Source: an uncultured Candidatus Saccharibacteria bacterium
Lineage (GTDB): Bacteria; Patescibacteriota; JABMPQ01; JAQVVF01
Reading direction: 5' to 3'
NCBI GenBank assembly: GCA_964574655.1
Contig: CAZNOH010000001.1
Coordinates: 329,852 to 393,851 of the forward strand
DNA: 64,000 bases
The translations under genes and the position numbers were made by a program. Below are positions 1 to 64,000 of this stretch, piece after piece. The notes beneath the pieces were generated by a model. That model did no database searches, had not been told where the DNA came from, and saw only the letters and a list, made by a program, of their open reading frames with translations. The stretch's first letter is position 1, and the number at the start of each line of letters is the position of its first letter.

Positions 1-624
1 GATATCAAAGATATTGCGGATATTGAAAAAAAAATTGGCTATCCTTGCTTTATCAAACCAGCGAATATGGGATCTTCGGTTGGAATTAGCAAAGCGCATG
101 ATCGAAAAGAATTGATTGCAGGGATTGTTGATGCTTTTAAATATGATGCAAAAGTTTTGATTGAAAAAGCGGTTGAAAAACCAAGAGAGATTGAATGTGC
201 TGTTTTAGGAAATGAAGATCCAAAGGCTTCTGTTTTAGGCGAGATTTTTCCGTCTGAGGAATTTTATAGTTATGAAGCAAAATATGTTTCAGAATCAAAG
301 ACAGAAGCACCAGCAAAATTGCCAGATGAAATTTCAGAAGAAATTAAAAAACAAGCGATTAATGCTTTCAAGGCAGTTGATTGTAAAGGCATGGCAAGAG
401 TTGATTTTTTAGTGAATCAGGATCTATCAGAAATTTATATTAATGAAATAAATACAATTCCTGGATTTACATCAATATCAATGTATCCAAAATTGTGGGA
501 GAAATCAGGATTGAATTATTCTGAATTATTGGATGAATTGATCAAGCTAGCACTGGAAAGAAATAAAGAAAAAAAAGAATTGAAGACGAGTTTTGAAGAA
601 GCAGGAACGTGGCATAAAAAATAA
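1..624 (+). CDS. ddl: D-alanine--D-alanine ligase, C-terminal part (5' end outside window)
   Basis: Frame continuous from position 1; translation DIKDIADIEKKIGYPCFIKPANMGSSVGISKAHD...ATP-grasp Ddl C-terminal motifs (EPKASVLGEI, NEINTIPGFT). Confidence 0.8.
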   Translation, partial: DIKDIADIEKKIGYPCFIKPANMGSSVGISKAHDRKELIAGIVDAFKYDAKVLIEKAVEKPREIECAVLGNEDPKASVLGEIFPSEEFYSYEAKYVSESKTEAPAKLPDEISEEIKKQAINAFKAVDCKGMARVDFLVNQDLSEIYINEINTIPGFTSISMYPKLWEKSGLNYSELLDELIKLALERNKEKKELKTSFEEAGTWHKK

Positions 625-677
625 AATTAAAGATGTAGAGACGTTGCAATGCAACGTCTCTACAAAATTAGAATAAA

Positions 678-1334
678 ATGGCAGGAATTGAAACGGGACA
701 AAATTTGCAAAGAGATATCTCAAGTTCTGAACAAGAAAAGCAAGAGCCTGGTTTGGAATTGGTAAAAGGAGAAGAATTAGATGGTGTTGTTGAAGCAACT
801 AGTGATTTGGCTGGAAAAATGGAAAGAGATGAAAAAATTACTGGCGATGATGTGTTAAAATTAGACGAGGCGTTGGGAAAAGTGAGAGTTAATGTTGGTG
901 GCGAGATGATGACGATTGATGAAGTCAAAAATATTCCGGATTTACAAGAAAATTTGAAACTTTTTGATGAAATATTAAGAGGTTCTATTGTTGCGGAACA
1001 ACATTTAACATTTATTACCCTGAAAATTGCTTCATTATTAATTAATAATGAGTCTCGTGTTTCAATAGATATATATTTAGAAACTCTTGAAGAAATATCA
1101 GATGAGGTTGTACTTTTATTAAGTCAATCGGAATTAAATCTTTTTCTTGATAAGATTAGATATCTGTCTGATAAAGCATTGCAATATTTGCTTGATCGTA
1201 AAGAGGGGCTTGTTTCTTTAAGAGGATTGCGTGATTTGTCAGATCATTCTATAGAATTGTTAAGAAATTATTCAAAAAATAATATTATTGTTTCTCGCTT
1301 GATTAAAGAAAAAATGTTGGAAAATAAAAAATAA
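678..1334 (+). CDS. hypothetical protein; conserved N-terminal domain (PGLELVKGE...LAGKMERDE...LDEALGKV...VGGEMMTIDEVKNIPDL) plus Leu-rich C-terminus; paralog of 32893..33564
   Basis: Clear paralogy with ORF 32893..33564 over ~90 aa; sits between ddl and ftsQ-like gene. Confidence 0.5.
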   Translation: MAGIETGQNLQRDISSSEQEKQEPGLELVKGEELDGVVEATSDLAGKMERDEKITGDDVLKLDEALGKVRVNVGGEMMTIDEVKNIPDLQENLKLFDEILRGSIVAEQHLTFITLKIASLLINNESRVSIDIYLETLEEISDEVVLLLSQSELNLFLDKIRYLSDKALQYLLDRKEGLVSLRGLRDLSDHSIELLRNYSKNNIIVSRLIKEKMLENKK

Positions 1335-1339
1335 ATATA

Positions 1340-2215
1340 ATGGCAAAATTGGGAGGATATTATTATTCAAAAAAAAGAGATAGAGGACTTTCTTCTTACG
1401 CTAAAAAAATGCGGAAGATGAAAAAAAGGTCAATCCAAAGTTTAGGAAAAACTAAGCCAAATTTTGGTGTTTCTTTGCGAGGCAAAACAACGCTTATTGC
1501 TTTGTTAATTGCAGTGATAATTTGCGCTGGCATATTATTTTTTAGTAATTTTTTTGCAGTTAAAAAAGCGGTGTTGGTTGGAAACAACAAAATTAAAAGT
1601 GAAGATATTGAAAGTATATTGAAAGATGCTATTTCTGGAAACAGATTTGTTGTTTTTTCAGCAAGTAATATTATGTTAATTAATGATGGAAAGATAAAAA
1701 ACAAGATAATGGAAGAAATGCCGTTGATTGACAGAATCGAAATAAAAAGAATGTTGCCGAATACTTTGAAATTAAATATTCCTGAAAGAGATCCTTTTGC
1801 TATTTGGGAGACAGGCGGAAAAAAATATCTAGTTGATTCAAAAGGAAAAGTTTGTTATGAAATCAAAGATAATGTTAATATGGACTTGCCAATAATATAT
1901 GATAAGCAAAATAAAGCAGTTGAGGTAAAAGGAGAGGCAACTTTTCCGCAACAAATAAATGTTATTAGAAATATTTTGAATTCATTAAAAGATAAAACAA
2001 AATTAGAAGTTGAATTTGTATCTTTGCCAAATTCATTAGGCTTTGAAGTTGATGTAAAAACAAAAGACGGATTTATGGTTTACTTTAATACTGAAAGAAG
2101 CGTTGATTCTCAAATAAGAGATTTAAAAAGTGTTTTGGATAAACAAGTTGCTGAGCAAAAAAGTTCTCTTCAGTATATTGATTTAAGAGTTGAAAACTGG
2201 GTATACTATAAGTAA
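1340..2215 (+). CDS. ftsQ: FtsQ/DivIB-like cell division protein (basic N-tail, one TM helix, POTRA-like domain)
   Basis: Position downstream of ddl as in dcw clusters; TM segment TLIALLIAVIICAGILFF followed by KKAVLVGNNKIKSEDIESIL POTRA-like region. Confidence 0.5.
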   Translation: MAKLGGYYYSKKRDRGLSSYAKKMRKMKKRSIQSLGKTKPNFGVSLRGKTTLIALLIAVIICAGILFFSNFFAVKKAVLVGNNKIKSEDIESILKDAISGNRFVVFSASNIMLINDGKIKNKIMEEMPLIDRIEIKRMLPNTLKLNIPERDPFAIWETGGKKYLVDSKGKVCYEIKDNVNMDLPIIYDKQNKAVEVKGEATFPQQINVIRNILNSLKDKTKLEVEFVSLPNSLGFEVDVKTKDGFMVYFNTERSVDSQIRDLKSVLDKQVAEQKSSLQYIDLRVENWVYYK

Positions 2216-2279
2216 AAGGCAAAATTAAAAATTAAAAAGTAAAAAACGACAATTAAAAAGTAAAAATAAATTAAAAATT

Positions 2280-2657
2280 GTGGCGAAATTTAAAGAAAAA
2301 ATTGGTTTATTGAAAAAACATCCATATTTTAGATGTAAATTTAGTTTGATTATGCTTTTTAACAGTTTGCTCTTGAATTTAAGCCTGTGGATGTTATTAT
2401 ACTTTAGAATAAAGCCTTCAAATTTTCCTGTGCCTTTGCACTATTCAGTTTATTTTGGCATAGACAATATTGATTATTGGTATAAAGTATTTTTTGTGCC
2501 AGGAATAGGTGTTTTATTCATTTTTTTGAATTTGTTTCTTTGTATTTGGTTTTATAATAAAGAAAGATTTATCACGCATTTTTTAAGTGTGAATAATTTT
2601 GTTGTTCAAGGCGTTTTGTTTGGTTTTGTGATTCCATTAGTATTTATGCAAACATAA
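2280..2657 (+). CDS. small polytopic membrane protein, hypothetical (non-ATG start)
   Basis: Hydrophobic 125-aa ORF; no homology recognised. Confidence 0.3.
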   Translation: MAKFKEKIGLLKKHPYFRCKFSLIMLFNSLLLNLSLWMLLYFRIKPSNFPVPLHYSVYFGIDNIDYWYKVFFVPGIGVLFIFLNLFLCIWFYNKERFITHFLSVNNFVVQGVLFGFVIPLVFMQT

Positions 2658-2760
2658 TACGAATAAAAATACGAATAATGCGAATGTTGCGAATTACGAA
2701 TCGACGTATTTGCAATTCGTATCATTTGCATTATTCGTAAGGGCATTCGTATTATTATAT
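2657..2760. promoter_or_regulatory. 104-nt imperfect palindrome built from 5 forward CGAAT(A) units and 3 reverse ATTCGTA units, upstream of GT2 gene
   Basis: aatacgaataaaaatacgaataatgcgaatgttgcgaattacgaatcgacg / tatttgcaattcgtatcatttgcattattcgtaagggcattcgtatt read directly. Confidence 0.4.
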
Positions 2761-2761
2761 T

Positions 2762-4306
2762 ATGAGAGCAGATCAAATTAAAAATAGAAAAGATAGGATT
2801 TGTTATCGGCTGTATGAAATATTGCCAGGCTTTTTGTCTTGGGGAGTTTTGTTTGGTAGTATAGTTTTATCTTTCATACATCCTGTTTGGGTAGCTATTT
2901 TTATTATTTGTTTTGATGTTTATTGGTTGATAAAAGTGCTGTATTTGGCAGTGTATTTGCTTGTTTCTTATCGAAGGTTAAAAAAGAATGAAAAAGAAGC
3001 ATGGCTCACAAATTGCAAAAAATTGAATCCTACTGACAGGCCAAAATTTGAAGAGATCTATCATCTGGTTATTATTCCAATGGTTTTTGAAGATATTGAA
3101 ATTGTTAAGCAGACTTTTCAAGCTTTAATTTGTGCAAACTATCCGAAAGATAAGATGATTGTGGTTTTGGCAACTGAAGAGAGGGCAGGAATTTGGGCTT
3201 GCAAGGTTGCTGATCGGATAAAAGCGGAATTTGGCGATAAATTTTATCATTTTCAAGTAACAAAACATCCAGATAATATTATTGGCGAGTTAAAAGGCAA
3301 AGGATCTAACGAAACTTGGGCAGCAAAAGAAATTCGTAAATTTATTGATGAAAAAGGATTGTCTTATGAAAGTGTAATTACATCTGTGTTTGATGTTGAT
3401 ACTTGCGTACATCCAGAATATTTTGGCGTTTTGACTTATAAATTTTTGACTGTTCCTGATCATTTGCATGCTTCTTTTCAACCAGTGCCAATGTTTTTTA
3501 ATAATCTTTGGGATTCTCCGGCGTTAATGAGAATCGTGGCAATGAGTACGACTTTTTGGATGCTGATGGAGCAAGGAAGGCCAGAAAAATTGTATACTTT
3601 TTCTAGCCATAGTATGAATTTTAAAACTTTGACTGAAATTGGATTTTGGGAAACCGATGTGGTGTCTGAGGATTCAAGAATATTTTGGCAGTGTTTTAAT
3701 TATTATAATGGCAATTATCGTTGCGAGCCTTTGTTGATTCCTGTTTATATGGATACAGTTTTGGCAGGCACTTTTTGGCAAAGCGTTGTAAATCAATACA
3801 AGCAACAAAGAAGATGGGCATATGGAGCAGAAAATATTCCTTATGTTTTAACTAGATTTTCAAAAAATAAAAAGATTCCATTTTTTAAAAAGCTTGATCA
3901 TGGTTTTTGGGTGGTTGAGGGCATGTTTTCTTGGGCAACAAGCTCAATAATAATTTTTATGGCTGGCTGGTTGCCATTGTTTGTAGGTGGAGAGGCTTTT
4001 TCAAAATCATTATTAGCTCAAAATTTGCCTTATGTGACGCAAATATTAATGACAATGGCAATGTTGGGCATGATCGTTTCTGCTACTCTCAGCATGTTTA
4101 TGCTTCCTCCAAGGCCAAAGAGACATGGGCAACACAAAATATTATTTATGTTGTTGCAATGGATTTTATTGCCGATTTCAACAATTTGTTTGGGTGCTTT
4201 TCCAGCATTAGATGCGCAAACTAGATTAATGTTTGGAAAATATATGGGATTCTGGGTGACTGAAAAGTCAAGAAGGCGTGAGCCAGAAGTAAAAAGTCAA
4301 AATTAA
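2762..4306 (+). CDS. membrane-bound family-2 glycosyltransferase (processive, cellulose-synthase-like)
   Basis: N- and C-terminal TM helices; cytoplasmic domain with DxD-like (FDVDT) and QxxRW motif (QQRRWAYG). Confidence 0.55.
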   Translation: MRADQIKNRKDRICYRLYEILPGFLSWGVLFGSIVLSFIHPVWVAIFIICFDVYWLIKVLYLAVYLLVSYRRLKKNEKEAWLTNCKKLNPTDRPKFEEIYHLVIIPMVFEDIEIVKQTFQALICANYPKDKMIVVLATEERAGIWACKVADRIKAEFGDKFYHFQVTKHPDNIIGELKGKGSNETWAAKEIRKFIDEKGLSYESVITSVFDVDTCVHPEYFGVLTYKFLTVPDHLHASFQPVPMFFNNLWDSPALMRIVAMSTTFWMLMEQGRPEKLYTFSSHSMNFKTLTEIGFWETDVVSEDSRIFWQCFNYYNGNYRCEPLLIPVYMDTVLAGTFWQSVVNQYKQQRRWAYGAENIPYVLTRFSKNKKIPFFKKLDHGFWVVEGMFSWATSSIIIFMAGWLPLFVGGEAFSKSLLAQNLPYVTQILMTMAMLGMIVSATLSMFMLPPRPKRHGQHKILFMLLQWILLPISTICLGAFPALDAQTRLMFGKYMGFWVTEKSRRREPEVKSQN

Positions 4307-4388
4307 AAAATAAAAAGTTACAAGTAAAAATTAAAAAGAACTGCATTCGTTTTTTACTTTTGCCTTTTTATTTTTAACTTTTTAATTT

Positions 4389-6032
4389 ATGTTTGATATT
4401 ATAATCAGGAATGGGACTATTGTAGATGGGACTGGCAAAGAAAAATATCAGGCGGATATTGGAATTAACCGAGATACGATTTCAGAAATTGGAAATTTGG
4501 AAAATGCCAAGGCTTTGCAGCAAATTAATGCTAAGGATTTTTTTGTTTGTCCTGGTTTTGTTGATGTCTTAAATCATTCTGATAGTTATTTTAAGCTTTT
4601 CTCAAATCCAACTTTAGATAGTTTGGCTTTGCAAGGAGTAACAACAATTATCGGCGGTAATTGTGGAACATCTTTAGCGCCTTTATCTTCTAGCTTTACA
4701 ATGAATGAATTAAATAAAAGAATGGGCTTTAAGGCTAATGTAATTACTAATCCAGCTAAAAGTGAGACGTTGTTGAAATCAATGAGAAAATGGATTGATG
4801 TTTCTGGGATTAATATTAATTGGTCTACTCTAGATGAATTTCTTGCTGTTTTAGGTAATCAAGGTCTTTCATTAAATTTTGGTACGTTGATTGGTCATAG
4901 TTCTATTAGGAGAAATCTTGTAGGTGAAAGAATTTCTGATTTATCGACTGATGAACTTACTTTTTTTAAAGAGATGATTGCTGATTCAATTCAACAAGGA
5001 GCATTAGGTATGTCATGCGGTCTTTCTTTTAGTCATGAGAATTTTGTAGAAACTAGCGAGCTTATGGATTTAGCTTCGGTATTGCATGAGTCAGATTCCA
5101 TTATGTCATTTCATCTTCGAAATGAGGCAGAAAGAATTGTTGAATCAGTATCAGAAGCAATCGAAATTGCCAAGAGGAGCGGAGTCAGAGTCGAAATATC
5201 GCATTTTAAGATCAACGGAAAAGAAAATTGGGATAAGATTGACGAAGTTTTATCTTTAGTCGAAAGGGCGAGTGAAAAAGGCTTGGAAATAAATTTTGAT
5301 TTTTATCCTTATGATTTTGGCTGGGCGGTTTTTTATCAATTCTTGCCAAGCTCGTTATATATCGGCGGTAGAGAAAAAATGTTGAAGCGTTTATTAGACG
5401 AAAGAGAGAGACCGGCAATTCTAAATTCTTTGAAGGAAATTTCATTAAGAGTTTCTGATATGATAATTGCTTATAGTCCTTTTAATAAAGCATTTGTGGG
5501 CAGAAGTTTTTCTGACATTGCCAAATCTCAGGGAATAAGTTTGGAAGAAGCAATAATGATGGCTTTGATTGACTCGCGCGGCCATTTAATTTGTTTTGAT
5601 AAAGCATTGGATGAAAAGAATATTGTTAAACAGATAAAACATCCATTGGGAATCTTGTCTTCTGATGGCAGTGGTTTTTTTGAAGAAGAAAATAGAAATG
5701 GCCAGCTTGTTCATCCGAGATGTTTTGGAGCATTTACGCGTTTTTTGGGTAAATATGTTCGTGATTCTAGGTTTTTGGAATGGGAGAAGGCAATCCAAAA
5801 AATTACTTCAATGCCAGCTTTAAAATATGGAATAAATAATAGAGGTTTCCTGCAGGCTGGATTAAAAGCTGATATTGCAATTTTTGATCCAAATAAAATC
5901 ACTGATATGGCAACAATAGAAAATCCTTTTCAATATTCTCGGGGAATAAAATATGTTTTAGTGAATGGGAAGTTCGTAGTTAGCGATTCTAAACATACAA
6001 AAGAATTGGCTGGTGAGATAATTAGAAAATAA
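4389..6032 (+). CDS. amidohydrolase, N-acyl-D-amino-acid deacylase (D-aminoacylase)-like
   Basis: N-term MFDIIIRNGTIVDGTGKEKYQADIGINRDTISEIG...FVCPGFVDVLNHSD typical of D-aminoacylase family; first metal His apparently replaced (NHSD). Confidence 0.55.
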   Translation: MFDIIIRNGTIVDGTGKEKYQADIGINRDTISEIGNLENAKALQQINAKDFFVCPGFVDVLNHSDSYFKLFSNPTLDSLALQGVTTIIGGNCGTSLAPLSSSFTMNELNKRMGFKANVITNPAKSETLLKSMRKWIDVSGININWSTLDEFLAVLGNQGLSLNFGTLIGHSSIRRNLVGERISDLSTDELTFFKEMIADSIQQGALGMSCGLSFSHENFVETSELMDLASVLHESDSIMSFHLRNEAERIVESVSEAIEIAKRSGVRVEISHFKINGKENWDKIDEVLSLVERASEKGLEINFDFYPYDFGWAVFYQFLPSSLYIGGREKMLKRLLDERERPAILNSLKEISLRVSDMIIAYSPFNKAFVGRSFSDIAKSQGISLEEAIMMALIDSRGHLICFDKALDEKNIVKQIKHPLGILSSDGSGFFEEENRNGQLVHPRCFGAFTRFLGKYVRDSRFLEWEKAIQKITSMPALKYGINNRGFLQAGLKADIAIFDPNKITDMATIENPFQYSRGIKYVLVNGKFVVSDSKHTKELAGEIIRK

Positions 6033-6041
6033 TAAAATTTT

Positions 6042-6080
6042 CTACCCAACTTTAGTTGGGGTTCGGAAAGCTTTAGTTTT
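6042..6080. repeat. REP-like element: CTAC + hairpin CCAACTTTAGTTGGGG + TTCGGAAAGCTTTAGTTTT tail, immediately 3' of amidohydrolase gene
   Basis: Family members at 15097, 31798, 34267 with compensatory stem changes. Confidence 0.6.
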
Positions 6081-6134
6081 CATGACTTGGAAATTAAGAA
6101 ATTGACTAATTAAATTGGTTGGATTATTCTGATT

Positions 6135-6155
6135 CTACCCTGCTTATAGCAGGGG
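6135..6155. repeat. REP-like element CTAC-CCTGCTTATAGCAGGG-G
   Basis: CTAC plus perfect 7-bp stem hairpin, same orientation as 6042 copy. Confidence 0.5.
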
Positions 6156-6168
6156 TTTTGGTAAATTT

Positions 6169-6972
6169 ATGCAAAAAATAGTTTCTGAAAAATTAAGTAA
6201 ATATAAAAATCTAGTTCAAAGTTTGTCTATCGGTGACTTTGGGAGATTGAGATTCGGAGAGGATAAAAGCGAAAGTCATATAAAACAGATTATTAAGAAT
6301 AGAGAAGAGTATTTTAAAAATTTTGGTGTTGATTTGAAAAATGTGGTAATGCAGAATCAAGTTCATGGAACTAATATTTCTTTAGTTTCTAAAAATGATT
6401 GCGGAAAAGGTGTATTTGGTCCCAAAACTTATGTTAAAGATAGTGATGGATTAATTACAAAAGATAGAAATGTTTTTTTAGTGTGCTTTACGGCTGATTG
6501 CTTGCCCGTTTCTTTTTATGACCATAAGCTAAAAATTTGTGGCATTGCTCATTCTGGCTGGAAAGGAACTTTAAATAATATTGTTGGCAAAATGATTAAT
6601 GAATTTGAAAAATTGGGCAGTAATGCAAAAGACATTATTGTTTATATTGGACCAGCAATTGGCAAATGTTGTTATGAAGTGAGCAAGGCTAAGGATAATA
6701 GAATCGCAAGATTTGAAAAATTCCTTCTTGGTCTGAAGCCTGCCTGCTCGGTAGGCAGGGCCAAGCCACAAGAAGAGTTGATTATAAAAAAAGAAAATAA
6801 AGCATATATAGACTTGAAAAAAATCGTTAGAGTAGAATTATTGGATGCCGATATTAAGAAAGAGAATATTGAAATCTCGGAAATTTGTACTAGTTGTGAT
6901 GAGCGGTTTCCGTCTTATCATCGAGATTTGGAATGCAAGGCTGATTTGTTGAGCGTGATTGGGATGAAATAG
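6169..6972 (+). CDS. pgeF: PgeF/YfiH family protein (DUF152 purine nucleoside phosphorylase / polyphenol oxidase-like)
   Basis: FLVCFTADCLPVSFYDHKLKICGIAHSGWKGTL...IGPAIGKCCYEV conserved Cys/His motifs; contains in-frame 52-nt palindrome at 6724..6775. Confidence 0.6.
   Translation: MQKIVSEKLSKYKNLVQSLSIGDFGRLRFGEDKSESHIKQIIKNREEYFKNFGVDLKNVVMQNQVHGTNISLVSKNDCGKGVFGPKTYVKDSDGLITKDRNVFLVCFTADCLPVSFYDHKLKICGIAHSGWKGTLNNIVGKMINEFEKLGSNAKDIIVYIGPAIGKCCYEVSKAKDNRIARFEKFLLGLKPACSVGRAKPQEELIIKKENKAYIDLKKIVRVELLDADIKKENIEISEICTSCDERFPSYHRDLECKADLLSVIGMK
6724..6775. repeat. intragenic in-frame GC-rich palindrome (CTTCTTGG..CCTGCCT-GCTCGGT-AGGCAGG..CCACAAGAAG) inside pgeF
   Basis: Nested stems read directly; encodes LLGLKPACSVGRAKPQEE; contains GTAG. 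Confidence 0.5.
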
Positions 6973-6990
6973 CTTGCGAAAAGCTTGTTA

Positions 6991-7020
6991 TTCGGATATT
7001 ATGATATTAAGATATTTGAT
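6991..7020 (+). promoter_or_regulatory. TTCGRATATT-type tandem array (ttcGGATATTAtGATATTAaGATATTTGAT) upstream of murD
   Basis: GATATT repeated at 8-9 nt period; same motif at 15062, 15145, 21466, 35681, 40329, 2657. Confidence 0.35.
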
Positions 7021-7132
7021 AATCGAAACTCGGTTTTGTACAAAATTGAAAGATAAATGTGATTAAGAACAGCTTGATATGAATATTGTGTTGTTTGATT
7101 TAGTAAAAAACCGAGTATCTTAAGTTATCTCT

Positions 7133-8620
7133 ATGACAATAGAAGATCTAAAAAAGAAAAATATCCATGTTTTAGGCGTTTCTGGTGCTGAAGGAAGCGC
7201 GGTTTTGGAATTTTTGGCAGATAATGGCATTAAGAATATTACTGCTCATGATTTTTGCGATGAAGATAAATTTAAAGAAAGTTTTTTTTCTTTTCATGAT
7301 AGGTTGAATAAAAAAGAAAAAGAATCAGCTTTTGAAAAAGTCTTCCGCCTTCGCCAAGGCTTTGGCGGACAAGGAAAAATAAAGTTTAATTATAAAGATA
7401 CTTATCTTGACCAAGTTGAAAAGGCTGATCTTGTTTTTGTGCCACAATCTTGGTTCAGATATCCACAAAATAGCGTTTTGCATCAATACAAAGGTAGGAT
7501 TGAATTTTCCAATATTACTAAATTGTATTTTCAATTTTGTAAAGGAAAAATAATCGCAGTAACTGGAACTTCTGGAAAATCAACAACATCGGCATTAGTG
7601 AATGATGTAATGAAGAGAGGTTACAAATCAGGCAAAGTTTATTTTACTGGCAATGATCGCGAAAATGTCCAAGTATTAAATGATATTTTTGAAATAAAAG
7701 AAAATGATATTCTAGTTTTGGAAGTCAGTAATAGACAATTGATGATTGACTTAAAAAAAAGTCCTCATATCGGAATTATTACTAATATTTCGCCAAATCA
7801 TATGGATGATCATAAGACTTTTACTGATTACATTACGACAAAAAGAAGTTTGCTTAGATATCAGAAAAAGGATGATTTTGCGATTTTGAATTTTGATAAT
7901 GATATTACAAAAGATATCGGCTTAGATATTGATTCTACTGTTTATTTTTTTTCAAGAAAAGGCAGAGTTGATCGAGGCGCATATGTCAAATTTAATGAAA
8001 TAACTATTTTAGATGGTGCAAGAGAAAAAAGAATTTGTTCAGTGTTAGATCTCAAAATTCCTGGTCCACATAATATTGAAAATTCTTTGGCTGCAAGTTT
8101 AGTTGGCTATCTGATGGGAATTAATACAAAAGACATTAGAGAAGCGTTGTTAGGGTTTAAAGGAATAAAGTCTAGGTTGGAATTAGTAAAAGAAATTGAT
8201 GGTATTTCATATATAGAAGATTCTTCAGCTTGTAATCCTGAAGGGGCTGCTGTTGCTGTTTCTTCTTTTAGAAAACCGATGCTATTGATTGCCGGAGGTT
8301 CAAGGAAAAAACCTTATCCCGGAGAGTTTGATCGCATGGCTGATTCTGTAATTAATTCTAAAGTAAAAATGGCATTCCTTATTGGAGAAAGAGCAGAAAC
8401 AATAAAGCAGGCTTTGAAAAATTCAAGCATTAGATTTCAGAAAGCTGGTCCAATAATTAAAATTTGTGATAGCTTGGAGGATGCAGTGATATCTGCTAGC
8501 AAGTCAGCAAAAAAGGGTGATATAGTAATTATGTCTCCTGGTTGCGAAAGTTTTGGAATGTTTATTGATTATAGAGACAGAGCAAAGCAGTTTAAACGTT
8601 TGGTTAAAAACCTGGGTTAG
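7133..8620 (+). CDS. murD: UDP-N-acetylmuramoylalanine--D-glutamate ligase
   Basis: Mur ligase P-loop VTGTSGKSTTSAL, position before ftsW; carries in-frame palindromic insert at 7342..7378. Confidence 0.75.
   Translation: MTIEDLKKKNIHVLGVSGAEGSAVLEFLADNGIKNITAHDFCDEDKFKESFFSFHDRLNKKEKESAFEKVFRLRQGFGGQGKIKFNYKDTYLDQVEKADLVFVPQSWFRYPQNSVLHQYKGRIEFSNITKLYFQFCKGKIIAVTGTSGKSTTSALVNDVMKRGYKSGKVYFTGNDRENVQVLNDIFEIKENDILVLEVSNRQLMIDLKKSPHIGIITNISPNHMDDHKTFTDYITTKRSLLRYQKKDDFAILNFDNDITKDIGLDIDSTVYFFSRKGRVDRGAYVKFNEITILDGAREKRICSVLDLKIPGPHNIENSLAASLVGYLMGINTKDIREALLGFKGIKSRLELVKEIDGISYIEDSSACNPEGAAVAVSSFRKPMLLIAGGSRKKPYPGEFDRMADSVINSKVKMAFLIGERAETIKQALKNSSIRFQKAGPIIKICDSLEDAVISASKSAKKGDIVIMSPGCESFGMFIDYRDRAKQFKRLVKNLG
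7342..7378. repeat. intragenic in-frame palindromic element (TCCGCC-TTCGCCAAGGCTTT-GGCGGA-CAAGGAAAA) in murD
   Basis: Near-identical copy in murC at 12821..12860 with compensatory stem change; encodes RLRQGFGGQGK. Confidence 0.65.
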
Positions 8621-8624
8621 ATGT

Positions 8625-8700
8625 TTTAAATACAAAAAATTCTAAATTCTAAACACAAAATTCTAAATAAACTCAAAAAATTAAATTACAAAATTGCGAT
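8625..8700. repeat. intergenic AAATTCTAAAT / AAATTACAAAAT repeat cluster (inverted copies at 8735..8765)
   Basis: aaattctaaattctaaacacaaaattctaaataaactcaaaaaattaaattacaaaattg; same units occur in-frame inside secA. Confidence 0.5.
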
Positions 8701-8776
8701 TATGGCGTTGGTTTTGGTAATTTTTATTTTGTATTTTTAATTTATTTAGAATTTAGGATTTAGAGTTTTTAAAAGA

Positions 8777-9883
8777 ATGCAAAAACAAAAACCAGATTAT
8801 GTTTTTCTTGTCGTAGCACTAATTTTAGTGGTTTTTGGTTTGATTATGTTGTCTTCAGCAAGCGTTGTTTTGTCGTATCAGAATTTTGGCAATAATTATT
8901 ATTATTTTACTCATCAGCTTTTGTTTGGAGTGCTGATCGGATTAGTTGCAATGTTTGTTTGTTACAAAATTGATTATCATAACTGGAAAAAGTTTGCAGC
9001 ATTGATGTTAATTCTGACTTTGGTTTTGTTGGTCTTGGTTTTTATTCCAGGACTTGGTTTTGAATATGGAGGTGCGAAAAGATGGGTCAATTTGGGTCCC
9101 TTTGGGACCATTCAACCAACAGAAATTGCAAAATTAACTTTTCTTTTATATTTGGCAACTTGGCTAGACAAGAGATCTCAAGGAATAAAGGATTGGAAAT
9201 ATAGCTTTGCGCCATTTTTGCTTATGCTTGCTGTTGTTGGAACTTTAATAGTATTGCAACCCGATGTTGGTACAATGACAGTAATTATCTTAATGTCAAT
9301 CGTTGTGTATTTTGTGGCAGGAGGTAAAATAACGCATTTGGCAGTTCTGGGAGTGGGCGCTGTCTTGATCATGATGCTGTTGATAAAAATTGCGCCTTAT
9401 AGAATGTCACGTTTTACAGTGTTTTTAAATCCAGAACTAGATCCGCAGGGCATTGGTTATCAGATAAATCAATCTTTATTGGCCGTAGGATCTGGCGGAA
9501 TTTTGGGTAGAGGCTTGGGCAAGAGTATACAGAAACATAATTATTTGCCAGAGGCGTCTGGTGATTCTATTTTTGCTGTCATTGCTGAAGAAATGGGTTT
9601 TATTAGAATAATTTTCTTGTTATTACTTTTCTTATTTTTTACGTATCTTGGATTTAGAATTGCAAAAAGAGCGCCAGACATGTATGGAAAACTAATCGCA
9701 GCAGGAATTACAGCATGGGTAGCTTTGCAGGCTTTGATTAATATGTCAGCAATGATCTCTTTGATTCCCTTGACTGGCATTCCTTTGCCTTTTATATCTT
9801 ATGGTGGATCAGCGATTATTTCTTTGTTAGCGGCGTGTGGGATAATGTTGAATATTTCAAAGCAGTCGAGAGTTTCGGATTAA
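8777..9883 (+). CDS. ftsW: cell division protein FtsW (SEDS family)
   Basis: 10 TM helices, conserved SEDS motifs (GGAKRWV, SGGILGRGLG, PEASGDSIFAVIAEE). Confidence 0.8.
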   Translation: MQKQKPDYVFLVVALILVVFGLIMLSSASVVLSYQNFGNNYYYFTHQLLFGVLIGLVAMFVCYKIDYHNWKKFAALMLILTLVLLVLVFIPGLGFEYGGAKRWVNLGPFGTIQPTEIAKLTFLLYLATWLDKRSQGIKDWKYSFAPFLLMLAVVGTLIVLQPDVGTMTVIILMSIVVYFVAGGKITHLAVLGVGAVLIMMLLIKIAPYRMSRFTVFLNPELDPQGIGYQINQSLLAVGSGGILGRGLGKSIQKHNYLPEASGDSIFAVIAEEMGFIRIIFLLLLFLFFTYLGFRIAKRAPDMYGKLIAAGITAWVALQALINMSAMISLIPLTGIPLPFISYGGSAIISLLAACGIMLNISKQSRVSD

Positions 9884-9932
9884 ATTCTCTAATTCGATCT
9901 CTAATTCGCCTAATAAAATCTCTAATAATTTA

Positions 9933-9965
9933 AATCCTGATCTTTTTGACTTCAGGGTTTTTTTG
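9933..9965 (+). terminator. rho-independent terminator after ftsW (hairpin AATCCTGA...TCAGGGTT + T7)
   Basis: Stem-loop followed by TTTTTTT. Confidence 0.45.
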
Positions 9966-9980
9966 TATTATATTGGAATT

Positions 9981-11588
9981 ATGAAAATACTTTTAGCAGG
10001 CGGAGGAACTGGCGGGCATATTATGCCTATTTTGGCTACAGTAAAGCAAATAATAAGAATAAATCCTGAGACGCAATTTTTATGGATAGGAACGAAAAAG
10101 GGTCCGGAAGCAAGAATTGCTCGCGATAATAAAATTGAGTTTAAGGCTGTTTTGGCTGGTAAAATGAGACGCTACGTTTCATTTTGGAATCTTGTTGATT
10201 TGATTAAGTTGCCTTTAGGTGTTGTGCAAGCTTATTTTAAAGTAAAAAAATTCAAGCCAGATGTTTGTTTTAGCAAGGGCGGATATGTAAGCGTTCCAAC
10301 TGTTCTTGCTTGCCATCATTTTAAAATTCCAGTTTTATTACATGAATCAGATATAATTGCTGGCAAATCAAATTTGTTTATGGCGAAATATGCCAATAAA
10401 ATTGCTTTAGGTTTTGAAGAAGGCAAGCAGAGTTTTAAAGATTATTCCAATAAAGTTGTTATTACTGGCAATCCAGTACGTGATGAAATTTTGTCAGCAA
10501 ATAGAGAAAATGGTTTAAAAGATTTTAAATTGAATAATAATAAGCCAGTTTTGTTGATAATGGGTGGGAGCCAAGGCGCTCAAAGAATAAATGAATTAAT
10601 TGGTCAAGTTTTGCCCAAGTTTTTGGAAAAATGGCAAATTATTCATCTTGTTGGTCCAGAGCATGGAAATCAAATTTTAGGAAATCTGGGTGCATTGGAG
10701 AATGATTATCATGTTTTTAAATTTTTGGATGGAAAAAAGATGGGCGAGGCTTTAGCAGTTGCGACATTAATAGTTTCAAGGTCTGGTGCTAATAGTTTGG
10801 CGGAAATTGCAGCATTGGGCAGACCAGCAATATTAATTCCATATCCTCATTCTGCAGGCGATCATCAAAAAATCAATGCTGATATTTATGCTAAAAATAA
10901 TGCAGCGATTGTCTTGGATGAGAAGGATCTGACTCCAGAAAAACTATTGAAAGAAATTAATAATTTGTTAATAGATAAAGGAAAATTAGAAAAATTGCAG
11001 TTAGCGATGTTAAAAATGTCTAATAAAGAGGCGAATAGCAAGTTAACAACTGAAATTTTAGCTTTGGCCAAATCAAAAAATGTTTTGGCTAAAAAGAATA
11101 AGAAGATTTTAGTGTTTGTAGAGGGTACTATTTTGATGCAAAAAAAAGCTTTTGGTGAAAGTCGTGATAAAATTGTTTTGCAGGTTAAAAATAACGATCC
11201 TTCAATTGATGATTTTGCTAATTATATTATGATTGGCCAAGCAAATTTGAAATTAAAAAAATGGCAAGAGCAAGGCGCAAAAATTTTGTATTTAACTTCA
11301 AGAACTTTGGCTGAAGAAGTTGCTCAGATCGGTGAAGTCTTGGCTAAAAATAATTTTCCAGAAGGTGATTTATTCTATAGAAAAGAAAATCAGCAATATA
11401 AAGATATTGTTGAATATATAAAGCCAGATATTTTGATTGAAGATGATTGTGAAAGTATTGGTGGAATAAAAGAGATGGCTATTTCTCAAGTTAAGCCAGA
11501 AATTAAAAATAATATTAAATTAATTGTTGTTAAAGAATTCGCTGGCATTGATAATCTTGTGGATGAAATTTCTGATTTGATGAAATAA
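9981..11588 (+). CDS. murG: UDP-N-acetylglucosamine--N-acetylmuramyl-(pentapeptide) pyrophosphoryl-undecaprenol N-acetylglucosamine transferase with ~180-aa C-terminal extension of unknown function
   Basis: MKILLAGGGTGGHIMPIL N-terminus; GT28 motifs (HESDIIAGKSN, GGSQGA); extra C-terminal domain after ~residue 365. Confidence 0.75.
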   Translation: MKILLAGGGTGGHIMPILATVKQIIRINPETQFLWIGTKKGPEARIARDNKIEFKAVLAGKMRRYVSFWNLVDLIKLPLGVVQAYFKVKKFKPDVCFSKGGYVSVPTVLACHHFKIPVLLHESDIIAGKSNLFMAKYANKIALGFEEGKQSFKDYSNKVVITGNPVRDEILSANRENGLKDFKLNNNKPVLLIMGGSQGAQRINELIGQVLPKFLEKWQIIHLVGPEHGNQILGNLGALENDYHVFKFLDGKKMGEALAVATLIVSRSGANSLAEIAALGRPAILIPYPHSAGDHQKINADIYAKNNAAIVLDEKDLTPEKLLKEINNLLIDKGKLEKLQLAMLKMSNKEANSKLTTEILALAKSKNVLAKKNKKILVFVEGTILMQKKAFGESRDKIVLQVKNNDPSIDDFANYIMIGQANLKLKKWQEQGAKILYLTSRTLAEEVAQIGEVLAKNNFPEGDLFYRKENQQYKDIVEYIKPDILIEDDCESIGGIKEMAISQVKPEIKNNIKLIVVKEFAGIDNLVDEISDLMK

Positions 11589-11609
11589 AAAACCCAAAAA
11601 ATATTTGGG

Positions 11610-11843
11610 TTAGTGCAAAGTAGAAGCAAGCGCAAGTTGAAGAGCTAAATTAGCTAAAATCAGTCCAGTGACAAGCGTTGGTTCGTTGATGCGAAGGGTG
11701 AGCTGACTTGCAATGTTGGAAGTTCCTTGGAAACTGATAACTTCAAGGCAAGGTTTACCGTCATCGAAAAAATTCAGAGGATTATTTAGACTTTTGACGA
11801 GCTGTTCGAGTTGCTTGCTAGTCAATTTGATTGTTGCGAGCAT
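11610..11843 (-). CDS. small hypothetical protein with hydrophobic C-terminus
   Basis: Strong SD GGAGGGGAAATG upstream of ATG; GC content higher than neighbours. Confidence 0.4.
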   Translation of the reverse strand: MLATIKLTSKQLEQLVKSLNNPLNFFDDGKPCLEVISFQGTSNIASQLTLRINEPTLVTGLILANLALQLALASTLH

Positions 11844-11908
11844 TTCCCCTCCTTTTTTCTTTGCAGTTTGAAAAAGCAGGACAACTTATTATATTCTCTA
11901 CTTATATT

Positions 11909-13204
11909 ATGTCAATAAATTTAGAAAAAATCAAGAAGGCGTATTTTATTGGTATCGGCGGAATTGGTGTTTCGGCTGTTGCTAGAATTTTTATGGAAAA
12001 AGGAATCCAAGTTTTTGGATCTGATTTGGTTGAAAGTATAGTTACAAAAGATTTAATTAAAAAAGGTGCTAAGATTTTTATTGGCAAACATAATGCAAAA
12101 AATTTGCAAGATGATGTTGATTTAGTTATCTATACTGTGGCAACGGAAAATGATAATCCAGAATTAGTTAAGGCTATTAAATTAAAAATTAAAACATTAA
12201 GCTATCCTCAAGTTTTGGGTGAATTAACAAAAAATAAATATTTGATTGCAGTATCAGGTACTCATGGAAAGACAACGACGACGGCGATGATTGGATTAAT
12301 GTTAGTAAGAGCAGGCATGGATCCAACCGTGATTGTTGGATCAAACATCAAAGAATTTGGTGGTAATGCAAGATTGGGTAAAAGCGATTATTTTGTTATT
12401 GAAGCAGATGAATACAGAAGAGCATTTTTAAATTATAATCCAAAGATTGCAGTTGTTTTAAATATTGAATTTGATCATCCTGATTGCTATAAAAATTTAG
12501 ATGATGTGAAAGATGCTTTTGATATTTTTATGGCTAAGGCTGATTATATTGTTGATCATCCAGAAAATTTAATAAATGATTTAGATTTAAGATTAAAAGT
12601 GCCTGGAAAAGGTTTTTTGCTTGATGCGCTGTCTGCTCGTGAAGTTGGTAGAATTTTGGAAATTGATGATAAAATAGTTAAGGAAAGTTTGGAAAACTAT
12701 CAAGGTTCTTGGCGGAGATTTGAGATAAAAGGTGAAGTTAATGGAGTAATTGTCATTGATGATTATGCTCATCATCCAACAGAAGTAAAATCAACTTTGC
12801 AGGCGGCAAAAGAAAAATATCCGACCCGCCTTCGCCAAGGCTCCGGCGGGCAAGGTAAAAATATTATTTGTGTTTTTCAACCGCATCATCAAGATCGATT
12901 TAATGCATTGTTTGATGAATTTGTTAATTCTTTTAAAGATTGCGATAAATTAATTTTGACGGATGTGTATCATGTGGCAGGACGTGAATCGCGAATAAAC
13001 ACAAATGCTCTTCGGGTTACAAATAGCACAAAAAAAACCTCTAAAGAATTGGCTGAAAAAATTGGTGGAAAGGCTGTTTATGTTGGGTCTTTAGATAAGG
13101 CTTTGGAATGGCTGACTAAAAATGTTAAAGCTGGCGATGTTGTGATTACGATGGGAGCTGGAGACGTGACAAAAATAAGCGATGAATTGGTTAAGAAATT
13201 ATAA
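11909..13204 (+). CDS. murC: UDP-N-acetylmuramate--L-alanine ligase
   Basis: YFIGIGGIGVSAVARIF N-terminus, P-loop SGTHGKTTTTAM; in-frame palindromic insert at 12821..12860. Confidence 0.8.
   Translation: MSINLEKIKKAYFIGIGGIGVSAVARIFMEKGIQVFGSDLVESIVTKDLIKKGAKIFIGKHNAKNLQDDVDLVIYTVATENDNPELVKAIKLKIKTLSYPQVLGELTKNKYLIAVSGTHGKTTTTAMIGLMLVRAGMDPTVIVGSNIKEFGGNARLGKSDYFVIEADEYRRAFLNYNPKIAVVLNIEFDHPDCYKNLDDVKDAFDIFMAKADYIVDHPENLINDLDLRLKVPGKGFLLDALSAREVGRILEIDDKIVKESLENYQGSWRRFEIKGEVNGVIVIDDYAHHPTEVKSTLQAAKEKYPTRLRQGSGGQGKNIICVFQPHHQDRFNALFDEFVNSFKDCDKLILTDVYHVAGRESRINTNALRVTNSTKKTSKELAEKIGGKAVYVGSLDKALEWLTKNVKAGDVVITMGAGDVTKISDELVKKL
12821..12860. repeat. intragenic in-frame palindromic element (CCCGCC-TTCGCCAAGGCTCC-GGCGGG-CAAGGTAAAA) in murC
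   Basis: Homolog of murD insert; encodes RLRQGSGGQGK. Confidence 0.65.
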
Positions 13205-13232
13205 ATTTTAAAAATAAATTAATAAAAACAAA

Positions 13233-15059
13233 ATGAAAAGACAGAAATTATTAATTATCGGGATGATGTTTGTTGTGTTTTCTTTTCTTGGTATTAATGC
13301 AAATGCCGAGATTTTGGATAGGACAACTGATTCCTTGTTTGATTTCGAGACTTATGGCGATTCTAGGACAGGTCATACCGCACATCAACAAATTGTCGAT
13401 CAAATGGTGCCATTGAATTCTGATTTTGTGTTGCATGTGGGAGATATAGTGGACTCAGGTGCTTCAATACCTGAATGGAACATTTTTTTGAGCATTACAG
13501 CAGGATATAGAGACAAAGCTATAAAGAACGGCTTGACTAGAAATTTTTATCCAAGCATTGGCAATCATGATTATCCTTTAGCAAACTATGATGATTTGTT
13601 TGGCGTAGATCATTATTATTCTTGGGATTATAAAGGTTTTCATTTTATTTCTTTAAATACGCTGGAATCTTATATTCAAGGGAGCGATCAATATAATTGG
13701 CTAGTTAATGATTTAGTTGTAAATGATGATAAAGAAATAATAGTATTTTTTCATAATCCGCCTTATAGTTCTGGATCGCATGGTAGTGATTCTGGTGTGC
13801 AGAATATTCTAGTTCCATTATTTGAACAAGCGGGTGTAAGTTTAGTTTTTAATGGACATGATCATCTATACGAGAGGACCTATCCGATTTATAATAACGC
13901 TGTAAATTATTCAAATGGCGTAACTTATATTACAACTGGAGGAGGTGGCGCTCCGTTATATAATTTTACATCGGGAAATTGGTGGACAGCGTATATTAAA
14001 AAAACTTACGAATTTGTTTATTTGCAAGTAACGAGCAGTAGAATTTATGGAACTGCTGTTGATGAAAATGGAAATCAGTTTGATAGTTTTGAAATAACAA
14101 ATAGAAAGAACCAGAAATATTTAATGACTTCTTTGGAAGATAATGGACGTGAGAGAATAAAACAATATCAAACTTCAAGAGATCTCTATGATAATGGATT
14201 TTATGCCTATAAAAATTCTAATAAAAATAATGGGACTAGGATTGCAAGAGCTGATGTTGATTTAGATGGCAAAGATGAATTAATAATTGGCGCTGGACCT
14301 GGCGGAAGGCCGTGGGTAAAAATATTTAAAACTGATGGGACTTTATTGAAGAAATTTTATGCGTTTAAGAAATCTTATTCTGGAGGAGTAGATGTGGCAG
14401 GAGGTGATGTGAATAATGATAACTATGATGAAATTGCAGTGTCAAAATTTTCTGGAGATGGATCGAAAGTAAAAATTTTTAATTATCTTGATAATGCTGT
14501 TCTTTTTGATAGAATAATATTTCCGAACTTAAATACAGGTGCTTCGATATCAATGGGAGATGTTGATTCAGATGGCAAAGATGAATTAATTGCTGGAACT
14601 TCTGGATCAGTCTCTACTATTGTTAAATTCTATAATATCCGTACAAATGATATTAATGGCAAAAAATTAGATATTGAATTAAAACCATTTAAAAGTTCAA
14701 TAAAAACTGGGATAGATGTCAGCAACGGAGATGTTGATGATGATGGTTTGGTTGAAATTGGAGTGTCAAAATTATCTGGCGACAAAGGCAGAATTAAAAT
14801 TTTGGAATATGATGTGTCTGGTATTGTTTTGAAAAAGATTTCTGTTTTTAGGAAAGATCATAAAAGTGGTGCGAATATTGAAATGTTTGATGTAAATTCT
14901 GATGGTAAAACTGAAATAATTGCAAGTTCTAGAAAAGCAAACGATAGCCAACCTAGAATAAAAATTTTTAAGACTAATGGTAAAAAGTATAGTGATATTT
15001 TTTATCCATACAATAAAAGTTTGAAAGCGGGAGTTGTTGTTGCAGGTGTGAATGAATAG
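13233..15059 (+). CDS. secreted calcineurin-like metallophosphoesterase fused to FG-GAP (integrin-alpha-like) repeats
   Basis: Signal peptide; GDSRTGHT, VGDIVDSG, GNHDY, NGHDHLYER phosphoesterase motifs; repeated DVDxDGKDEL..GAGPGG..VKIF..GGVDVAGGDV units. Confidence 0.6.
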   Translation: MKRQKLLIIGMMFVVFSFLGINANAEILDRTTDSLFDFETYGDSRTGHTAHQQIVDQMVPLNSDFVLHVGDIVDSGASIPEWNIFLSITAGYRDKAIKNGLTRNFYPSIGNHDYPLANYDDLFGVDHYYSWDYKGFHFISLNTLESYIQGSDQYNWLVNDLVVNDDKEIIVFFHNPPYSSGSHGSDSGVQNILVPLFEQAGVSLVFNGHDHLYERTYPIYNNAVNYSNGVTYITTGGGGAPLYNFTSGNWWTAYIKKTYEFVYLQVTSSRIYGTAVDENGNQFDSFEITNRKNQKYLMTSLEDNGRERIKQYQTSRDLYDNGFYAYKNSNKNNGTRIARADVDLDGKDELIIGAGPGGRPWVKIFKTDGTLLKKFYAFKKSYSGGVDVAGGDVNNDNYDEIAVSKFSGDGSKVKIFNYLDNAVLFDRIIFPNLNTGASISMGDVDSDGKDELIAGTSGSVSTIVKFYNIRTNDINGKKLDIELKPFKSSIKTGIDVSNGDVDDDGLVEIGVSKLSGDKGRIKILEYDVSGIVLKKISVFRKDHKSGANIEMFDVNSDGKTEIIASSRKANDSQPRIKIFKTNGKKYSDIFYPYNKSLKAGVVVAGVNE

Positions 15060-15061
15060 AT

Positions 15062-15090
15062 ATTCGGACATTGTGATATTCGGATATTAG
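15062..15090 (+). promoter_or_regulatory. TTCGRATATT-type array (attcggacattgtgatattcggatattagg)
   Basis: Shared motif family. Confidence 0.3.
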
Positions 15091-15096
15091 GAATCG

Positions 15097-15139
15097 CTAC
15101 CCAACTTTTGTTGGGGTTCGGCAAACTTTAGTTTGCAGG
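15097..15139. repeat. REP-like element CTAC-CCAACTTTTGTTGGGG-TTCGGCAAACTTTAGTTTGCAGG
   Basis: Member of the 6042 family, 3' of FG-GAP phosphoesterase gene. Confidence 0.6.
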
Positions 15140-15144
15140 AGGTT

Positions 15145-15178
15145 GAGATATTTTAATATTAAGATATTTGGGTATTAG
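15145..15178 (+). promoter_or_regulatory. GATATT tandem array (gagatattttaatattaagatatttgggtattag) immediately upstream of murB
   Basis: Shared motif family. Confidence 0.3.
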
Positions 15179-15183
15179 AAATT

Positions 15184-16122
15184 ATGAATAATTTTTTCGA
15201 AAAATGCGAACGAAATGTTAGTTTAAGTGAACATACAACATTTAAAATTGGCGGACCAGCTGATTACTTTTTTGTAGCAAAAAATCAGGAAGATTTAATT
15301 GAGGCGTTGAAGGTAGCACAGGAAGAAAAAATTGATTATTATATTCTAGGCGCTGGGTCAAATGTGTTAATTTCAGATGATGGTTTTAGAGGCTTGATAA
15401 TTAAAATAGAGATTACTGATTTGAATTTAGAGAATAATATTATAAAGGCAGGTGCTGGTGTTGCAGTTGGAAAAATCGTGAGTTCAGCTTTAGATAATAA
15501 TTTGACAGGCGTTGAATTTTGGACAGGAGTGCCTGGAACAATTGGCGGGGCAATTTTTGGAAATGCTGGAGCTTATGGAAAAGACGCAAAAGATGTCTTA
15601 AAAAGTGTGACTTATTATGATATTACTGAAAACAAAATAATCAAGAAAGAAATTAGCGAGCTTGGTTTTTCTTATCGATCCAGCGAATTTAAAGAAGATA
15701 AAGATAAAATTATTTTGTCTTGTGAAATTAAATTAGAAAAAGGCGATAAAAATAAGATAATCGCTGAAATGTCGGATATTGCAAAAAAACGAGTTTCTAA
15801 AATTCCTGTTGAACAAAGCGCTGGTTCAGTTTTTAAAAATGTAGTTTTAAAAGAATTAAGAATAGAGAATAGAGAATTGAGAAAATACTTGAAAGAATTT
15901 GTACATGGAAAGATTCCTGTTGCATTATTAATTGAAAAATGTGGATTAAAAGGTAAGCAAGTTGGTGGCGCAAAAGTTTCAGAAAAGCATGCTAATTTTA
16001 TAGTGAATACTGGTAGCGCAAAAGCAAAAGATGTGCTAGAGTTAGTTGAAATAGTAAAAAAGAGCGTGAAGGAAAAGTTTGGTGTAGAGTTAGAGCTGGA
16101 GAACATTTTAGTTGGATTCTGA
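15184..16122 (+). CDS. murB: UDP-N-acetylenolpyruvoylglucosamine reductase
   Basis: FAD-binding HTTFKIGGPADYF, GAGSNVL, C-terminal MurB domain. Confidence 0.8.
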   Translation: MNNFFEKCERNVSLSEHTTFKIGGPADYFFVAKNQEDLIEALKVAQEEKIDYYILGAGSNVLISDDGFRGLIIKIEITDLNLENNIIKAGAGVAVGKIVSSALDNNLTGVEFWTGVPGTIGGAIFGNAGAYGKDAKDVLKSVTYYDITENKIIKKEISELGFSYRSSEFKEDKDKIILSCEIKLEKGDKNKIIAEMSDIAKKRVSKIPVEQSAGSVFKNVVLKELRIENRELRKYLKEFVHGKIPVALLIEKCGLKGKQVGGAKVSEKHANFIVNTGSAKAKDVLELVEIVKKSVKEKFGVELELENILVGF

Positions 16123-16175
16123 ATTTTTCAGGAATAAAAAAATCGCCTTTTGAAAAGCGATTAGAGAAAGTACTT

Positions 16176-16601
16176 TTAGTCGATTGTTGACGCAACGAGG
16201 TCAAGAATCGTTTGCGTATTTGCAGGTTTTTCAAGTTGGACAGCATTGTATTGTTTTACTTGCTCCAATGCTTCATACGTAGACGAGAAAAGAATAATTG
16301 GCTTGGAATAGCCATTGCTTCTTAGTTGAATAATGGCTTGAAGTCCAGTCATTTCCGATCCCGTATCATGATCAGAAATGATCAGATCAAAGATGCGTGA
16401 CGATGCAATTTCAAATCCTTCTTCAGCAGTTTCTGCTATAACAACATCATATTGTCTTTTCAAGAGACGATTTAACATTCCACGGATCACTCGATCATCG
16501 TCAATGATCAGAATTGTCCTTTTCGTTGTTGCATGAAGAGTAGCGAGAAAAAGGCAAAGTGCAACCCCGACGCCTCCCAGAACCATGCCGGTCTCGATCA
16601 T
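16176..16601 (-). CDS. single-domain response-regulator receiver protein with N-terminal hydrophobic segment
   Basis: ILIIDDDRVIRGML...LIISDHDTGSEMTG...KPIILFSS receiver motifs; SD GAGG upstream. Confidence 0.65.
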   Translation of the reverse strand: MIETGMVLGGVGVALCLFLATLHATTKRTILIIDDDRVIRGMLNRLLKRQYDVVIAETAEEGFEIASSRIFDLIISDHDTGSEMTGLQAIIQLRSNGYSKPIILFSSTYEALEQVKQYNAVQLEKPANTQTILDLVASTID

Positions 16602-16690
16602 TTAGGAACCTCGCAGTATTACCCGCGCTTCTGGCTTTATGTGGGCCAGTGTGTATATAGTATCATATTTTAATAATTTGTCAATACTTT

Positions 16691-17023
16691 ATGAAAATCA
16701 CAATTTATCACAAAAAAATTGAATTAACGGACAAGCTTTATGCTTATGTCCAAGAAAAAGTCGGCGGGTTAGAGCAATATATTGACAATGTCATTGAATG
16801 TTTTGTAGAGTTAGACGAAGATACTTCAATGAAATCAGGCAAAAAATTTAGATGCGAAGTGCAAATGAAAATTCCAAGATCTTCAATTCGAGCTGAAGAA
16901 ATCGCTTATGATATTTTTGAAGCAATTGATTTGATAATTCCAAAATTAACTAAACAAATTGAGAGATACAAAGATAATCAAGAACATAAAAGAGGAATAA
17001 GAGAGGTAATGGGTAAAATCTAA
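16691..17023 (+). CDS. hpf: ribosome hibernation promoting factor (HPF/RaiA)
   Basis: MKITIYHKKIELTDKLYAYVQEKV..., typical position upstream of secA. Confidence 0.75.
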   Translation: MKITIYHKKIELTDKLYAYVQEKVGGLEQYIDNVIECFVELDEDTSMKSGKKFRCEVQMKIPRSSIRAEEIAYDIFEAIDLIIPKLTKQIERYKDNQEHKRGIREVMGKI

Positions 17024-17116
17024 TTATTATTGTTATTCTGTAGCTTTGCGAGGAATCCCAAAATTATTTTTAATAACGGGATCTCTCGCCGCGGCTCGAG
17101 ATGACAGAAATTTTTT

Positions 17117-19960
17117 ATGGCATTTAATTTTTTAAAAAAAATATTTGGTGATCCAAATAAGCGAGTTTTAGATCAGCTCGCTCCTTTGGTTGAAAAAATA
17201 AATTCATTAGAGCTGGAAATAAAGAAACTATCGGCTGATGAATTAAAATCTAAAACTCAAGAATTAAAATCGGAATTAAAAAATGGCAAGACTCTAGATG
17301 ATATTTTGCCGAAAGCTTTTGCATTGGTTCGTGAAGCTTCAAAAAGAACAACAAAGATGCGACATTTTGATGTTCAGCTTTTGGGTGGAATAGTTCTTCA
17401 TCAAGGAAAGATTTCGGAAATGAAAACTGGTGAAGGAAAAACATTAGTTGCGACATTGCCATTATATCTTAATGCTTTGTTAGGCAAGGGCGCGCATTTA
17501 GTAACTGTAAATGATTATTTGGCAAGACGTGATACTGTTTGGATGGGACAGATATATAATGCATTAGGGTTAAGTGTTGGCTGTATTCAGCATGAGCAGG
17601 CATTTGTTTATGATCCTAGTTTGAAAAATCCTAAATCCCAAATCCTAAATCCTAAACAAATTACAAATAACAAATTACAAAATTCTAATGACGACGAAAC
17701 TGCTGGCGAACTTGATGAAGAGCGGGATGAGATGGGAAGTTTTAAGGTTTTTCATGAATTTTTACGGCCAGTTACTCGTAAAGAAGCATATTCGGCTGAT
17801 ATCACTTATGGAACAAACAATGAATATGGTTTTGATTATTTGAAAGATAATATGGTTGCAGAATTGTCTGAAAAAGTGCAAAGAGATTTTAATTTTGCGA
17901 TTGTTGATGAAGTTGATTCTATTTTGATTGATGAAGCGAGGACTCCTTTAATTATTTCTGCACCGGCTGAAGAGGCAGTTGATTTGTATAATCAATTTGC
18001 TAGATTAATTCCAAAATTAGAAGAAAACAAAGATTATAATATTGATGAAAAAATGCGGGCAGCAACTTTGACAGATGCTGGAATTGCAAAATTGGAAAAG
18101 ATGTTGGGTTTAAAAAATATTTATGAGGAAAAGGGCATTGAGGTTGTACATCATATAGAACAAGCTTTGAAAGCTCATACTCTGTTCAAAAGGGATAAAG
18201 ATTATGTTGTTAAAAATAATGAAGTAATGATTGTTGATGAATTTACTGGAAGATTAATGCCAGGCAGACGTTTTTCAGAAGGTCTGCATCAAGCATTGGA
18301 AGCAAAAGAAAATGTGGCGATTCAAAGAGAATCAAGGACATTGGCAACGATTACTTTCCAAAATTATTTTAGGATTTATAAAAAATTAGCTGGCATGACT
18401 GGAACAGCGGCAACGTCAGCTGAAGAATTTTCGAAAGTTTATAAATTAGATGTTGTTATAATTCCTACAAACAAACCGTTGGTCCGTAAAAATTTGAATG
18501 ATTTGGTTTATAAAAATGAATTAGGAAAATATATTGCAGTTGTTAAAGATGTGAAAGAGAGGAATAAATTAGGCCAGCCAGTTTTGATTGGCACTATATC
18601 GATTGAAAAAAATGAAAGACTGGGTCAGATGCTAGAAGATGAAGGAATAAAATGCAATGTTTTGAATGCTAAGAACCATGAAAAAGAAGGAGAAATAATT
18701 GCTCAAACTGGAAAAATGGGAGCTGTGACTGTTGCTACAAATATGGCAGGTCGTGGTGTAGATATTATTTTAGGCGGAGTGCCTTTGAATAAAGAAGAAG
18801 CCAAAAAAGTTTGCGATTTAGGAGGTCTTCATGTGATTGGAACAGAAAGGCATGAAGCACGAAGAATTGACAATCAGCTAAGAGGACGCGCCGGACGTCA
18901 AGGCGATCCTGGTTCTTCGCAATTTTTTGTTTCCATGGAAGATGACTTGATGAGAATATTTGGTTCAGACAGAATGAAAGGAATGATGGATACTTTGAAA
19001 TTGCCAGATGATCAGCCAATTGAACATGGATTGATTTCAAGATCAATTGAAGCAGCACAAAGCAAAGTTGAAGGTAATAATTATGATATTAGAAAGCATG
19101 TTTTGGAATATGATGATGTAATGAATAAACATCGCGAAGTTATTTATAAAAAGCGTAATAATGTTTTATTGGCATGGGAGCGTGAAAAATTAAAAGCTAC
19201 AAATTCTAAATCTCAAATCTTGCCTACTGGTAGGCAAGTAGATGACAAATTACAAAATACGAATTCGAAACAACTGACAACTAAAGAAATAGTTTTACAA
19301 TATGTTGAAGATGAGATTGATCAGGTTGTAACTAATCATACTGGAGCAGAAGAAGTAGAAAATTGGAATTGTGAAGAAATTTATGAATCGATTAATTCTA
19401 TTTTTTCAGTTTCAAGCGAGATCCATATTGAATTAAAAAATTTAGCTAAGAAAGCTGGAAATGAAAAAAATGGCGCGGAAGCGAGGACAATAATTATAAA
19501 TTATCTTCTAGGCTTGATGAAGAAGGCTTACGATGTTAAAGAAAAAGAAAATGGATATGAAGGAATGCGACAGATTGAAAGAGCAGTATTGCTTCGAACT
19601 ATTGATTCTTTGTGGATGGATCATCTTGATGCTATGGAGTATATGAGAGAGGGAATTGGTTTAAGAGGTTTTGGTCAAAAGGATCCATTAGTTGAATATA
19701 AAAAAGAAGCATTTGGAATGTTTGGCGCTTTATTGGCAGAAATTCAAAATCGAGTTGTTTACACAATTTTTAAAGTTGGTATTGTTACACAGCAAGTATC
19801 TCCGATGCAAAAAGCAAAACAGCAAATGCAAACTTCTGGAGCAGAAAAAGGCGAAGATTCTAAAATTTTGCCGGAACGGGTTGATGAGATAGGTAGAAAT
19901 GAGCCGTGTCCTTGCGGTTCAAAAAGAAAATATAAGAAATGTTGTGGTAAAGATAAATAA
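17117..19960 (+). CDS. secA: preprotein translocase ATPase SecA, with two in-frame repeat-derived insertions
   Basis: DEAD motor motifs, C-terminal Zn finger CPCGSKRKYKKCCG; insertions at 17625..17700 and 19193..19285. Confidence 0.9.
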   Translation: MAFNFLKKIFGDPNKRVLDQLAPLVEKINSLELEIKKLSADELKSKTQELKSELKNGKTLDDILPKAFALVREASKRTTKMRHFDVQLLGGIVLHQGKISEMKTGEGKTLVATLPLYLNALLGKGAHLVTVNDYLARRDTVWMGQIYNALGLSVGCIQHEQAFVYDPSLKNPKSQILNPKQITNNKLQNSNDDETAGELDEERDEMGSFKVFHEFLRPVTRKEAYSADITYGTNNEYGFDYLKDNMVAELSEKVQRDFNFAIVDEVDSILIDEARTPLIISAPAEEAVDLYNQFARLIPKLEENKDYNIDEKMRAATLTDAGIAKLEKMLGLKNIYEEKGIEVVHHIEQALKAHTLFKRDKDYVVKNNEVMIVDEFTGRLMPGRRFSEGLHQALEAKENVAIQRESRTLATITFQNYFRIYKKLAGMTGTAATSAEEFSKVYKLDVVIIPTNKPLVRKNLNDLVYKNELGKYIAVVKDVKERNKLGQPVLIGTISIEKNERLGQMLEDEGIKCNVLNAKNHEKEGEIIAQTGKMGAVTVATNMAGRGVDIILGGVPLNKEEAKKVCDLGGLHVIGTERHEARRIDNQLRGRAGRQGDPGSSQFFVSMEDDLMRIFGSDRMKGMMDTLKLPDDQPIEHGLISRSIEAAQSKVEGNNYDIRKHVLEYDDVMNKHREVIYKKRNNVLLAWEREKLKATNSKSQILPTGRQVDDKLQNTNSKQLTTKEIVLQYVEDEIDQVVTNHTGAEEVENWNCEEIYESINSIFSVSSEIHIELKNLAKKAGNEKNGAEARTIIINYLLGLMKKAYDVKEKENGYEGMRQIERAVLLRTIDSLWMDHLDAMEYMREGIGLRGFGQKDPLVEYKKEAFGMFGALLAEIQNRVVYTIFKVGIVTQQVSPMQKAKQQMQTSGAEKGEDSKILPERVDEIGRNEPCPCGSKRKYKKCCGKDK
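17625..17700. repeat. in-frame tandem-repeat insertion in secA (AAATCCTA/AAATCCCA x4 then ACAAATTACAAATAACAAATTACAAAAT)
   Basis: Units match intergenic repeat at 8625..8700; encodes NPKSQILNPKQITNNKLQNS. Confidence 0.55.
19193..19285. repeat. second in-frame repeat insertion in secA containing perfect palindrome CTTGCCTACTGGTAGGCAAG flanked by ACAAATTCTAAATCTCAAATC and ACAAATTACAAAAT
   Basis: Shares ACAAATTACAAAAT with first insertion and the 8690 intergenic copy. Confidence 0.55.
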
Positions 19961-19964
19961 GGTT

Positions 19965-20504
19965 ATGAAAAGTAAAATTAAGAAATGGAAGGTATTATCA
20001 AGAAAAGCAGTATTTGAAAAATATGGTAGAAAGATTGAAAAGGTTGTTTTTCGATTGTCTAATGGCAAAGATAGCGATTTTTATATATTGAATATAGAGA
20101 AGCCCATAGTCTGCATTCTCGCCTTAACAAAAAGAAAACAAATAGTTTTGGTAAAACAGTTTCGACCCGGACCAAATCAAATTTTAATGGAAATGCCTGG
20201 AGGTTATGGCAATAAGAATGAAGAACAAATTAAAACTGCGGAAAGAGAGCTTCTCGAAGAGACTGGATATAAAGGTAAATTAAAATTGGTTGCAAAATGC
20301 ATTGATGATGGTTATACAACGATTGATCGTTTTTGTTATGTTGCAACAGATTGTGAAAAAGTTTCCGATCAAAAATTAGATGAGTCAGAATTTGCAGAAG
20401 TAAATTTGCTTTCAATTAATAATTTTAGAAAATTGTTAAGAAGTGGCAGGATGACTGACGTGGAAGTTGGCTATTTGTGTTTAGATTATTTAGGATTGTT
20501 ATAA
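19965..20504 (+). CDS. NUDIX hydrolase (ADP-ribose pyrophosphatase-like)
   Basis: Nudix box GGYGNKNEEQIKTAERELLEETGY. Confidence 0.65.
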   Translation: MKSKIKKWKVLSRKAVFEKYGRKIEKVVFRLSNGKDSDFYILNIEKPIVCILALTKRKQIVLVKQFRPGPNQILMEMPGGYGNKNEEQIKTAERELLEETGYKGKLKLVAKCIDDGYTTIDRFCYVATDCEKVSDQKLDESEFAEVNLLSINNFRKLLRSGRMTDVEVGYLCLDYLGLL

Positions 20505-20516
20505 ATAAAAATAAAA

Positions 20517-20538
20517 AAACGAACATGGAAGTTCGTTT
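20517..20538. terminator. bidirectional rho-independent terminator AAACGAACATGGAAGTTCGTTT flanked by A/T runs
   Basis: 7-bp stem, A-run upstream and T-run on the minus strand; near-identical copy at 20946..20967. Confidence 0.55.
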
Positions 20539-20544
20539 AGAGGG

Positions 20545-20853
20545 CTAGATGGATAGGATACGGCAAGATGAAATGAATTGAGTGGAGTATACTGTTTGAA
20601 CATGTGGATTTTTGATTTCAATTTTGTTACAGAAATTGCTGAGAAGTAGAGCATTAGTTATGTTTTCAATTTCTTTACGAAGTCTTGGACCCGTTTCAGA
20701 TTCGGAATCAGCGATGATAGTGAGTTCTTCTCTTAGTAAACTTTGCGATATAGGTGAAATGTTAATGATTCGTTCGGCGATTTCTTTGGCGACTAGCCAT
20801 TTTTGCCAATCTGGCATATCAGCAGTAACTACGAAAAGTTTTCTTTCCGTCAT
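20545..20853 (-). CDS. hypothetical protein, tandem paralog A
   Basis: Strong SD GGAGG; N-terminus FVVTADMPDWQKWLVAKEIAERI similar to paralog B. Confidence 0.45.
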   Translation of the reverse strand: MTERKLFVVTADMPDWQKWLVAKEIAERIINISPISQSLLREELTIIADSESETGPRLRKEIENITNALLLSNFCNKIEIKNPHVQTVYSTQFISSCRILSI

Positions 20854-20965
20854 TTTCTTTTGACCTCCTTGCTTAGTCCTCTTTTTCGAGGAAGGTGCGA
20901 TGTTTTATATTATGCTTTTTAAAATAAAAAATCAAGAGAATAAAAAAAACGAACGTGGAAGTTCG

Positions 20966-21376
20966 TTATAGAGCGACGTGCTGGGTGAGTCTGATTTGAA
21001 ATGAACGCATGTATTTGTGTTGGTGTTCCAGAAAAGGATTTGGTGTAGTAGAAGAATTTTCGGATAATTCAAAACGGTATTTGTACCCAAGAGAATTGAG
21101 GTAGGCGAGAAATCTGAGCTTATCGTCAAATTCTTTATTGGATTGAGATTTGGTGACGAAGTGAATCGTTCCATAAATTGATGAAGATAACCCAAATATT
21201 TCTAGCAGCTTGTCTTCTGTCTCTTGATCTGAATATATGCAATTTATTGCGAGATTTTGGAAAAGATCTCCGACTTGAAGCCTTACATGATCTAAAATTC
21301 TGGCGGCTACGTTCCAGAGTTCCCATTCGGGAGTTTCATCATGGATAACGAAATTGTCTTGTTGTCTCATCGTATT
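20966..21376 (-). CDS. hypothetical protein, tandem paralog B
   Basis: Strong SD GGAGGAG; FVIHDETPEWELWNVAARILDHV; own copy of the shared terminator at 20946..20967. Confidence 0.45.
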   Translation of the reverse strand, partial: NTMRQQDNFVIHDETPEWELWNVAARILDHVRLQVGDLFQNLAINCIYSDQETEDKLLEIFGLSSSIYGTIHFVTKSQSNKEFDDKLRFLAYLNSLGYKYRFELSENSSTTPNPFLEHQHKYMRSFQIRLTQHVAL

Positions 21377-21455
21377 TCTCCTCCTGGTTGTCTCCCAGTT
21401 TCTAGGAAGGTACACTAAATATTTTGATTTAATATAATAACAAAAATCAAAATTT

Positions 21456-23174
21456 ATGTCAAGATTTAATCGGATATTGCGGATATTAGATATTCGGATA
21501 TTAGGATATTTGATTTTGGTTGTGCCGATTTTTTTTGGTTTTCGGGTTTTGAGTGTATATGCATCTGACTATATTCAGCCGGAGATCAAAGTTTACAGCG
21601 AGGCTGGCGATAAGATCGAGGCTGATTTTTTAGCTTTTGACAAGAATTTTAAAGGCGGAGCTTATCCAGCAATTGGAGATATCAATAATGATGGAAAGGA
21701 TGAAATTGTTATTGGCGCAGGATATAGTGGCGGGCCACAAGTTAGGATTTTTGATAAAAAAGGAAATTCAATTGGCATTAATTTTTTTGCTTTTGAAAAA
21801 GAATACACATCTGGTGTTAATGTTGCAGTTTGTAATTTGGATAACAAAAAAAGAAATGAGATTGTAGTTGGCAAGGCATTGCAAGATAAAAGCGAGATTA
21901 GAATTTATAGAATAACTAAAAAAAATAAAGCTAAATTTTTAAGCAAGACTATTGTTTATGACGAAAGTTTTGAAGGCGGAGTAAATATTGCTTGCAGTGA
22001 TTTAAATGATGATAAAAAAGATGAAATTATAACAGGACCTGGACCGACAGGGCGTAGTCATATCAGAACTTTTAAATATAAATCAGCTAAGAAAGAGATT
22101 GTGAATTTCGGTTTATCATTTTTTGCTTTTAACGATGATTTTATGGGAGGAGCAACAGTAAGTGCTTATAATAGCAAAATAATTGTAGGACAGGCCACAA
22201 AAGGTGGATTGGCTTATGTTTATGAAGTGAATCGTAAAGATGTGAAGAAGTTTGCTAAGCTAGGTACTTTGGATAAAATGACGCCAAAATTAGTTAGGAA
22301 GATTTTAGCATTTAAAAATTTTTCAGGAGGCGTTAATGTTGCTATTGGAAAATTGGATTTAGGAAAATCTAAGATTTTAATTTCTCCAGTTTCAAGCGGT
22401 GGCCCAACGGTTGAAATATTTAATTTAAATGGTAAATTATTAAAGAATTTCAGTGTATATTCTGGTGATTTTAAGGGGGGAGTTAGAATCGCGAATTCAC
22501 ACAAATCTGTCACAAATAGCACAAATAATAATAAAACTGATTTTAATTTTGTTGTAGCGCCTGGTTTTAAATTGGGAATTAAATGTGAAAGGAATTGTGT
22601 GGCTTTAACTCTTGATGATGGTTATACTTCTGCTAGTGGATCGTTTGATCGAATTTTAGATACCTTGAAAGCTAAAAAAGTGCATGCTACTTTTTTTATG
22701 TTGGGAGTAGTAATGAAGGGCTATCCTGATCGAATGTTGCGACTTGATAGAGAGGGTCATCAGTTAGCAAATCATAGCTATTCTCATGGCAGTTTTACAT
22801 TGATGTCAACTTCGCAAATAGTAGAGGAAATAACTTATACTGATCAGATTGCTAAAAGTATTACTGGCAAAGAGACTAAGCCATATTTTCGTTATCCTGG
22901 TGGCAGTCATAATTCTTCAACTGATGCAATTGTGAAAAATTTAGGCTATAAATATTTTGGTTGGACTGCTTCGGCTGGCGATACAGGATCTGGTGTTACA
23001 GTACAATCTGCGACTTGGGGAATGCTGTGGAATTTGCATGATGGCTCGATTATTTTGGCTCATACGATGAAAGATCAGACAGCAGGTGCATTGCCTACTG
23101 TTATTGATGCAATAAGAAATGCTGGATATACTTTGGCAACACTTGATGAAATGAGTAGTTATTGGGGAACGTAA
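21456..23174 (+). CDS. secreted FG-GAP repeat protein with C-terminal polysaccharide deacetylase (NodB/CE4) domain; true start probably ~21510-21522
   Basis: FG-GAP units (GDINNDGKDEIVIGAGYSGGPQVRIF...); CE4 motifs TLDDGY, NHSYSHG; 5' end of ORF overlaps GATATT array. Confidence 0.6.
   Translation: MSRFNRILRILDIRILGYLILVVPIFFGFRVLSVYASDYIQPEIKVYSEAGDKIEADFLAFDKNFKGGAYPAIGDINNDGKDEIVIGAGYSGGPQVRIFDKKGNSIGINFFAFEKEYTSGVNVAVCNLDNKKRNEIVVGKALQDKSEIRIYRITKKNKAKFLSKTIVYDESFEGGVNIACSDLNDDKKDEIITGPGPTGRSHIRTFKYKSAKKEIVNFGLSFFAFNDDFMGGATVSAYNSKIIVGQATKGGLAYVYEVNRKDVKKFAKLGTLDKMTPKLVRKILAFKNFSGGVNVAIGKLDLGKSKILISPVSSGGPTVEIFNLNGKLLKNFSVYSGDFKGGVRIANSHKSVTNSTNNNKTDFNFVVAPGFKLGIKCERNCVALTLDDGYTSASGSFDRILDTLKAKKVHATFFMLGVVMKGYPDRMLRLDREGHQLANHSYSHGSFTLMSTSQIVEEITYTDQIAKSITGKETKPYFRYPGGSHNSSTDAIVKNLGYKYFGWTASAGDTGSGVTVQSATWGMLWNLHDGSIILAHTMKDQTAGALPTVIDAIRNAGYTLATLDEMSSYWGT
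21466..21515 (+). promoter_or_regulatory. GATATT tandem array CGGATATTGCGGATATTAGATATTCGGATATTAGGATATTTGAT (9-nt period)
   Basis: Five units read directly. Confidence 0.35.
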
Positions 23175-23345
23175 TTAAATAACAAAATAACGAAATTATA
23201 AATAACTAAATTGCTGGCTTGAATATTGGATATTTTTGTGCTATTATGATGTTGTAAGAAGACGTAATAGTTCTATTGTTACATTGTTACATTGCTAACT
23301 TTTTTTGCTTAGTAATTAAACAATTTAATAATTATAATTATAACT

Positions 23346-24749
23346 ATGAAAAAAGGAGCTTGGTTATTTGCGTTAACGTTAATTTTTGGTTGCGGTTTTT
23401 TAGTTTCTAACGTTTCTGCTGATGTTACTTCTCCGGAGGTTAAAGTATATAAAGGCAAAGGTCAGATTAGCAAAACTTTTTTTGCTTTTGAACAAGCATT
23501 TCAAGGCGGAGGCTTTATTGCTACTGGCGATGTTGATAACGATGGTTTAGATGAGATTGTCATTGGTGTTGGACCAGGCGGAGGTCCTAGGGTAAAGGTT
23601 TTCAAAAAGAATGGCAAGTGTATTCTTGATTTTATGGCTTTTGAATCAACTTTCAGAGGTGGTGTTGATGTTGCTGTGGGCAATGTTGATGGTAAGGGAA
23701 GGGCAGAAATCATTGTAACAAAGGCAACTTCAGGTCAGGCTTGGGTTAAAGTATTCAGAGGTAAAAAACAAATTAGTAATTTTTTAGCTTTAACTCCTTT
23801 GCATACTGGTGGAGCTTCTGTTTCTTCAGGTGATGTTAATGGTGATAAAAAAGATGAGATTGTCGTTGGTTCTGGATTGGGATCAAAAGCTCATGTTAAA
23901 GTGTTTAGTGGCAAGGGCAGAGAATCAGACAAAATTTTTTGGCCTTTTGAAGATTCATATAAAGGCGGAGTTGATGTTGCTGTCGGAAATTTTGATGGAG
24001 GCAAAGAAGAGGAAATTGTAATTTCAAAAGCTAGATTTTCTAATGCTAGATTAAAAGTTTATAAATTTGATAAGGAAAAAACTATTTTAGGCCAATTTGA
24101 TGCTTATCCAGCTTCTCATCAAGAAGGTGCAAATGTTGATGCAGGCGATATTGATAATGACGGGATAGACGAAATTATTACTGGTGCGAATGGTCAGACT
24201 TCAGAAGTAAGGGCTTTTAAAGTAAATGGCAGACAGCTGAAAACTAGTTTGAAGCCTTATGGCAATTATATTAGCGGAGGAACAAGAGTAGCTGTTGGAA
24301 AATTTTTTAAAGGTGTAAAATCAGAAAGAATTACAACAATACCTGGAAAAAAATATTATCAAGGCAGAAATGAATATCGTTATATTGAAATAAGCTTAGC
24401 TAATCAAAGATTATATGTTTATGAGCAGGGCAGAGTAATAAATGAAATGTTGATTTCATCTGGTATTGCTAGATATCCAACGCCAACTGGTGATTTTTAT
24501 ATTCTAGCTAAGATATCGTCAACTCGAATGAAGTATGAATATGGGCCTGATAATCCGGATAATTATGATATTCCTAATGTACCTTATGCAATGCCTTTTG
24601 ATGGACCGTATACAATACATGGCGCTTTTTGGCATAATAATTTTGGAACTCCAATGTCGCATGGTTGCGTTAATTTGTCAGTGCCAAATTCTAAATGGCT
24701 TTTTGAATGGGCAAATTTAGGAGATAGTGTACATGTTACACCATGGTGA
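23346..24749 (+). CDS. secreted FG-GAP repeat protein with C-terminal L,D-transpeptidase (YkuD) domain
   Basis: Signal peptide; FG-GAP units; Ldt catalytic region YTIHGAFWHNNFGTPMSHGCVNL. Confidence 0.65.
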   Translation: MKKGAWLFALTLIFGCGFLVSNVSADVTSPEVKVYKGKGQISKTFFAFEQAFQGGGFIATGDVDNDGLDEIVIGVGPGGGPRVKVFKKNGKCILDFMAFESTFRGGVDVAVGNVDGKGRAEIIVTKATSGQAWVKVFRGKKQISNFLALTPLHTGGASVSSGDVNGDKKDEIVVGSGLGSKAHVKVFSGKGRESDKIFWPFEDSYKGGVDVAVGNFDGGKEEEIVISKARFSNARLKVYKFDKEKTILGQFDAYPASHQEGANVDAGDIDNDGIDEIITGANGQTSEVRAFKVNGRQLKTSLKPYGNYISGGTRVAVGKFFKGVKSERITTIPGKKYYQGRNEYRYIEISLANQRLYVYEQGRVINEMLISSGIARYPTPTGDFYILAKISSTRMKYEYGPDNPDNYDIPNVPYAMPFDGPYTIHGAFWHNNFGTPMSHGCVNLSVPNSKWLFEWANLGDSVHVTPW

Positions 24750-24780
24750 ATTATAAATAACTAAATAACAAAATAACAAA

Positions 24781-26334
24781 ATGTCCATAAGGAAAAAGGT
24801 CTGGTTATCATTTTTAGGTATAATTGTTTTGGCTGTTTTGGCTGGCATTGTAGATTGGCCAAAGGGTCCAAATATTGATTTCACAATTAATGGCAAGAAA
24901 ATTTTCAGAGAGCTCAAAGTTCATTTAGGTTTAGATTTGCAAGGTGGGACGCAATTGGTTTATCAAGCTGATCTGAAAAATGTTGAAAAGAGCGAATATG
25001 AAAATGCGATGTCAGGAGTACGCGATGTTATTGAAAGAAGAGTTAACGGCTTAGGTGTTTCAGAGCCTGTTGTCCAGACAAACAAAGTTGATAACAACTG
25101 GAGAGTTCTTGTTGAACTACCAGGCGTTACAGATATCAATGAGGCAGTTAAGTCTATCGGCGAGACTCCGTCTTTGGATTTCAGAGAGTTGCCAAAAAGT
25201 GAAGCTCCAGCTACTGAGCCGAAAACAGGTAGCGCTGATTTAATTGTTCAAGCTAATGACAAGACAAAAGCTGTAAAAGTAAATGAGCCAACAGCAGTGC
25301 AAAATAAAGGAACAACAAGCCAAGAAGTTATTGATACAAAAGGATTGAAGGTTGTTGGCGAAGGAAATGATGCAAAGGTTGTTGATAAAGATGGTAAGGA
25401 AATTGATATCAATACTTTGACTGAACAACTAAAACAACAAGAGTCTGGTTTGGATTCAGGAAGCTGGATAATGACAAAGTTGACTGGTCAAAATTTAAAA
25501 AAGTCACAATTACAATTTGATCCGCAAACTAATCAGCCTGTTATAGCACTAGAATTTGATAATGAAGGAAAAAAGTTATTTGCTGATATAACGGAACGAA
25601 ATATCGGCAAGCCATTAGCAATATTTTTGGATGGTCAATTAATTTCCGATCCTGTTGTTAATGAGAGAATAGGCGAGGGACAAGCAATTATTTCAGGTAA
25701 ATTTACAGTAGACGAAGCAAAACAATTAGCAATCAGGTTAAATGCTGGCGCATTGCCGGTGCCTGTTGCTTTGGTTTCTCAAACTAATATTGGTCCATCA
25801 ATTGGCAAAATTGCTATAGAAAAAAGTTTTATTGCTGGTTTATTTGGCTTGCTATTGGTTGGAATATTTATGGTTGCTATGTATCGTTTGCCTGGATTAA
25901 TTTCAGTCATAGCTTTGTTTATTTATGCGTTATTATCTTTAGCTATATTTAAGTTTATTCCTGTGACAATGACATTGGCAGGTGTTGCTGGTTTCATAAT
26001 GTCTATTGGCATGGCGGTTGATGCCAATGTTTTGATTTTTGAGAGAATGAAAGAAGAGCTGTATTCTGGAAAAAGTTTAAGCGTTGCTTTGGATGACGGA
26101 TTCAAACATGCTTGGTTGTCAATTAGAGATTCACATGTTTCAACCTTGATTACATGTTTTATTTTAGCTTGGTTTGGAACATCAATGATTAAAGGCTTTG
26201 CTATTACGCTTGGAATAGGAATTTTATTAAGTTTATTTTCGGCTTTGACTGTTACTAGAACTTTTCTAAGATTAGTTTTAATGATAAAAGGTTTAAAAAA
26301 CAGATTATGGTTATTTAGCATTAGGAAGTCATAA
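24781..26334 (+). CDS. secD: protein translocase subunit SecD
   Basis: LGLDLQGGTQLVYQADL, six C-terminal TM helices. Confidence 0.85.
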   Translation: MSIRKKVWLSFLGIIVLAVLAGIVDWPKGPNIDFTINGKKIFRELKVHLGLDLQGGTQLVYQADLKNVEKSEYENAMSGVRDVIERRVNGLGVSEPVVQTNKVDNNWRVLVELPGVTDINEAVKSIGETPSLDFRELPKSEAPATEPKTGSADLIVQANDKTKAVKVNEPTAVQNKGTTSQEVIDTKGLKVVGEGNDAKVVDKDGKEIDINTLTEQLKQQESGLDSGSWIMTKLTGQNLKKSQLQFDPQTNQPVIALEFDNEGKKLFADITERNIGKPLAIFLDGQLISDPVVNERIGEGQAIISGKFTVDEAKQLAIRLNAGALPVPVALVSQTNIGPSIGKIAIEKSFIAGLFGLLLVGIFMVAMYRLPGLISVIALFIYALLSLAIFKFIPVTMTLAGVAGFIMSIGMAVDANVLIFERMKEELYSGKSLSVALDDGFKHAWLSIRDSHVSTLITCFILAWFGTSMIKGFAITLGIGILLSLFSALTVTRTFLRLVLMIKGLKNRLWLFSIRKS

Positions 26335-26381
26335 GGCTATTTAAAGGGCAGTAAGATAATTAAACTAATAAACTAAATATA

Positions 26382-27290
26382 ATGTTAAGAATTATAAAAC
26401 ACAGAAGAATATTTTTGACGATTTCAGGGCTTTTGGTTTTGGCATCAATTTTAAGTTTAATATTTATTGGATTTAAGCCAGGAATTGATTTTACTGGCGG
26501 TACGTTGATGGAAATTGATTTTAAAAATAGCAGACCAGATGTTCTTTTGGTAAGAGACAAATTGAATTCATTAGATTTGGGTGTTGCGTTAGTTCAGCCA
26601 GCTTCTGAAAAGGGCGTGATTATAAGAGCAAAAGATTTGAATAATGAACAAAGAAATACAATATTAAAGACTTTAAAAAGTGATTTCAAAGATGCTGGCA
26701 AGGTTTCAGAGCTTCGTTTTGAATCTATTGGTCCAAGTATTGGCAAGGAATTGAAGAACAAGGCAATTATTGCCGTTGCATTGGCATCGATATGTATGAT
26801 TTTGTATATTGCATATGTTTTTCGAAAAATGTCTTCAACTATTTCTTCTTGGAAAATGGGTATTTGCGCTATTTTGGCTTTAATTCATGACATTTTGATT
26901 GTTTGCGGAGTGTTTGTCTTTTTAGGCTATTTCTTAGGTATTGAAATTGATGTTTTGTTTGTGACTGCCTTGCTTGTTGTTCTAGGTTATTCTGTTAATG
27001 ATACAATTGTTGTTTTTGATAGAATCAGATTCAATGTTTTGAAAGATCCATCTATTGATTTAGAAGCCAATACTGAATTAAGCATTAATCAGACTTTGGT
27101 TAGATCTTTGGGTACAGGAATAACAACCTTGTTAGTCTTGTTTGTGCTTTATTTATTTGGAGGACAGGCAATACATTGGTTTGTTTTTGCTTTAATAGTT
27201 GGTATTTCAATTGGCGCTTATTCTTCGATATTTGTTGCTTCATGTTTGTTAGTAGCGTGGGAAAAATGGGATAAGCGTAGACATGCTTAA
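26382..27290 (+). CDS. secF: protein translocase subunit SecF
   Basis: GIDFTGGTLMEIDF, TM pattern; follows secD. Confidence 0.85.
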   Translation: MLRIIKHRRIFLTISGLLVLASILSLIFIGFKPGIDFTGGTLMEIDFKNSRPDVLLVRDKLNSLDLGVALVQPASEKGVIIRAKDLNNEQRNTILKTLKSDFKDAGKVSELRFESIGPSIGKELKNKAIIAVALASICMILYIAYVFRKMSSTISSWKMGICAILALIHDILIVCGVFVFLGYFLGIEIDVLFVTALLVVLGYSVNDTIVVFDRIRFNVLKDPSIDLEANTELSINQTLVRSLGTGITTLLVLFVLYLFGGQAIHWFVFALIVGISIGAYSSIFVASCLLVAWEKWDKRRHA

Positions 27291-27318
27291 TTGCTGAATT
27301 GTTAAATTGTTATGTTAA

Positions 27319-27346
27319 ACAGGATTTAATAGGTCCTGTTTTTTTA
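27319..27346 (+). terminator. rho-independent terminator after secF (AACAGGA..TCCTGTT + T7); back-to-back with minus-strand terminator 27354..27376
   Basis: Hairpin + T-run. Confidence 0.55.
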
Positions 27347-27371
27347 TAATAAAAAAACGAGATTAACTCGT

Positions 27372-27752
27372 TTAGATAGGACAATTTTGTTCTTTGAGCC
27401 ATTGAACAATTTTTTCCAAGTCTGAATAACATTCTTCTCGATTTTGAAATACGAATGGTTTTTTGGGATTTTGTTTCGGTGTTCTTCTTACATGCAGCAT
27501 TTCTTTAAAGTCATAAAAAACTACAAAAGTATTTTCCGGAATTTTTCCGTATAAATCAATGTAAGAAATTTCGGTGTGTGTTTCTCCTCCGATAATTACA
27601 ATAAATGGAGGTTGGGATACTCGGACTGCTCTTTCAAATTCTTCTTCTTCGTCAACTGTTTGGATAGTTGAATCTTTGAGGCATGAATGTCTAAGACATG
27701 ATCTTATTATTTTTGCGCTTTGTTCGTCTTGTTCATAGAGAACGATTTTCAT
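27372..27752 (-). CDS. hypothetical protein, degenerate receiver-like (pseudo-receiver) fold
   Basis: MKIVLYEQDEQSAKIIRSCL...FIVIIGG pattern resembles CheY-like fold lacking phospho-Asp; strong SD GGAGGAG. Confidence 0.4.
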   Translation of the reverse strand: MKIVLYEQDEQSAKIIRSCLRHSCLKDSTIQTVDEEEEFERAVRVSQPPFIVIIGGETHTEISYIDLYGKIPENTFVVFYDFKEMLHVRRTPKQNPKKPFVFQNREECYSDLEKIVQWLKEQNCPI

Positions 27753-27880
27753 GGCTCCTCCTTGTTTCTTAGGGTGCTGGTTTTAAATTTATGCTTGAAA
27801 TGGGTTTTTGTCAAGCAGGTTTTGACTTTTAAGCTTTGGATTGTTATACTAAAGATTGAAAATGAATTTATTTTTTTATT

Positions 27881-28369
27881 ATGTTAGAGAATTTGAATAA
27901 TTACGCGTTTATTGATAGCCAAAATATTAATTTGTCAATTTTAAAGCAAGGTTGGAAATTAGATTTTGCAAAGTTTAGAAAATATATAAGTGACAAATAT
28001 AGTATAAACAAGGCCTTTCTTTATATTGGCTATGTTCCGCAAAATCAGAGAATGTACACTTTTTTACAGCAGAAAGGATATATATTAGTTTTTAAGCCTA
28101 CAAATTTATTACCAAACGGAAAAGTAAAAGGCAATGTTGATGCGGAACTTGTTTTGCATGCGATGATTGAATTTAAAAATTATAATAAGGCATTAATAGT
28201 GACTGGTGACGGTGATTTTTATTGTTTGGTTGATTATTTAAAAAAATGTAATAAATTACTAAAATTAATGGTGCCAAATAAATATAAATATTCTTCTTTG
28301 TTTAGAAAGCTGAATCCTGATATTGTTTTTATGAATAATTTAAGAAATAAGTTAGCATATAAAAAATAA
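27881..28369 (+). CDS. NYN/LabA-like PIN-family nuclease domain protein
   Basis: AFIDSQN...GNVDAELVLHAM...LIVTGDGDF acidic residues of NYN domain. Confidence 0.6.
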   Translation: MLENLNNYAFIDSQNINLSILKQGWKLDFAKFRKYISDKYSINKAFLYIGYVPQNQRMYTFLQQKGYILVFKPTNLLPNGKVKGNVDAELVLHAMIEFKNYNKALIVTGDGDFYCLVDYLKKCNKLLKLMVPNKYKYSSLFRKLNPDIVFMNNLRNKLAYKK

Positions 28370-28479
28370 AAGAGAGGCATTGCCGCAGGACGGAACCCTT
28401 TGGATAGCCTCTCATCGTGATTGCTTTAAGTATCGCATATTTTAATTTTTTGTCAATATAATTTTTGTAAGTCAAATTT

Positions 28480-30273
28480 ATGTTAAGAACTCATACTTGC
28501 GGGCAATTGAGCCTGAAAGATAATAAAAATAAAGTTAAATTGGCTGGATGGGTAAATTCCAGGCGCGATCATGGCGGGTTGATATTTTTGGATTTGCGGG
28601 ATCGATACGGAATTACGCAGGTTGTTTTTGATCCAAAAAATAAAGAAGCTTTTGATTTGGCAGATAAAGTAAGAGATGAATTTGTTGTTTTAGTTAATGG
28701 TTTAGTTAGAGAAAGACCTGAAGAAATGATTAATAAAAAAATTAAAACTGGCGTGATAGAAATTTTAGCTGATAAAATTGAAGTTTTAAGTACTTCAAAG
28801 ACTCCGCCCTTTACTATTAATACTGAAAAAGAAGTCAACGAGGATTTAAGATTAAAGTATAGATTTTTGGATTTGCGACATGCAAGACTTCAGAATATTT
28901 TGAAAAAAAGAGATGAAATGATTACTTATATACGTGAATATTTTCACAAGAATGATTTTATTGAAGTTCAGACTCCAATTCTAGCAAATTCTTCTCCAGA
29001 AGGAGCAAGAGATTATTTAGTTCCATCAAGAGTTTATCCGGGAAAGTTTTTTGCTTTGCCTCAAGCTCCACAACAATTCAAACAATTATTGATGGTTGCA
29101 GGATTAGATAAATATTTTCAAATTGCGCCATGCTTTCGCGATGAAGATCCAAGAGCTGATCGTCATCCTGGCGATTTTTATCAAATTGACATGGAGATGA
29201 GCTTTGTTGATCAAGAAGATGTTTGGAAAATGATTGAACCTTTAATGATCGAACTAACTGAAAAATTTTCAGATAAAAAAATAATTACAAAGCCTTTTCC
29301 AAGATTTACTTACAAAGAAATAATGAGCAAATACGGATCTGACAAACCTGATTTGAGATTTGATTTTGAAATAAAAGATGTGTCTAAAATAGTTGAAAAA
29401 TCTGGTTTCAAAGTTTTTAGCGAGGTCTTAAATAATAAAGGCGTGGTTTACGCGTTGAAAATTACTGATGGCGCCAAGTTTTCAAGAAGCGAGATTGATA
29501 GTTTAACAGAGATTGCAAGAAGTAAAGGCGCAAAAGGTTTGGCTTATATTGTCTATGGAGCTTCGGAAATCGGAGATCAGAAATCGGAAACTTCTGGTTT
29601 AAAATCGCCGATCCTGAAATTTTTGTCGGACGATGAAGTTAAAGGAATTACTGATTTAACGAAAGCGAAATCTGGTGATATCGTATTTTTTGGTGCTGAT
29701 GTTTGGAAAACTGCTTGTATGTCTTTGGGAGCTGTTAGAGAAGAATGTGGCAGGAAATTAAATTCAAAAGATCCAAAAAAAGCTGCTTGGCTTTGGATTT
29801 GTGATTATCCAATGTATGACATGTCAGAGCTTGAGCATGGTAAGATTGATTTTTCCCACAATCCTTTTTCAATGCCACAAAGAGGCTTTGAAGCTTTAGA
29901 GAAAAAAGATCCATTAGAAATATTGGCTTATCAATATGATATTGTTTGCAATGGCTATGAAGTGAGCTCTGGAGCAATTAGAAATCATGATCCAAAAACA
30001 ATGTACAAAGCCTTTGAGATTGCTGGATATTCTAAAGAAGATGTTGATAAAAAATTCGGCCATATGATCAAAGCTTTTGAATTTGGCGCTCCTCCTCATG
30101 GTGGTTGTGCTCCTGGCTTAGATAGGTTAATGATGATTTTGTTAGAATGTCCAAGCATCCGTGATATTTATGCTTTTCCAAAAAATGGCAAAGCTCAAGA
30201 TGTAATGCTTGGCGCACCATCAACTGTTTCTGAAAAACAATTGAAAGAATTGCATCTGAAGATAGTTGATTAG
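28480..30273 (+). CDS. aspS: aspartyl-tRNA synthetase
   Basis: Class II aaRS motifs (FRDEDPRADRHPGDFYQIDMEMSF, GGCAPGLDRLMMIL), OB-fold N-term. Confidence 0.9.
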   Translation: MLRTHTCGQLSLKDNKNKVKLAGWVNSRRDHGGLIFLDLRDRYGITQVVFDPKNKEAFDLADKVRDEFVVLVNGLVRERPEEMINKKIKTGVIEILADKIEVLSTSKTPPFTINTEKEVNEDLRLKYRFLDLRHARLQNILKKRDEMITYIREYFHKNDFIEVQTPILANSSPEGARDYLVPSRVYPGKFFALPQAPQQFKQLLMVAGLDKYFQIAPCFRDEDPRADRHPGDFYQIDMEMSFVDQEDVWKMIEPLMIELTEKFSDKKIITKPFPRFTYKEIMSKYGSDKPDLRFDFEIKDVSKIVEKSGFKVFSEVLNNKGVVYALKITDGAKFSRSEIDSLTEIARSKGAKGLAYIVYGASEIGDQKSETSGLKSPILKFLSDDEVKGITDLTKAKSGDIVFFGADVWKTACMSLGAVREECGRKLNSKDPKKAAWLWICDYPMYDMSELEHGKIDFSHNPFSMPQRGFEALEKKDPLEILAYQYDIVCNGYEVSSGAIRNHDPKTMYKAFEIAGYSKEDVDKKFGHMIKAFEFGAPPHGGCAPGLDRLMMILLECPSIRDIYAFPKNGKAQDVMLGAPSTVSEKQLKELHLKIVD

Positions 30274-30307
30274 TTAATTAGTTTATTAGTGATTAGGGTC
30301 GAGATTT

Positions 30308-30393
30308 CTACTCTGTCCATGGCAGAGGTAGTACAGATTGCATATAAAATTTAGTTTTTGACAATATCGAAACCCTTGCCATGGGCAAGGTAG
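30308..30393. repeat. two REP-like hairpins with CCATGG loops: CTAC-TCTGTCCATGGCAGAG-GTAG (30308..30331) and CCCTTGCCATGGGCAAGG-TAG (30373..30393)
   Basis: GTAG/CTAC flanks, 3' of aspS. Confidence 0.55.
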
Positions 30394-30421
30394 AATACTT
30401 TAAAAAATTAAAATAAAAATT

Positions 30422-31783
30422 ATGTTGAAAAAAATTGTTTTTTCTTTGCTGGCTTTGGTTTTTTCTCTGCCTTATGTTGTTTCTGCAGATGGAGGTATAT
30501 TACCGCCACCGAATTATTATGTTAGAGAAGACAGTCAAAAAGCAGTAATTGTTTATGATCAAGGTGTTGAAACTTTGATTTTGTCAGTTGAATTTTCTGG
30601 TGATGCAAAACAATTTGGCTGGATAATTCCAACACCAGCTAGGCCAGAAGTCTCAAAATCTTCAGATGAATTATTTAAATCTCTGGAAGATTTGACTGGT
30701 AGTACAGTAGTCTATGATCAAACTTATGGTTTAGGTAGCGCGCCAGAAGCTATGAAAGAAAGTGTTACTGTTTTGGAAAGAAAGAAAATTGATATTTATG
30801 ATATTGCAGTTTTGGAATCAACTAGCAGTCAGGATCTTGCAAAATGGTTAAAAGATAATGGATTTCAATATCCAGAGAATGAAGCTTATATTTTTGATGA
30901 TTATATCAAAAATAGTTGGGTCTTTACGGCTGTAAAAGTCCAGGCAGAATTTTTAGATACTGTTGCTTCAAAAAGATTGAGTGAGGGTAGAGCAACACCT
31001 TTGCAATTGGTTTTTAAATCAGAAAATATTGTTTATCCTTTGAAAATTTCTGCTGTACAAGTCGAAAAAGCAAAACAGAAAAATACAAATGCTGTTTTTG
31101 ATGATGAAAGAGATTTGTATACAATTCAAGGCGAAACAGCTGTTTTAAAACAAGAATATTTATCAATATATTATCCGCCAACTGAACCACAGGTTGGAAT
31201 TACGCTTTATGTTTTAGCAGATCATAAAAAAACAGTGCCAGGATTTGCAACTGATTATGCTGGATTTGTAAAACCTGAACAAGTTGAAAAATGGGCAATT
31301 GTTTCTGGAAAGCCATGGATGGAAACTTCAAATAAGTATTTTTTGACTAAGCTGTATGACTCGATGACAACTTCTGAGATGACTGATGATTTGTATCTGC
31401 GAGATGCTGATGATAATAAAACGGTTGGGACTGGAATTGATCAAGGATGGAAAACAGTCACTAAAGAAATATTGTATTTCTTTTTGTATTTAATAATCTG
31501 GATTATTTCGCCAATTGGAATTATCTTTTTGATTGCAACGCTAGTTCAATTTTTAGCTAAATCAAATGTGGCGCATATTATTGCTTGGGTATTTCAGATT
31601 TTGATGTTTTTGGGAAATTTAGTTTTTGTGATTTTGTTTAATTTGGCTTCTTTAGATTCTGGTTCAACCTCAACGTTTAAAATGTCTTTAGGGTTGAATA
31701 TTGCGAGTTATTTGACGATATTGATAATGGTCATTGTTGTAATTTGTCAGGAAATGTATAAACGACGGAAATTAAAAAAATAG
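30422..31783 (+). CDS. secreted protein with C-terminal TM helices, hypothetical
   Basis: Signal peptide; GGILPPPNYY...FGWIIPTP; 3 C-terminal TM segments. Confidence 0.4.
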   Translation: MLKKIVFSLLALVFSLPYVVSADGGILPPPNYYVREDSQKAVIVYDQGVETLILSVEFSGDAKQFGWIIPTPARPEVSKSSDELFKSLEDLTGSTVVYDQTYGLGSAPEAMKESVTVLERKKIDIYDIAVLESTSSQDLAKWLKDNGFQYPENEAYIFDDYIKNSWVFTAVKVQAEFLDTVASKRLSEGRATPLQLVFKSENIVYPLKISAVQVEKAKQKNTNAVFDDERDLYTIQGETAVLKQEYLSIYYPPTEPQVGITLYVLADHKKTVPGFATDYAGFVKPEQVEKWAIVSGKPWMETSNKYFLTKLYDSMTTSEMTDDLYLRDADDNKTVGTGIDQGWKTVTKEILYFFLYLIIWIISPIGIIFLIATLVQFLAKSNVAHIIAWVFQILMFLGNLVFVILFNLASLDSGSTSTFKMSLGLNIASYLTILIMVIVVICQEMYKRRKLKK

Positions 31784-31797
31784 ATATTACTGACATT

Positions 31798-31872
31798 ACG
31801 ACCCAACTTTTCACCCTGCGGGTGATCAACCGAAGGTTGAAGTTGGGGTTCGGCAAACTTTAGTTTGCAGGG
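31798..31872. repeat. REP-like element with nested hairpin: CGACCCAACTT-[CACCCTGCGGGTG..]-AAGTTGGGG-TTCGGCAAACTTTAGTTTGCAGGG
   Basis: Same tail as 15097 copy; 3' of preceding gene. Confidence 0.55.
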
Positions 31873-31915
31873 TTAGGGAATTTGTAGATGAATATTAATA
31901 ATTAGTTTTAAAATC

Positions 31916-32359
31916 ATGAAAGAAGGAGAGCCAAAAGGATTTGAAGATGACCAGCAATCTGCAAATGATGGACAAGAGCCAAAAGAAGGAACAACTGGCA
32001 ATGAACAAAAAATAGAAACTGAAGAAACAGGCAAAATGGAGCAATGGGAAATTGATTCTTTTTTAGAAAAATCTATCGAAGCTTACAGGGAACAGGTCAG
32101 ATCTTGCGAGGAACATGTTATAAAAGCTGATTTAGATATTGCAGAGGCTGAGAAACTTAGAGATGGTGTAAAAAATAATCCAAAGCTTTTAGAATATGCT
32201 GATCGTGTTGTGAAAGATTGGAAGGAGTTGCGACGAAATTTTATTGATGATAAAAATAGAGCTTTATTTATGATCGAACAATATCAAGAGGCTTTGGACG
32301 AACGTCAAAAACTGTATGAGCAAATCGCTGAAAAAACTAATCAAGGATCGGATAATTAA
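31916..32359 (+). CDS. acidic coiled-coil hypothetical protein
   Basis: ORF only. Confidence 0.35.
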   Translation: MKEGEPKGFEDDQQSANDGQEPKEGTTGNEQKIETEETGKMEQWEIDSFLEKSIEAYREQVRSCEEHVIKADLDIAEAEKLRDGVKNNPKLLEYADRVVKDWKELRRNFIDDKNRALFMIEQYQEALDERQKLYEQIAEKTNQGSDN

Positions 32360-32365
32360 TTTTTT

Positions 32366-32851
32366 ATGTTAAAGAAATTAGAAAATTTTTTAAAGAATAA
32401 AAAAGCGAAATTTAAAACAATAAATCATCGCAAAGTTTATACTGCTTGGGATAGTGCAGCAACACAACATATAAATATTAAAACTGTTGCAAAAACTTTA
32501 TTAGTCAAGGCAGATAATGATTATTATTTTGTTGTTTTGTCAGCAAATAAAAAGTTAGATATTAATAAATTAAAGAAAGTTATTAATAAAGAAAGAAAAA
32601 AAGAAGATTTGAAAGCTATTAAAAGAATATCTTTGTGTTCTGAAACTGTTGTTAAGAAAAAGATTGTTGGAAAAGAAGGAGCTTTGTCAGTATTTGGCAG
32701 TTTTTATGGATATAAAACTTTTGTAGATTCTTTATTATTAAAGCAAAAGAAAATTAATTTGAATGCTGGAAGTTTTACTGAATCATTGGAAATGACGCCA
32801 GCGAATTATAAAAAAATAGAAGAGCCGATTATTGGAAGTCTTGGAAAATAA
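32366..32851 (+). CDS. YbaK/ProX-type aminoacyl-tRNA deacylase domain protein
   Basis: KTLLVKADNDYYFVVLSANKKLDINKLKK...GSFYG pattern of YbaK family. Confidence 0.5.
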   Translation: MLKKLENFLKNKKAKFKTINHRKVYTAWDSAATQHINIKTVAKTLLVKADNDYYFVVLSANKKLDINKLKKVINKERKKEDLKAIKRISLCSETVVKKKIVGKEGALSVFGSFYGYKTFVDSLLLKQKKINLNAGSFTESLEMTPANYKKIEEPIIGSLGK

Positions 32852-32892
32852 TAATCGCGAATTTACACAAATTTACCACCAATACTACACAA

Positions 32893-33564
32893 ATGCGAGA
32901 ACAAGCACCAATTCATGATATGAGCATAGAAACTGGAATAGAATCCAAGCCTGGTTTGGAATTGGCGAAAGGCGAGGGATTTGATGCTGTTGTTGATATA
33001 GCTAATTATTTGGCTGGAAAAATTGAAAGAGATGAACCAATAAAAGTTGAACAGGTGATGAATTTGGACGAAGCTTTGGGTAAAATTAAAATTGATGTCG
33101 GTGGTGATCAAATGACATTGGCGGAAGCAAGGCGAATTCCTGATTTGGGGAGCAATCTGGAAATTTATAAAATGTTTGAAAGGCAAGATAGGAGGGGTTT
33201 AGGACTATTCAAATCTGATTATGAACAAATGACATATTTGCCTATAAAAATTGCAAGAATTTTAATTCGAAGGTCAGCCGGATCAGTCGAATATTTGTAT
33301 TTAGGCAATATAAAAGTAATATCTGATGAAGTCGCGCAAGAGATAAGCAATTTTAGAGGAACAGTGCTATTGAATGGATTGGAGACATTGACTGACATCC
33401 AAGCTGATCATTTGGCTAATATATATGGTGTTCTTACGTTGTATGGTTTGAAAAATATTTCTGATGCTGGTTTAGGATCTTTATTGTGGTCAAATGCGAG
33501 TTTGGATGTAAGGTTTTCGAAAGATATTCAAAAAAAGTTTGGATTATTTAGTAGAACAAAATGA
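32893..33564 (+). CDS. hypothetical protein with leucine-rich-repeat-like C-terminus; paralog of 678..1334
   Basis: PGLELAKGEGFDAVVDIANYLAGKIERDE...LDEALGKIKIDVGGDQMTLAEARRIPDL; C-term LxxLxxLTDIQADHLANIYGVLTLYGLKNISDAGLGSL. Confidence 0.5.
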   Translation: MREQAPIHDMSIETGIESKPGLELAKGEGFDAVVDIANYLAGKIERDEPIKVEQVMNLDEALGKIKIDVGGDQMTLAEARRIPDLGSNLEIYKMFERQDRRGLGLFKSDYEQMTYLPIKIARILIRRSAGSVEYLYLGNIKVISDEVAQEISNFRGTVLLNGLETLTDIQADHLANIYGVLTLYGLKNISDAGLGSLLWSNASLDVRFSKDIQKKFGLFSRTK

Positions 33565-34280
33565 TAGTTTATAAAGTTAAATTAGAAAAATTTGAAGGAC
33601 CTTTGGATTTACTTTTAGATTTGATTGAAAAAGAAAAAATGGATATTACCCATGTTTCTCTTTCAAAAGTAACAGATGATTATCTAAAGTATCTAGAAAG
33701 TTCAGAGGGAATTAATCCAAGCATCTTGGCTGATTTTTTGCATGTGGCTGCTCAATTAATTTTAATAAAGTCAAGAAATCTTTTGCCAGAAATTAATTTA
33801 GGAACAGATGAGGAAGTGTCAGCAGCTGAATTGCAAGCTAGATTGATGCAATACAAAAAATATAAAGATTTGTCATTAAAGATTCAAGAATTATATGGCA
33901 AGAACATTTCTTTTGAGCAAAAATTTAGTATGCAAAAAATTGATGCTTTTTATCCTGGCAAGACTTTGGATTTTAAAAATATGAATTTAGCTTTGGTTGA
34001 TTTGTTAGGCAGATTTGAAAAGCTAGTTGTTTTGGAAAAGAAAATAATTAAAAAGGCTGTTTCGATTAAAGAAAAAATTGTTTATATAAAAAGTTTGATT
34101 TTAAAACAGGCAAAATTTAAATTTCATGATTTGATAAAAAATAAAAAATCAAAAACTGAAACAATTGTTTCTTTTTTAGCATTATTAGAATTAGCAAAAC
34201 AGCATTTTTTGTTTGTACAGCAAGACAAAATTTTTGGCGATATTTCAATAAATAATTCTTCGGATTCTACCCGGCTTTAG
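33561..34280 (+). CDS. scpA: segregation and condensation protein A
   Basis: KLEKFEGPLDLLLDLIEKEKMDITHVSLSKVTDDYLKYL. Confidence 0.75.
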   Translation: MIVYKVKLEKFEGPLDLLLDLIEKEKMDITHVSLSKVTDDYLKYLESSEGINPSILADFLHVAAQLILIKSRNLLPEINLGTDEEVSAAELQARLMQYKKYKDLSLKIQELYGKNISFEQKFSMQKIDAFYPGKTLDFKNMNLALVDLLGRFEKLVVLEKKIIKKAVSIKEKIVYIKSLILKQAKFKFHDLIKNKKSKTETIVSFLALLELAKQHFLFVQQDKIFGDISINNSSDSTRL

Positions 34281-34336
34281 CCGAGGGGTCGGAAAGCTTT
34301 AGCTTTCGTCACTTGTGAACTGAAGTTCACCGACCC
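34267..34336. repeat. REPIN-like doublet: CTACCCGGCTTTAGCCGAGGGGTCGG ... CCGACCCTTTGGCTAAAGCCAAGTAG (two inverted REP copies), overlapping scpA stop
   Basis: Second copy is reverse complement of first with compensatory changes; GTAG/CTAC at outer ends. Confidence 0.6.
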
Positions 34337-34370
34337 TTTGGCTAAAGCCAAGTAGAAATAAAAAAATATT

Positions 34371-34931
34371 ATGTTAAATATGAATAGTGCGCTAGAATCA
34401 TTAATATTTGCATCAGGAAAACCAATCGAAATAAAAAAGCTTGGAAAGATTTGTAATCTAGATTGCAAAAAAGTTCAGGATTCTCTTGTAAAATTAAATG
34501 ATGAATACGAAAAAAATGATCGAGGCATTAGACTAGTTTTAAAGTCAGACGTTGTGCAAATGGTTACAGCTCCCAAGAATTCAGAGATTGTAAAAAGTCT
34601 TTCAACAAGCGAATTAGCTGAAGATCTATCAACTGTGTCATTGGAAAGTTTGACGATTATTGCCTATAAGGGTCCAATTACTCGCGCTGAGCTTGAGGCA
34701 ATCAGAGGAGTTAATTGTTTATATGTTTTGAGAACTTTGTTGATAAGAGGTTTGATTGAGAAAAAACAACATCCAAAAGATTCGAGATTAGGAATCTATG
34801 AAGTAACAACAAAATTTTTACGGCATTTAGGATTAAAAAATATTTCTGATTTGCCAAATTATGAAGATTTGAAGAAAAAAATAAATGCGCCAGCAATTGA
34901 AAAGAAAGATGAGCAAAAAATATCGGTTTAA
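34371..34931 (+). CDS. scpB: segregation and condensation protein B
   Basis: LESLIFASGKPIEIKKL...winged-helix tandem. Confidence 0.75.
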   Translation: MLNMNSALESLIFASGKPIEIKKLGKICNLDCKKVQDSLVKLNDEYEKNDRGIRLVLKSDVVQMVTAPKNSEIVKSLSTSELAEDLSTVSLESLTIIAYKGPITRAELEAIRGVNCLYVLRTLLIRGLIEKKQHPKDSRLGIYEVTTKFLRHLGLKNISDLPNYEDLKKKINAPAIEKKDEQKISV

Positions 34932-35016
34932 TAGTCTTGACTGGTTATTGATTTTGGCAACTAAAAAAGGTAAACTTTAAGATAAAAGAAATTATTAAAA
35001 TTTAAAAATAATATTT

Positions 35017-35595
35017 ATGGGAAAGTATTTCAGACCGTCATGGGATGATTATTACATGGCGATTGCAAAGATTATTGGGACAAGAGGGACTTGCGACAGA
35101 TTGAGGGCTGGAGCAGTATTGGTGAAAAACAAAAGGATTATTTCAACTGGATATAATGGCGCGCCTCCAGAATTAGGACACTGCGATGATATTGGTCATT
35201 TGATGGAAGAAGGTCATTGCGTTAGAACAATTCATGGCGAGCATAATGCTATTTTGCAAGCCGCTGTTTTGGGCAGTACTTCAACTGTTGGATCAATATT
35301 ATATACTCTTTATAATCCTTGTATTCATTGCGCAAAATATGTTGTGATGGCTGGTATAAAAAGAATAGTAATTGGACAAATTTATCGTGGAGAAAAAGCA
35401 TTAGATTATTTGAAAAAAGCTGGATTAGAAGTCGAATTATACAAACCAAGCGCTGAATGGGATAGAAATTTATTAAAACTTTTTTCTGCTGATATCGAAA
35501 AAGTTGAGGCAAAGGAAGGAAATGTGAAATTAAGCGAAGATAAGATTGATGATTTGAATATTGTACAGCCTAATCAAACAGTCAGGCCGTTATAA
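35017..35595 (+). CDS. dCMP deaminase (ComEB-like cytidine/deoxycytidylate deaminase)
   Basis: HGEHNAI and PCIHCAKYVVMAGIKRIV zinc-binding motifs. Confidence 0.75.
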   Translation: MGKYFRPSWDDYYMAIAKIIGTRGTCDRLRAGAVLVKNKRIISTGYNGAPPELGHCDDIGHLMEEGHCVRTIHGEHNAILQAAVLGSTSTVGSILYTLYNPCIHCAKYVVMAGIKRIVIGQIYRGEKALDYLKKAGLEVELYKPSAEWDRNLLKLFSADIEKVEAKEGNVKLSEDKIDDLNIVQPNQTVRPL

Positions 35596-35600
35596 TTTTG

Positions 35601-35677
35601 TGTCATCCCGAACCGCTGTGAGGGATCCCGTTATCGAGTAAATAATCACGGGATTCTTCGCTTCGCTCAGAATGACA
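35601..35677. repeat. 77-nt hairpin element with TGTCATYCTGAG-type terminal inverted repeats (copy A)
   Basis: TGTCATCCCGAACC...CTCAGAATGACA; inverted copy at 36297..36375. Confidence 0.55.
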
Positions 35678-35680
35678 AAA

Positions 35681-35700
35681 TAGATATTATGGATATTCGG
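35681..35700 (+). promoter_or_regulatory. GATATT array tagatattatggatattcgg upstream of kinase gene
   Basis: Shared motif family. Confidence 0.3.
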
Positions 35701-35722
35701 AAATTAAATTATTTATTAATTT

Positions 35723-36295
35723 ATGAAAAAAAACAAAGTGATTGCTGTTGTTGGAATGCCAGGAGCGGGCAAAACTGAAGCAGCAATGTATTTATTAAAA
35801 AAGGGATTAAACAGAGTTTACTTTGGTGATTGTTGTTTTGATGAGATCAAAAAAAGAAAATTAAAAACTAATGCAAAAATTGAAAAAGAGATCAGAGAAG
35901 AATTAAGGAAAAAACATGGGATGGGTGCTTTCGCGATCCTTTCAATGCCAAAAGTAAAAGATGCTTTTAAAAAAGGGGATGTGGTAATTGAAAGTATGTA
36001 TTCTTGGGATGAATACAAGATTGTTAAAGATAAATATAAGAATGATTTTAAAGTTATTGCTGTTTGCGCCAATACTGAGCTTAGACACAAGAGATTAACA
36101 GGCAGAAAAGAATTGAAACATGGTGTTGCTCGAAAATTTTCTTTGAAAGATGCATCTGAAAGAGACTTTGTTCAGATTGAAAATATTGCAACTGGCGGAC
36201 CGATTGCAATTGCTGATTATATTATTTTGAACGAAGGATCAAAGAAGGCTTTGTTTGAAAATTTGGATAAAGTATTGAAAAAAGAAAAAGTTTGA
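35723..36295 (+). CDS. P-loop nucleoside/nucleotide kinase family protein (dNMP/dephospho-CoA-kinase-like)
   Basis: Walker A VIAVVGMPGAGKT; located between dCMP deaminase and thymidine kinase. Confidence 0.5.
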   Translation: MKKNKVIAVVGMPGAGKTEAAMYLLKKGLNRVYFGDCCFDEIKKRKLKTNAKIEKEIREELRKKHGMGAFAILSMPKVKDAFKKGDVVIESMYSWDEYKIVKDKYKNDFKVIAVCANTELRHKRLTGRKELKHGVARKFSLKDASERDFVQIENIATGGPIAIADYIILNEGSKKALFENLDKVLKKEKV

Positions 36296-36296
36296 T

Positions 36297-36375
36297 GTCA
36301 TTCTGAGGCCGTAGCCGAAGAATCTCGTGATTTTTGTTTAACGACGGGATCCGTAGCTTTGGCTCAGGATGACAG
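36297..36375. repeat. 79-nt hairpin element with 12-bp terminal inverted repeats TGTCATTCTGAG/CTCAGGATGACA (copy B, inverted relative to A)
   Basis: Approximately reverse complement of copy A. Confidence 0.55.
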
Positions 36376-36376
36376 T

Positions 36377-36455
36377 TTTAAATCCTGCTTAAAATAAAAA
36401 TTTGGCAGGATTTTTTGTAAATAAAAAAACGGATTAATTAAGAAATCCGTTTTGA
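36377..36455. terminator. back-to-back terminators: AATCCTGC..GCAGGATT+T6 (for + kinase gene) and AAACGGATT..AATCCGTTT (for tdk on minus)
   Basis: Two hairpins with flanking T/A runs. Confidence 0.55.
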
Positions 36456-37004
36456 CATTCGTTCTGTCCAGCATTCAAAACAAAGAGCAACGTAATTATA
36501 ACCAACAGTGAATCTTTCAGTACTTTGATCAAGACGAAAACTGCGAGTGGCATCCTTTCCACAGTCAACGCAGATAGCAGTTAGTTTTGTAATCTTGACT
36601 TCAGGAATAGGCATAAGTAGTTCAACAAGTTTGAATGTTTTGCCTTGAAAGTCAGTATCAAGAGTGGTAATGTAGCAAATTTTTTTTTTCTGGTAAAGAG
36701 CTAGGACGACTTCAACTAGTTCAGGGGCGTTTTCATCTCCATAAAATTGAGCCTCTTCAATTCCATAGACTTGTACGTTTTGAGTTAGAGGAATGATTTC
36801 CCGTGGGCATTGAGTGGTAACAGGATTTTCCCAACGAATTCCACATCTTGATTCTACGTCTTCGGTTCTTGTTTCAAGAGCTGGACGGAAGACTTCAACT
36901 CTTTTTTGAGCATATTGATGTCTTCTGAGTTTACGGATAAATTCGAGAGTTTTTTCAGAACAAACTGGACCAGTAATGAGATGTATCTGGGGCTCGCGAT
37001 CCAT
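36438..37004 (-). CDS. tdk: thymidine kinase
   Basis: P-loop ITGPVCSEKT, C-terminal zinc ribbon CVDCG...CFEC; strong SD GGAGGAGG. Confidence 0.8.
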   Translation of the reverse strand: MDREPQIHLITGPVCSEKTLEFIRKLRRHQYAQKRVEVFRPALETRTEDVESRCGIRWENPVTTQCPREIIPLTQNVQVYGIEEAQFYGDENAPELVEVVLALYQKKKICYITTLDTDFQGKTFKLVELLMPIPEVKITKLTAICVDCGKDATRSFRLDQSTERFTVGYNYVALCFECWTERMSKRIS

Positions 37005-37161
37005 TTGTTTCCTCCTCCTTGTTGGTGGTTTTTTGTTTTTAGGGTTGCACTACTTTAAAGAATTATATAAGATTAATATGTTTTAGAGAATGCTAACTTA
37101 TACACATGGTATTTGCACACGCTCCAGCTGGATATTTAATACTTAGATTTACTGAAAAATT

Positions 37162-38310
37162 TTGGAACAAAAAAAAACTTTTAAAAAGAAAAAAAGGTTA
37201 GTTTTGTATTTGATCGGAATACTATTTTCCATTTTTCCTGATTTTGATTTGTTTTATCATTATTTTTATTCAGCTAATACTCCGCATCGCCAATATATTT
37301 CACATGGAATTGTTATTTATCTCTTATTATTTTTGTCTATCTATTTAATTGGTTCAATATCTAAAAGGCAATTTATTAAATCTATTGCTTGGGTGATTTT
37401 GCTTGGCGTATCGACTCATTTATTTTTTGATATGATTGCTTCTGGAATTGCAGTTTTTGCGCCAATTTCTAATTTAATGATCGGCTTTCGATCTATTTCG
37501 TTATTAAAATATAGTTTTTTTACTGAAAATATATTTTTGATAAATTGTTCTTTAGAGCTATTAATTATTCTCTCAGCAATTGTTGCCTTTGCTTATGATT
37601 TTATAAAAAATGCAAAATTAAAATTAGCAATTTTGATTACTAGTATTATATTATTTATTGCTGGATTTTCGGCATTATTCTATGTGAACAGCCATATTTA
37701 TAATGGCGGACAATTTGATGCTTATTTTGAAGATAATGATCATGACAAAAAAATTAATTTAGTTGATTTTGATATCGATAATGATGCTTTTGATAATATT
37801 TATGATAATGACGCTAATGGCAATGGCTTGTCTAATCAAGACGATATTTTGCGAGCGACAAAATTAATGAAAGGCAAATGGTATGATTTTACAGAAGGCA
37901 GCTGGGGCGAGATTTTTTCTCGCTGGGGTGTATTGACTAATTCTGATATTATAACAAAGTCTTACGAAACTGCTGGAATATATTTTCAAACTGAATTTGA
38001 TCGAGATTACAAAAACAATCCAAATGACTATGTTGGCGTGCCTGAAGATCCTTTGTTTGATAGGCGAACAGAAAATATTTATGCATTTTGCTTGCATAAT
38101 ATTCGATTATTCGATGGTGCAGATTTGCAAGTTGGTGATGTAATATTCTTTAATGATAATTTGGTTGGATTAACGACTTTTGTTGATAATTCTAACAAAG
38201 CTGATATAATAATAGGAAAACGTGGTAAGATGATATATGAAGACGATATTGACGTACTGAGTAATGAAATGAACGGCGTAAAAGCATATTGTCGGATAGT
38301 TAAGAATTAA
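37162..38310 (+). CDS. polytopic membrane protein with Asp-rich (Ca-binding-like) repeats and C-terminal globular domain, hypothetical
   Basis: 5-6 TM helices; DNDHDKKINLVDFDIDNDAFDNIYDNDANGNGLSNQDD. Confidence 0.4.
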   Translation: MEQKKTFKKKKRLVLYLIGILFSIFPDFDLFYHYFYSANTPHRQYISHGIVIYLLLFLSIYLIGSISKRQFIKSIAWVILLGVSTHLFFDMIASGIAVFAPISNLMIGFRSISLLKYSFFTENIFLINCSLELLIILSAIVAFAYDFIKNAKLKLAILITSIILFIAGFSALFYVNSHIYNGGQFDAYFEDNDHDKKINLVDFDIDNDAFDNIYDNDANGNGLSNQDDILRATKLMKGKWYDFTEGSWGEIFSRWGVLTNSDIITKSYETAGIYFQTEFDRDYKNNPNDYVGVPEDPLFDRRTENIYAFCLHNIRLFDGADLQVGDVIFFNDNLVGLTTFVDNSNKADIIIGKRGKMIYEDDIDVLSNEMNGVKAYCRIVKN

Positions 38311-38405
38311 CAAAGTTTTATAGAATTGCTAAATTGTTTCATTGTTAAATTGTTAACATGAAAAATATTAGCAATTTAACAATTTAGCAATTAAGCTATA
38401 AATTT

Positions 38406-38861
38406 ATGATGGTCCAAGAAGTAATGACGAAGAAAATTATCAAGATAAAAAAAGGCACGACTTTGCGCGAGGCGGCAAAAATTTTGATTAAAAATGAGAT
38501 TACCGGCGCTCCAATTGTTAATGAAAAAGACAAAGTAATTGGTATTATTTCGGAAAAGAATGTTTTTAGAGCTTTGTATCCGAATTATGAAGAATTTTAT
38601 ATTGATTTAGATGTAATTACAAAGCCAAATAATTTGGATGACAGATTATTAAAAATAGTTGATTTGAAAGTTGAGGATTTTATGGTAAAAGATGTTGTTT
38701 CAGCCTTGCCTTCTGATTCAGTAGTAAAGGTTGGCGGAATTATGATGGCAAGAGGGATACACCGTGTTTTAGTAGTAGATGAAAAAGAAATTTTGTTGGG
38801 TGTTGTTAGTAGAAGAGATATTTACCCCGCAGTGTTCAAAATGTTATTAAATATAAAATAA
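38406..38861 (+). CDS. CBS domain pair protein
   Basis: Two CBS motifs (VIGIISEKNVF, LLGVVSRRDI). Confidence 0.7.
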   Translation: MMVQEVMTKKIIKIKKGTTLREAAKILIKNEITGAPIVNEKDKVIGIISEKNVFRALYPNYEEFYIDLDVITKPNNLDDRLLKIVDLKVEDFMVKDVVSALPSDSVVKVGGIMMARGIHRVLVVDEKEILLGVVSRRDIYPAVFKMLLNIK

Positions 38862-38871
38862 AGCGTAAATT

Positions 38872-38900
38872 GTAGAGACGCCCAAATTGGGCGTCTGTAC
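38872..38900. repeat. REP-like GTAG palindrome GTAGAGACGCCCAAATTGGGCGTCTGTAC (identical copy at 62511)
   Basis: Perfect 11-bp stem; related copy GTAGAGACGTTGCAATGCAACGTCTCTAC at 635..663. Confidence 0.6.
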
Positions 38901-38912
38901 AAAAATAAAAAA

Positions 38913-39731
38913 ATGCCTGAACTTCCTGAAGTAGAAACAATTAAACGACAGCTTGAGACAAAAATAGTTGGCAAAAAAATTAAGAATGTTGAAGTTCGTT
39001 ATGCAAAACTATTGAACATGCTTGAAAAAGAATTTGTTGCTCAGGTTGTTGGAAGTAAAATTATTGCCCTGAAAAGAAGGGCAAAACTTTTAATTTGGGC
39101 ATTATCTGAAAATAAGAATTTGGTTTTTCATTTAAAGATGGCTGGCCAGGTAATTTGGGCTGGAAAAAATCCTAATCCTGCAAAATATACTTATGTTATT
39201 TTTACTTTGTCAGATGGTAATACGGTATTTTTTAATGATAAGAGAAAGTTTGGCTGGGTAAAATTATTAGATTATCAAGAATTTGAAAAGTTATTATTAT
39301 CATATGGTCCTGAGCCATTGGATAAAAATTTTACTTGGCAAAATTTAAAAGAGATATTGTACAAGAAAAAAAGAATCAGAATCAAGCCATTATTAATGGA
39401 TCAAACATTATTGGCTGGAGTTGGAAATATTTATGCTCAAGAAGCTTGCTTTTGCGCTGGAATTTTGCCAGAAAGAAAGGCAGGCGATATAGTTGACAAA
39501 GAAATTGAAAAGCTATATGCTTGCTTGAAAAAAGTATTATTGGAATCTATCAAACATCATGGTACTTCAGCTGATGCCTATGTTGATGCATTAGGGAACA
39601 AAGGCAGTTTTGAAGCTAGATTAAAAGTTTATGGACGACAAGGCGAGAAATGTTATCGATGTGGCGGAATAGTTGAAAAAATGAAGCTTGGTGGACGTGG
39701 AACTTATTATTGTCCGAAATGCCAGACTTAG
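38913..39731 (+). CDS. mutM: formamidopyrimidine-DNA glycosylase
   Basis: N-terminal MPELPEVE, C-terminal zinc finger CYRCGG...YYCPKCQ. Confidence 0.8.
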   Translation: MPELPEVETIKRQLETKIVGKKIKNVEVRYAKLLNMLEKEFVAQVVGSKIIALKRRAKLLIWALSENKNLVFHLKMAGQVIWAGKNPNPAKYTYVIFTLSDGNTVFFNDKRKFGWVKLLDYQEFEKLLLSYGPEPLDKNFTWQNLKEILYKKKRIRIKPLLMDQTLLAGVGNIYAQEACFCAGILPERKAGDIVDKEIEKLYACLKKVLLESIKHHGTSADAYVDALGNKGSFEARLKVYGRQGEKCYRCGGIVEKMKLGGRGTYYCPKCQT

Positions 39732-39766
39732 TTCGAAAGTTATAAAGTTATAAAGTTATAAAGTTT

Positions 39767-39800
39767 GCCTGCTGAAAGGCAGGTATTTAAATATTTTGTT
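39767..39800 (+). terminator. terminator GCCTGCTGAAAGGCAGG + T-rich, preceded by AGTTATAA x3 tandem repeat
   Basis: Hairpin read directly. Confidence 0.45.
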
Positions 39801-39866
39801 CTTTGACAACGAGGCTTGAAAAAAGCAAAATTGTTGAATCGCGCTAAGCCAAGAGAGGAGGGCGAG

Positions 39867-40049
39867 ATGGAAACACCATGGATATATATTGCAATTTTTG
39901 TTGGCATTTTAGTTTTTGTGTTTATTTCGGTTATGGTTGATATTTTTTCAGAGAGTTCTGGAAATGAGATTTCCAAATCATGTAGTTGCACGGGTAACGA
40001 AAGATGTCCAATTTGTTCATCTTATCTTGATAGTTTTGGTAATCATTGA
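39867..40049 (+). CDS. small membrane-anchored Cys-rich protein (KSCSCTGNERCPICSSY); second homologous Cys module continues in +1 frame to 40200
   Basis: Strong SD AGAGGAGGGCGAGATG; TM helix; duplicated CxC-x5-CPxC module split by frame change. Confidence 0.4.
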   Translation: METPWIYIAIFVGILVFVFISVMVDIFSESSGNEISKSCSCTGNERCPICSSYLDSFGNH

Positions 40050-40161
40050 AAAGTCCGGATCTTGCACTTGTGAAACAAGCTATGAAAGTTGTCCTTATTG
40101 TAGTGCTTATACCAAATTCAGCGAATGTGTTCTAGCTAAAAAACTATTTGTTTGTCTAGCT

Positions 40162-40227
40162 GGTTGCAGAGTCCTCTCTGCAACCACATTATCGCGTTGA
40201 TTTGGTTTCAGAGAGGACTCTGAAACC
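40162..40227 (+). other. twin perfect hairpins GGTTGCAGAG-TCCT-CTCTGCAACC and GGTTTCAGAG-AGGA-CTCTGAAACC with mutually complementary loops
   Basis: Read directly; G/T difference compensated in stem. Confidence 0.45.
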
Positions 40228-40298
40228 AGCATCGCAACAGATTAAATGAATTTGGTATTATAAAAGTAGTTTCGGCAATCATAGATAATAAGTTCTTT

Positions 40299-40321
40299 AA
40301 CTGGTTTTTACCAGTTTTTTG
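40299..40321 (+). terminator. rho-independent terminator AACTGG-TTTTTA-CCAGTT + T6
   Basis: Hairpin + T-run. Confidence 0.5.
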
Positions 40322-40328
40322 TTGCCTC

Positions 40329-40420
40329 ACTCGAATATTTTTTCGAATATAAGCGAATACTTTTTCGAATATTTGAAAATAGATTAGAATATTATTCGAA
40401 AATAAATTAGAGTGAGATCT
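40329..40420 (+). promoter_or_regulatory. TTCGAATAT x5 direct-repeat array enclosed by CTCACTC/GAGTGAG inverted repeat, upstream of prfB
   Basis: ctcgaatattttttcgaatataagcgaatactttttcgaatatttgaaaatagattagaatattattcgaaaataaattagagtgag. Confidence 0.4.
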
Positions 40421-40461
40421 GTTTTTGACCAGTTTTTTTTATTATGCTATCTTGGTAGTAT

Positions 40462-41545
40462 ATGCAGGATTTATTAACAAAATTAGAAAAAATAAAACAG
40501 GACATTGCGAAAGTAATGGATCGTCTTTGATATTGTTAGTAAAAAAGAAAAAATAGCAAAATTAGAAAAAGATATCCAAAGCCCTGATTTTTGGAAGAAT
40601 ACCAGAAAAGCAAAAGCAATAATGCGTGATCTTGATAGTCTGAAAAAATTTGTTGAATTGTGGGAAGGATTAATGCTTGAAACAAAAGATTTAATTGAAG
40701 TGATTGATATTGCAAATGAAGACGAATCGTTGAAAAAAGAAATAGAACAGCGTTTTCTAAAGCTGAACAAAAAATTTGAACAGCATGAATTTGAAATAAT
40801 GATGTCCGGTGATTATGATTTGAACAATGCAATTTTGATGATTCATTCTGGTACTGGTGGTACAGAAGCGCAGGATTGGGCAGAGATGTTACTTCGAATG
40901 TATTTGCGATATTGTGAAAAAAGAGATTGGCAGACTGAAATTTTGGATAAAATAATGGGCTCGGAGGCAGGAATAAAAAGTGCTATAGTAAAGGTGACTG
41001 GAAATTATGCTTACGGCTATTTGAAGGCTGAAGCTGGAATTCATCGTTTGGTTCGTCAATCGCCGTTTGATTCTGATCATGCTAGGCACACATCTTTTGC
41101 TTTAGTTGAAGTGATTCCAGAATTGTCTTCTGATGTCAATATAAAAATAGATTCAAAAGATTTACGAATTGATACATATAGATCAAGTGGAGCAGGAGGT
41201 CAGAGTGTTAATAAAACAAGCTCAGCAGTCAGAATTACTCATTTGCCATCAGGCATTGTTGTTGCTTGTCAGAATCAAAGATCTCAGATTCAGAATAGAG
41301 AAACAGCAATGATGATTCTGAAATCAAGGCTTTATGAAAAAGAATTAAAAAAGAAAAAAGAAGAAAAAGCAAAATTGCGAGGCGAGCATCTTGAGGCAAG
41401 TTGGAGCAATCAAATCAGATCTTATGTCTTGCATCCGTACAAAATGGTAAAAGATCATCGGACAGAATATGAAGTTGGTGATGCAGAAGCTGTGTTAGAT
41501 GGTGATTTAGATGGATTTATTGAGGCGTTTCTGAAGATAAAATAA
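40462..41545 (+). CDS. prfB: peptide chain release factor 2 with programmed +1 frameshift at CTT TGA (40525..40530)
   Basis: Frame-0 MQDLLTKLEKIKQDIAKVMDRL then TGA; +1 frame continues DIVSKKEKIAKLEKDIQSPDFW...; SPF and GGQ motifs downstream (SPFDSDHARHTSF, SGAGGQSVNKTSSAVR). Confidence 0.85.
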
Positions 41546-41631
41546 TTTTAAATTTTAAATTTCGAATCAATTTTAAAATTAGAATTTTGAAATTTATTTA
41601 AAATTTTGAATTTGAAATTAAAAATTAGACT

Positions 41632-42309
41632 ATGATTGAATTAAAACATATAAATAAGTCTTATCAGGATGCCTTGGTCTTGAGCGATATCAATGTCACA
41701 ATTAATGATGGAGAGTTTGTGTCTTTTGTTGGCAGATCTGGTGTTGGCAAGACAACGATTTTTAGATTGCTGATTGGTGAGGGAAAAGCTGATTCAGGCG
41801 AGTTGATTGTGAATGGTTGCAATGTTGAAAAATTGAGCAAAAGTAAAATTCCATATTATCGTCGCAAATTGGGAGTGGTTTTTCAGGATTTTAAATTACT
41901 GTCTAGGAAAAATGTTTATGAAAATGTTGCTTTTACTTTGATTGTGTCAGGCGCTTCAAATAAAAAAATAAAAGAATTAGTGCCACAAGCAATAGGCTTG
42001 GTTGGATTGTCAGGCAAAGAAGATCGTTTTCCGCATGAATTATCAGGTGGTGAACAACAACGTTGCGCAATTGCTCGATCTATTGTTCATCAGCCAAAAA
42101 TTTTGATTGCTGATGAGTTGACTGGTGATTTGGATGCAATTTATTCTTGGGAAATTATGGAAATATTATTGAGAATTAATAAATTAGGCAATACGGTTTT
42201 GATTGCAACTCATGATCGAGATATTGTAAATCGCTTGAATAAAAGAGTGATTACAATGGAAGGCGGAAAGATTATGAAAGATCAGCAGGTAGGGCGTTAT
42301 ATGATCTAA
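41632..42309 (+). CDS. ftsE: cell division ATP-binding protein FtsE
   Basis: Walker A GRSGVGKTT, signature LSGGEQQR, followed by ftsX. Confidence 0.8.
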   Translation: MIELKHINKSYQDALVLSDINVTINDGEFVSFVGRSGVGKTTIFRLLIGEGKADSGELIVNGCNVEKLSKSKIPYYRRKLGVVFQDFKLLSRKNVYENVAFTLIVSGASNKKIKELVPQAIGLVGLSGKEDRFPHELSGGEQQRCAIARSIVHQPKILIADELTGDLDAIYSWEIMEILLRINKLGNTVLIATHDRDIVNRLNKRVITMEGGKIMKDQQVGRYMI

Positions 42310-42360
42310 TTTTAAAATTTATTTAAAATTTAAAATTTGAAATTTAGTTTTTAATAGCAT

Positions 42361-43275
42361 ATGTTAAGGTCTTTATCTCGTGTTATAAAATTTGGATTCA
42401 TGAATTTCTGGCGAAATATTTGGCTTTCTTTTGCTACGACTTTGATTATGGTTTTGACATTATTTTCTATCAGCTTGTTGATTGTTTTGAATCTTTATGG
42501 AGATTTGATTATTCAAAATATCAAAAATAAAATTGATGTAACTGTTTTTTTTCAGACTGATGTTAGCAAAGCGCAAATGGATGAAATGCAAAGCGCTTTA
42601 ACTAATATGAATGATGTTGAAGAAGTAAAATTTACTTCAAAAGATGAGGCATTAAAAGAATTTCAGGCAAAACATGGCGATAATCCTTTGATTTTGTCTT
42701 CTATTGCTGAATTAGAGGGTAATCCTTTGCGAGATACTCTTGTAATCCGCGCAAAGAATTTGGATAAATATAATGAAATAAAAGTTTTCTTAGATAATGA
42801 AAAATATCAGCCGATAGTTGATAAATTTACTTTTGATGATAATAAAGAAATTATTAGTAAGGTTTCGGCAGCTTTAACTATTGCAAAAAAGATTGGGATC
42901 GGAGTCAGCGTGATTTTCTGCGTTATTGTTGTTTTGGTCATGTTCAATACTATCCGAATGACAATTTATACTCAAAAAGATGAAATTAGTATTATGAGAT
43001 TGGTTGGAGCGACAAATACTTTTATTGAAATTCCATTTATAATAGAAGGCATGTTGTATGGTATTTTTGCGAGTGTGATTTCAACTTTGATTATTTATCC
43101 GGTTATTTTATATACAACACCGAAAATTAATCAATTTTTTCAGCTTGTGAATGTTGATGCAGCTTCTGTAATAAATAAAAATTTGTTAATTATTATTGCG
43201 GTTCAATTATTGCTTGGAATATTTTTAGGAGTAGTGTCTAGTGCGATTGCGATAAGGAAGTATTTGAAGGTGTAA
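42361..43275 (+). CDS. ftsX: cell division permease FtsX
   Basis: 1 TM + periplasmic domain + 3 TM; follows ftsE. Confidence 0.75.
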   Translation: MLRSLSRVIKFGFMNFWRNIWLSFATTLIMVLTLFSISLLIVLNLYGDLIIQNIKNKIDVTVFFQTDVSKAQMDEMQSALTNMNDVEEVKFTSKDEALKEFQAKHGDNPLILSSIAELEGNPLRDTLVIRAKNLDKYNEIKVFLDNEKYQPIVDKFTFDDNKEIISKVSAALTIAKKIGIGVSVIFCVIVVLVMFNTIRMTIYTQKDEISIMRLVGATNTFIEIPFIIEGMLYGIFASVISTLIIYPVILYTTPKINQFFQLVNVDAASVINKNLLIIIAVQLLLGIFLGVVSSAIAIRKYLKV

Positions 43276-43300
43276 ATTAAAATTAATTTTTAACAATAAT

Positions 43301-43324
43301 AAAATCCCTTTTTGGGATTTTTTG
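43301..43324 (+). terminator. rho-independent terminator AAAATCCC-TTTTT-GGGATTTTTTG after ftsX
   Basis: Hairpin + T-run. Confidence 0.6.
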
Positions 43325-43409
43325 TATTGAAGTTTGGGCTGATAAGATGTAAGATTATATGTTATGATTAAATAAAATTGATTTTAATTAATAATTTGTA
43401 GATAAATTT

Positions 43410-44456
43410 ATGGTATATCCGGAAATCGAAATTACAAAAGATGATTTGAAAAAAATAATTTATTTCATCTTAATGAAATTTAAAGGTGATCAGCTTCATA
43501 GGCAAGGTACGTCTGCTAAGCGTGATTTGATAGGAGGATATATTGAGCGCTGGTTTAACAAAATTGCTGAAACAGTTATTTTTGATAATTTATTAAACAA
43601 AAAAGATTACGAAGCGGTTTCTGATTATTTTATTTATTCAGATGACAAGAAGAATGTTCCAGATATACTTGGATTAAAAAAGCTTAAGAAAATATTGCCT
43701 TTTGTGAAATATAATAACGGTACTTGGGATACCATATCGGGAATGCCGAGAATTGAAGTTAAAGTTTTTAGAAAAGACCAAGCTCTTGTAAGCATTCGTG
43801 AGCCACAAATGATTGATGATTATTATGTTATTATTGATTCTGATTTGAACGGTGATTATTTAACTGCAATTTTTAGGGACGAGGTTTTTGAAGACAAGTT
43901 TTTTAATAGCTTAATTGTTGATGATGTGTTTATTGAAAGCGACATTGATAATAATATGATCGAACATATGAAAGTTATGCCAGCTAAAAAAATTGGAACA
44001 ATGAGGTTAATAGGTATTTATACAAAAAAAGAATTCAAAGATAATTCAATCTTATGTCGCAAGGGCGTTAGTCCGTATTATTTCGGATGGGCATCTAATA
44101 AAATTTTGGCTAGTAAATTACGATTAAACGAAAAATTGAATTTGGATAAAATGGGACGGTTTGTTTATAAGTATAATAGCTCATATGTTTGCTTGCCAGT
44201 GGCGATAGATAGTCCTAAAAATAATAAAATTACTGTATTAAAAAGAAATAAAGGATCGGTATATATCAATTCGTTAGAAAATATAAGTATTGGAGGCATA
44301 AAGTTAAAAGCAGGGGATATTTGCGTCGAGTTTAAAAAATTTGACCGAAGTTCAAAATGGGACGAGAATGTTTTACTGAAACAAACTCTTGAAAAGTATG
44401 GAAAAGATTCCACGAAAGATTTGATCGATCTTTTTGATGAGTTAGTGAGCAAGTAG
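43410..44456 (+). CDS. hypothetical protein; candidate restriction endonuclease partner of the adjacent C5-MTase
   Basis: Convergent with MTase gene with a 1-nt gap; possible PD..ExK-like segment IIDSD...FEDK; no recognised homology. Confidence 0.35.
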   Translation: MVYPEIEITKDDLKKIIYFILMKFKGDQLHRQGTSAKRDLIGGYIERWFNKIAETVIFDNLLNKKDYEAVSDYFIYSDDKKNVPDILGLKKLKKILPFVKYNNGTWDTISGMPRIEVKVFRKDQALVSIREPQMIDDYYVIIDSDLNGDYLTAIFRDEVFEDKFFNSLIVDDVFIESDIDNNMIEHMKVMPAKKIGTMRLIGIYTKKEFKDNSILCRKGVSPYYFGWASNKILASKLRLNEKLNLDKMGRFVYKYNSSYVCLPVAIDSPKNNKITVLKRNKGSVYINSLENISIGGIKLKAGDICVEFKKFDRSSKWDENVLLKQTLEKYGKDSTKDLIDLFDELVSK

Positions 44457-44457
44457 G

Positions 44458-46035
44458 TTATTCCATTGCTTTTTTTATTTGCTTTGCGACTGCTTCGACG
44501 ACAGGTACGCTTACAGAATTTCCTAGTTGTTTATATAGTGCTGAATCTGAAATTTCTGGCAATTTGAAATTAGCCGGAAATCCTTGAATTTTTGCGCATT
44601 CTAGCGGAGTCAACTTTCTGATGCCTTTTTTATCTTTAATGATTGGGACATTGTGTCCGCCAGTTCCCATATTCGCTGTCAATGTCGGGCATACGTCGCT
44701 TTTATTCTCTCGAACATACTGTCGGCGCCATTGATAAACCTTATTGCTGTCTTTTATAAAATTTTTTAATTTTTTAAATAGCGGTTTTCCGTTATAATAA
44801 TATTTTTCAGGCACATTTTTTTCTAGCAGATCAGTAATTTTTTTTGTGAGTTTTACTGGCTTTGGAAATTCAAATTTGTCGCAATAATCTTTATTTTTGA
44901 AGCCAGCAATGTAAATGCGTTCGCGATTTTGGGGAATATTTCCATATTCCATGCTGTTCAAAACTTTAGCTTTTAAATAATAGCCAAGACTTTCCAATGT
45001 TTCTTGAATTGTTTTAAAAGTTTTTCCATCGTCATGGCTTTTCAGATTTTTTACATTTTCAAGCAGGAATCCCTCTGGTTTTCTAGCATCAAGTATTCTT
45101 GCAATATCAAAAAATAAATTGCCTCTGCCTTTTTTATCATTGAATCCTTGCCTATATCCAGCAATGGAAAATGCTTGGCAGGGAAATCCGCCGAGAAGAA
45201 AATCGAATTTTGGCAGATCATCAATGCCAATTTTTCTTATATCTTCAACTACAAGTTTTGATTTTTTGAAATTTAAATCATAAGTAAGCTTGCATTTTTC
45301 GTCAAAATCATTAGAAAATACCGTATTGAATCCAGCTTTTTCAAAACCAAGCCTAATTCCGCCGACTCCTGCAAAAAGATCGATAGTTTTAAATCCGTGT
45401 TTGATTTTTTTTGCAATTATTTTTTCTGGTTCTTTGGAAAAATTACTGATAACTTGTATTACAACGCCTCTTACTTCAACTTCGTTTCTGAAAAAGGGGA
45501 GCATATTTTGATTTCTTGGTTGAAGTCGGAATCTGTTTTGTTCTCTGTAAAGCTTTTTAAGCGTTGCTTCATTGTCATCAATGATAGCAACGACAGTTTG
45601 GCCATTTTCTGCTGAAGACTGTTTTTTTATAATTACAGTATCGCCATCAAATATTCCTTCATCGATCATGCTATCGCCAACAACGCGAAGAGCATAATAG
45701 TCCTTCTTATTTTTGATAGATGGATTAAATACTGGAATATTTTCTTGAAAATTTTCGATGGCTTCAATCGGTTTGCTGGCAGCTATATTTCCAATAACCG
45801 GAATATCGATAACTGTTCTCTGTTTTTCTTTTGGCGTAATGTCGCGCGCGGAATTATTATTTTTTGAGAGATAGCCTTTTTTTATCAGAGTATTAATATG
45901 TTCATGGATTGTTGATACTGCCTTAAGCTTCAGTTTCTTTCTTATTTCTTCGATTGTTGGCGAAATTCCGTTTTCTGTGCGATAGGCATTAATAAAATCG
46001 AATACTAACTTTTGTTTTTGTGTTAAATTTTGCAT
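44458..46035 (-). CDS. fusion protein: full-length LexA-like repressor (wHTH + S24 autopeptidase) fused to C5-cytosine DNA methyltransferase
   Basis: LexA: LTQKQKLVFDFI..., VIGNIAASKP (cleavage-loop position), RVVGDSM (Ser), ATLKKL (Lys). MTase: DLFAGVGGIRLGF (I), GGFPCQAFS (IV), ENV (VI), QNRERIYI (VIII), GNSVSVPV (X). Confidence 0.8.
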   Translation of the reverse strand: MQNLTQKQKLVFDFINAYRTENGISPTIEEIRKKLKLKAVSTIHEHINTLIKKGYLSKNNNSARDITPKEKQRTVIDIPVIGNIAASKPIEAIENFQENIPVFNPSIKNKKDYYALRVVGDSMIDEGIFDGDTVIIKKQSSAENGQTVVAIIDDNEATLKKLYREQNRFRLQPRNQNMLPFFRNEVEVRGVVIQVISNFSKEPEKIIAKKIKHGFKTIDLFAGVGGIRLGFEKAGFNTVFSNDFDEKCKLTYDLNFKKSKLVVEDIRKIGIDDLPKFDFLLGGFPCQAFSIAGYRQGFNDKKGRGNLFFDIARILDARKPEGFLLENVKNLKSHDDGKTFKTIQETLESLGYYLKAKVLNSMEYGNIPQNRERIYIAGFKNKDYCDKFEFPKPVKLTKKITDLLEKNVPEKYYYNGKPLFKKLKNFIKDSNKVYQWRRQYVRENKSDVCPTLTANMGTGGHNVPIIKDKKGIRKLTPLECAKIQGFPANFKLPEISDSALYKQLGNSVSVPVVEAVAKQIKKAME

Positions 46036-46131
46036 GTTTGTTTTATAAAATAATTTGTGCTACAATTTGATTATAACCGAAAATTAACCGAAATTCAAAG
46101 CGGTAGTTATCCACAGCTTTAATTAAATTTT

Positions 46132-46533
46132 ATGGACGTTTTTTCTAAAAAGAAGAGAAGCGAGATAATGTCGAAGATTCGTTATGAGAATACGGAAGTT
46201 GAGAGGATTATTTTTAGTGGATTGATAAAAAGAAAGATATATTTTCAGAAGCATTATAAAAAGGCTATTGGTTCGCCAGATATTGCTTTTCCGAGAAAAA
46301 AGATAGCAATATTTATCGATGGTGATTTCTGGCATGGAAGGCATTTTGCGAAAACAGAAAAAAGGCTTCCTAAAGAGTATTGGAGAGAAAAGATAAAGTC
46401 AAATATTTTGAGAGATAAAAGGAATCGATCAAAATTGAAAAGACAGGGTTGGAAGGTATTGAGGTTTTGGGAAGGCGAGATAAAGATGCGACCGAAAAAG
46501 ATAATAGGTCTCTTGATTATGTTTATAAAGTAG
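46132..46533 (+). CDS. vsr: very-short-patch repair endonuclease
   Basis: RSEIMSKIRYENTEVE...GSPDIAFPRKKIAIFIDGDFWHG. Confidence 0.75.
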   Translation: MDVFSKKKRSEIMSKIRYENTEVERIIFSGLIKRKIYFQKHYKKAIGSPDIAFPRKKIAIFIDGDFWHGRHFAKTEKRLPKEYWREKIKSNILRDKRNRSKLKRQGWKVLRFWEGEIKMRPKKIIGLLIMFIK

Positions 46534-46578
46534 TTTTTTAGAAAAATATATTTTTGACTAAATTAGATTACATCTATA

Positions 46579-48438
46579 ATGTCTACAAAAAAACAAATAA
46601 AGGAAATTCTTGAAAATATTGATAATGTTGCTGAAAACTCTAAATATTTGCATTCAGTAGCAGATGAATATCGAAAAGTTAGAGATTTGTATTTTGTGAA
46701 ATTGAAAGACGAAAAGAGTGCCAAAAGAATTCAATCGTTAATTGACGTGTTGAATTTTGTGATTTCTGACAATATGCTAAAAGAAGTATCGTCAGGAGTG
46801 TCAGAAAATGGAATATGTTGGAAATATCCTGATATTTCATTTTTTACTGAAAATGGTTTTAAAGAAGTGGAACAGGCATTTAAGACTACAAAAAGTATTA
46901 AACTAAAAGCAAGGTATTCAGATTTTTTTTGGTTATCCAAGAAGGATTATAAAAAAGCCAGAATCGCATTTGATAATTATTTCATTTTAATTAAGAAATA
47001 TGAAGAAGCGGACAAGAAAAATCCAATTGGTTATTTTGGACTTGATGTTTTAGATTCTACTAGAAGAGCTTTTCAAATATCAAAGAGTATTAGTTATCGA
47101 CAATCAGACATTATAAAAGAGATAGAGCGTTTGAGTTTGAATTTTAATTCAAAGAGTAGTTCGAAGTATAAACTAGTAATTGATCTTGTTTCAATAGCAC
47201 TCAATAACAAAAAAGAGTTTAAGAGTGAAGAGTTTTGGCAAGGATTAGTTCTTATTTGTGAGAAATATTATAAAGAATTGAGTAAAGACAAAAATTGGTA
47301 TTTTTCTAGGGATTATCTAAATAATGCTAAAAAAATTGAATTGATGATCTTTAGTAAGAAAAGCAAAAAGTGGGATAAATTGGTTGCAAAAAGTTATCTA
47401 TGCGAGGCTGATTATCATGGAATGCAAGAAAGTTTGGCAGAGCTACCTTCTTTATTGAGCTCAATTGAAGAATATAAAAAGTTAAAAGATTTCAGGAAAA
47501 CTGAAGAGTTAAAGAAACGCTACGAAAAAGCATCCAAAAATGTGAGACTTAAAGAATTAAGAACAGAGATAAATATTTCGAGAATTGTTACTGTTGCCAA
47601 AAATCAAGCAAATGAGTTGTGCAAACAGCGACCCGACGAAGTTTTTAAATATTTACTCTTGAGTCCGGATTTATTTCCGATATACAATAGTATAGAAATT
47701 GAGGCGAAAAAAAATGAAAAAAGATTTGTGTTCATGCATCTAGGCAGTCAAATTGTTTTTGATCAAAAGATGAATATTGCTCGAAGATATTGCTCTAAAG
47801 AAGAAAAACATTTTTTTGCAATTTTACGACAATTTGGAGTGTCTTTTATAATTAACAAGATTTATACAGATATTATTTTTGAGAAGTTAATCGAGAAAAA
47901 TATTTTGACATGGGTTAACACAAGTTCTTTCCTAAGAAAATATTGTTGGTACAAAAATGTTTATGAAGTAAAGAATGATAAAGGAATAACTTTATTTAAA
48001 TCACAAAAATGGCTTGATCTTATGGCACCCGGAATAAAATTATATTTAAATAACGCGAAAAAATATTTAAGAAAAAAAGATAAAAAAATTCCTTATTCAG
48101 AAATTATTTTGGCATCAGATTCATTGGCTATGAAAATAGAGGGAGTGATTAGAGAAATCTTCCGCAAATTGGGTAGATCTACTTTTAAGGTTAAAAGAAA
48201 GGGTGACGAGAACATTACAGTGGAAAAAGATTTAAATGATTTTTTGATTGATAATTTTTCAGAGCAAATGTTTTCTAAGGATTTGACATTATTAATGAGA
48301 TTCTTATTAATAGAACCATCGGGTTATAATCTAAGAAACAACATAGGACATTGCTTGATTCAAAAAGAAGATTATAATTTGTCAAATTTGCATTTTTTAT
48401 TTTTGATTTTGCTCAGATTGGGTAATTATAAATTTTAA
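46579..48438 (+). CDS. large hypothetical protein with C-terminal HEPN-like Rx4H motif (LRNNIGH); candidate defense protein
   Basis: 619-aa ORF, no P-loop; 12-nt gap to downstream Cas4-like nuclease gene. Confidence 0.4.
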   Translation: MSTKKQIKEILENIDNVAENSKYLHSVADEYRKVRDLYFVKLKDEKSAKRIQSLIDVLNFVISDNMLKEVSSGVSENGICWKYPDISFFTENGFKEVEQAFKTTKSIKLKARYSDFFWLSKKDYKKARIAFDNYFILIKKYEEADKKNPIGYFGLDVLDSTRRAFQISKSISYRQSDIIKEIERLSLNFNSKSSSKYKLVIDLVSIALNNKKEFKSEEFWQGLVLICEKYYKELSKDKNWYFSRDYLNNAKKIELMIFSKKSKKWDKLVAKSYLCEADYHGMQESLAELPSLLSSIEEYKKLKDFRKTEELKKRYEKASKNVRLKELRTEINISRIVTVAKNQANELCKQRPDEVFKYLLLSPDLFPIYNSIEIEAKKNEKRFVFMHLGSQIVFDQKMNIARRYCSKEEKHFFAILRQFGVSFIINKIYTDIIFEKLIEKNILTWVNTSSFLRKYCWYKNVYEVKNDKGITLFKSQKWLDLMAPGIKLYLNNAKKYLRKKDKKIPYSEIILASDSLAMKIEGVIREIFRKLGRSTFKVKRKGDENITVEKDLNDFLIDNFSEQMFSKDLTLLMRFLLIEPSGYNLRNNIGHCLIQKEDYNLSNLHFLFLILLRLGNYKF

Positions 48439-48450
48439 AAATATATATTT

Positions 48451-49209
48451 ATGTCCACATATTACAAATCCAATCGTACAAAAAATATCTACGATCCAAA
48501 AAGCAAAGAGCCATACAAATTATCTCGCTCAAAGATTGAGAGTTTTTTGAGATGTCCGAAATGTTTTTATTTAGACAGGCGTCTTGGAGTTGGCCAGCCA
48601 CCTAGTTATCCTTTGAATTTGAATACTGCAGTTGATCATCTTCTCAAAAAAGAATTTGATTTGCACAGAGCAAAACAAAAAGCGCATCCGTTGATGAAAG
48701 CTTATGGGATTAAAGCAGTTCCTTTTGCTCATGAGATGATTAATGAGTGGCGAGAAAATTTTAAAGGCGTTAGATATCATCACAAGTCGACCAATTTCAT
48801 TATTTCTGGAGCAGTTGATGATTTATGGAAAGATACAAAAGGCAAGATTATTGTTGTTGATTACAAGGCGACAAGCAAGGATGCAAAAGTAACTTTGGAT
48901 GCAGAATGGCAAGGCGGATACAAAAGGCAGATGGAAATATATCAGTGGTTGCTTCGCAAGAATGGTTTGAAGGTTTCTGATACTGGTTATTTTGTTTATT
49001 GCAATGGAAAGAGAGACAGAAAAGCATTTGATGCAAAATTAGAATTTGATATTGATTTATTGCCATACGAGGGCGATGCTTCTTGGATTGAAAAGACTTT
49101 GAAAGATATTAAAAAATGTTTGAATGGAAAAATGCCGAAATCAGATGATGATTGCGATTATTGTAATTATCGGAATGCAGTTGAAATCGCAGAAAAACGC
49201 AGAAGCTAA
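48451..49209 (+). CDS. Cas4/RecB-family PD-(D/E)xK nuclease with four-Cys cluster
   Basis: N-terminal RCPKCFYL (CPRxxY-like), VDDLW...IIVVDYKAT (D..DxK), QMEIYQ (QxxxY), C-terminal CDYCNY. Confidence 0.65.
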   Translation: MSTYYKSNRTKNIYDPKSKEPYKLSRSKIESFLRCPKCFYLDRRLGVGQPPSYPLNLNTAVDHLLKKEFDLHRAKQKAHPLMKAYGIKAVPFAHEMINEWRENFKGVRYHHKSTNFIISGAVDDLWKDTKGKIIVVDYKATSKDAKVTLDAEWQGGYKRQMEIYQWLLRKNGLKVSDTGYFVYCNGKRDRKAFDAKLEFDIDLLPYEGDASWIEKTLKDIKKCLNGKMPKSDDDCDYCNYRNAVEIAEKRRS

Positions 49210-49237
49210 TGCAGAAAATACGGAATTTATTAAAACT

Positions 49238-49513
49238 ATGTATTATCTTTATATTTTAGAATGCGCTGATAAGACTTTATATACTGGAATTACAACAGAT
49301 TTGAAGCGAAGATTGATTGAGCATAATAATTCTAAATTAGGTGCAAAATATACATGTGCTAGAAGACCAGTAAAATTAGTTTATTCTAAAAAATTTAAAA
49401 CCAGATCATCTGCTAGTAAGGAAGAAGCTAGAATTAAAAAATTGAAAAAATCGGATAAATTGGAATTGATTCGTAGGGGTTCAACCCTGTCATTCGACAG
49501 GGCAAGTATTTGA
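49238..49513 (+). CDS. GIY-YIG nuclease domain protein (YhbQ/UPF0213-like); 3' end overlaps REP element
   Basis: YYLYILECADKTLYTGITTDLKRRLIEHN...EEARIKKLK. Confidence 0.6.
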   Translation: MYYLYILECADKTLYTGITTDLKRRLIEHNNSKLGAKYTCARRPVKLVYSKKFKTRSSASKEEARIKKLKKSDKLELIRRGSTLSFDRASI

Positions 49514-49521
49514 ACCCCTAC
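49473..49521. repeat. REP element GTAGGGGTTCAA-[CCCTGTCATTCGACAGGG CAAGTAT]-TTGAACCCCTAC
   Basis: GTAG...CTAC ends; same family as 51063 and 51375. Confidence 0.65.
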
Positions 49522-49536
49522 TGTTTTATTTTTGTC

Positions 49537-49565
49537 TTGAAATTTGGTCTGAATTGGCGTAATAT
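49537..49565 (+). promoter_or_regulatory. sigma70-like promoter for tRNA-Gln: -35 TTGAAA, 17-nt spacer, -10 TAATAT
   Basis: Read directly; ends 12 nt before tRNA 5' end. Confidence 0.45.
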
Positions 49566-49577
49566 GATCTTGATTAT

Positions 49578-49648
49578 TCCGGGATCATCTAATGGTAGGA
49601 TAGCAGGTTCTGGACCTGCTTATCTTGGTTCGAATCCAAGTCCCGGAG
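49578..49648 (+). tRNA. tRNA-Gln (anticodon CTG)
   Basis: Acceptor TCCGGGA/TCCCGGA 7 bp, anticodon stem GCAGG/CCTGC with loop TTCTGGA, T-arm CTTGG-TTCGAAT-CCAAG; manual fold, D-arm short. Confidence 0.65.
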
Positions 49649-49662
49649 TGAAATGTAATTTT

Positions 49663-51045
49663 ATGTTAAAACACCACTTTTTCACGCCAGAGTACATGAA
49701 TGTTTTTGATCTGGATCAAATCTACATGACGAGCTCAATGTGGCATGACACAAAAATGAAAGATACTTGGGCGACTTTTGATCTGATTGTCAGAGACATG
49801 CCAAAGAATAGAAACTTTTTAATTTTTACTGGCTTGGAAGAAATGGCAACACATCTGCAAAATTGGAAATATACTGATGAGCAAATTGCAATGCTTAAGA
49901 AAATGAAATTAATTTCTGATAATTTTGCAAAATATTTAAAGAATTTAAAATTTGAAGGCGATGTTTATGCAATGCCAGAAGGCAGTGTTTTTTTTAATAA
50001 TGAGCCAGTTGTCAGAATTACAGCGCCTTTAATTCAATGCAATCTGTTGACAGCATTTTTAATTACTTCTTTGAGTTCTAATACAATTTTTTCTTCAAAA
50101 TTTGTAAGATCAGTTATTGCTGCCAAAGGTAAAAGTGTAATTGGTCCAAGCTCAGTGAGAGCGCAAGGTTTTGAATCTGCTTTCAAAGCGCAAAGAAGCG
50201 CCTATATTGTTGGAAGCAAACAAGTGCCTTCTCCGGTTGTTAGAGATTTTCTGAACATACCAATGGGCGATAACGTAACAATTGCTTATCATGCTTTTAT
50301 TAATTCTTATGAATCTGAACAAGAAGCGATGCAAGTTGCCGCAGATCATGCAAAAGTTGATCTTGCATTAATGGTGGATACTTATGATTATGATAAAGGT
50401 ATTGAAAACGCAATCGTAATTGGAAAGCAGTATAAAAGAATGGGCAAGAATTTAAAAATAGTCGTGGATAGCGGTGATCTATATGAGAATGTAAGCAAAG
50501 TTAGAAAAAGGCTTGATAAGGTTGGTTTGCAAAATATTAGAATTATAGTTGCGAGCAATTTAGATGAATATAAAATTACTGATTTAATGAAAAAGAAAAT
50601 TCCTGCTAATATTTTTATCGTTGGTACTGAAGCTGTGACGTCATCAGATGTTCCAAAACTAGAAGTTGTTTATAAAATTTCTGAAATAATTGAAAAAAGT
50701 GGCAAGATAATTAATAAAATGAAATTGTCGCCAGGCAAGATGAGCTTGCCAGGCCGAAAACAGATTTATAGAAAATTTAAAAATAATTATTTTGAAAAAG
50801 ATGTTATTGGTTTGGAAGGCGAGAAGGGATTGGGCGAGCCATTATTGAAACCGATATTTAAAAAAGGAAAATTAGTTCATGATTTGCCAAGTGTTTTAAA
50901 AATTAGAGATTTTGTGAAAGAACAATTAAAACAGTTGCCAAAAAGATATTTAGAAATTGAAAAGACTTATAAATATCCAGTTGAAATTAGTGATAAATTA
51001 AATAAATTACTTGATAAAACAAAAAAAGAAATTCAGGCGAGATAA
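49663..51045 (+). CDS. pncB: nicotinate phosphoribosyltransferase
   Basis: FDLDQIYMTSSMWH N-term, VDTYD and VVDSGDL motifs; upstream part of ORF-track ORF overlaps tRNA and is rejected. Confidence 0.6.
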   Translation: MLKHHFFTPEYMNVFDLDQIYMTSSMWHDTKMKDTWATFDLIVRDMPKNRNFLIFTGLEEMATHLQNWKYTDEQIAMLKKMKLISDNFAKYLKNLKFEGDVYAMPEGSVFFNNEPVVRITAPLIQCNLLTAFLITSLSSNTIFSSKFVRSVIAAKGKSVIGPSSVRAQGFESAFKAQRSAYIVGSKQVPSPVVRDFLNIPMGDNVTIAYHAFINSYESEQEAMQVAADHAKVDLALMVDTYDYDKGIENAIVIGKQYKRMGKNLKIVVDSGDLYENVSKVRKRLDKVGLQNIRIIVASNLDEYKITDLMKKKIPANIFIVGTEAVTSSDVPKLEVVYKISEIIEKSGKIINKMKLSPGKMSLPGRKQIYRKFKNNYFEKDVIGLEGEKGLGEPLLKPIFKKGKLVHDLPSVLKIRDFVKEQLKQLPKRYLEIEKTYKYPVEISDKLNKLLDKTKKEIQAR

Positions 51046-51062
51046 AATAAATTTGGAGGGGA

Positions 51063-51087
51063 GGGGTTGAAAATATTCAACCCCTAC
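51063..51087. repeat. REP element GGGGTTGAA-AATA-TTCAACCCCTAC immediately upstream of RAYT
   Basis: Same family as 49473. Confidence 0.6.
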
Positions 51088-51095
51088 AGATTATA

Positions 51096-51671
51096 ATGGA
51101 ATATAATTTTTCAAAACGTCGTCGTAAATTAATTAGGTTGAAAGGATTTGATTATTCTAGCGATAATTGCTACTTTATAACAATTTGTACGAAACAAAAG
51201 GAATGTTTGTTTGGCAATATTATAAATCAGAAAATGGTATTAAATAATGCCGGAGTTATTGCAAAAAAATATTGGTTAGAAATTCCAAAGCATTATCAAT
51301 ATATAATTTTAGACGAATATATTGTGATGCCAAATCATATTCATGGAATTTTGGTGATCGATAAAAAATATCCGGTAGGGGTTCAATATATTGAACCCCT
51401 ACGCCAAAATAAATTTCAAAAAATTATATCTGGTTCAATTGGTGCGATCGTTCGTGGTTATAAAATCGGAGTGACAAAATGGTATAGACAAAATACAAGA
51501 TATAAAATTGTTTGGCAAAGATTATTTTATGACCACATTATCCGCGACGAACGATCGTTAAATATTATTCGAAATTATATTAAAGAAAATCCCAAAAATT
51601 GGTTATTTGATAGGAACAATATCGAGGACATCGGATTATTGAATGCAATAATTGAAATCAAAAAATTATAA
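51096..51671 (+). mobile_element. REP-associated tyrosine transposase (RAYT, IS200/IS605-like Y1 HuH transposase)
   Basis: IRLKGFDYSSDNCYFITICTKQKECLFG, HuH MPNHIHGIL, C-terminal WQRLFYDHIIRDERSLNIIRNYIKENP signature; REP copy embedded in-frame at 51375..51402. Confidence 0.75.
51375..51402. repeat. REP element GTAGGGGTTCAATATATTGAACCCCTAC inserted in-frame within RAYT CDS (encodes VGVQYIEPLR)
   Basis: Perfect 12-bp palindrome arms; frame checked (offset 279 from start). Confidence 0.65.
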
Positions 51672-51703
51672 ATTTTTTATATATTAATTAAAAACAAAAA
51701 AAC

Positions 51704-52702
51704 ATGAAAAATAAGATATTTATTATTGTTTTGGCGGTATTATTTTGCAGTGCTTTTGGTTATTATGTTTTGGCAGCTAAAAAGCAAGATATTACGCTAA
51801 CAAGAAATAAGACAGTCCTTGTCAAGGGTGAAAAAGTAAAATTGTCTGGAACGGTAACGCCAAAAAGAAAAAATGTTGAAGTGAAAATTTATTCAAAAAA
51901 AAGGAAAACAGGCCAGTTTTCTTTATTTAAGACTGTAATAACAAATAATAAAGGCAATTATAAATATAGCTTTAGACCTGACAAAACTGCTTATTATCAA
52001 CTTAAAGCTGAAGTTAGTAGTAAGACCTTGATTAGCAAAACAAAGAAAATAAAAGTTGGAATCGTGCCGGTATTAAGAAATTTAGAGTTTAATTTTGATA
52101 GATATAATCCAGATACTAGCAGGGCAGGAGCATTTTTGTTTGGATCTTTTGATTCGCAGATTTTTCTGGAATTTGGCGATACTGTTGTTAATGATCAAGG
52201 ACCAAAGATGTTGGCGACTTTTGAATATAGAGTTGATCCAAATGCAAAGCTATATGCTGTTTCGTATGGAACTGTCTATCGAGTTCATTATAAAGCCACA
52301 GAAGGTGATTATGAAATTTTGACTTATACTTCTGATAATTCTGAAGATGAACTAAGTTGGAATGTTAATTATGATCATCTGCAAAATCCTAATGTAAAAG
52401 TTGGGGACGTGGTAAATGCCGGAGATGTATTGGGTAACGCTGGAGCTTGGACTGATGGGTTAGCTAGGACAGAATTGATCGTTACTGACGGCTATGTTAA
52501 TGGATCGTATGCGTATTGTCCATTTGATTATTTTGAACCAAAACTAAAAGTTATGTATGAACAAAAGATGACTAATTTGATGCTCGATTGGGAAAGTTAC
52601 AAGAATGATCCTGCTATTTATAATCAGAGCGCAATGGTTGCGCCTGGATGTTTGTATCATAAAATGGTTGACGACGGTGGCGGTGCGCACCCAGCAAATT
52701 AA
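51704..52702 (+). CDS. secreted hypothetical protein
   Basis: Signal peptide MKNKIFIIVLAVLFCSAFG. Confidence 0.4.
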   Translation: MKNKIFIIVLAVLFCSAFGYYVLAAKKQDITLTRNKTVLVKGEKVKLSGTVTPKRKNVEVKIYSKKRKTGQFSLFKTVITNNKGNYKYSFRPDKTAYYQLKAEVSSKTLISKTKKIKVGIVPVLRNLEFNFDRYNPDTSRAGAFLFGSFDSQIFLEFGDTVVNDQGPKMLATFEYRVDPNAKLYAVSYGTVYRVHYKATEGDYEILTYTSDNSEDELSWNVNYDHLQNPNVKVGDVVNAGDVLGNAGAWTDGLARTELIVTDGYVNGSYAYCPFDYFEPKLKVMYEQKMTNLMLDWESYKNDPAIYNQSAMVAPGCLYHKMVDDGGGAHPAN

Positions 52703-52724
52703 TTTGATAAAGAATGCAAGTTTG

Positions 52725-52757
52725 TAGGGAACAAATATTTTGTTCCCTATTTTTTTG
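52725..52757 (+). terminator. rho-independent terminator TAGGGAACAAA-TATT-TTGTTCCCTA + T7
   Basis: 11-bp stem + T-run. Confidence 0.65.
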
Positions 52758-52801
52758 CAAATAAAAAAAGGCTCATTGAGTCTTTGTGAATAAAGTTCTT
52801 T

Positions 52802-53467
52802 TTAGAGAGCGGTGAACCACTCGCCGAGAGTAGATGCCTTCTTTTTCATCATCTTTCTGGCTAAGATATATGCTTCATGCCAATGCCTATCAGAATAGGA
52901 ATCGCGAATATTTTTCCAATCCTTAAACGTTGATTCGACTTCTTGCATTTTTTCCAAAGCGAGTTCTGTTACTTTACTTTTGGCATGCTCTTTATATATT
53001 TTCAGCCATTCTGCAAATGTAGAATCTACTTCTGACATCCTTCTGAAAGCTAATGTTTCAAGATCGTTGCCTTCTTTTTTGCCTGTAGATTCGTAGTGAT
53101 AGATTTCAAACCATTCATTTAGTGAGAGATCCATTTCTTCTATTTTTCTTAAAGCTACTAAATTTAGTTCGCTTCCTAGAGCCGAATTATCATAATACCA
53201 TCTCCATATTTTTAGAGTGGTGTTTATTACTCCAATCTTTTCTAGAGCGAGGATTTTCAATCTATTCCCGGAAGTAGAAGCCTTGTATACATCATGCTAT
53301 TCGTAAATAGTAAGGTTAAATTCTTTCATTTTTGCTAGCGCTAGTGTTTGTTGTTCGTTGTTAGTAGATGCAGAGTTATAGATTTCTTGCCAGGTGGTAA
53401 AGGAAAAATCTTTTTGTTCCAGTTCCTCTATGGATAGTTTTAAAATTTTTTCCAGGTTCATGTACAT
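52802..53467 (-). pseudogene. tandem-repeat protein (ExxxxSTFxEWxxIYxE units) interrupted by in-frame TAG at 53297..53299
   Basis: Strong SD GGGAGGA before ATG 53467; same frame continues after TAG into 152-aa ORF that lacks own ATG/SD. Confidence 0.4.
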
Positions 53468-53619
53468 GGTCTTCCTCCCTTGGCTGTTTTTCGGTTTAGA
53501 GGGTGCGAGAATCTTTAGAACAATTTAAAGTAACATATTTTATAATATTATGCAAGAGTATTGCGCAGATTTGTTTTCAGTTGATTTTCAGCTTTATTTG
53601 ATATAAAATAGTTAAGCTT

Positions 53620-54294
53620 ATGAGAATATTAGTAATCGAAGATGACAAAAAGATTGCCTTAGCAATCAAAAAAGGGCTAGAACAAGAGTCTTATTCTGTT
53701 GATGTTGTTTTTGATACAAAAGATGACAAATTAGGTTTAGCTTTATTGATAAATTATGACTTAATAATTTTGGACAGAATGTTGCCTGGAATTTCTGATG
53801 GTCTAAATATTTGCAAAAAATTAAGAAATGAAGGCAAAAAAATGCCAATTTTAATTTTGACTGCAAAAGATAAAATTAATGAACGAGTGGAAGGCTTGGA
53901 CGCTGGAGCAGATGATTATTTGATTAAGCCTTTTGCTTTTGAAGAATTATTGGCAAGGGTTAAAGCATTGCTTCGGAGACCAAATCAAGCTTTGAATCAA
54001 GTTTTAAAAGTCGGTGATTTGTCATTAGATACACAAACTTTCAAAGTAATGCGAAAAAATATTGAAATTAAATTATCAAGTACTGAATTCAAGTTATTAG
54101 AATATTTAATGAGAAATAAAGGTAGGATTTTGACAAAAGACAATATTATGGAACACGTTTGGGATTATGATGCAGAGATTTTGCCAAACACAGTTGAAGT
54201 ATTCATTGGCTATTTGCGTAATAAAATCGATAAGCCATTTTCTAATTCGGGCCATGTTCAAACAATCAGAGGATTTGGGTATAAAATAGAATAG
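53620..54294 (+). CDS. OmpR/PhoB-family response regulator
   Basis: Receiver (ILVIEDD, LDRMLPG, KPF) + winged helix (RGFGYKI). Confidence 0.8.
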   Translation: MRILVIEDDKKIALAIKKGLEQESYSVDVVFDTKDDKLGLALLINYDLIILDRMLPGISDGLNICKKLRNEGKKMPILILTAKDKINERVEGLDAGADDYLIKPFAFEELLARVKALLRRPNQALNQVLKVGDLSLDTQTFKVMRKNIEIKLSSTEFKLLEYLMRNKGRILTKDNIMEHVWDYDAEILPNTVEVFIGYLRNKIDKPFSNSGHVQTIRGFGYKIE

Positions 54295-54395
54295 TAATAA
54301 TATTTAATATTCAGTATTCAATTTTCTGATTTATGCTAAGAACTTAATTATATAATTGAATATTAAATATTGAATATTAGCGATTAATCTAGACG

Positions 54396-55406
54396 ATGAC
54401 ATTTAAATCTGCTTATCTAAAATTAACAGCATTTTACGTTCTGATTGTAATGATAATCAGTGTTTTTTTTAGTGTTGTATTATATCGGATTTCGTCAAAT
54501 GAATTGAATGAGAGGTTGAGACAGCAAATGAAAAATTTTCAAGAAATGCAATTTTTTGAAGGCAGTATGAATTATATTTCTAGTTTTGAATTGATGCGAT
54601 TACAACAATTAGCAGAAGCAAATCATAATCTAAAATTCTTTTTAATCTATTTTAATTTTTTTATCCTGGCTGTATCTTTTGGCTTAGGATATTTTTTAGC
54701 AAAGCGGACGTTAAAGCCAATTAGGCAAATGATGGAATCTCAAAACAGATTTACTGCTGATGCTTCTCATGAATTAAGGACGCCGTTAACTGCGATGAAA
54801 TCTGAAATAGAAGTTAATTTGCGCGATCAAAATTTAAGCTTAGAAACAGCAAAAAAATTATTGAAAAGTAATTTGGAAGAAGTAGAAAAGCTAGAAAATT
54901 TGTCTAGTTCATTATTAAAATTAGCAAATTATGAAAGTAACAAAAATTTAATAATTACAAATGTGGCTTTAGAAGATATTATTGCTGAAAGTTATTTGCG
55001 AGTTGAAAAACAAGCAAAAGAAAAGCAGATTAATTTTGAAAATGATTTGAAAAATATAAAAATTAATGGCAACAGAGATTCTTTGATCCAGCTTTTTAAG
55101 ATCTTGCTAGATAACGCTATCAAATATAGCAAGCCGAATTCTAAAATATTTATTTTAATGGACAAAATAAACAATAATGCAGTGATAAAAGTTCGCGATC
55201 AAGGCATGGGTATTAATAAAGAAGATCTAAAACATATTTTTGATCGTTTTTATCGAACAGATCTATCTCGTTCGAAGAGCAAAAATAATGGTTATGGATT
55301 AGGTCTATCAATTGCAATGCAAATTGTGAAATTGCATAAAGGAAAAATAAATGTGGAAAGTCAGATTGATCAAGGAGCTGAATTTATTGTTGTTTTACCA
55401 GTTTAA
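54396..55406 (+). CDS. sensor histidine kinase (HisKA + HATPase_c), two TM
   Basis: H-box FTADASHELRTPLT, N-box, G-boxes DQGMGIN, GYGLGLSIA. Confidence 0.8.
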   Translation: MTFKSAYLKLTAFYVLIVMIISVFFSVVLYRISSNELNERLRQQMKNFQEMQFFEGSMNYISSFELMRLQQLAEANHNLKFFLIYFNFFILAVSFGLGYFLAKRTLKPIRQMMESQNRFTADASHELRTPLTAMKSEIEVNLRDQNLSLETAKKLLKSNLEEVEKLENLSSSLLKLANYESNKNLIITNVALEDIIAESYLRVEKQAKEKQINFENDLKNIKINGNRDSLIQLFKILLDNAIKYSKPNSKIFILMDKINNNAVIKVRDQGMGINKEDLKHIFDRFYRTDLSRSKSKNNGYGLGLSIAMQIVKLHKGKINVESQIDQGAEFIVVLPV

Positions 55407-55505
55407 AAAGATTTAAAAGCAGTTCTGAATTTAGAGCTGTTTTTGTTTTGCGATATTTATTTATGTGCTATACTTATTTAACTTAAAAAATTAATTTAAA
55501 ATATT

Positions 55506-56321
55506 ATGACTGAAGTTTATAATGCAGTAAACGTAGAGGGCATGAAAAATTTTAAGAAAAAAATGCCAATTATTATTTTGGCAGTGGTAGTAGCATTATT
55601 AATATTTGATGGAGTAGGAACAATTGGAGCAGGTGAGCGAGGAATATTATTGCAGTTTGGAGCAGTAAAAGAAAATATTTTTGGCGAAGGTCTTTATTTC
55701 AAGATTCCTTTAGTTCAAAAAGTAGTAAAAATGGATGTAAAGATTAAAAAAGATGAAGTGCCAGCAAGTGCATCTTCAAAAGATTTGCAAGTTGTAACAT
55801 CAAAGATTGCGATCAATTATCATTTAGATCCTGATGCAGTTAATAAAATTTGGAAAGAAGTTGGCACAGATTACAATGATCGAATAATTGCTCCAGCAAT
55901 TCAGGAAGCAGTAAAAGCAACAACAGCAAAATTTACAGCTGAAGAATTAATTATTAAAAGACAAGTTGTTAAAGAACAAATTAAAGAAAATTTAGCAAAA
56001 AGATTAGTAAAAAATTATATAACTGTTGATGAGTTGAATATTGTTGCTTTTGATTTCTCAGAAGCATTCAATAGCGCAATTGAAGCAAAAGTAACTGCAG
56101 AGCAATTGAAATTAAAAGCTGAAAGAGATTTGCAAAGAATTAGAATTGAAGCTGATCAAAAAATTGCTGAAGCAGAAGGAAAGTCTAAAGCGATCAGAAC
56201 AGAAGCTCAAGCTTTGAGTGAAAATGCAAAAGTGGTAGAACTTAGATGGATTGAAAAATGGGATGGCAAGACTCCGACATATTGGGGAGGAGCAACTCCT
56301 TTCATTGGATTGGAAAAATAG
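55506..56321 (+). CDS. SPFH/band-7 (prohibitin-like) membrane protein
   Basis: N-terminal TM + SPFH domain pattern. Confidence 0.65.
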   Translation: MTEVYNAVNVEGMKNFKKKMPIIILAVVVALLIFDGVGTIGAGERGILLQFGAVKENIFGEGLYFKIPLVQKVVKMDVKIKKDEVPASASSKDLQVVTSKIAINYHLDPDAVNKIWKEVGTDYNDRIIAPAIQEAVKATTAKFTAEELIIKRQVVKEQIKENLAKRLVKNYITVDELNIVAFDFSEAFNSAIEAKVTAEQLKLKAERDLQRIRIEADQKIAEAEGKSKAIRTEAQALSENAKVVELRWIEKWDGKTPTYWGGATPFIGLEK

Positions 56322-56363
56322 GTTAAATTTAAAACAGCCTTGAAATTTAGGGCTGTTTTTAAA

Positions 56364-56918
56364 TTACAAAATATGTCCAAGTAAAATTTTTAAGCCAATA
56401 ACAATTAAAACAATTCCGCCGATGATTTCAGCTTTTTTGCCCCATTTTTCGCCGCTTTTTTTACCTATATAAATAGAAATTAATGATAATACAAATGTTG
56501 TGATACCAATTATCGAGACTGATAGCCAAATATTTACAGGCAACAAAGCAATTGTTATGCCAACTATGAGAGCATCAATACTAGTTGCGACTGATTGAGT
56601 TAATAATATTTTGAAACTATGAATGTCAATTTTTTTTTCCTCTTCTTTTTTGAATGATTCAATCAACATTTTTACTCCCAAAATAGTTAAAAGGATAAAT
56701 GCAATCCAATGATCAATACCGGAAATGAATTGGACTAATCCAATGCCTAGCACATAGCCAATCAAGGGCATTATGAATTGGAAAAAACCAAAATAGAAAG
56801 CAATTTTCAAAGCTTTTTTTGTTTTCATCTGGTGATGATGTGCGCCATTAGCTGCAGCAACTGCCATGGCATCAAATGACAAGGCAATGGCAATGAATAA
56901 AATATTGATTAGTGACAT
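56364..56918 (-). CDS. mntP: manganese efflux pump MntP family membrane protein
   Basis: Duplicated SFDAMAV / SIDALIVG motifs, 6 TM. Confidence 0.6.
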   Translation of the reverse strand: MSLINILFIAIALSFDAMAVAAANGAHHHQMKTKKALKIAFYFGFFQFIMPLIGYVLGIGLVQFISGIDHWIAFILLTILGVKMLIESFKKEEEKKIDIHSFKILLTQSVATSIDALIVGITIALLPVNIWLSVSIIGITTFVLSLISIYIGKKSGEKWGKKAEIIGGIVLIVIGLKILLGHIL

Positions 56919-57030
56919 ATGAAAATATTATATATTATCTATAAAATATTAACTAGGAAGATAATCAGATTGATTTTTGCGCGATAACAAAGTAATATTA
57001 AATTATAGCCATTCTAAACGGGAGGAAGCA

Positions 57031-57300
57031 ATGTTGAAAACACATGCGAGTGCATTGCCATCATATTTACATCCAGGAGCAGTCAGTATAGAAATTGGCT
57101 GGTTTAATTTTTTTGGTGCATGTAGCAGTCCGAATTGTTCTCTATCCAGTGGTGTAAATTCAGCAAAAGCAGATGCTGTTTTGGAAGACGAAAATGATGA
57201 TGATGATTGGAGATTGACAAAAGAAAGGCGGGATGAATTTTTTCGATCGGCAACGCCTAGTTATGCAAATCGTAGACATTTGGATAGGCTTGGGGATTGA
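57031..57300 (+). CDS. small hypothetical protein
   Basis: Very strong SD GGGAGGAAGCAATG; followed by terminator at 57319..57342; relatively GC-rich. Confidence 0.25.
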   Translation: MLKTHASALPSYLHPGAVSIEIGWFNFFGACSSPNCSLSSGVNSAKADAVLEDENDDDDWRLTKERRDEFFRSATPSYANRRHLDRLGD

Positions 57301-57318
57301 TTTAAATTTGTACCTTAT

Positions 57319-57342
57319 AACACCTTCAAGGTGTTTTTTTTG
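57319..57342 (+). terminator. rho-independent terminator ACACCTT-CAAGGTGT + T8
   Basis: Hairpin + T-run. Confidence 0.6.
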
Positions 57343-57417
57343 ATAATAAAAATTCAGTTGAAACTATTGTTAGCATGATGTATAATATAAAAGCTTATTT
57401 ATTAATATGAATAAAAT

Positions 57418-58704
57418 ATGATAGAAATTTTAAGAAATCTATGGAGGAGAAAATTCAGAACATTATTGACTGTTTTTGGTATTGCAATCGGTATTTTTGC
57501 ATTTACAGTGATGGGATCTATGGCATTAAAGCTGAATAAAATGATTGATGGCGGAAAAAAATATATTACTGGTCAGATAACTATTGCACCAAAAGGCACT
57601 GATTTTATGACAGGTCAAATGGGAGCGATGTTGCCTGTTGATACATTAAATAAAATTGATAAGGTTGAAGGCGTAGAAGCAGTAACTGGAGGTATTGAAA
57701 TGTCATTGGATGAGCCTAATCCTGATGATCCAGCTTCAATGAGTTTTGGCATACCAGCTACAATCGAGGGCATGGATTTAAAAACTGATTTTAAGAATCG
57801 CAATTGGGAAACAATGGATATGAAGGAAGGCAGAATGATTAAAGAAGGAGATCCTGATGATGTGATTGCGATTGGTTCGACAATTGCATTAGATAAAAAA
57901 TGGAAATTAGATGATAAAGTCAAAATTAGAGGCAAGGAATTTAAAGTTATTGGTATTTTGGATAAGACAATGACTGGACCTGATTCTTATGTTTTTATGC
58001 CATTGAGCTCAACTCGAGAATTATATGTTGAATCAAATCCATTCTTAAAATCTTTAAAAGAACAACAGGAGCAAGCTGCAAATATTTCGGCACGAGAATT
58101 GGCAATGTTGCCAAAAGCAACAAGAGATCAAATAATGCAGGCTAAGGCTTTTAAGATGGCAGATCTATCAACAATGGGATCTGTGTCTTGGAAAGATGGC
58201 GCGAATTCAGAAGATGTTGCAAACAGAATTAAGGAACAATTTAAAGATCAAGTAATAGTATTATCTCCGAAAAAAATGGGAGAGGAAATTGATAAAGCTT
58301 CAGCAATGATGAATGCAGTGATTTTAGGTGGTGCATTATTGGCATTGCTAGTTGGAAGTTTTTCAGTAATTAATACTATGATTATGTCTATTTCCGAGAG
58401 AACTAGAGAAATAGGTATTAAAAAATCTTTAGGTGCATCTAATAGATCAATTGCTTTGGAATATGCTTTGGAAGCAGGAGTGATTGGAACTTTAGGAGGT
58501 CTATTGGGTATTGGAATCGGAGTTTTGTTGATTGTGATATTTAATAATAAGATGGCTGCTACTGGCGCTGAAATATTCTTGCTTGATATTATATTCTTGG
58601 TACAAGTATTAATATTCTCTTTTGTATTAGGAATTGTGGCAGGCATTATGCCAGCAATTAAGGCAGCAAAGATGAAAGTAATCAAAGCGATTAGAGAAAT
58701 GTAA
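57418..58704 (+). CDS. ABC transporter permease, MacB/FtsX-like
   Basis: 1 TM + periplasmic domain + 3 TM (FtsX fold). Confidence 0.7.
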   Translation: MIEILRNLWRRKFRTLLTVFGIAIGIFAFTVMGSMALKLNKMIDGGKKYITGQITIAPKGTDFMTGQMGAMLPVDTLNKIDKVEGVEAVTGGIEMSLDEPNPDDPASMSFGIPATIEGMDLKTDFKNRNWETMDMKEGRMIKEGDPDDVIAIGSTIALDKKWKLDDKVKIRGKEFKVIGILDKTMTGPDSYVFMPLSSTRELYVESNPFLKSLKEQQEQAANISARELAMLPKATRDQIMQAKAFKMADLSTMGSVSWKDGANSEDVANRIKEQFKDQVIVLSPKKMGEEIDKASAMMNAVILGGALLALLVGSFSVINTMIMSISERTREIGIKKSLGASNRSIALEYALEAGVIGTLGGLLGIGIGVLLIVIFNNKMAATGAEIFLLDIIFLVQVLIFSFVLGIVAGIMPAIKAAKMKVIKAIREM

Positions 58705-58786
58705 CAAGCGCTGATTTGACGTGGATTTCTAACGCTGATATGATGCTGACTCAAAAATTAATAAATGAATAAATTATAATTATTTT

Positions 58787-59467
58787 ATGAAAAATGTAAT
58801 TGAAGCCAAGGGCTTAAAAAAAATATATAAAATGTCAAAGACAAATATTGTTAATGCTTTGAATGGAGTTGATTTGAATGTCGAAGAAGGCGAGTTTACA
58901 GCAATTATTGGACCTTCTGGATCTGGAAAATCAACTTTGATGCACATTTTTGGATTGTTAGACAAGCCTGATGAAGGCACTTTGATTATTGATGGCGTTG
59001 ACATGTCTGACTTGAAAGACAAAGAAGCTTACAAATTACGTGCCAAAAAAATTGGTTTTGTTTTTCAAGGATTTAATTTGATTCCTGCTTTGTCTGCTTT
59101 GGAAAATATTATGCTAGCTGGAAAATACGGAGGAATGAAAATGTCAGAAAGAAAGATGAGAGCTATAGAATTATTAAAATTGGTTGGACTAGAATCGAGA
59201 ATGAATCACAAGCCAAATGAATTATCAGGCGGACAACAGCAAAGAGTAGCAATTGCTCGAGCTTTGATGAACAAGCCAGCAATTATTTTAGCTGATGAAC
59301 CAACTGGTGAATTGGATACAAAGACATCTTTAGAGATTATTGAATTAATGAAAAAATTGAATCGAGAAAATAATCAAACTTTCTTGCTAGTAACTCATAA
59401 TATGGAAGTGGCAAATGCTTGCAAAAAAATTGTAGAAATGAGAGATGGACAAAAAATAACAAAATAA
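58787..59467 (+). CDS. ABC transporter ATP-binding protein (LolD/MacB type)
   Basis: GPSGSGKST, LSGGQQQRVAIARAL, ILADEPTG. Confidence 0.8.
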   Translation: MKNVIEAKGLKKIYKMSKTNIVNALNGVDLNVEEGEFTAIIGPSGSGKSTLMHIFGLLDKPDEGTLIIDGVDMSDLKDKEAYKLRAKKIGFVFQGFNLIPALSALENIMLAGKYGGMKMSERKMRAIELLKLVGLESRMNHKPNELSGGQQQRVAIARALMNKPAIILADEPTGELDTKTSLEIIELMKKLNRENNQTFLLVTHNMEVANACKKIVEMRDGQKITK

Positions 59468-59583
59468 CTAAATTGAAAACAGCTTAAAAAGGCTGTTTTG
59501 TTTTTACATAATTGGATATCATAAATTGTGATTTACAAAACAATTTTTTTGATGTTCTTATCTGATTGTGATAAATTTAAAAT

Positions 59584-60108
59584 ATGAATAAATACTTAGC
59601 AATTCCAACTGAGAAAATAGTCAGCAAAATTTTTATAATTAGAAATAAAAAAGTAATGCTGGATCGTGATTTGGCAATACTTTATGGTGTCAAAACTAAA
59701 GTATTGAATCAGGCAGTCAAGCGAAATTTGAAACGTTTTCCAAGTGATTTTATGTTTAGGTTAGAAAAACAGGAATTTGAAAATTGGAAGTCACAAATTG
59801 TGACCTCCAATTCTGATAAGATGGGACTAAGAACATTACCTTTTGTTTTTACCGAGCAAGGTGTAGCAATGCTGGCAAGTGTTTTGAAAAGCGGTAAGGC
59901 AATACAAGTGAATATTCAAATTGTCCGGACTTTTACAAAATTGCGTGAATTATTGGCAACAAATGAAGAATTGCAATCTAAACTAATGAGATTAGAACAG
60001 CGTTATGATAAAAAATTGAAAGAGGTTTTTAATATTTTACGGCTTTTGTTGACAGAAAAGAATGAGCCAAAAGAAGAGTTGGGATTTAAGTACAAAATAA
60101 TTAAATAA
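59584..60108 (+). CDS. ORF6N domain protein (KilA-N-like DNA-binding)
   Basis: IIRNKKVMLDRDLAILYGVKTKVLNQAVKRNLKRFPSDFMFRL. Confidence 0.6.
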   Translation: MNKYLAIPTEKIVSKIFIIRNKKVMLDRDLAILYGVKTKVLNQAVKRNLKRFPSDFMFRLEKQEFENWKSQIVTSNSDKMGLRTLPFVFTEQGVAMLASVLKSGKAIQVNIQIVRTFTKLRELLATNEELQSKLMRLEQRYDKKLKEVFNILRLLLTEKNEPKEELGFKYKIIK

Positions 60109-60184
60109 TCAACAGCTGGAAGAGGCTGTTTTTTGTTTACAATAATTTTATGCTATTATAAATTGTTAATTAACAAAAAAATAA

Positions 60185-61528
60185 ATGCAAAGAATAAAAT
60201 CAAAAGAAGAAGTCTTAACATTATGTGAAAGAGAAAAAGTGAAGTTTATTGATTTACAGTTTTCTGATTTGTTAGGCCATGTAAAATCTGTGACAATTCC
60301 AATTGCAAAATTACCTGAAGCAATTGATCAAAACATTTGGTTTGATGGATCTTCTATCGAAGGTTTTGCGAGAATCTGTGAAAGCGATATGTATTTAAAA
60401 TTAGATTTGTCGACTTTTGCGATTTTACCTTGGACAACTGATAATGGAAATGTGACTGCTCGATTTATTTGCGATGTCTATAAGCCAAATGGAGAAGCTT
60501 ATGAAAGCGATCCAAGATATATTTTGAAGAAACAAGTTGCTAAAGGTTTAGCTTTTGGTTTTAAATATTTTGTTGGACCAGAATTGGAATTTTATTTAAT
60601 GAAAAGAGATGAAAATGGAAAGATCATTCCGCTCCCACATGATCATGCTGGATATTTTGATTATGCTACTGACGAAGATTCAGAAGTCCGCAAAGATATG
60701 ACTATTGCTCTGCAAAAATTAGGTATTCAAGTTGAAGCTTTACATCATGAAGTTGGTCCAGGACAGCATGAGATTGATTTCAAATATGGAGATCCGATTA
60801 CTACTGCTGATTCAGTCCTAACTTTCAAAATTGCTTTGAAACAAATTGCAAGGAAGCATGGTTTGTTTGTTAGTTTTATGCCAAAACCATTTTTCGGATA
60901 AGCTGGAAATGGCATGCATGTGCATCAAAGCATTTTTATAAATGACAGGAACGCTTTTTATGATGCAACAGGCTTATATCACATTAGCGAATTAGCAAAA
61001 TCTTTTATCGCAGGACAGTTATTTCATATCAAGGCGCTTAATTCAATTTTAAATCCAATTGTTAATTCTTATAAAAGACTGGTTTCTGGATATGAAGCGC
61101 CAGTTTATATTTCTTGGGGACAAGTTAATCGTTCAGCATTGGTTAGAATTCCAAGAGTAAATGATAATAAACCAAGCGCAACAAGAGCTGAACTTCGTTG
61201 TCCAGATCCTTCAGCAAATCCGTATCTTGCTTTTGCAACAATGTTCGCTTGTGGATTAGACGGAATCGAAAATGAAATGTTACTGCCATATCCAGTTGAA
61301 GAAAATGTTTATGAAATGACTAATGAAGAAATGTTGAATCGAGGAATTGAAACTTTACCAGCAAATTTGTTTGAATCATTGAGACATTTATCAAAAGATC
61401 AGATTTTGCGAGATGTTTTTGGAGAGACAACTTTCAAAAAATATTATGATATTAAAATGAAAGAATGGGATAATTTTAGAATATTTGTGACTGACTGGGA
61501 GAGAGATAATTATTTAGAAAAGTATTGA
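60185..61528 (+). pseudogene. glnA: glutamine synthetase type I interrupted by in-frame TAA at 60899..60901 (..PKPFFG*AGNGMHVHQS..)
   Basis: N-terminal beta-grasp and catalytic motifs across both ORFs; stop replaces the acidic residue of FGDNGSGMH motif. Confidence 0.65.
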
Positions 61529-61687
61529 TTATATATTACAAATCATATTGAGAATAGGCGAAAGCCTATTTTTTATAACTGTTTTTTGTTAAAATAAACG
61601 TGAATTGCGAAATGGTTTAATTGCTAAATTGTTAATAAAAATAATTATTTTAACAATTTGGCAATCTAACAATTAAATAATATAGTT

Positions 61688-62017
61688 ATGAATTTCAATG
61701 AGTATCAGAGGAAGGCAAGAAGGACAGCAATTTATCCGAATAAGGATAACAATTTTGTTTATCCAACTTTAGGAATGGTTGGAGAGGCTGGAGAAGTTGC
61801 AGAAAAAGTAAAGAAAATCATCAGAGATAATGATGGAAAAATTACCAAAGAAAATAGAGAAGAAATAAAAAAAGAATTAGGTGATGTTTTGTGGTATATT
61901 GCTTCGTTATCTTCAGAGTTAAAGTTATCTTTAGAAGATGTTGCGCAATATAATTTGGAAAAATTAATGTCAAGAAAAAAGAGGGGCGTTATTCGTGGTG
62001 ATGGAGATAATCGATAA
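61688..62017 (+). CDS. MazG-like nucleotide pyrophosphohydrolase
   Basis: EAGEVAE...ELGDVLWY motifs. Confidence 0.7.
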   Translation: MNFNEYQRKARRTAIYPNKDNNFVYPTLGMVGEAGEVAEKVKKIIRDNDGKITKENREEIKKELGDVLWYIASLSSELKLSLEDVAQYNLEKLMSRKKRGVIRGDGDNR

Positions 62018-62073
62018 GCCAAAAAATCTAAAATCTAAAGTCAAAAATAGAATCAAAAATTAAAAATAAAACT

Positions 62074-62514
62074 ATGCGGATCGAAAGCGTATTTCAAAAT
62101 GGAGAAAAAATTCCTTCCAAATATACTTGTGATGGCGAGAATATTAATCCGCCTTTAAAATTTAGCGATGTACCAGAAAATACAAAAAGTTTGGCTATTA
62201 TTTTTGATGATCCTGATTCACCGTCAGGTACTTGGACTCATTGGACTATTTTTAACATTGATCCAAAAGTAATTGAAATAATAGAAAATAATGTGCCTGA
62301 AAATTCTGTTTTAGGCAAAACAACTTTTAGTGATGTTAAATATGGCGGACCTTGTCCTGGATCTGGCGAGCATCGATATGTTTTTAAGTTGTTTGCTTTG
62401 GATATGGTGTTAGATCTAAAACAAGGGGCTGATATTTCTGAGTTAGAAAAAGCAATTGAGGGACATATAATAGAAAAAGCGGAGTTGATGGGAAAGTATG
62501 AACGAATTATGTAG
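62074..62514 (+). CDS. YbhB/YbcL family PEBP-like protein
   Basis: DDPDSPSGTWTHW and GPCPGSGEHRYVFKLFALD motifs. Confidence 0.7.
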   Translation: MRIESVFQNGEKIPSKYTCDGENINPPLKFSDVPENTKSLAIIFDDPDSPSGTWTHWTIFNIDPKVIEIIENNVPENSVLGKTTFSDVKYGGPCPGSGEHRYVFKLFALDMVLDLKQGADISELEKAIEGHIIEKAELMGKYERIM

Positions 62515-62539
62515 AGACGCCCAAATTGGGCGTCTGTAT
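62511..62539. repeat. REP-like palindrome GTAGAGACGCCCAAATTGGGCGTCTGTAT; its GTAG supplies the TAG stop of the PEBP gene
   Basis: Identical to 38872 copy. Confidence 0.6.
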
Positions 62540-62542
62540 TAA

Positions 62543-64000
62543 ATATAAAAAGATGTCAAAAAAGTTTTATTTTATTATTTTTGGTTTGTTATGTGTTTTA
62601 AATTTTATAATTTTAGAAAATAATTGTTTTGCATCTGGCACTACCTATTATGTTTCGACAAGCGGAAATGATGCAAACACTGGATTAAAAGGCAGTCCAT
62701 GGCGAACTCCTGGTTTTGCGTCAAAACAATTGCATGTTGGAGATACATTAATAATAAGACAAGGCGAATATGTGATGGATGAATATTATACAGATATGAT
62801 TACTCCAGAAAATTCTGGCACAGCTTCAAATTGGATAACAATCATGGGTGAAAAAGGAAAAAGGCCAGTTTTAAAAGCAAGTAATAATTTGCTTGCAACG
62901 ATTTCTTTCAATCAAAAAAGTTATTTAAAATTTAAGAATCTAAAAATAACTAGTTTGATTGATAATCCATATTCTGGCGGAGTGCGAGTGGGAATTGATG
63001 CTGGAGGTGCATCTGGAGAGAGCAGTTACAATAATCATATTATTTTTAAGAATATTGATATTTATGATACTGAACAAGGCGGAATTAATTTTTCTGGAAA
63101 TATTAATGATGTTGTGATGGATAAATTAATAATTCATCATGTTGGAGGAAATGCGATCGCTGCTCCATCTGCTTATGGTGGATTAGGGTGGCAAAATGTT
63201 TTGATAAAAAATTCAAGAGTTAGCTATGCTGGATATTTCATGGATGGAATGAGGCAAGTATCAGATTGGTCAAGGCCAGATGGGATTGGCATGGAGGTAT
63301 CAAATGGTCCATTAACAATTAGAAATTCTGTTTTTCAGCATAATCGAGGAGATGGAATTGATTCAAAATCTAAAAATACTTATATATATAATACAATTAT
63401 TGCTAACAATACTTCGGACAGTTTGAAATTATGGGGTGGTGGTAGCAAAGTTAAAAATGTTTTGATTTATGGAGATGGAGACTCTAATGCTGATAACGGT
63501 CCTTGGTCAAGCATTACAATTGGAACTGACACTCCTGGAGATTTCGAATTTATTAATGTTACAGTTGATGATAATGAGGCAAGAAATAATTATCCAAGCT
63601 ATATGCAGTATTCTGAGACTGCAGAAATTAATGTCTTAATGCGGAATTGTATTTTTGCACATGGATCAGAGGTCATTTTTATGGGTGATTCTGTAAATTT
63701 GACAGCTGACCATAATAATTTTTATCGATCTTCTAATTCTAATGAGCCAGTAATTCATGTTTTTGGCAAAGATTATTTGCCGTCGGAATTGAATTTATTA
63801 GGCAATAATAATTATTCTGTTGAGCCATTGTTTAAGCAAAGAGCATGGGGAAGTGATGGTGATTATAGATTGAAAAAAGATAGCTTGATGATTGATAAAG
63901 GATCAACAAATAAAGCTTTGAATGTTGATTTGTTGAATGTGAAAAGACCGCAGAAAAAAGCTTATGATTTGGGAGCTTATGAGCGATGTTTTGGCTATTG
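62543..64000 (+). CDS. secreted right-handed parallel beta-helix (pectate-lyase-like) repeat protein, 3' end outside window
   Basis: Manual translation without stops to window end; signal peptide; repeated NxxxxN/GxxG beta-helix-like turns. Confidence 0.5.

Follow-up and report, generated by a model that had tools for sequence, protein, structure and literature searches.

The locus of interest lies within a 64-kb stretch of DNA (the window) and is built around two open reading frames, here called genes A and B, which occupy the positions assigned to them in the initial annotation, on the + strand and separated by 12 nt. Both genes and their surroundings, with the evidence used, are as follows.

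43410..44456, + strand: 348-aa orphan open reading frame in the slot expected for a restriction endonuclease
44458..46035, - strand: fusion of a LexA DNA-binding domain, an S24 peptidase and a C5 cytosine methylase, 525 aa (Pfam, NCBIfam)
46125..48424, strand not applicable: variable cassette (Vsr and gene A) with no counterpart in L017, the syntenic locus of a close relative (blastn breakpoints)
46132..46533, + strand: Vsr very-short-patch-repair endonuclease (Pfam Vsr E 3.7e-20; TIGR00632 106 bits, above the cut-off)
46579..48438, + strand: gene A, 619 aa, DUF7380 and DUF4209 (HEPN), PADLOC PDC-S39 family (open reading frame, Pfam, PADLOC)
46843..47106, + strand: DUF7380 region of gene A (aa 89-176), start of the helical-repeat scaffold
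48094..48435, + strand: HEPN-like C-terminal domain of gene A (about aa 506-619), with S515, K519, E521 and R525 as an invariant block
48334..48351, + strand: Rx4H motif of gene A, R586-N-N-I-G-H591, predicted HEPN catalytic dyad
48451..49209, + strand: gene B, 252 aa, solo Cas4-like/RecB-family PD-(D/E)XK nuclease (profiles, homologues, Foldseek)
49235..49513, + strand: small GIY-YIG protein, 3' of gene B (Pfam GIY-YIG E 4.9e-18)
49577..49649, + strand: tRNA-Gln(CTG), kept in L017 (ARAGORN)

The gene for the LexA-Dcm fusion is divergent from Vsr-A-B, and its product is 90% identical in L017 and 76% identical in L092; Vsr goes with this adjoining C5 methylase. The 348-aa frame has no match in Pfam, PADLOC or NCBIfam, and the same slot in L017 holds a non-homologous 279-aa protein that matches the PADLOC REase_II model (4.5e-11). 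With no homologue in any of the loci fetched, the 348-aa frame was rejected as a conserved partner of gene A. On the other side of the pair, the start of the GIY-YIG frame was set to 49235 rather than 49124, its L017 homologue beginning MYYLYILE; of 89 loci, only 3 have a GIY-YIG gene after gene B. The initial annotation placed the pair in an island with a restriction-modification (R-M) system, Vsr, a GIY-YIG nuclease, a tRNA and a RAYT. The C5 methylase, Vsr, GIY-YIG and tRNA-Gln were all recovered, whereas the R gene is without a profile match and the RAYT candidate is weak, its Y1_Tnp match scoring 18.9 bits (E 1.7e-3) where the cut-off is 23. The R-M-rich character of the region nevertheless holds, as does the reported absence of a CRISPR array from the 64-kb window and of cas genes from the eight open reading frames between 43.4 and 51.7 kb.

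The gene A product had been described as lacking any recognisable domain apart from a C-terminal HEPN-like motif. It matches DUF7380 (aa 89-176; E 2.5e-9, 37.6 bits against a Pfam gathering score of 27), DUF4209 (aa 538-613; E 2.5e-9, 37.5 bits against 22.3) and both PADLOC models of PDC-S39 (PDLC05011, E 5e-30; PDLC05012, E 1.1e-23), with aa 8-403 as the stretch best matched by the latter, and the two Pfam assignments hold when fragments of the protein are searched separately. The motif itself, LRNNIGH, is found at aa 585-591, where R586 and H591 form the Rx4H. Rx4H alone is weak evidence because approximately 0.28 occurrences are expected from composition and gene A contains two, at R382 and R586; only R586/H591 is conserved, however, and both residues are invariant across 60 family members that share 21-67% identity. 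The family comprises 819 representative relatives, mostly collinear and approximately 600-630 aa in length, within which gene A forms part of a divergent Patescibacteria branch with 21-31% identity to most representatives.

PADLOC treats PDC-S39 as a single-gene candidate. The 208 neighbours collected from 80 loci of the gene A family fell into 178 clusters, in which recurring partners were clade-local only, and PD-(D/E)XK was absent from the 25 families that these neighbours most often matched. An open reading frame of approximately 236 aa that recurs 3' of gene A's nearest clade was considered as an analogous nuclease and set aside, as its DUF4145/HEPN-like signals were all below threshold and PADLOC gave no match. 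Gene A resembles PDC-S39 (DUF7380 + DUF4209/EMARD_N) in its end-to-end alignment, its invariant Rx4H and its lack of a conserved partner, and differs in its position on the divergent Patescibacteria branch, PDC-S39 being itself a candidate family. Gene A is therefore not an orphan but a new member of an already catalogued single-gene candidate family. No relatives of gene A were found on phages and the plasmid matches were confined to five distant DUF4209 proteins on Hymenobacter plasmids; these searches therefore provide no evidence of a phage- or plasmid-borne origin for this copy.

The AF2 model of the gene A product (pLDDT 94.2, pTM 0.80) predicts an alpha-helical HEPN-like fold joined to TPR-like repeats, and a PDB profile search with the family returned designed helical repeats only. 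The protein would thus consist of a TPR-like helical-repeat body and, C-terminal to it, one HEPN domain bearing the invariant Rx4H dyad. By analogy with the usual HEPN mechanism, from which we infer the RNase activity, the trigger and the abortive infection outcome alike, the repeat scaffold may sense an infection cue or keep the enzyme inactive; once activated, the HEPN domains would pair, probably as a homodimer, to create a composite RNase site, and cleavage of cellular or phage RNA would result in growth arrest, that is, abortive infection. Relative to known HEPN RNases (HEPN-MNT toxins, C6orf70/ERMARD and Abi-type proteins), gene A is distinguished by a single HEPN domain attached to a helical-repeat body of approximately 500 aa, and, unlike the HEPN-MNT toxins, this putative RNase has neither an MNT antitoxin nor another partner.

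Gene B matches PF12705 (E 2.9e-17, 63.9 bits) and PF01930 (E 1.6e-6, 28.7 bits against 22.7) and lies below the cut-off of the TIGR00372 Cas4 equivalog (46.5 bits against 65). Each hallmark originally noted is present, with CPKCFYL starting at aa 35, DYK at 137-139, QMEIY at 160-164 and CDYC at 235-238, although the cysteines number six rather than the four first counted (C35, C38, C184, C223, C235 and C238). C184 is 94% conserved and the other five at least 99%, while the catalytic residues D123/D124, D137-Y138-K139 and Q160..Y164 are at least 97% conserved in 198 sequences, a level reached by 74 positions of the protein. The assignment of gene B as a stand-alone RecB/Cas4-like PD-(D/E)XK nuclease, its catalytic core intact, is supported. 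The cysteine layout, CxxC ... C-x11-C-x2-C, differs in spacing from the Cas4/AddB pattern of one N-terminal cysteine plus CxxCx5C; the product may carry an Fe-S cluster. A structural model (pLDDT 81) returned Foldseek matches to AdnA (2e-5), EXO5 (2e-4), MGME1 (4e-4), RecE (4e-4), Cas4 SSO0001 (9e-4) and AddB (1e-3), with modest TM-scores of 0.33-0.46 on the query, and a sequence search against the PDB gave no match at E<=1. The best structural matches, the AdnA/AddB nuclease domains and EXO5/MGME1, which are DNA-end exonucleases of the Fe-S or RecB-like type, have the D...D-x-K...QxxxY core in common with gene B, which unlike AdnA/AddB has no fused helicase and no conserved helicase partner nearby.

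At least 8000 homologues of gene B exist, and genomes of at least 589 Patescibacteria species carry the gene with 61-92% identity, its neighbours being mostly unrelated housekeeping genes. Solo Cas4 proteins have been reported as common in CPR bacteria, where they are inherited vertically and carry no arms-race signature (Hudaiberdiev et al. 2017, PMC5704561). Gene B is like these proteins in standing alone in a CRISPR-less small-genome host, in its strong conservation and apparently vertical descent, and in its RecB motifs and conserved cysteines, and unlike them in its preference for PF12705 over PF01930, its score below the TIGR00372 cut-off and its cysteine layout. Gene B is a resident nuclease of this already described solo-Cas4-like group of CPR bacteria. 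Vertically inherited and conserved across Patescibacteria, as it appears to be, the enzyme may serve general DNA-end processing in repair or recombination, or the degradation of broken DNA.

How genes A and B came to be adjacent is indicated by the comparison with L017. The two loci share the backbone prfB-ftsE-ftsX, LexA-Dcm, B, GIY-YIG and RAYT at approximately 80-92% amino-acid identity, and Vsr and gene A are missing from L017. The blastn breakpoints are sharp: window positions 44464-46124 correspond to L017 7416-9076 and window positions 48425-49186 to L017 9969-10736, such that homology restarts 26 nt 5' of the gene B ATG, and in place of Vsr and gene A the L017 locus holds an unrelated 0.9-kb segment. 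Gene A and Vsr would appear to have come in together, into a 2.3-kb variable slot between the LexA-Dcm methylase gene and gene B.

We consider it probable that the adjacency of A and B reflects cassette turnover beside a resident gene, bringing together two unrelated genes and not a dedicated system. The initial annotation had instead proposed a two-gene, possibly new defence module, in which a HEPN RNase would act with a Cas4-like DNase in defence or abortive infection. In its favour, both proteins are of nuclease type, the surroundings are rich in R-M genes, and the two genes share a strand, with 12 nt and no terminator-like site between them; on these grounds A and B are probably co-transcribed, and a local functional interaction is therefore possible. 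The wider promoter and terminator scan was uninformative in this AT-rich DNA, its sole terminator-like site falling within the tRNA. Against a pair stands reciprocal absence: relatives of gene A were found at 0 of 89 loci with a gene B relative, and the gene B family at 0 of 87 gene A family loci when all open reading frames of at least 60 aa were searched by tblastn and a B-family HMM. L017, a close relative at approximately 90% amino-acid identity, keeps B without A; the gene A family has no PD-(D/E)XK family among those most often matched by its neighbours and is modelled by PADLOC as a single gene; and the numbers of homologues are markedly unequal, at 22 word-indexed ones for gene A and at least 8000 close ones for gene B. 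The paired-system reading fails because the pair is not co-conserved elsewhere, the outcome named beforehand as telling against it, and we regard a dedicated pair as extremely improbable. Scarcely more credible is the proposal that gene A encodes a HEPN enzyme of housekeeping RNA processing or decay, akin to eukaryotic ERMARD/C6orf70. DUF4209 has been placed in the HEPN superfamily and seen in R-M-related operons (PMC3710099). In favour of the housekeeping proposal, the DUF4209 family includes a conserved eukaryotic protein with a predicted role in RNA degradation (PMC3710099), and our literature search found no experimental phenotype for PDC-S39, only mentions in PADLOC-based inventories. It found no papers on DUF7380. 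The label of defence for gene A therefore rests on genomic context, experimental validation of PDC-S39 not having been found in the literature. That context, however, speaks against housekeeping, as gene A is patchily spread and missing from L017, lies within a swapped cassette beside a methylase and Vsr, has highly varied neighbours, and belongs to a family whose occurrence in E. coli O157 is strain-specific and which inventories of P. aeruginosa PAO1 include with the defence loci. The original suggestion that the large protein is HEPN-type with a likely defence function is accordingly supported.

A broader question is whether gene B is itself coupled to defence. R-M-type genes occur within 6 kb upstream of gene B in 11 of 61 loci and within 6 kb downstream in none of the 61 (Fisher p 6e-4; p 1.2e-3 once the two query-supplying loci are removed), although the R-M query set was drawn from upstream regions and may favour upstream matches. 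R-M or defence genes lie upstream of B in all eight near-clade loci, and many R-M cassettes have B as their 3'-terminal gene, mostly at a spacing of -26 to +9 nt. Travel with particular R-M types was ruled out: gene B is not tied to an R-M type because copies that are 92-94% identical flank different cassettes. We read the region upstream of B as a variable defence slot, a hotspot at which, in B's clade, restriction and defence cassettes may replace one another. The locus resembles core-gene-flanked defence-island hotspots in its differing cassettes at one position and its sharp breakpoints, and departs from them in three respects: the enrichment is one-sided with respect to a single conserved gene throughout a phylum, conservation does not extend to the second flank, and neither an integrase nor an att site was identified.

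The operon-like, orientation-specific placement of B could have a functional basis instead of marking a passive hotspot. Gene B would on that account serve DNA-targeting defence operons as a generic accessory, coupled to any upstream cassette including LexA-Dcm/Vsr/A, for example by degrading restricted phage DNA or repairing breaks from self-restriction, much as RecBCD/AddAB do elsewhere. Stated most broadly, the solo Cas4-like nuclease would accompany DNA-targeting defence throughout the phylum as the last gene of many R-M and defence operons, with A-B as one instance of any defence cassette joined to a resident end-nuclease; B could finish restricted DNA or mend self-inflicted breaks in organisms without RecBCD/AddAB, and the cassette in the window might be driven from a conserved divergent promoter of the LexA fusion, where the conserved region between the two transcription directions spans 96 bp (46036-46131). 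The one-sided enrichment, the tight co-directional layouts with B last, their presence in every near-clade locus, one MAG with two B copies that each follow a type I system, and a modelled fold nearest to end-resection nucleases are all consistent with such a role. Set against them, the genes upstream of B are housekeeping or unrelated ones in approximately 80% of loci (examples encode cyclophilin, pseudouridine synthases, MscL, MreB and aminoacyl-tRNA synthetases), one copy adjoins uvrBAC, and nearly identical copies stand beside different cassettes; moreover, co-orientation may simply follow from how strongly strand-biased these genomes are, and the MAG with two copies could represent a mixed bin. 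We therefore judge both the accessory role and its phylum-wide form unlikely, if less so than either a dedicated pair or a housekeeping gene A, and favor turnover of cassettes beside a resident nuclease.

A new two-gene HEPN and Cas4-like system would, if true, have constituted a new class of defence, and the evidence says otherwise. What the locus offers is a test case for PDC-S39, in which a natural pair of genomes with and without the gene is combined with a confident structural model and with invariant residues for mutation (R586, H591, S515, K519, E521 and R525). A protein identical to the gene A product is encoded on a 654-kb contig, and CPR bacteria whose genomes fall far short of 1 Mb carry and exchange candidate defence genes of the HEPN type. 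The one-sided R-M enrichment beside gene B in turn suggests a lead on the role of solo Cas4-like proteins in CRISPR-less microbes with small genomes, namely a possible effect on the outcome of restriction.

Reciprocal co-occurrence analysis refutes a two-gene system composed of A and B, which the initial annotation had proposed as a possibly new defence module. Both open reading frames exist as described, and the motifs quoted for them were located in both proteins:

46579-48438, plus strand: A, HEPN-type protein, 619 aa
48451-49209, plus strand: B, Cas4/RecB-like nuclease, 252 aa

LRNNIGH occupies residues 585-591 of A, and B carries CPKCFYL at residue 35, DYK at 137-139, QMEIY at 160-164 and CDYC at 235-238. 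Two details of the earlier description did not hold: B contains six cysteines rather than four, five of them at least 99% conserved, and A, described as having no recognisable enzymatic domain beyond its HEPN-like motif, matches both Pfam and PADLOC profiles. The window is AT-rich (GC about 32%) with a positive GC skew throughout, and its 64 kb contain one tRNA-Gln and no CRISPR-like array. Because only 12 nt separate A from B and no terminator-like site lies between them, the two genes are probably co-transcribed.

A exceeds the Pfam gathering scores for DUF7380 (residues 89-176) and DUF4209 (residues 538-613) and matches the PADLOC single-gene candidate PDC-S39 (E 5e-30). DUF4209 has been assigned to the HEPN superfamily as the C6orf70/ERMARD family, with bacterial members found in operons related to restriction-modification (R-M) (Anantharaman et al. 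2013; PMC3710099). An exhaustive HMMER scan recovered 819 representative relatives of A, 129 of them at E<=1e-30, and most are collinear proteins of about 600-630 aa. Within a 60-sequence alignment (21-67% identity), R586 and H591 are invariant, as are S515, K519, E521, R525, D395, W457, P367 and Y599; the other Rx4H of A (R382) is unconserved. Confidence in the AlphaFold2 model is very high (pLDDT 94.2, pTM 0.80); the model is nearly all helical with a few small hairpins, and Foldseek identified no solved structural relative at E<=1e-3, returning only weak TPR-like matches. Thus, three independent lines, namely profile match, motif invariance and fold, identify A as a HEPN protein. Our literature search found no report of a PDC-S39 phenotype, with mentions confined to PADLOC inventories (including P. 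aeruginosa PAO1 and a strain-specific locus in one E. coli O157:H7 strain), and yielded no papers on DUF7380. A adds a new and divergent member to a candidate family already known. Its most likely role is that of a HEPN RNase of the sensor-effector type, with a helical-repeat body that would sense an infection cue or hold the enzyme inactive. Domains of HEPN enzymes pair into a composite Rx4H site, and the single HEPN domain of A would have to pair with another to form one; the resulting RNA cleavage would arrest the cell.

The stronger Pfam match of B is to PF12705 (PDDEXK_1; E 2.9e-17) and the weaker to PF01930 (Cas4); its score lies below the TIGR00372 Cas4 equivalog cut-off. A word-indexed search returned at least 8000 homologues, many 70-93% identical, with annotations including Parcubacteria, Yanofskybacteria and Paceibacterota, and the gene is present in at least 589 species-representative genomes from many Patescibacteria lineages (61-92% identity). 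Across 198 sequences, 74 positions are at least 97% conserved, including D123/D124, D137-Y-K139 and Q160-x3-Y164. No related PDB chain was detectable by sequence search; structural matching with a model of B (pLDDT 81) identified the AdnA nuclease domain (2e-5) and Cas4 SSO0001 (9e-4), along with human EXO5, MGME1, RecE, AddB and Argonaute-associated Cas4-family proteins. Solo-Cas4 and Cas4-like PF12705 genes are over-represented in CPR bacteria without CRISPR, are mostly inherited vertically and lack an arms-race signature (Hudaiberdiev et al. 2017; PMC5704561). B belongs to this kind of known, widespread group. Most likely it is an exonuclease that processes DNA ends, with a putative metal cluster held by its cysteines, and it would serve in repair, recombination or the degradation of broken DNA.

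None of the 89 loci fetched around B relatives (9 metagenomic, 80 from species genomes) harbors an A relative, and none of the 87 A-family loci harbors a B-family gene (tblastn at E<=1e-3; B-family HMM against all ORFs of at least 60 aa at E<=1). The three best-sampled relatives of A are followed by a phosphodiesterase, a glycosyltransferase and a 236-aa orphan. The 208 neighbouring proteins of the A family fall into 178 clusters, and none of the 25 families they most often match is of the PD-(D/E)XK kind. Recurrent neighbours are confined to the nearest clade of A (43-51% identical to the A of the window), listed here by fetched locus (L numbers):

L007 7898-8608, L099 2542-3258, L100 4600-5181, L103 1840-2556, L104 1797-2513: protein of about 236 aa just 3' of the A relative
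L001 3863-4963, L007 4872-5969: protein of about 365 aa 5' of the A relative, with a zinc-ribbon-like segment

Neither is a nuclease by profile, and the shorter one gives weak DUF4145 signals (best E 2.8e-3); this arrangement may represent a multi-gene form of PDC-S39 peculiar to the clade. The immediate neighbours of B vary just as much (the 48 upstream form 42 clusters, as do the 47 downstream) and are mostly housekeeping genes (cyclophilin, pseudouridine synthases, MscL, MreB, aminoacyl-tRNA synthetases, a sigma factor), with one copy adjoining uvrBAC. What stands of the earlier interpretation is the nature of each protein and the defence-rich context, not their union.

A syntenic close relative, L017 (JAQVVF010000004.1, a Patescibacteria MAG), shares with the window a backbone of prfB-ftsE-ftsX, a divergently transcribed LexA/S24/C5 methylase fusion (LexA-Dcm), B, GIY-YIG, tRNA-Gln, a RAYT-like gene and a response regulator, at about 80-92% amino acid identity.

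Window 44464-46124 = L017 7416-9076: DNA alignment block
Window 48425-49186 = L017 9969-10736: DNA alignment block
L017 9107-9973, plus strand: 288-aa orphan occupying the slot of Vsr and A

The 2.3 kb between the blocks, comprising the Vsr endonuclease gene and A, have no L017 counterpart and are replaced there by an unrelated 0.9-kb segment encoding the 288-aa orphan, which has no Pfam match. Its C-terminus, NNRSVVFHGG, is also an Rx4H, and the protein may represent a small HEPN-like effector of another kind housed at this position. Homology restarts 26 nt upstream of the B start codon, and B is the protein-coding segment best conserved at the DNA level (90.8%, against 81-85% for other coding blocks) in a neighbourhood that is, as a whole, a mosaic of insertions and deletions. 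The comparison thus marks B as a backbone gene and A as part of a swappable cassette; their probable co-transcription is a consequence of the cassette insertion site and does not speak for a common function. Directly 3' of B in L017, a RhuM/Fic-domain gene (10740-11738, plus strand) overlaps the B stop by 11 nt, an insertion indicating that the region is flexible on both sides of B.

The GIY-YIG ORF as called (49124-49513) overlaps the 3' end of B by 86 nt; its L017 homologue begins MYYLYILE, implying that the gene truly begins at 49235. The mechanical NAPRTase call (49510-51045, TTG at 49510) crosses tRNA-Gln (49577-49649), so the real start must be 3' of 49649; the gene is missing from this position in L017. 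The gene initially labelled a RAYT (51096-51671, plus strand) matches an IS200-like Y1 transposase below the gathering score (E 1.7e-3) and is 80% conserved in L017.

The methylase fusions and adjoining features are as follows:

Window 44458-46035, minus strand: LexA-Dcm fusion, 525 aa (LexA DNA-binding domain, S24 autopeptidase, C5 cytosine methylase)
L017 7407-8987, minus strand: LexA-Dcm fusion, 90% conserved
L092 6470-8089, minus strand: LexA-Dcm fusion, 76% conserved
L013 1-1505, also in L014: LexA-S24-Dam (D12) fusion, analogous to LexA-Dcm
Window 46036-46131, L017 8988-9106, L092 about 8090-8140: intergenic region from which lexA-dcm and the variable cassette diverge
Window 43410-44456, plus strand: restriction-enzyme slot, 348-aa orphan
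L017 6564-7403, plus strand: restriction-enzyme slot, 279-aa protein (PADLOC REase_II, 4.5e-11)

Each of these fusions is encoded a few kb 5' of the Cas4-like nuclease gene, and such an SOS-type repressor-methylase could tie the control of methylation or restriction to DNA damage. The intergenic region is conserved in the three genomes and may serve the LexA fusion as its operator. It contains the direct repeat AACCGAAA-N5-AACCGAAA together with TTATCCACA, a perfect DnaA-box-like element (TTATGCACA in L017). The 348-aa orphan has no match in Pfam, PADLOC or NCBIfam, and the 90% identical methylase is paired with non-homologous restriction-slot genes in the window and L017.

In each of the eight near-clade loci that sit on long contigs (B at least 72% identical), the 5 kb preceding B hold R-M or defence genes, and these differ between loci; among them are SNF2/PLD with an MmeI-like enzyme, type I systems, LexA-Dam with a DUF5655 protein, Dcm with HNH, an N4/N6 methylase, and LexA-Dcm. 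Three of the eight also keep the synteny downstream, an LCAT-like lipase and a DUF4012 protein. The upstream pattern was drawn from loci L017-L096 (80 species), L008-L016 and L177-L179. A controlled tblastn used twelve R-M proteins as queries against the 80 species loci, with about equal sequence searched on the two sides (362 kb and 376 kb). Matches within 6 kb of B occurred upstream in 11 of 61 loci and downstream in 0 of 61 (Fisher p 6e-4; 1.2e-3 minus the two query-supplying loci), an excess to be read knowing that the queries came from upstream regions of B. The genes of a cassette share one direction and are closely packed, B usually being the last (3'-terminal), in genomes whose strong strand bias bears on this layout.

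R-M-linked copies of B group phylogenetically (permutation p 0.002), yet the cassettes differ between copies of B with 92-94% identity. This speaks against B travelling with a particular R-M system and for a B that stays put as cassettes turn over beside it, the behaviour of a hotspot. The main rival explanation is that B and DNA-cleaving defence are functionally linked, which we consider improbable. Two B copies in one MAG, CAZVMH01 (L064 and L076), are mutually 85% identical, and each sits 3' of a type I R-M system, the two systems being different; either they are true paralogues or the MAG is a mixed bin.

The analysis yields, as by-products, a genome pair differing in the presence or absence of A, a confident structural model of PDC-S39, and a one-sided R-M enrichment upstream of a CPR solo Cas4-like gene.

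Follow-up and report, generated by a model that had tools for sequence, protein, structure and literature searches.

The 64-kb window (the whole stretch of DNA that was analyzed) contains one gene for a RAYT/TnpA_REP-type Y1 HUH protein and three hairpins of a single GTAG-footed REP family, one of which lies in frame inside that gene. The features are the following:

49473-49521, strand unassigned: distal REP, copy 1, GTAGGGGTTCAA + 25-nt loop + TTGAACCCCTAC
51060-51087, minus strand: 5'-flanking REP variant, copy 2, GGAGGGGTTGAA aaat TTCAACCCCTAC
51096-51671, plus strand: coding sequence of a RAYT/TnpA_REP, Y1 HUH endonuclease, subclass 2.4-like, 191 aa, from the ORF list
51336-51344, plus strand: HuH motif codons, H81-I82-H83 within MPNHIHG, read directly, with H81 and H83 invariant in alignment A1
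51375-51402, plus strand: internal in-frame REP, copy 3, GTAGGGGTTCAA tata TTGAACCCCTAC, within the RAYT ORF
51513-51518, plus strand: W140-Q141 codons, equivalent to E. coli TnpA_REP W94-Q95 in the HMMER alignment to 4ER8
51576-51578, plus strand: presumed catalytic tyrosine Y161 in the YIKENP motif, invariant in A1

As originally predicted, ORF 51096-51671 encodes a RAYT-type protein. It matches the NCBIfam model NF047646 (REP_Tyr_transpos) at an E value of 1.7e-13 and 50.7 bits, under the 80-bit equivalog cutoff of that model, and the Pfam family Y1_Tnp (PF01797) at 18.9 bits, under the gathering score of 23; matches to PF01797 are present in some of its homologues. NF047646 is built around proteobacterial RAYTs. 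The protein has 6,737 homologues, several of them labelled RayT by JGI, and E. coli TnpA_REP (4ER8) is the sole PDB sequence match of the family profile (weak, 28 bits). The closest homologue (P0002), with 80% identity and shared synteny, is named "Patescibacteria group bacterium." From this homologue, the synteny, and the low GC content (32%), the host, with its small AT-rich genome, was assigned as a probable member of the Patescibacteria.

W140 is invariant and Q141 nearly invariant in alignment A1, and the corresponding W94-Q95 region of E. coli TnpA_REP has been implicated in GTAG recognition (PMC6006769). Together with H147 and R150, these residues align with the 4ER8 block IWQPRFWEHAIRN, that is, with E. 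coli W94, Q95, H101, and R104, while E100 of the E. coli GTAG-recognition block is replaced by D146. Y161 is aligned with the Tyr motif of 4ER8, YIYINP. Just 25 residues with no conservation in A1 come after the Tyr motif of the window protein, i.e., there is no conserved C-terminal tail domain. With the E. coli enzyme (subclass 2.2, Group 2) the window protein has in common the Y1 HUH fold, the W-Q...H..R block, the Y-I-x-x-N-P Tyr motif, and GTAG-footed REP hairpins flanking the gene. Unlike the window protein with its NHIH motif, E. coli TnpA_REP has DHLH, a C-terminal extension with a conserved serine, and a short beta3-alphaC connection without an intragenic REP, and the E. coli REPs are bulged, single-foot hairpins.

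The AF2 model of the window protein (pLDDT, 84.3) places the HuH motif on a predicted strand (residues 81 to 88) and Y161 in a predicted helix (residues 152 to 164). The fold agrees with the original assignment at E values on the order of 1e-7, the top Foldseek matches against the PDB being IS608 TnpA (2vjv_A, E = 4.5e-7) and E. coli TnpA_REP (4er8_A, E = 7.9e-7), with a probability of 1.00. The TnpA proteins of the IS200/IS605 family (IS608 and ISDra2) are the best structural matches (Foldseek E values of 4.5e-7 to 7e-6), and by analogy the two groups would have in common the recognition of subterminal hairpins on single-stranded DNA and a 5' guide tetranucleotide. However, members of IS200/IS605 are true multicopy insertion sequences whose left and right ends differ and which have the HuH motif DH[VI]H and the Tyr motif Y[IV]ENQ, whereas the window gene is present in one copy in the 64 kb and is accompanied by short dispersed palindromes instead of IS ends.

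The three hairpins are indeed cognate GTAG REPs, as had been proposed, and all three were found in the sequence; no others of the family (hairpin pattern, GTAGGGGTT[CG]AA) occur in the 64 kb. Folded as single-stranded DNA, they have energies of -10.4 to -18.6 kcal/mol (z = -5.3 to -7.4). The window has five exact instances of the 12-mer arm, always inside the three hairpins, and chance palindromes were ruled out, with 0 exact arm matches in 100 dinucleotide-preserving shuffles versus the 5 observed. Copy 1 has a 12-bp double-foot outer stem, a loop with a nested second hairpin (49485 to 49502), and the strongest predicted fold (-18.6 kcal/mol, z = -7.4). It lies at the 3' end of the GIY-YIG gene (ORF 49238-49513), as first described, and is the source of the final 13 codons and the TGA stop (49511 to 49513). 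Copy 2 ends 8 nt upstream of the RAYT ATG (51096) and folds at -10.4 to -11.2 kcal/mol. The hairpin predicted here exists, but it starts at 51060 rather than at 51063, and instead of repeating the sequence of the others it is a variant in which only the minus strand (reading, GTAGGGGTTGAATATTTTCAACCCCTCC) retains an intact GTAG foot, so that the foot is single, with GGAG for GTAG in the upstream copy, and in which the stem carries a compensated C/G swap. Copy 3, GTAGGGGTTCAATATATTGAACCCCTAC, is a perfect 28-nt double-foot palindrome (-12.4 kcal/mol, z = -5.4), and the GTAG...CTAC double foot of a "long double foot" REP is present in copies 1 and 3.

That copy 3 lies in frame within the RAYT ORF was confirmed. 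It codes for V94 to L102 (VGVQYIEPL) and the first base of R103 and thus spans approximately 9.3 codons, fewer than the 11 or so residues first estimated. An assembly artefact at 51375, a concern raised together with the original prediction, was rejected: a stretch of 2,576 bp including the internal REP shows 0 differences in a separate, independent Logan assembly contig, which makes such an artefact unlikely, and the same feature is found in homologues from unrelated assemblies.

A REP inside the gene of its own enzyme had been considered unusual. [quoted passage not shown] The internal REP is therefore a family-wide, previously published trait and not an accident of this genome. By its motifs, length, and REP type, the window protein fits subclass 2.4, as judged from sequence comparison. 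Its HuH motif is NHIH (NH[IFV]H in the subclass), the WQ motif is common to both (Table 1 of PMC6006769), and YIKENP matches the subclass motif YIxNNP at five of six positions, with E for N. Like the subclass (median length, 194 aa), the 191-aa protein is without a C-terminal tail domain. The REPs are of the "long double foot" type, with 5' GT[AG]G and 3' C[TC]AC; they flank the gene, and in the beta3-alphaC region one is inserted in frame, after HuH and before Y. The window differs from the published cases in its host, apparently a member of the Patescibacteria/CPR as opposed to the Cyanobacteria, Bacteroidetes, and "various phyla" of the 2018 paper, and in its very small local REP family of three copies in 64 kb.

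The published interpretation of the in-frame REP is that of a neutral insertion in a peripheral loop (PMC6006769). Our literature search for follow-up on internal REPs returned this 2018 paper only, with no further test of the neutral-insertion view among the papers found. REPs within RAYT genes are not mentioned in Bertels 2017 or Corneloup 2021 (PMC8266576), and the published RAYT assays cover groups 2 and 3 only and no subclass 2.4 enzyme (Corneloup 2021). In-frame palindromes like the one found here are also known from intragenic GTAG/CGTC REPs and Rickettsia palindromic elements (Di Nocera et al. 2013, PMC3733652), which add short peptides tolerated in loops or at termini; the REP at the 3' end of the GIY-YIG gene is of the same kind. 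Such insertions are found at various sites in unrelated genes, whereas the internal REP occupies one conserved site of the presumed mobilizing enzyme.

The original prediction had suggested asking whether the insertion falls in a loop, and in the AF2 model it does. Residues 93 to 106, encoded by the REP, form the only internal segment with a pLDDT below 50, and the REP codons 94 to 103 lie between strand 81-88 and helix 115-133, the beta3-alphaC insertion site. The only internal loop predicted to be disordered is thus the one that contains the REP-encoded residues, on the surface and away from the predicted catalytic core.

In homologous loci, 71 of 80 gene copies (approximately 89%), from Chloroflexota, Bacteroidota, Cyanobacteria, Desulfobacterota, Patescibacteria, and other phyla, carry, in the stretch from the HuH to the Tyr motif, a perfect palindrome whose stem measures 8 bp or more. 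Most of these palindromes are 28 nt long and perfect, with a 14-bp stem and the form GTAG...CTAC, and the stem reaches 10 bp or more in 52 of the 72 genes in which a Tyr motif was also recognizable. Palindrome density is 2.78 per kb from HuH to Y, versus 0.26 in the rest of the coding sequence and 0.125 in the flanks, a 22-fold enrichment at one site. The stem sequence varies by lineage and is fully compensated every time: across 28 lineages, both partners have changed in 8 of the 12 stem pairs, and in no pair has one partner changed alone. The peptide tracks the palindrome (VGVQYIEPL, VGAKNFSPL, VGAQHAAPL, and so on), and its residues covary as base pairing dictates (VQ..EP, AK..SP, VE..QP, TQ..VS). 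The palindrome is read in phase 0 in 31 cases and in phase 1 in 7, so that the same kind of palindrome yields unrelated peptides, such as VGAQHAAPL and GRGTACRAPT. Loop position and copy number vary, with tandem arrays at three loci (L021, L001, and L069), and approximately 10% of the members, including P0005 and L045, have no hairpin at all and still look intact, which indicates that the REP-encoded peptide is dispensable.

These comparisons bear on whether the segment might be native coding sequence, either incidentally self-complementary or selected as a peptide, and unrelated to REPs. Its fixed place in the family alignment and the recurring V-G-x-x...P-L pattern would suit such an origin, for which the original prediction expected homologues with the same residues and no palindromic DNA. 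The opposite is seen: the residues differ while the DNA stays palindromic, so it is the DNA palindrome and not the peptide that is conserved. The covariation exactly according to base pairing and the two reading phases led us to reject a native, incidentally palindromic peptide, which is extremely improbable also because the same sequence occurs extragenically in the window and mostly outside RAYT genes in metagenomes (132 dispersed copies in metagenome contigs, just 19 of them inside RAYT-like ORFs) and because the segment is predicted to be disordered.

The pattern of stem changes likewise makes it very improbable that the hairpin acts not as a DNA element but as an mRNA stem-loop that modulates how the RAYT transcript is translated or how stable it is. 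The hairpin would form in the mRNA too, and REPs of other bacteria act as RNA elements (PMC3733652). However, G.U-type one-sided changes are absent from the 12 stem pairs over the 28 lineages, and beside perfect stems 33 sense G.T mismatches were counted versus 57 antisense A.C mismatches, which is no enrichment; with neither such changes nor a sense-strand wobble excess, selection at the RNA level finds no support. The double-foot symmetry, moreover, makes the two DNA strands equivalent as substrates, a property that a role in RNA does not require.

Comparison with two close relatives, L081 (80% amino acid identity; Tyr motif, YIKNNP) and L083 (69%; YIRNNP), showed the palindrome to be kept perfect through a compensated A>G/T>C change that converts Ile to Ser, with codon indels adjoining the internal REP on both sides. 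The internal REP is thus perfect in all three related genomes, in contrast to the orthologous flanking copies, which show decay: L081 has a decayed REP at the position of copy 2 and another at the end of its orthologue of the GIY-YIG gene. Only 26 of 53 loci have a cognate arm outside the coding sequence at a distance of up to 1 kb, so about half have none. This 1-kb figure alone was used; counts over +/-10 kb are unreliable since a 10-mer searched with one mismatch allowed should match by chance approximately once per locus. Both observations, the perfect internal copy beside decayed orthologous flanking copies and the many loci without a nearby cognate arm, fit poorly with a purely neutral insertion.

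The same observations could be read as signs that the internal REP is a selected cis-element and not a passenger, serving either as a heritable seed or master copy by which enzyme and substrate stay together in vertical and horizontal transmission or as an autoregulatory site at which expression of the gene is controlled by its own enzyme or by a hairpin formed in DNA or mRNA. The use of one site almost universally across phyla, the predominance of perfect 28-nt palindromes over decayed remnants, the retention of the palindrome in three related Patescibacteria despite the Ile-to-Ser cost, and the patchy, HGT-like taxonomic distribution of subclass 2.4 (PMC6006769) are in line with it. We nevertheless regard such selection as quite unlikely. 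The hairpin-less members look intact, the varying loop position, copy number, and phase suit repeated insertion at a hot spot, template-switch correction or frequent replacement can keep palindromes perfect without selection, and the orthologue comparison covers three genomes only.

The locus is probably best explained as a RAYT of subclass 2.4 that would maintain a small local REP family, the internal copy being a family-wide trait most likely inserted in cis. By analogy with the characterized E. coli, Stenotrophomonas, and Marinomonas enzymes, the RAYT protein would bind GTAG-footed hairpins extruded on single-stranded DNA and would cleave and rejoin the DNA beside them by means of the HuH metal site (H81 and H83) and Tyr161. 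Such activity may generate and maintain the REPs 8 nt upstream of the gene, 1.6 kb upstream at the end of the GIY-YIG gene, and inside its own ORF, although dissemination is barely visible in the window because only three REPs are present there. The internal copy would be tolerated in the beta3-alphaC surface loop because only in-phase, stop-free copies survive, GTAG read as xxG TAG giving a stop. It most likely arose in cis, the enzyme having inserted or replaced a REP within the gene that encodes it, and the perfection of the palindrome may be upheld by turnover or by hairpin-templated correction.

Since the in-frame REP was published in 2018 as a subclass hallmark, the RAYT of the window is a new example only and adds little as a discovery. 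Its value lies in being clean and minimal, with one enzyme of 191 aa and three REPs within 64 kb of a 654-kb contig, which sharpens the question of whether the internal REP is kept by selection or by turnover. Bearing on this question are the enrichment at one site, the strict Watson-Crick compensation, and the fixed 28-nt size, as well as the contrast between the perfect internal copy and its decaying external counterparts. It is possible, if unlikely, that the in-frame REP is a maintained part of the system, such that the RAYT gene with its pristine substrate copy forms a self-contained enzyme-plus-template unit. If so, this unit could re-seed the REP family once it had been transferred horizontally or the extragenic copies had been lost, and the RAYT gene might regulate itself through its internal REP site.

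The gene for a REP-associated tyrosine transposase (RAYT, or TnpA_REP) of the Y1 HUH type is accompanied in the window by GTAG-footed DNA hairpins (REPs), one of which, the internal REP, lies within the RAYT gene itself.

46579-48438, ORF of 619 amino acids upstream of the GIY-YIG gene
48451-49209, PD-(D/E)XK/Cas4-like nuclease (Pfam PDDEXK_1, E = 2.9e-17)
49238-49513, GIY-YIG ORF (Pfam GIY-YIG, E = 2.1e-18)
49473-49521, REP copy 1, GTAGGGGTTCAA, loop of 25 nt, TTGAACCCCTAC (sequence reading)
49577-49649, tRNA-Gln(CTG)
49663-51045, NAPRTase
51060-51087, REP copy 2, GGAGGGGTTGAA-aaat-TTCAACCCCTAC, ending 8 nt ahead of the ATG at 51096
51096-51671 (+), RAYT gene, 191 amino acids
51375-51402, REP copy 3 (internal REP), GTAGGGGTTCAATATATTGAACCCCTAC, perfect 28-nt palindrome, in frame in ORF 51096-51671

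The original prediction, that these are three hairpins of one family with one in the RAYT reading frame, was confirmed by sequence, arm counts, and folding. The 64 kb contain five exact matches to the 12-nt arm, each lying in one of the three hairpins, and 100 shuffles contain none; a search of the 64-kb window with up to 2 mismatches yielded no convincing REP beyond these three. All three are stable when folded as single-stranded DNA (z = -5.3 to -7.4) and are GC-rich against the 32.4% GC of the window. The GIY-YIG ORF takes its final 13 codons and its TGA stop from copy 1, an in-frame REP of the kind catalogued in other genes by Di Nocera et al. in 2013 (PMC3733652). The loop of copy 1 holds a nested second hairpin (CCCTGTC-attc-GACAGGG, 49485-49502), as if another small palindrome sat within the REP. 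Copy 2 is a variant with an intact GTAG foot on the minus strand only and a compensated C/G swap in its stem, and copy 3 codes for VGVQYIEPL(R). An assembly artifact at 51375 is excluded, because an independent assembly is identical over the same 2.6 kb, internal palindrome included.

The RAYT product scores below threshold against both Pfam Y1_Tnp (18.9 bits; threshold, 23) and NCBIfam REP_Tyr_transpos (E = 1.7e-13; 50.7 bits; threshold, 80). Despite these scores, its homologues, a match to a known structure, its fold, and its invariant residues still place it in the RAYT family. Several of its 6,737 homologues carry the JGI label "REP element-mobilizing transposase RayT," and a profile from 43 homologues had Escherichia coli TnpA_REP (4ER8) as its sole match in the PDB, with both the WQ...H..R block and the Y-I-x-x-N-P motif lining up. 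The AlphaFold model (pLDDT, 84.3) resembles IS608 TnpA and 4ER8 (E of ~1e-7), and H81 and H83 of the HuH metal motif, W140, and Y161 of YIKENP are invariant in protein alignment A1. Profile, fold, and motifs, together with the REPs outside the gene, thus support the proposed RAYT with cognate GTAG REPs. Residues 93 to 106 (PVGVQYIEPLRQNK), between the HuH strand (81 to 88) and the following helix (115 to 133), are the only internal stretch of the model with a pLDDT below 50, and by this model the insert does fall in a loop, the β3-αC connection.

On each feature examined, the protein appears to fit TnpA_Y1 subclass 2.4, defined by Quentin, Siguier, Chandler, and Fichant (BMC Genomics 2018; PMC6006769) and equated there with RAYT group 4 of Bertels et al. 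2017. This subclass is described by the motifs NH[IFV]H, WQ, and YIxNNP, a median length of 194 amino acids, a highly variable β3:αC insertion, and REPs with a "long double foot" (PMC6006769). Likewise, the window protein has NHIH, WQ, YIKENP, and 191 amino acids, with double-foot REPs, one of them in β3-αC. A REP inside its own gene, initially called unusual, is therefore a published hallmark of the subclass (PMC6006769). Our literature search found no later papers taking up the internal REP of subclass 2.4, and RAYT biochemistry covers groups 2 and 3 only (PMC8266576).

Past the HuH strand, homologues in A1 read VGVQNFEPLQ, VGAKNFSPLR, VGVENFQPLH, VGTQNFVSLQ, and so on, peptides that covary as the paired arms of a DNA palindrome demand. 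Species-representative genomes (Chloroflexota, Bacteroidota, Cyanobacteria, Desulfobacterota, Nitrosomonas, Planctomycetota, Patescibacteria, Histophilus, and others) supplied 80 homologous loci for comparison, retrieved with protein patterns that exclude the REP-encoded segment. In 71 of the 80 gene copies, the DNA between the HuH and Tyr motifs contains a short-looped perfect stem of 8 bp or more. Stems reach 10 bp or more in 52 of the 72 genes that also have a recognizable Tyr motif; the modal stem is 14 bp, i.e., a 28-nt palindrome. Palindromes number 2.78 per kb in the HuH-Tyr segment, 0.26 in the remaining coding sequence, and 0.125 in the flanks (1.2 Mb). Among the 52 palindromes whose stems reach 10 bp or more, 38 start with GTAG, and the 28-nt ones finish with CTAC, while the interiors differ (GCGAAAAATTTTTCGC, GCACGGCATGCCGTGC, GCGCAGCATGCTGCGC, ACGTTGCATGCAACGT, and others). 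Because the peptides covary by pairing and the palindrome recurs with differing interiors, what is conserved is the DNA palindrome, of which the peptide is a consequence.

Among 28 lineage-distinct 28-mers, double-sided changes occur at 8 of 12 stem pairs and one-sided changes at none; since these 28-mers were chosen as perfect hairpins, it is the variety of pair types that is informative, not the percentage paired. A role of the hairpin at the RNA level finds no support, as the same 28-mers contain no G.U-type changes and sense-strand wobble is not in excess (33 versus 57). Of the reading phases, GTA GGG is used by 31 genes and xGT AGG by 7, and a TAG stop would arise in the third. Covariation, reading in two phases, and copies outside the gene contradict the idea of a native peptide that is incidentally palindromic.

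The internal REP is mostly 28 nt (alignment A3; L001 to L083), which is not divisible by three, so that insertion of the palindrome alone would shift the frame and extra junction bases are always needed. Extra copies, tandem or partial, are present in some genes (loci L001, L014, L021, and L069), L021 having an in-frame tandem array with GAKDFSGADV repeated (315-560), and a few homologues lack an internal REP (protein P0005 and locus L045). In A1, protein P0089 has a second REP-derived peptide past helix αC, and P0086, P0060, and P0020 have such peptides in N- or C-terminal extensions. The RAYT of "Candidatus Electronema" (L034, 10234-10372) contains an in-frame stop, and in Nitrosomonas halophila (L044) two RAYT copies with identical internal REPs (6586-7060 and 9988-10576) lie 3.4 kb from each other.

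In metagenomes, the exact arms GTAGGGGTTCAA/TTGAACCCCTAC with a loop of 0 to 8 nt occur in at least 132 copies on at least 120 contigs (L085 to L204). Among the matches listed, the contigs span 32 to 62% GC, the center is mostly AATT, and only 19 REPs lie in RAYT-like ORFs, with about 34 in other ORFs that are 100 or more amino acids long and the remainder intergenic. Because copies lie outside the gene in the window and mostly outside RAYT-like ORFs in metagenomes, the REP is a true repeat with dispersed copies, and the one inside the gene belongs to that family. Several of the listed non-RAYT ORFs with a REP are about 200 amino acids long, with the hairpin near residues 90 to 140, and may represent variant RAYTs whose HuH motif differs.

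Orthologues are found on two Patescibacteria contigs, L081 (P0002; 80% amino acid identity) and L083 (P0004; 69%), with the neighborhood (PD-(D/E)XK nuclease, GIY-YIG, tRNA-Gln, and NAPRTase) partly kept. In the codon alignment, each of the three genes has a perfect internal REP, with codon indels flush against it on both sides.

Internal REP in the window and its two orthologues
Window: left arm ...TTCAA, center TATA, right arm TTGAA...
L081: left arm ...TTCAG, center AATT, right arm CTGAA...
L083: left arm ...TTCAA, center AATT, right arm TTGAA...

The change in L081 is compensated (Ile to Ser). The L081 copies orthologous to those upstream of the RAYT (GTAGGGATTCAATATTTTGAATCCCGAT) and at the GIY-YIG 3' end (GTAGAGGTTCAAAATTTTGAGCCT) are decayed, and its GIY-YIG orthologue (8651-8905; 88% identical), which ends in the decayed REP, lacks the nested hairpin. 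L081 also has an extragenic REP identical to the internal REP of the window, and a cognate arm lies within 1 kb outside the coding sequence in 26 of the 53 loci flanked on both sides by 1 kb or more of sequence. These findings are compatible both with frequent hot-spot replacement and with a constraint acting on the internal copy, and do not tell one from the other. We consider it improbable that the internal REP is maintained as a functional element, serving as a seed copy or autoregulatory site.

The nuclease/GIY-YIG pairing is also kept in L081, where the order (9850-10010) is GIY-YIG, tRNA-Gln, REP, RAYT; in the window, NAPRTase stands between tRNA-Gln(CTG) and the upstream REP, and in L083 (5700-7747) it is downstream of the RAYT. 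The tRNA and NAPRTase segment of the window has a REP on either side, which hints at REP-associated rearrangement.

Quite probably, this is a subclass 2.4 RAYT that would act on GTAG-footed hairpins in single-stranded DNA via HuH and Tyr161 and whose own gene bears one REP in a permissive loop. By analogy with characterized relatives, from which the activity is also drawn, the internal REP would have arisen by insertion in cis. The value that remains is a testable question, namely, why RAYTs of this family retain, in their own gene, a substrate copy that is still pristine.
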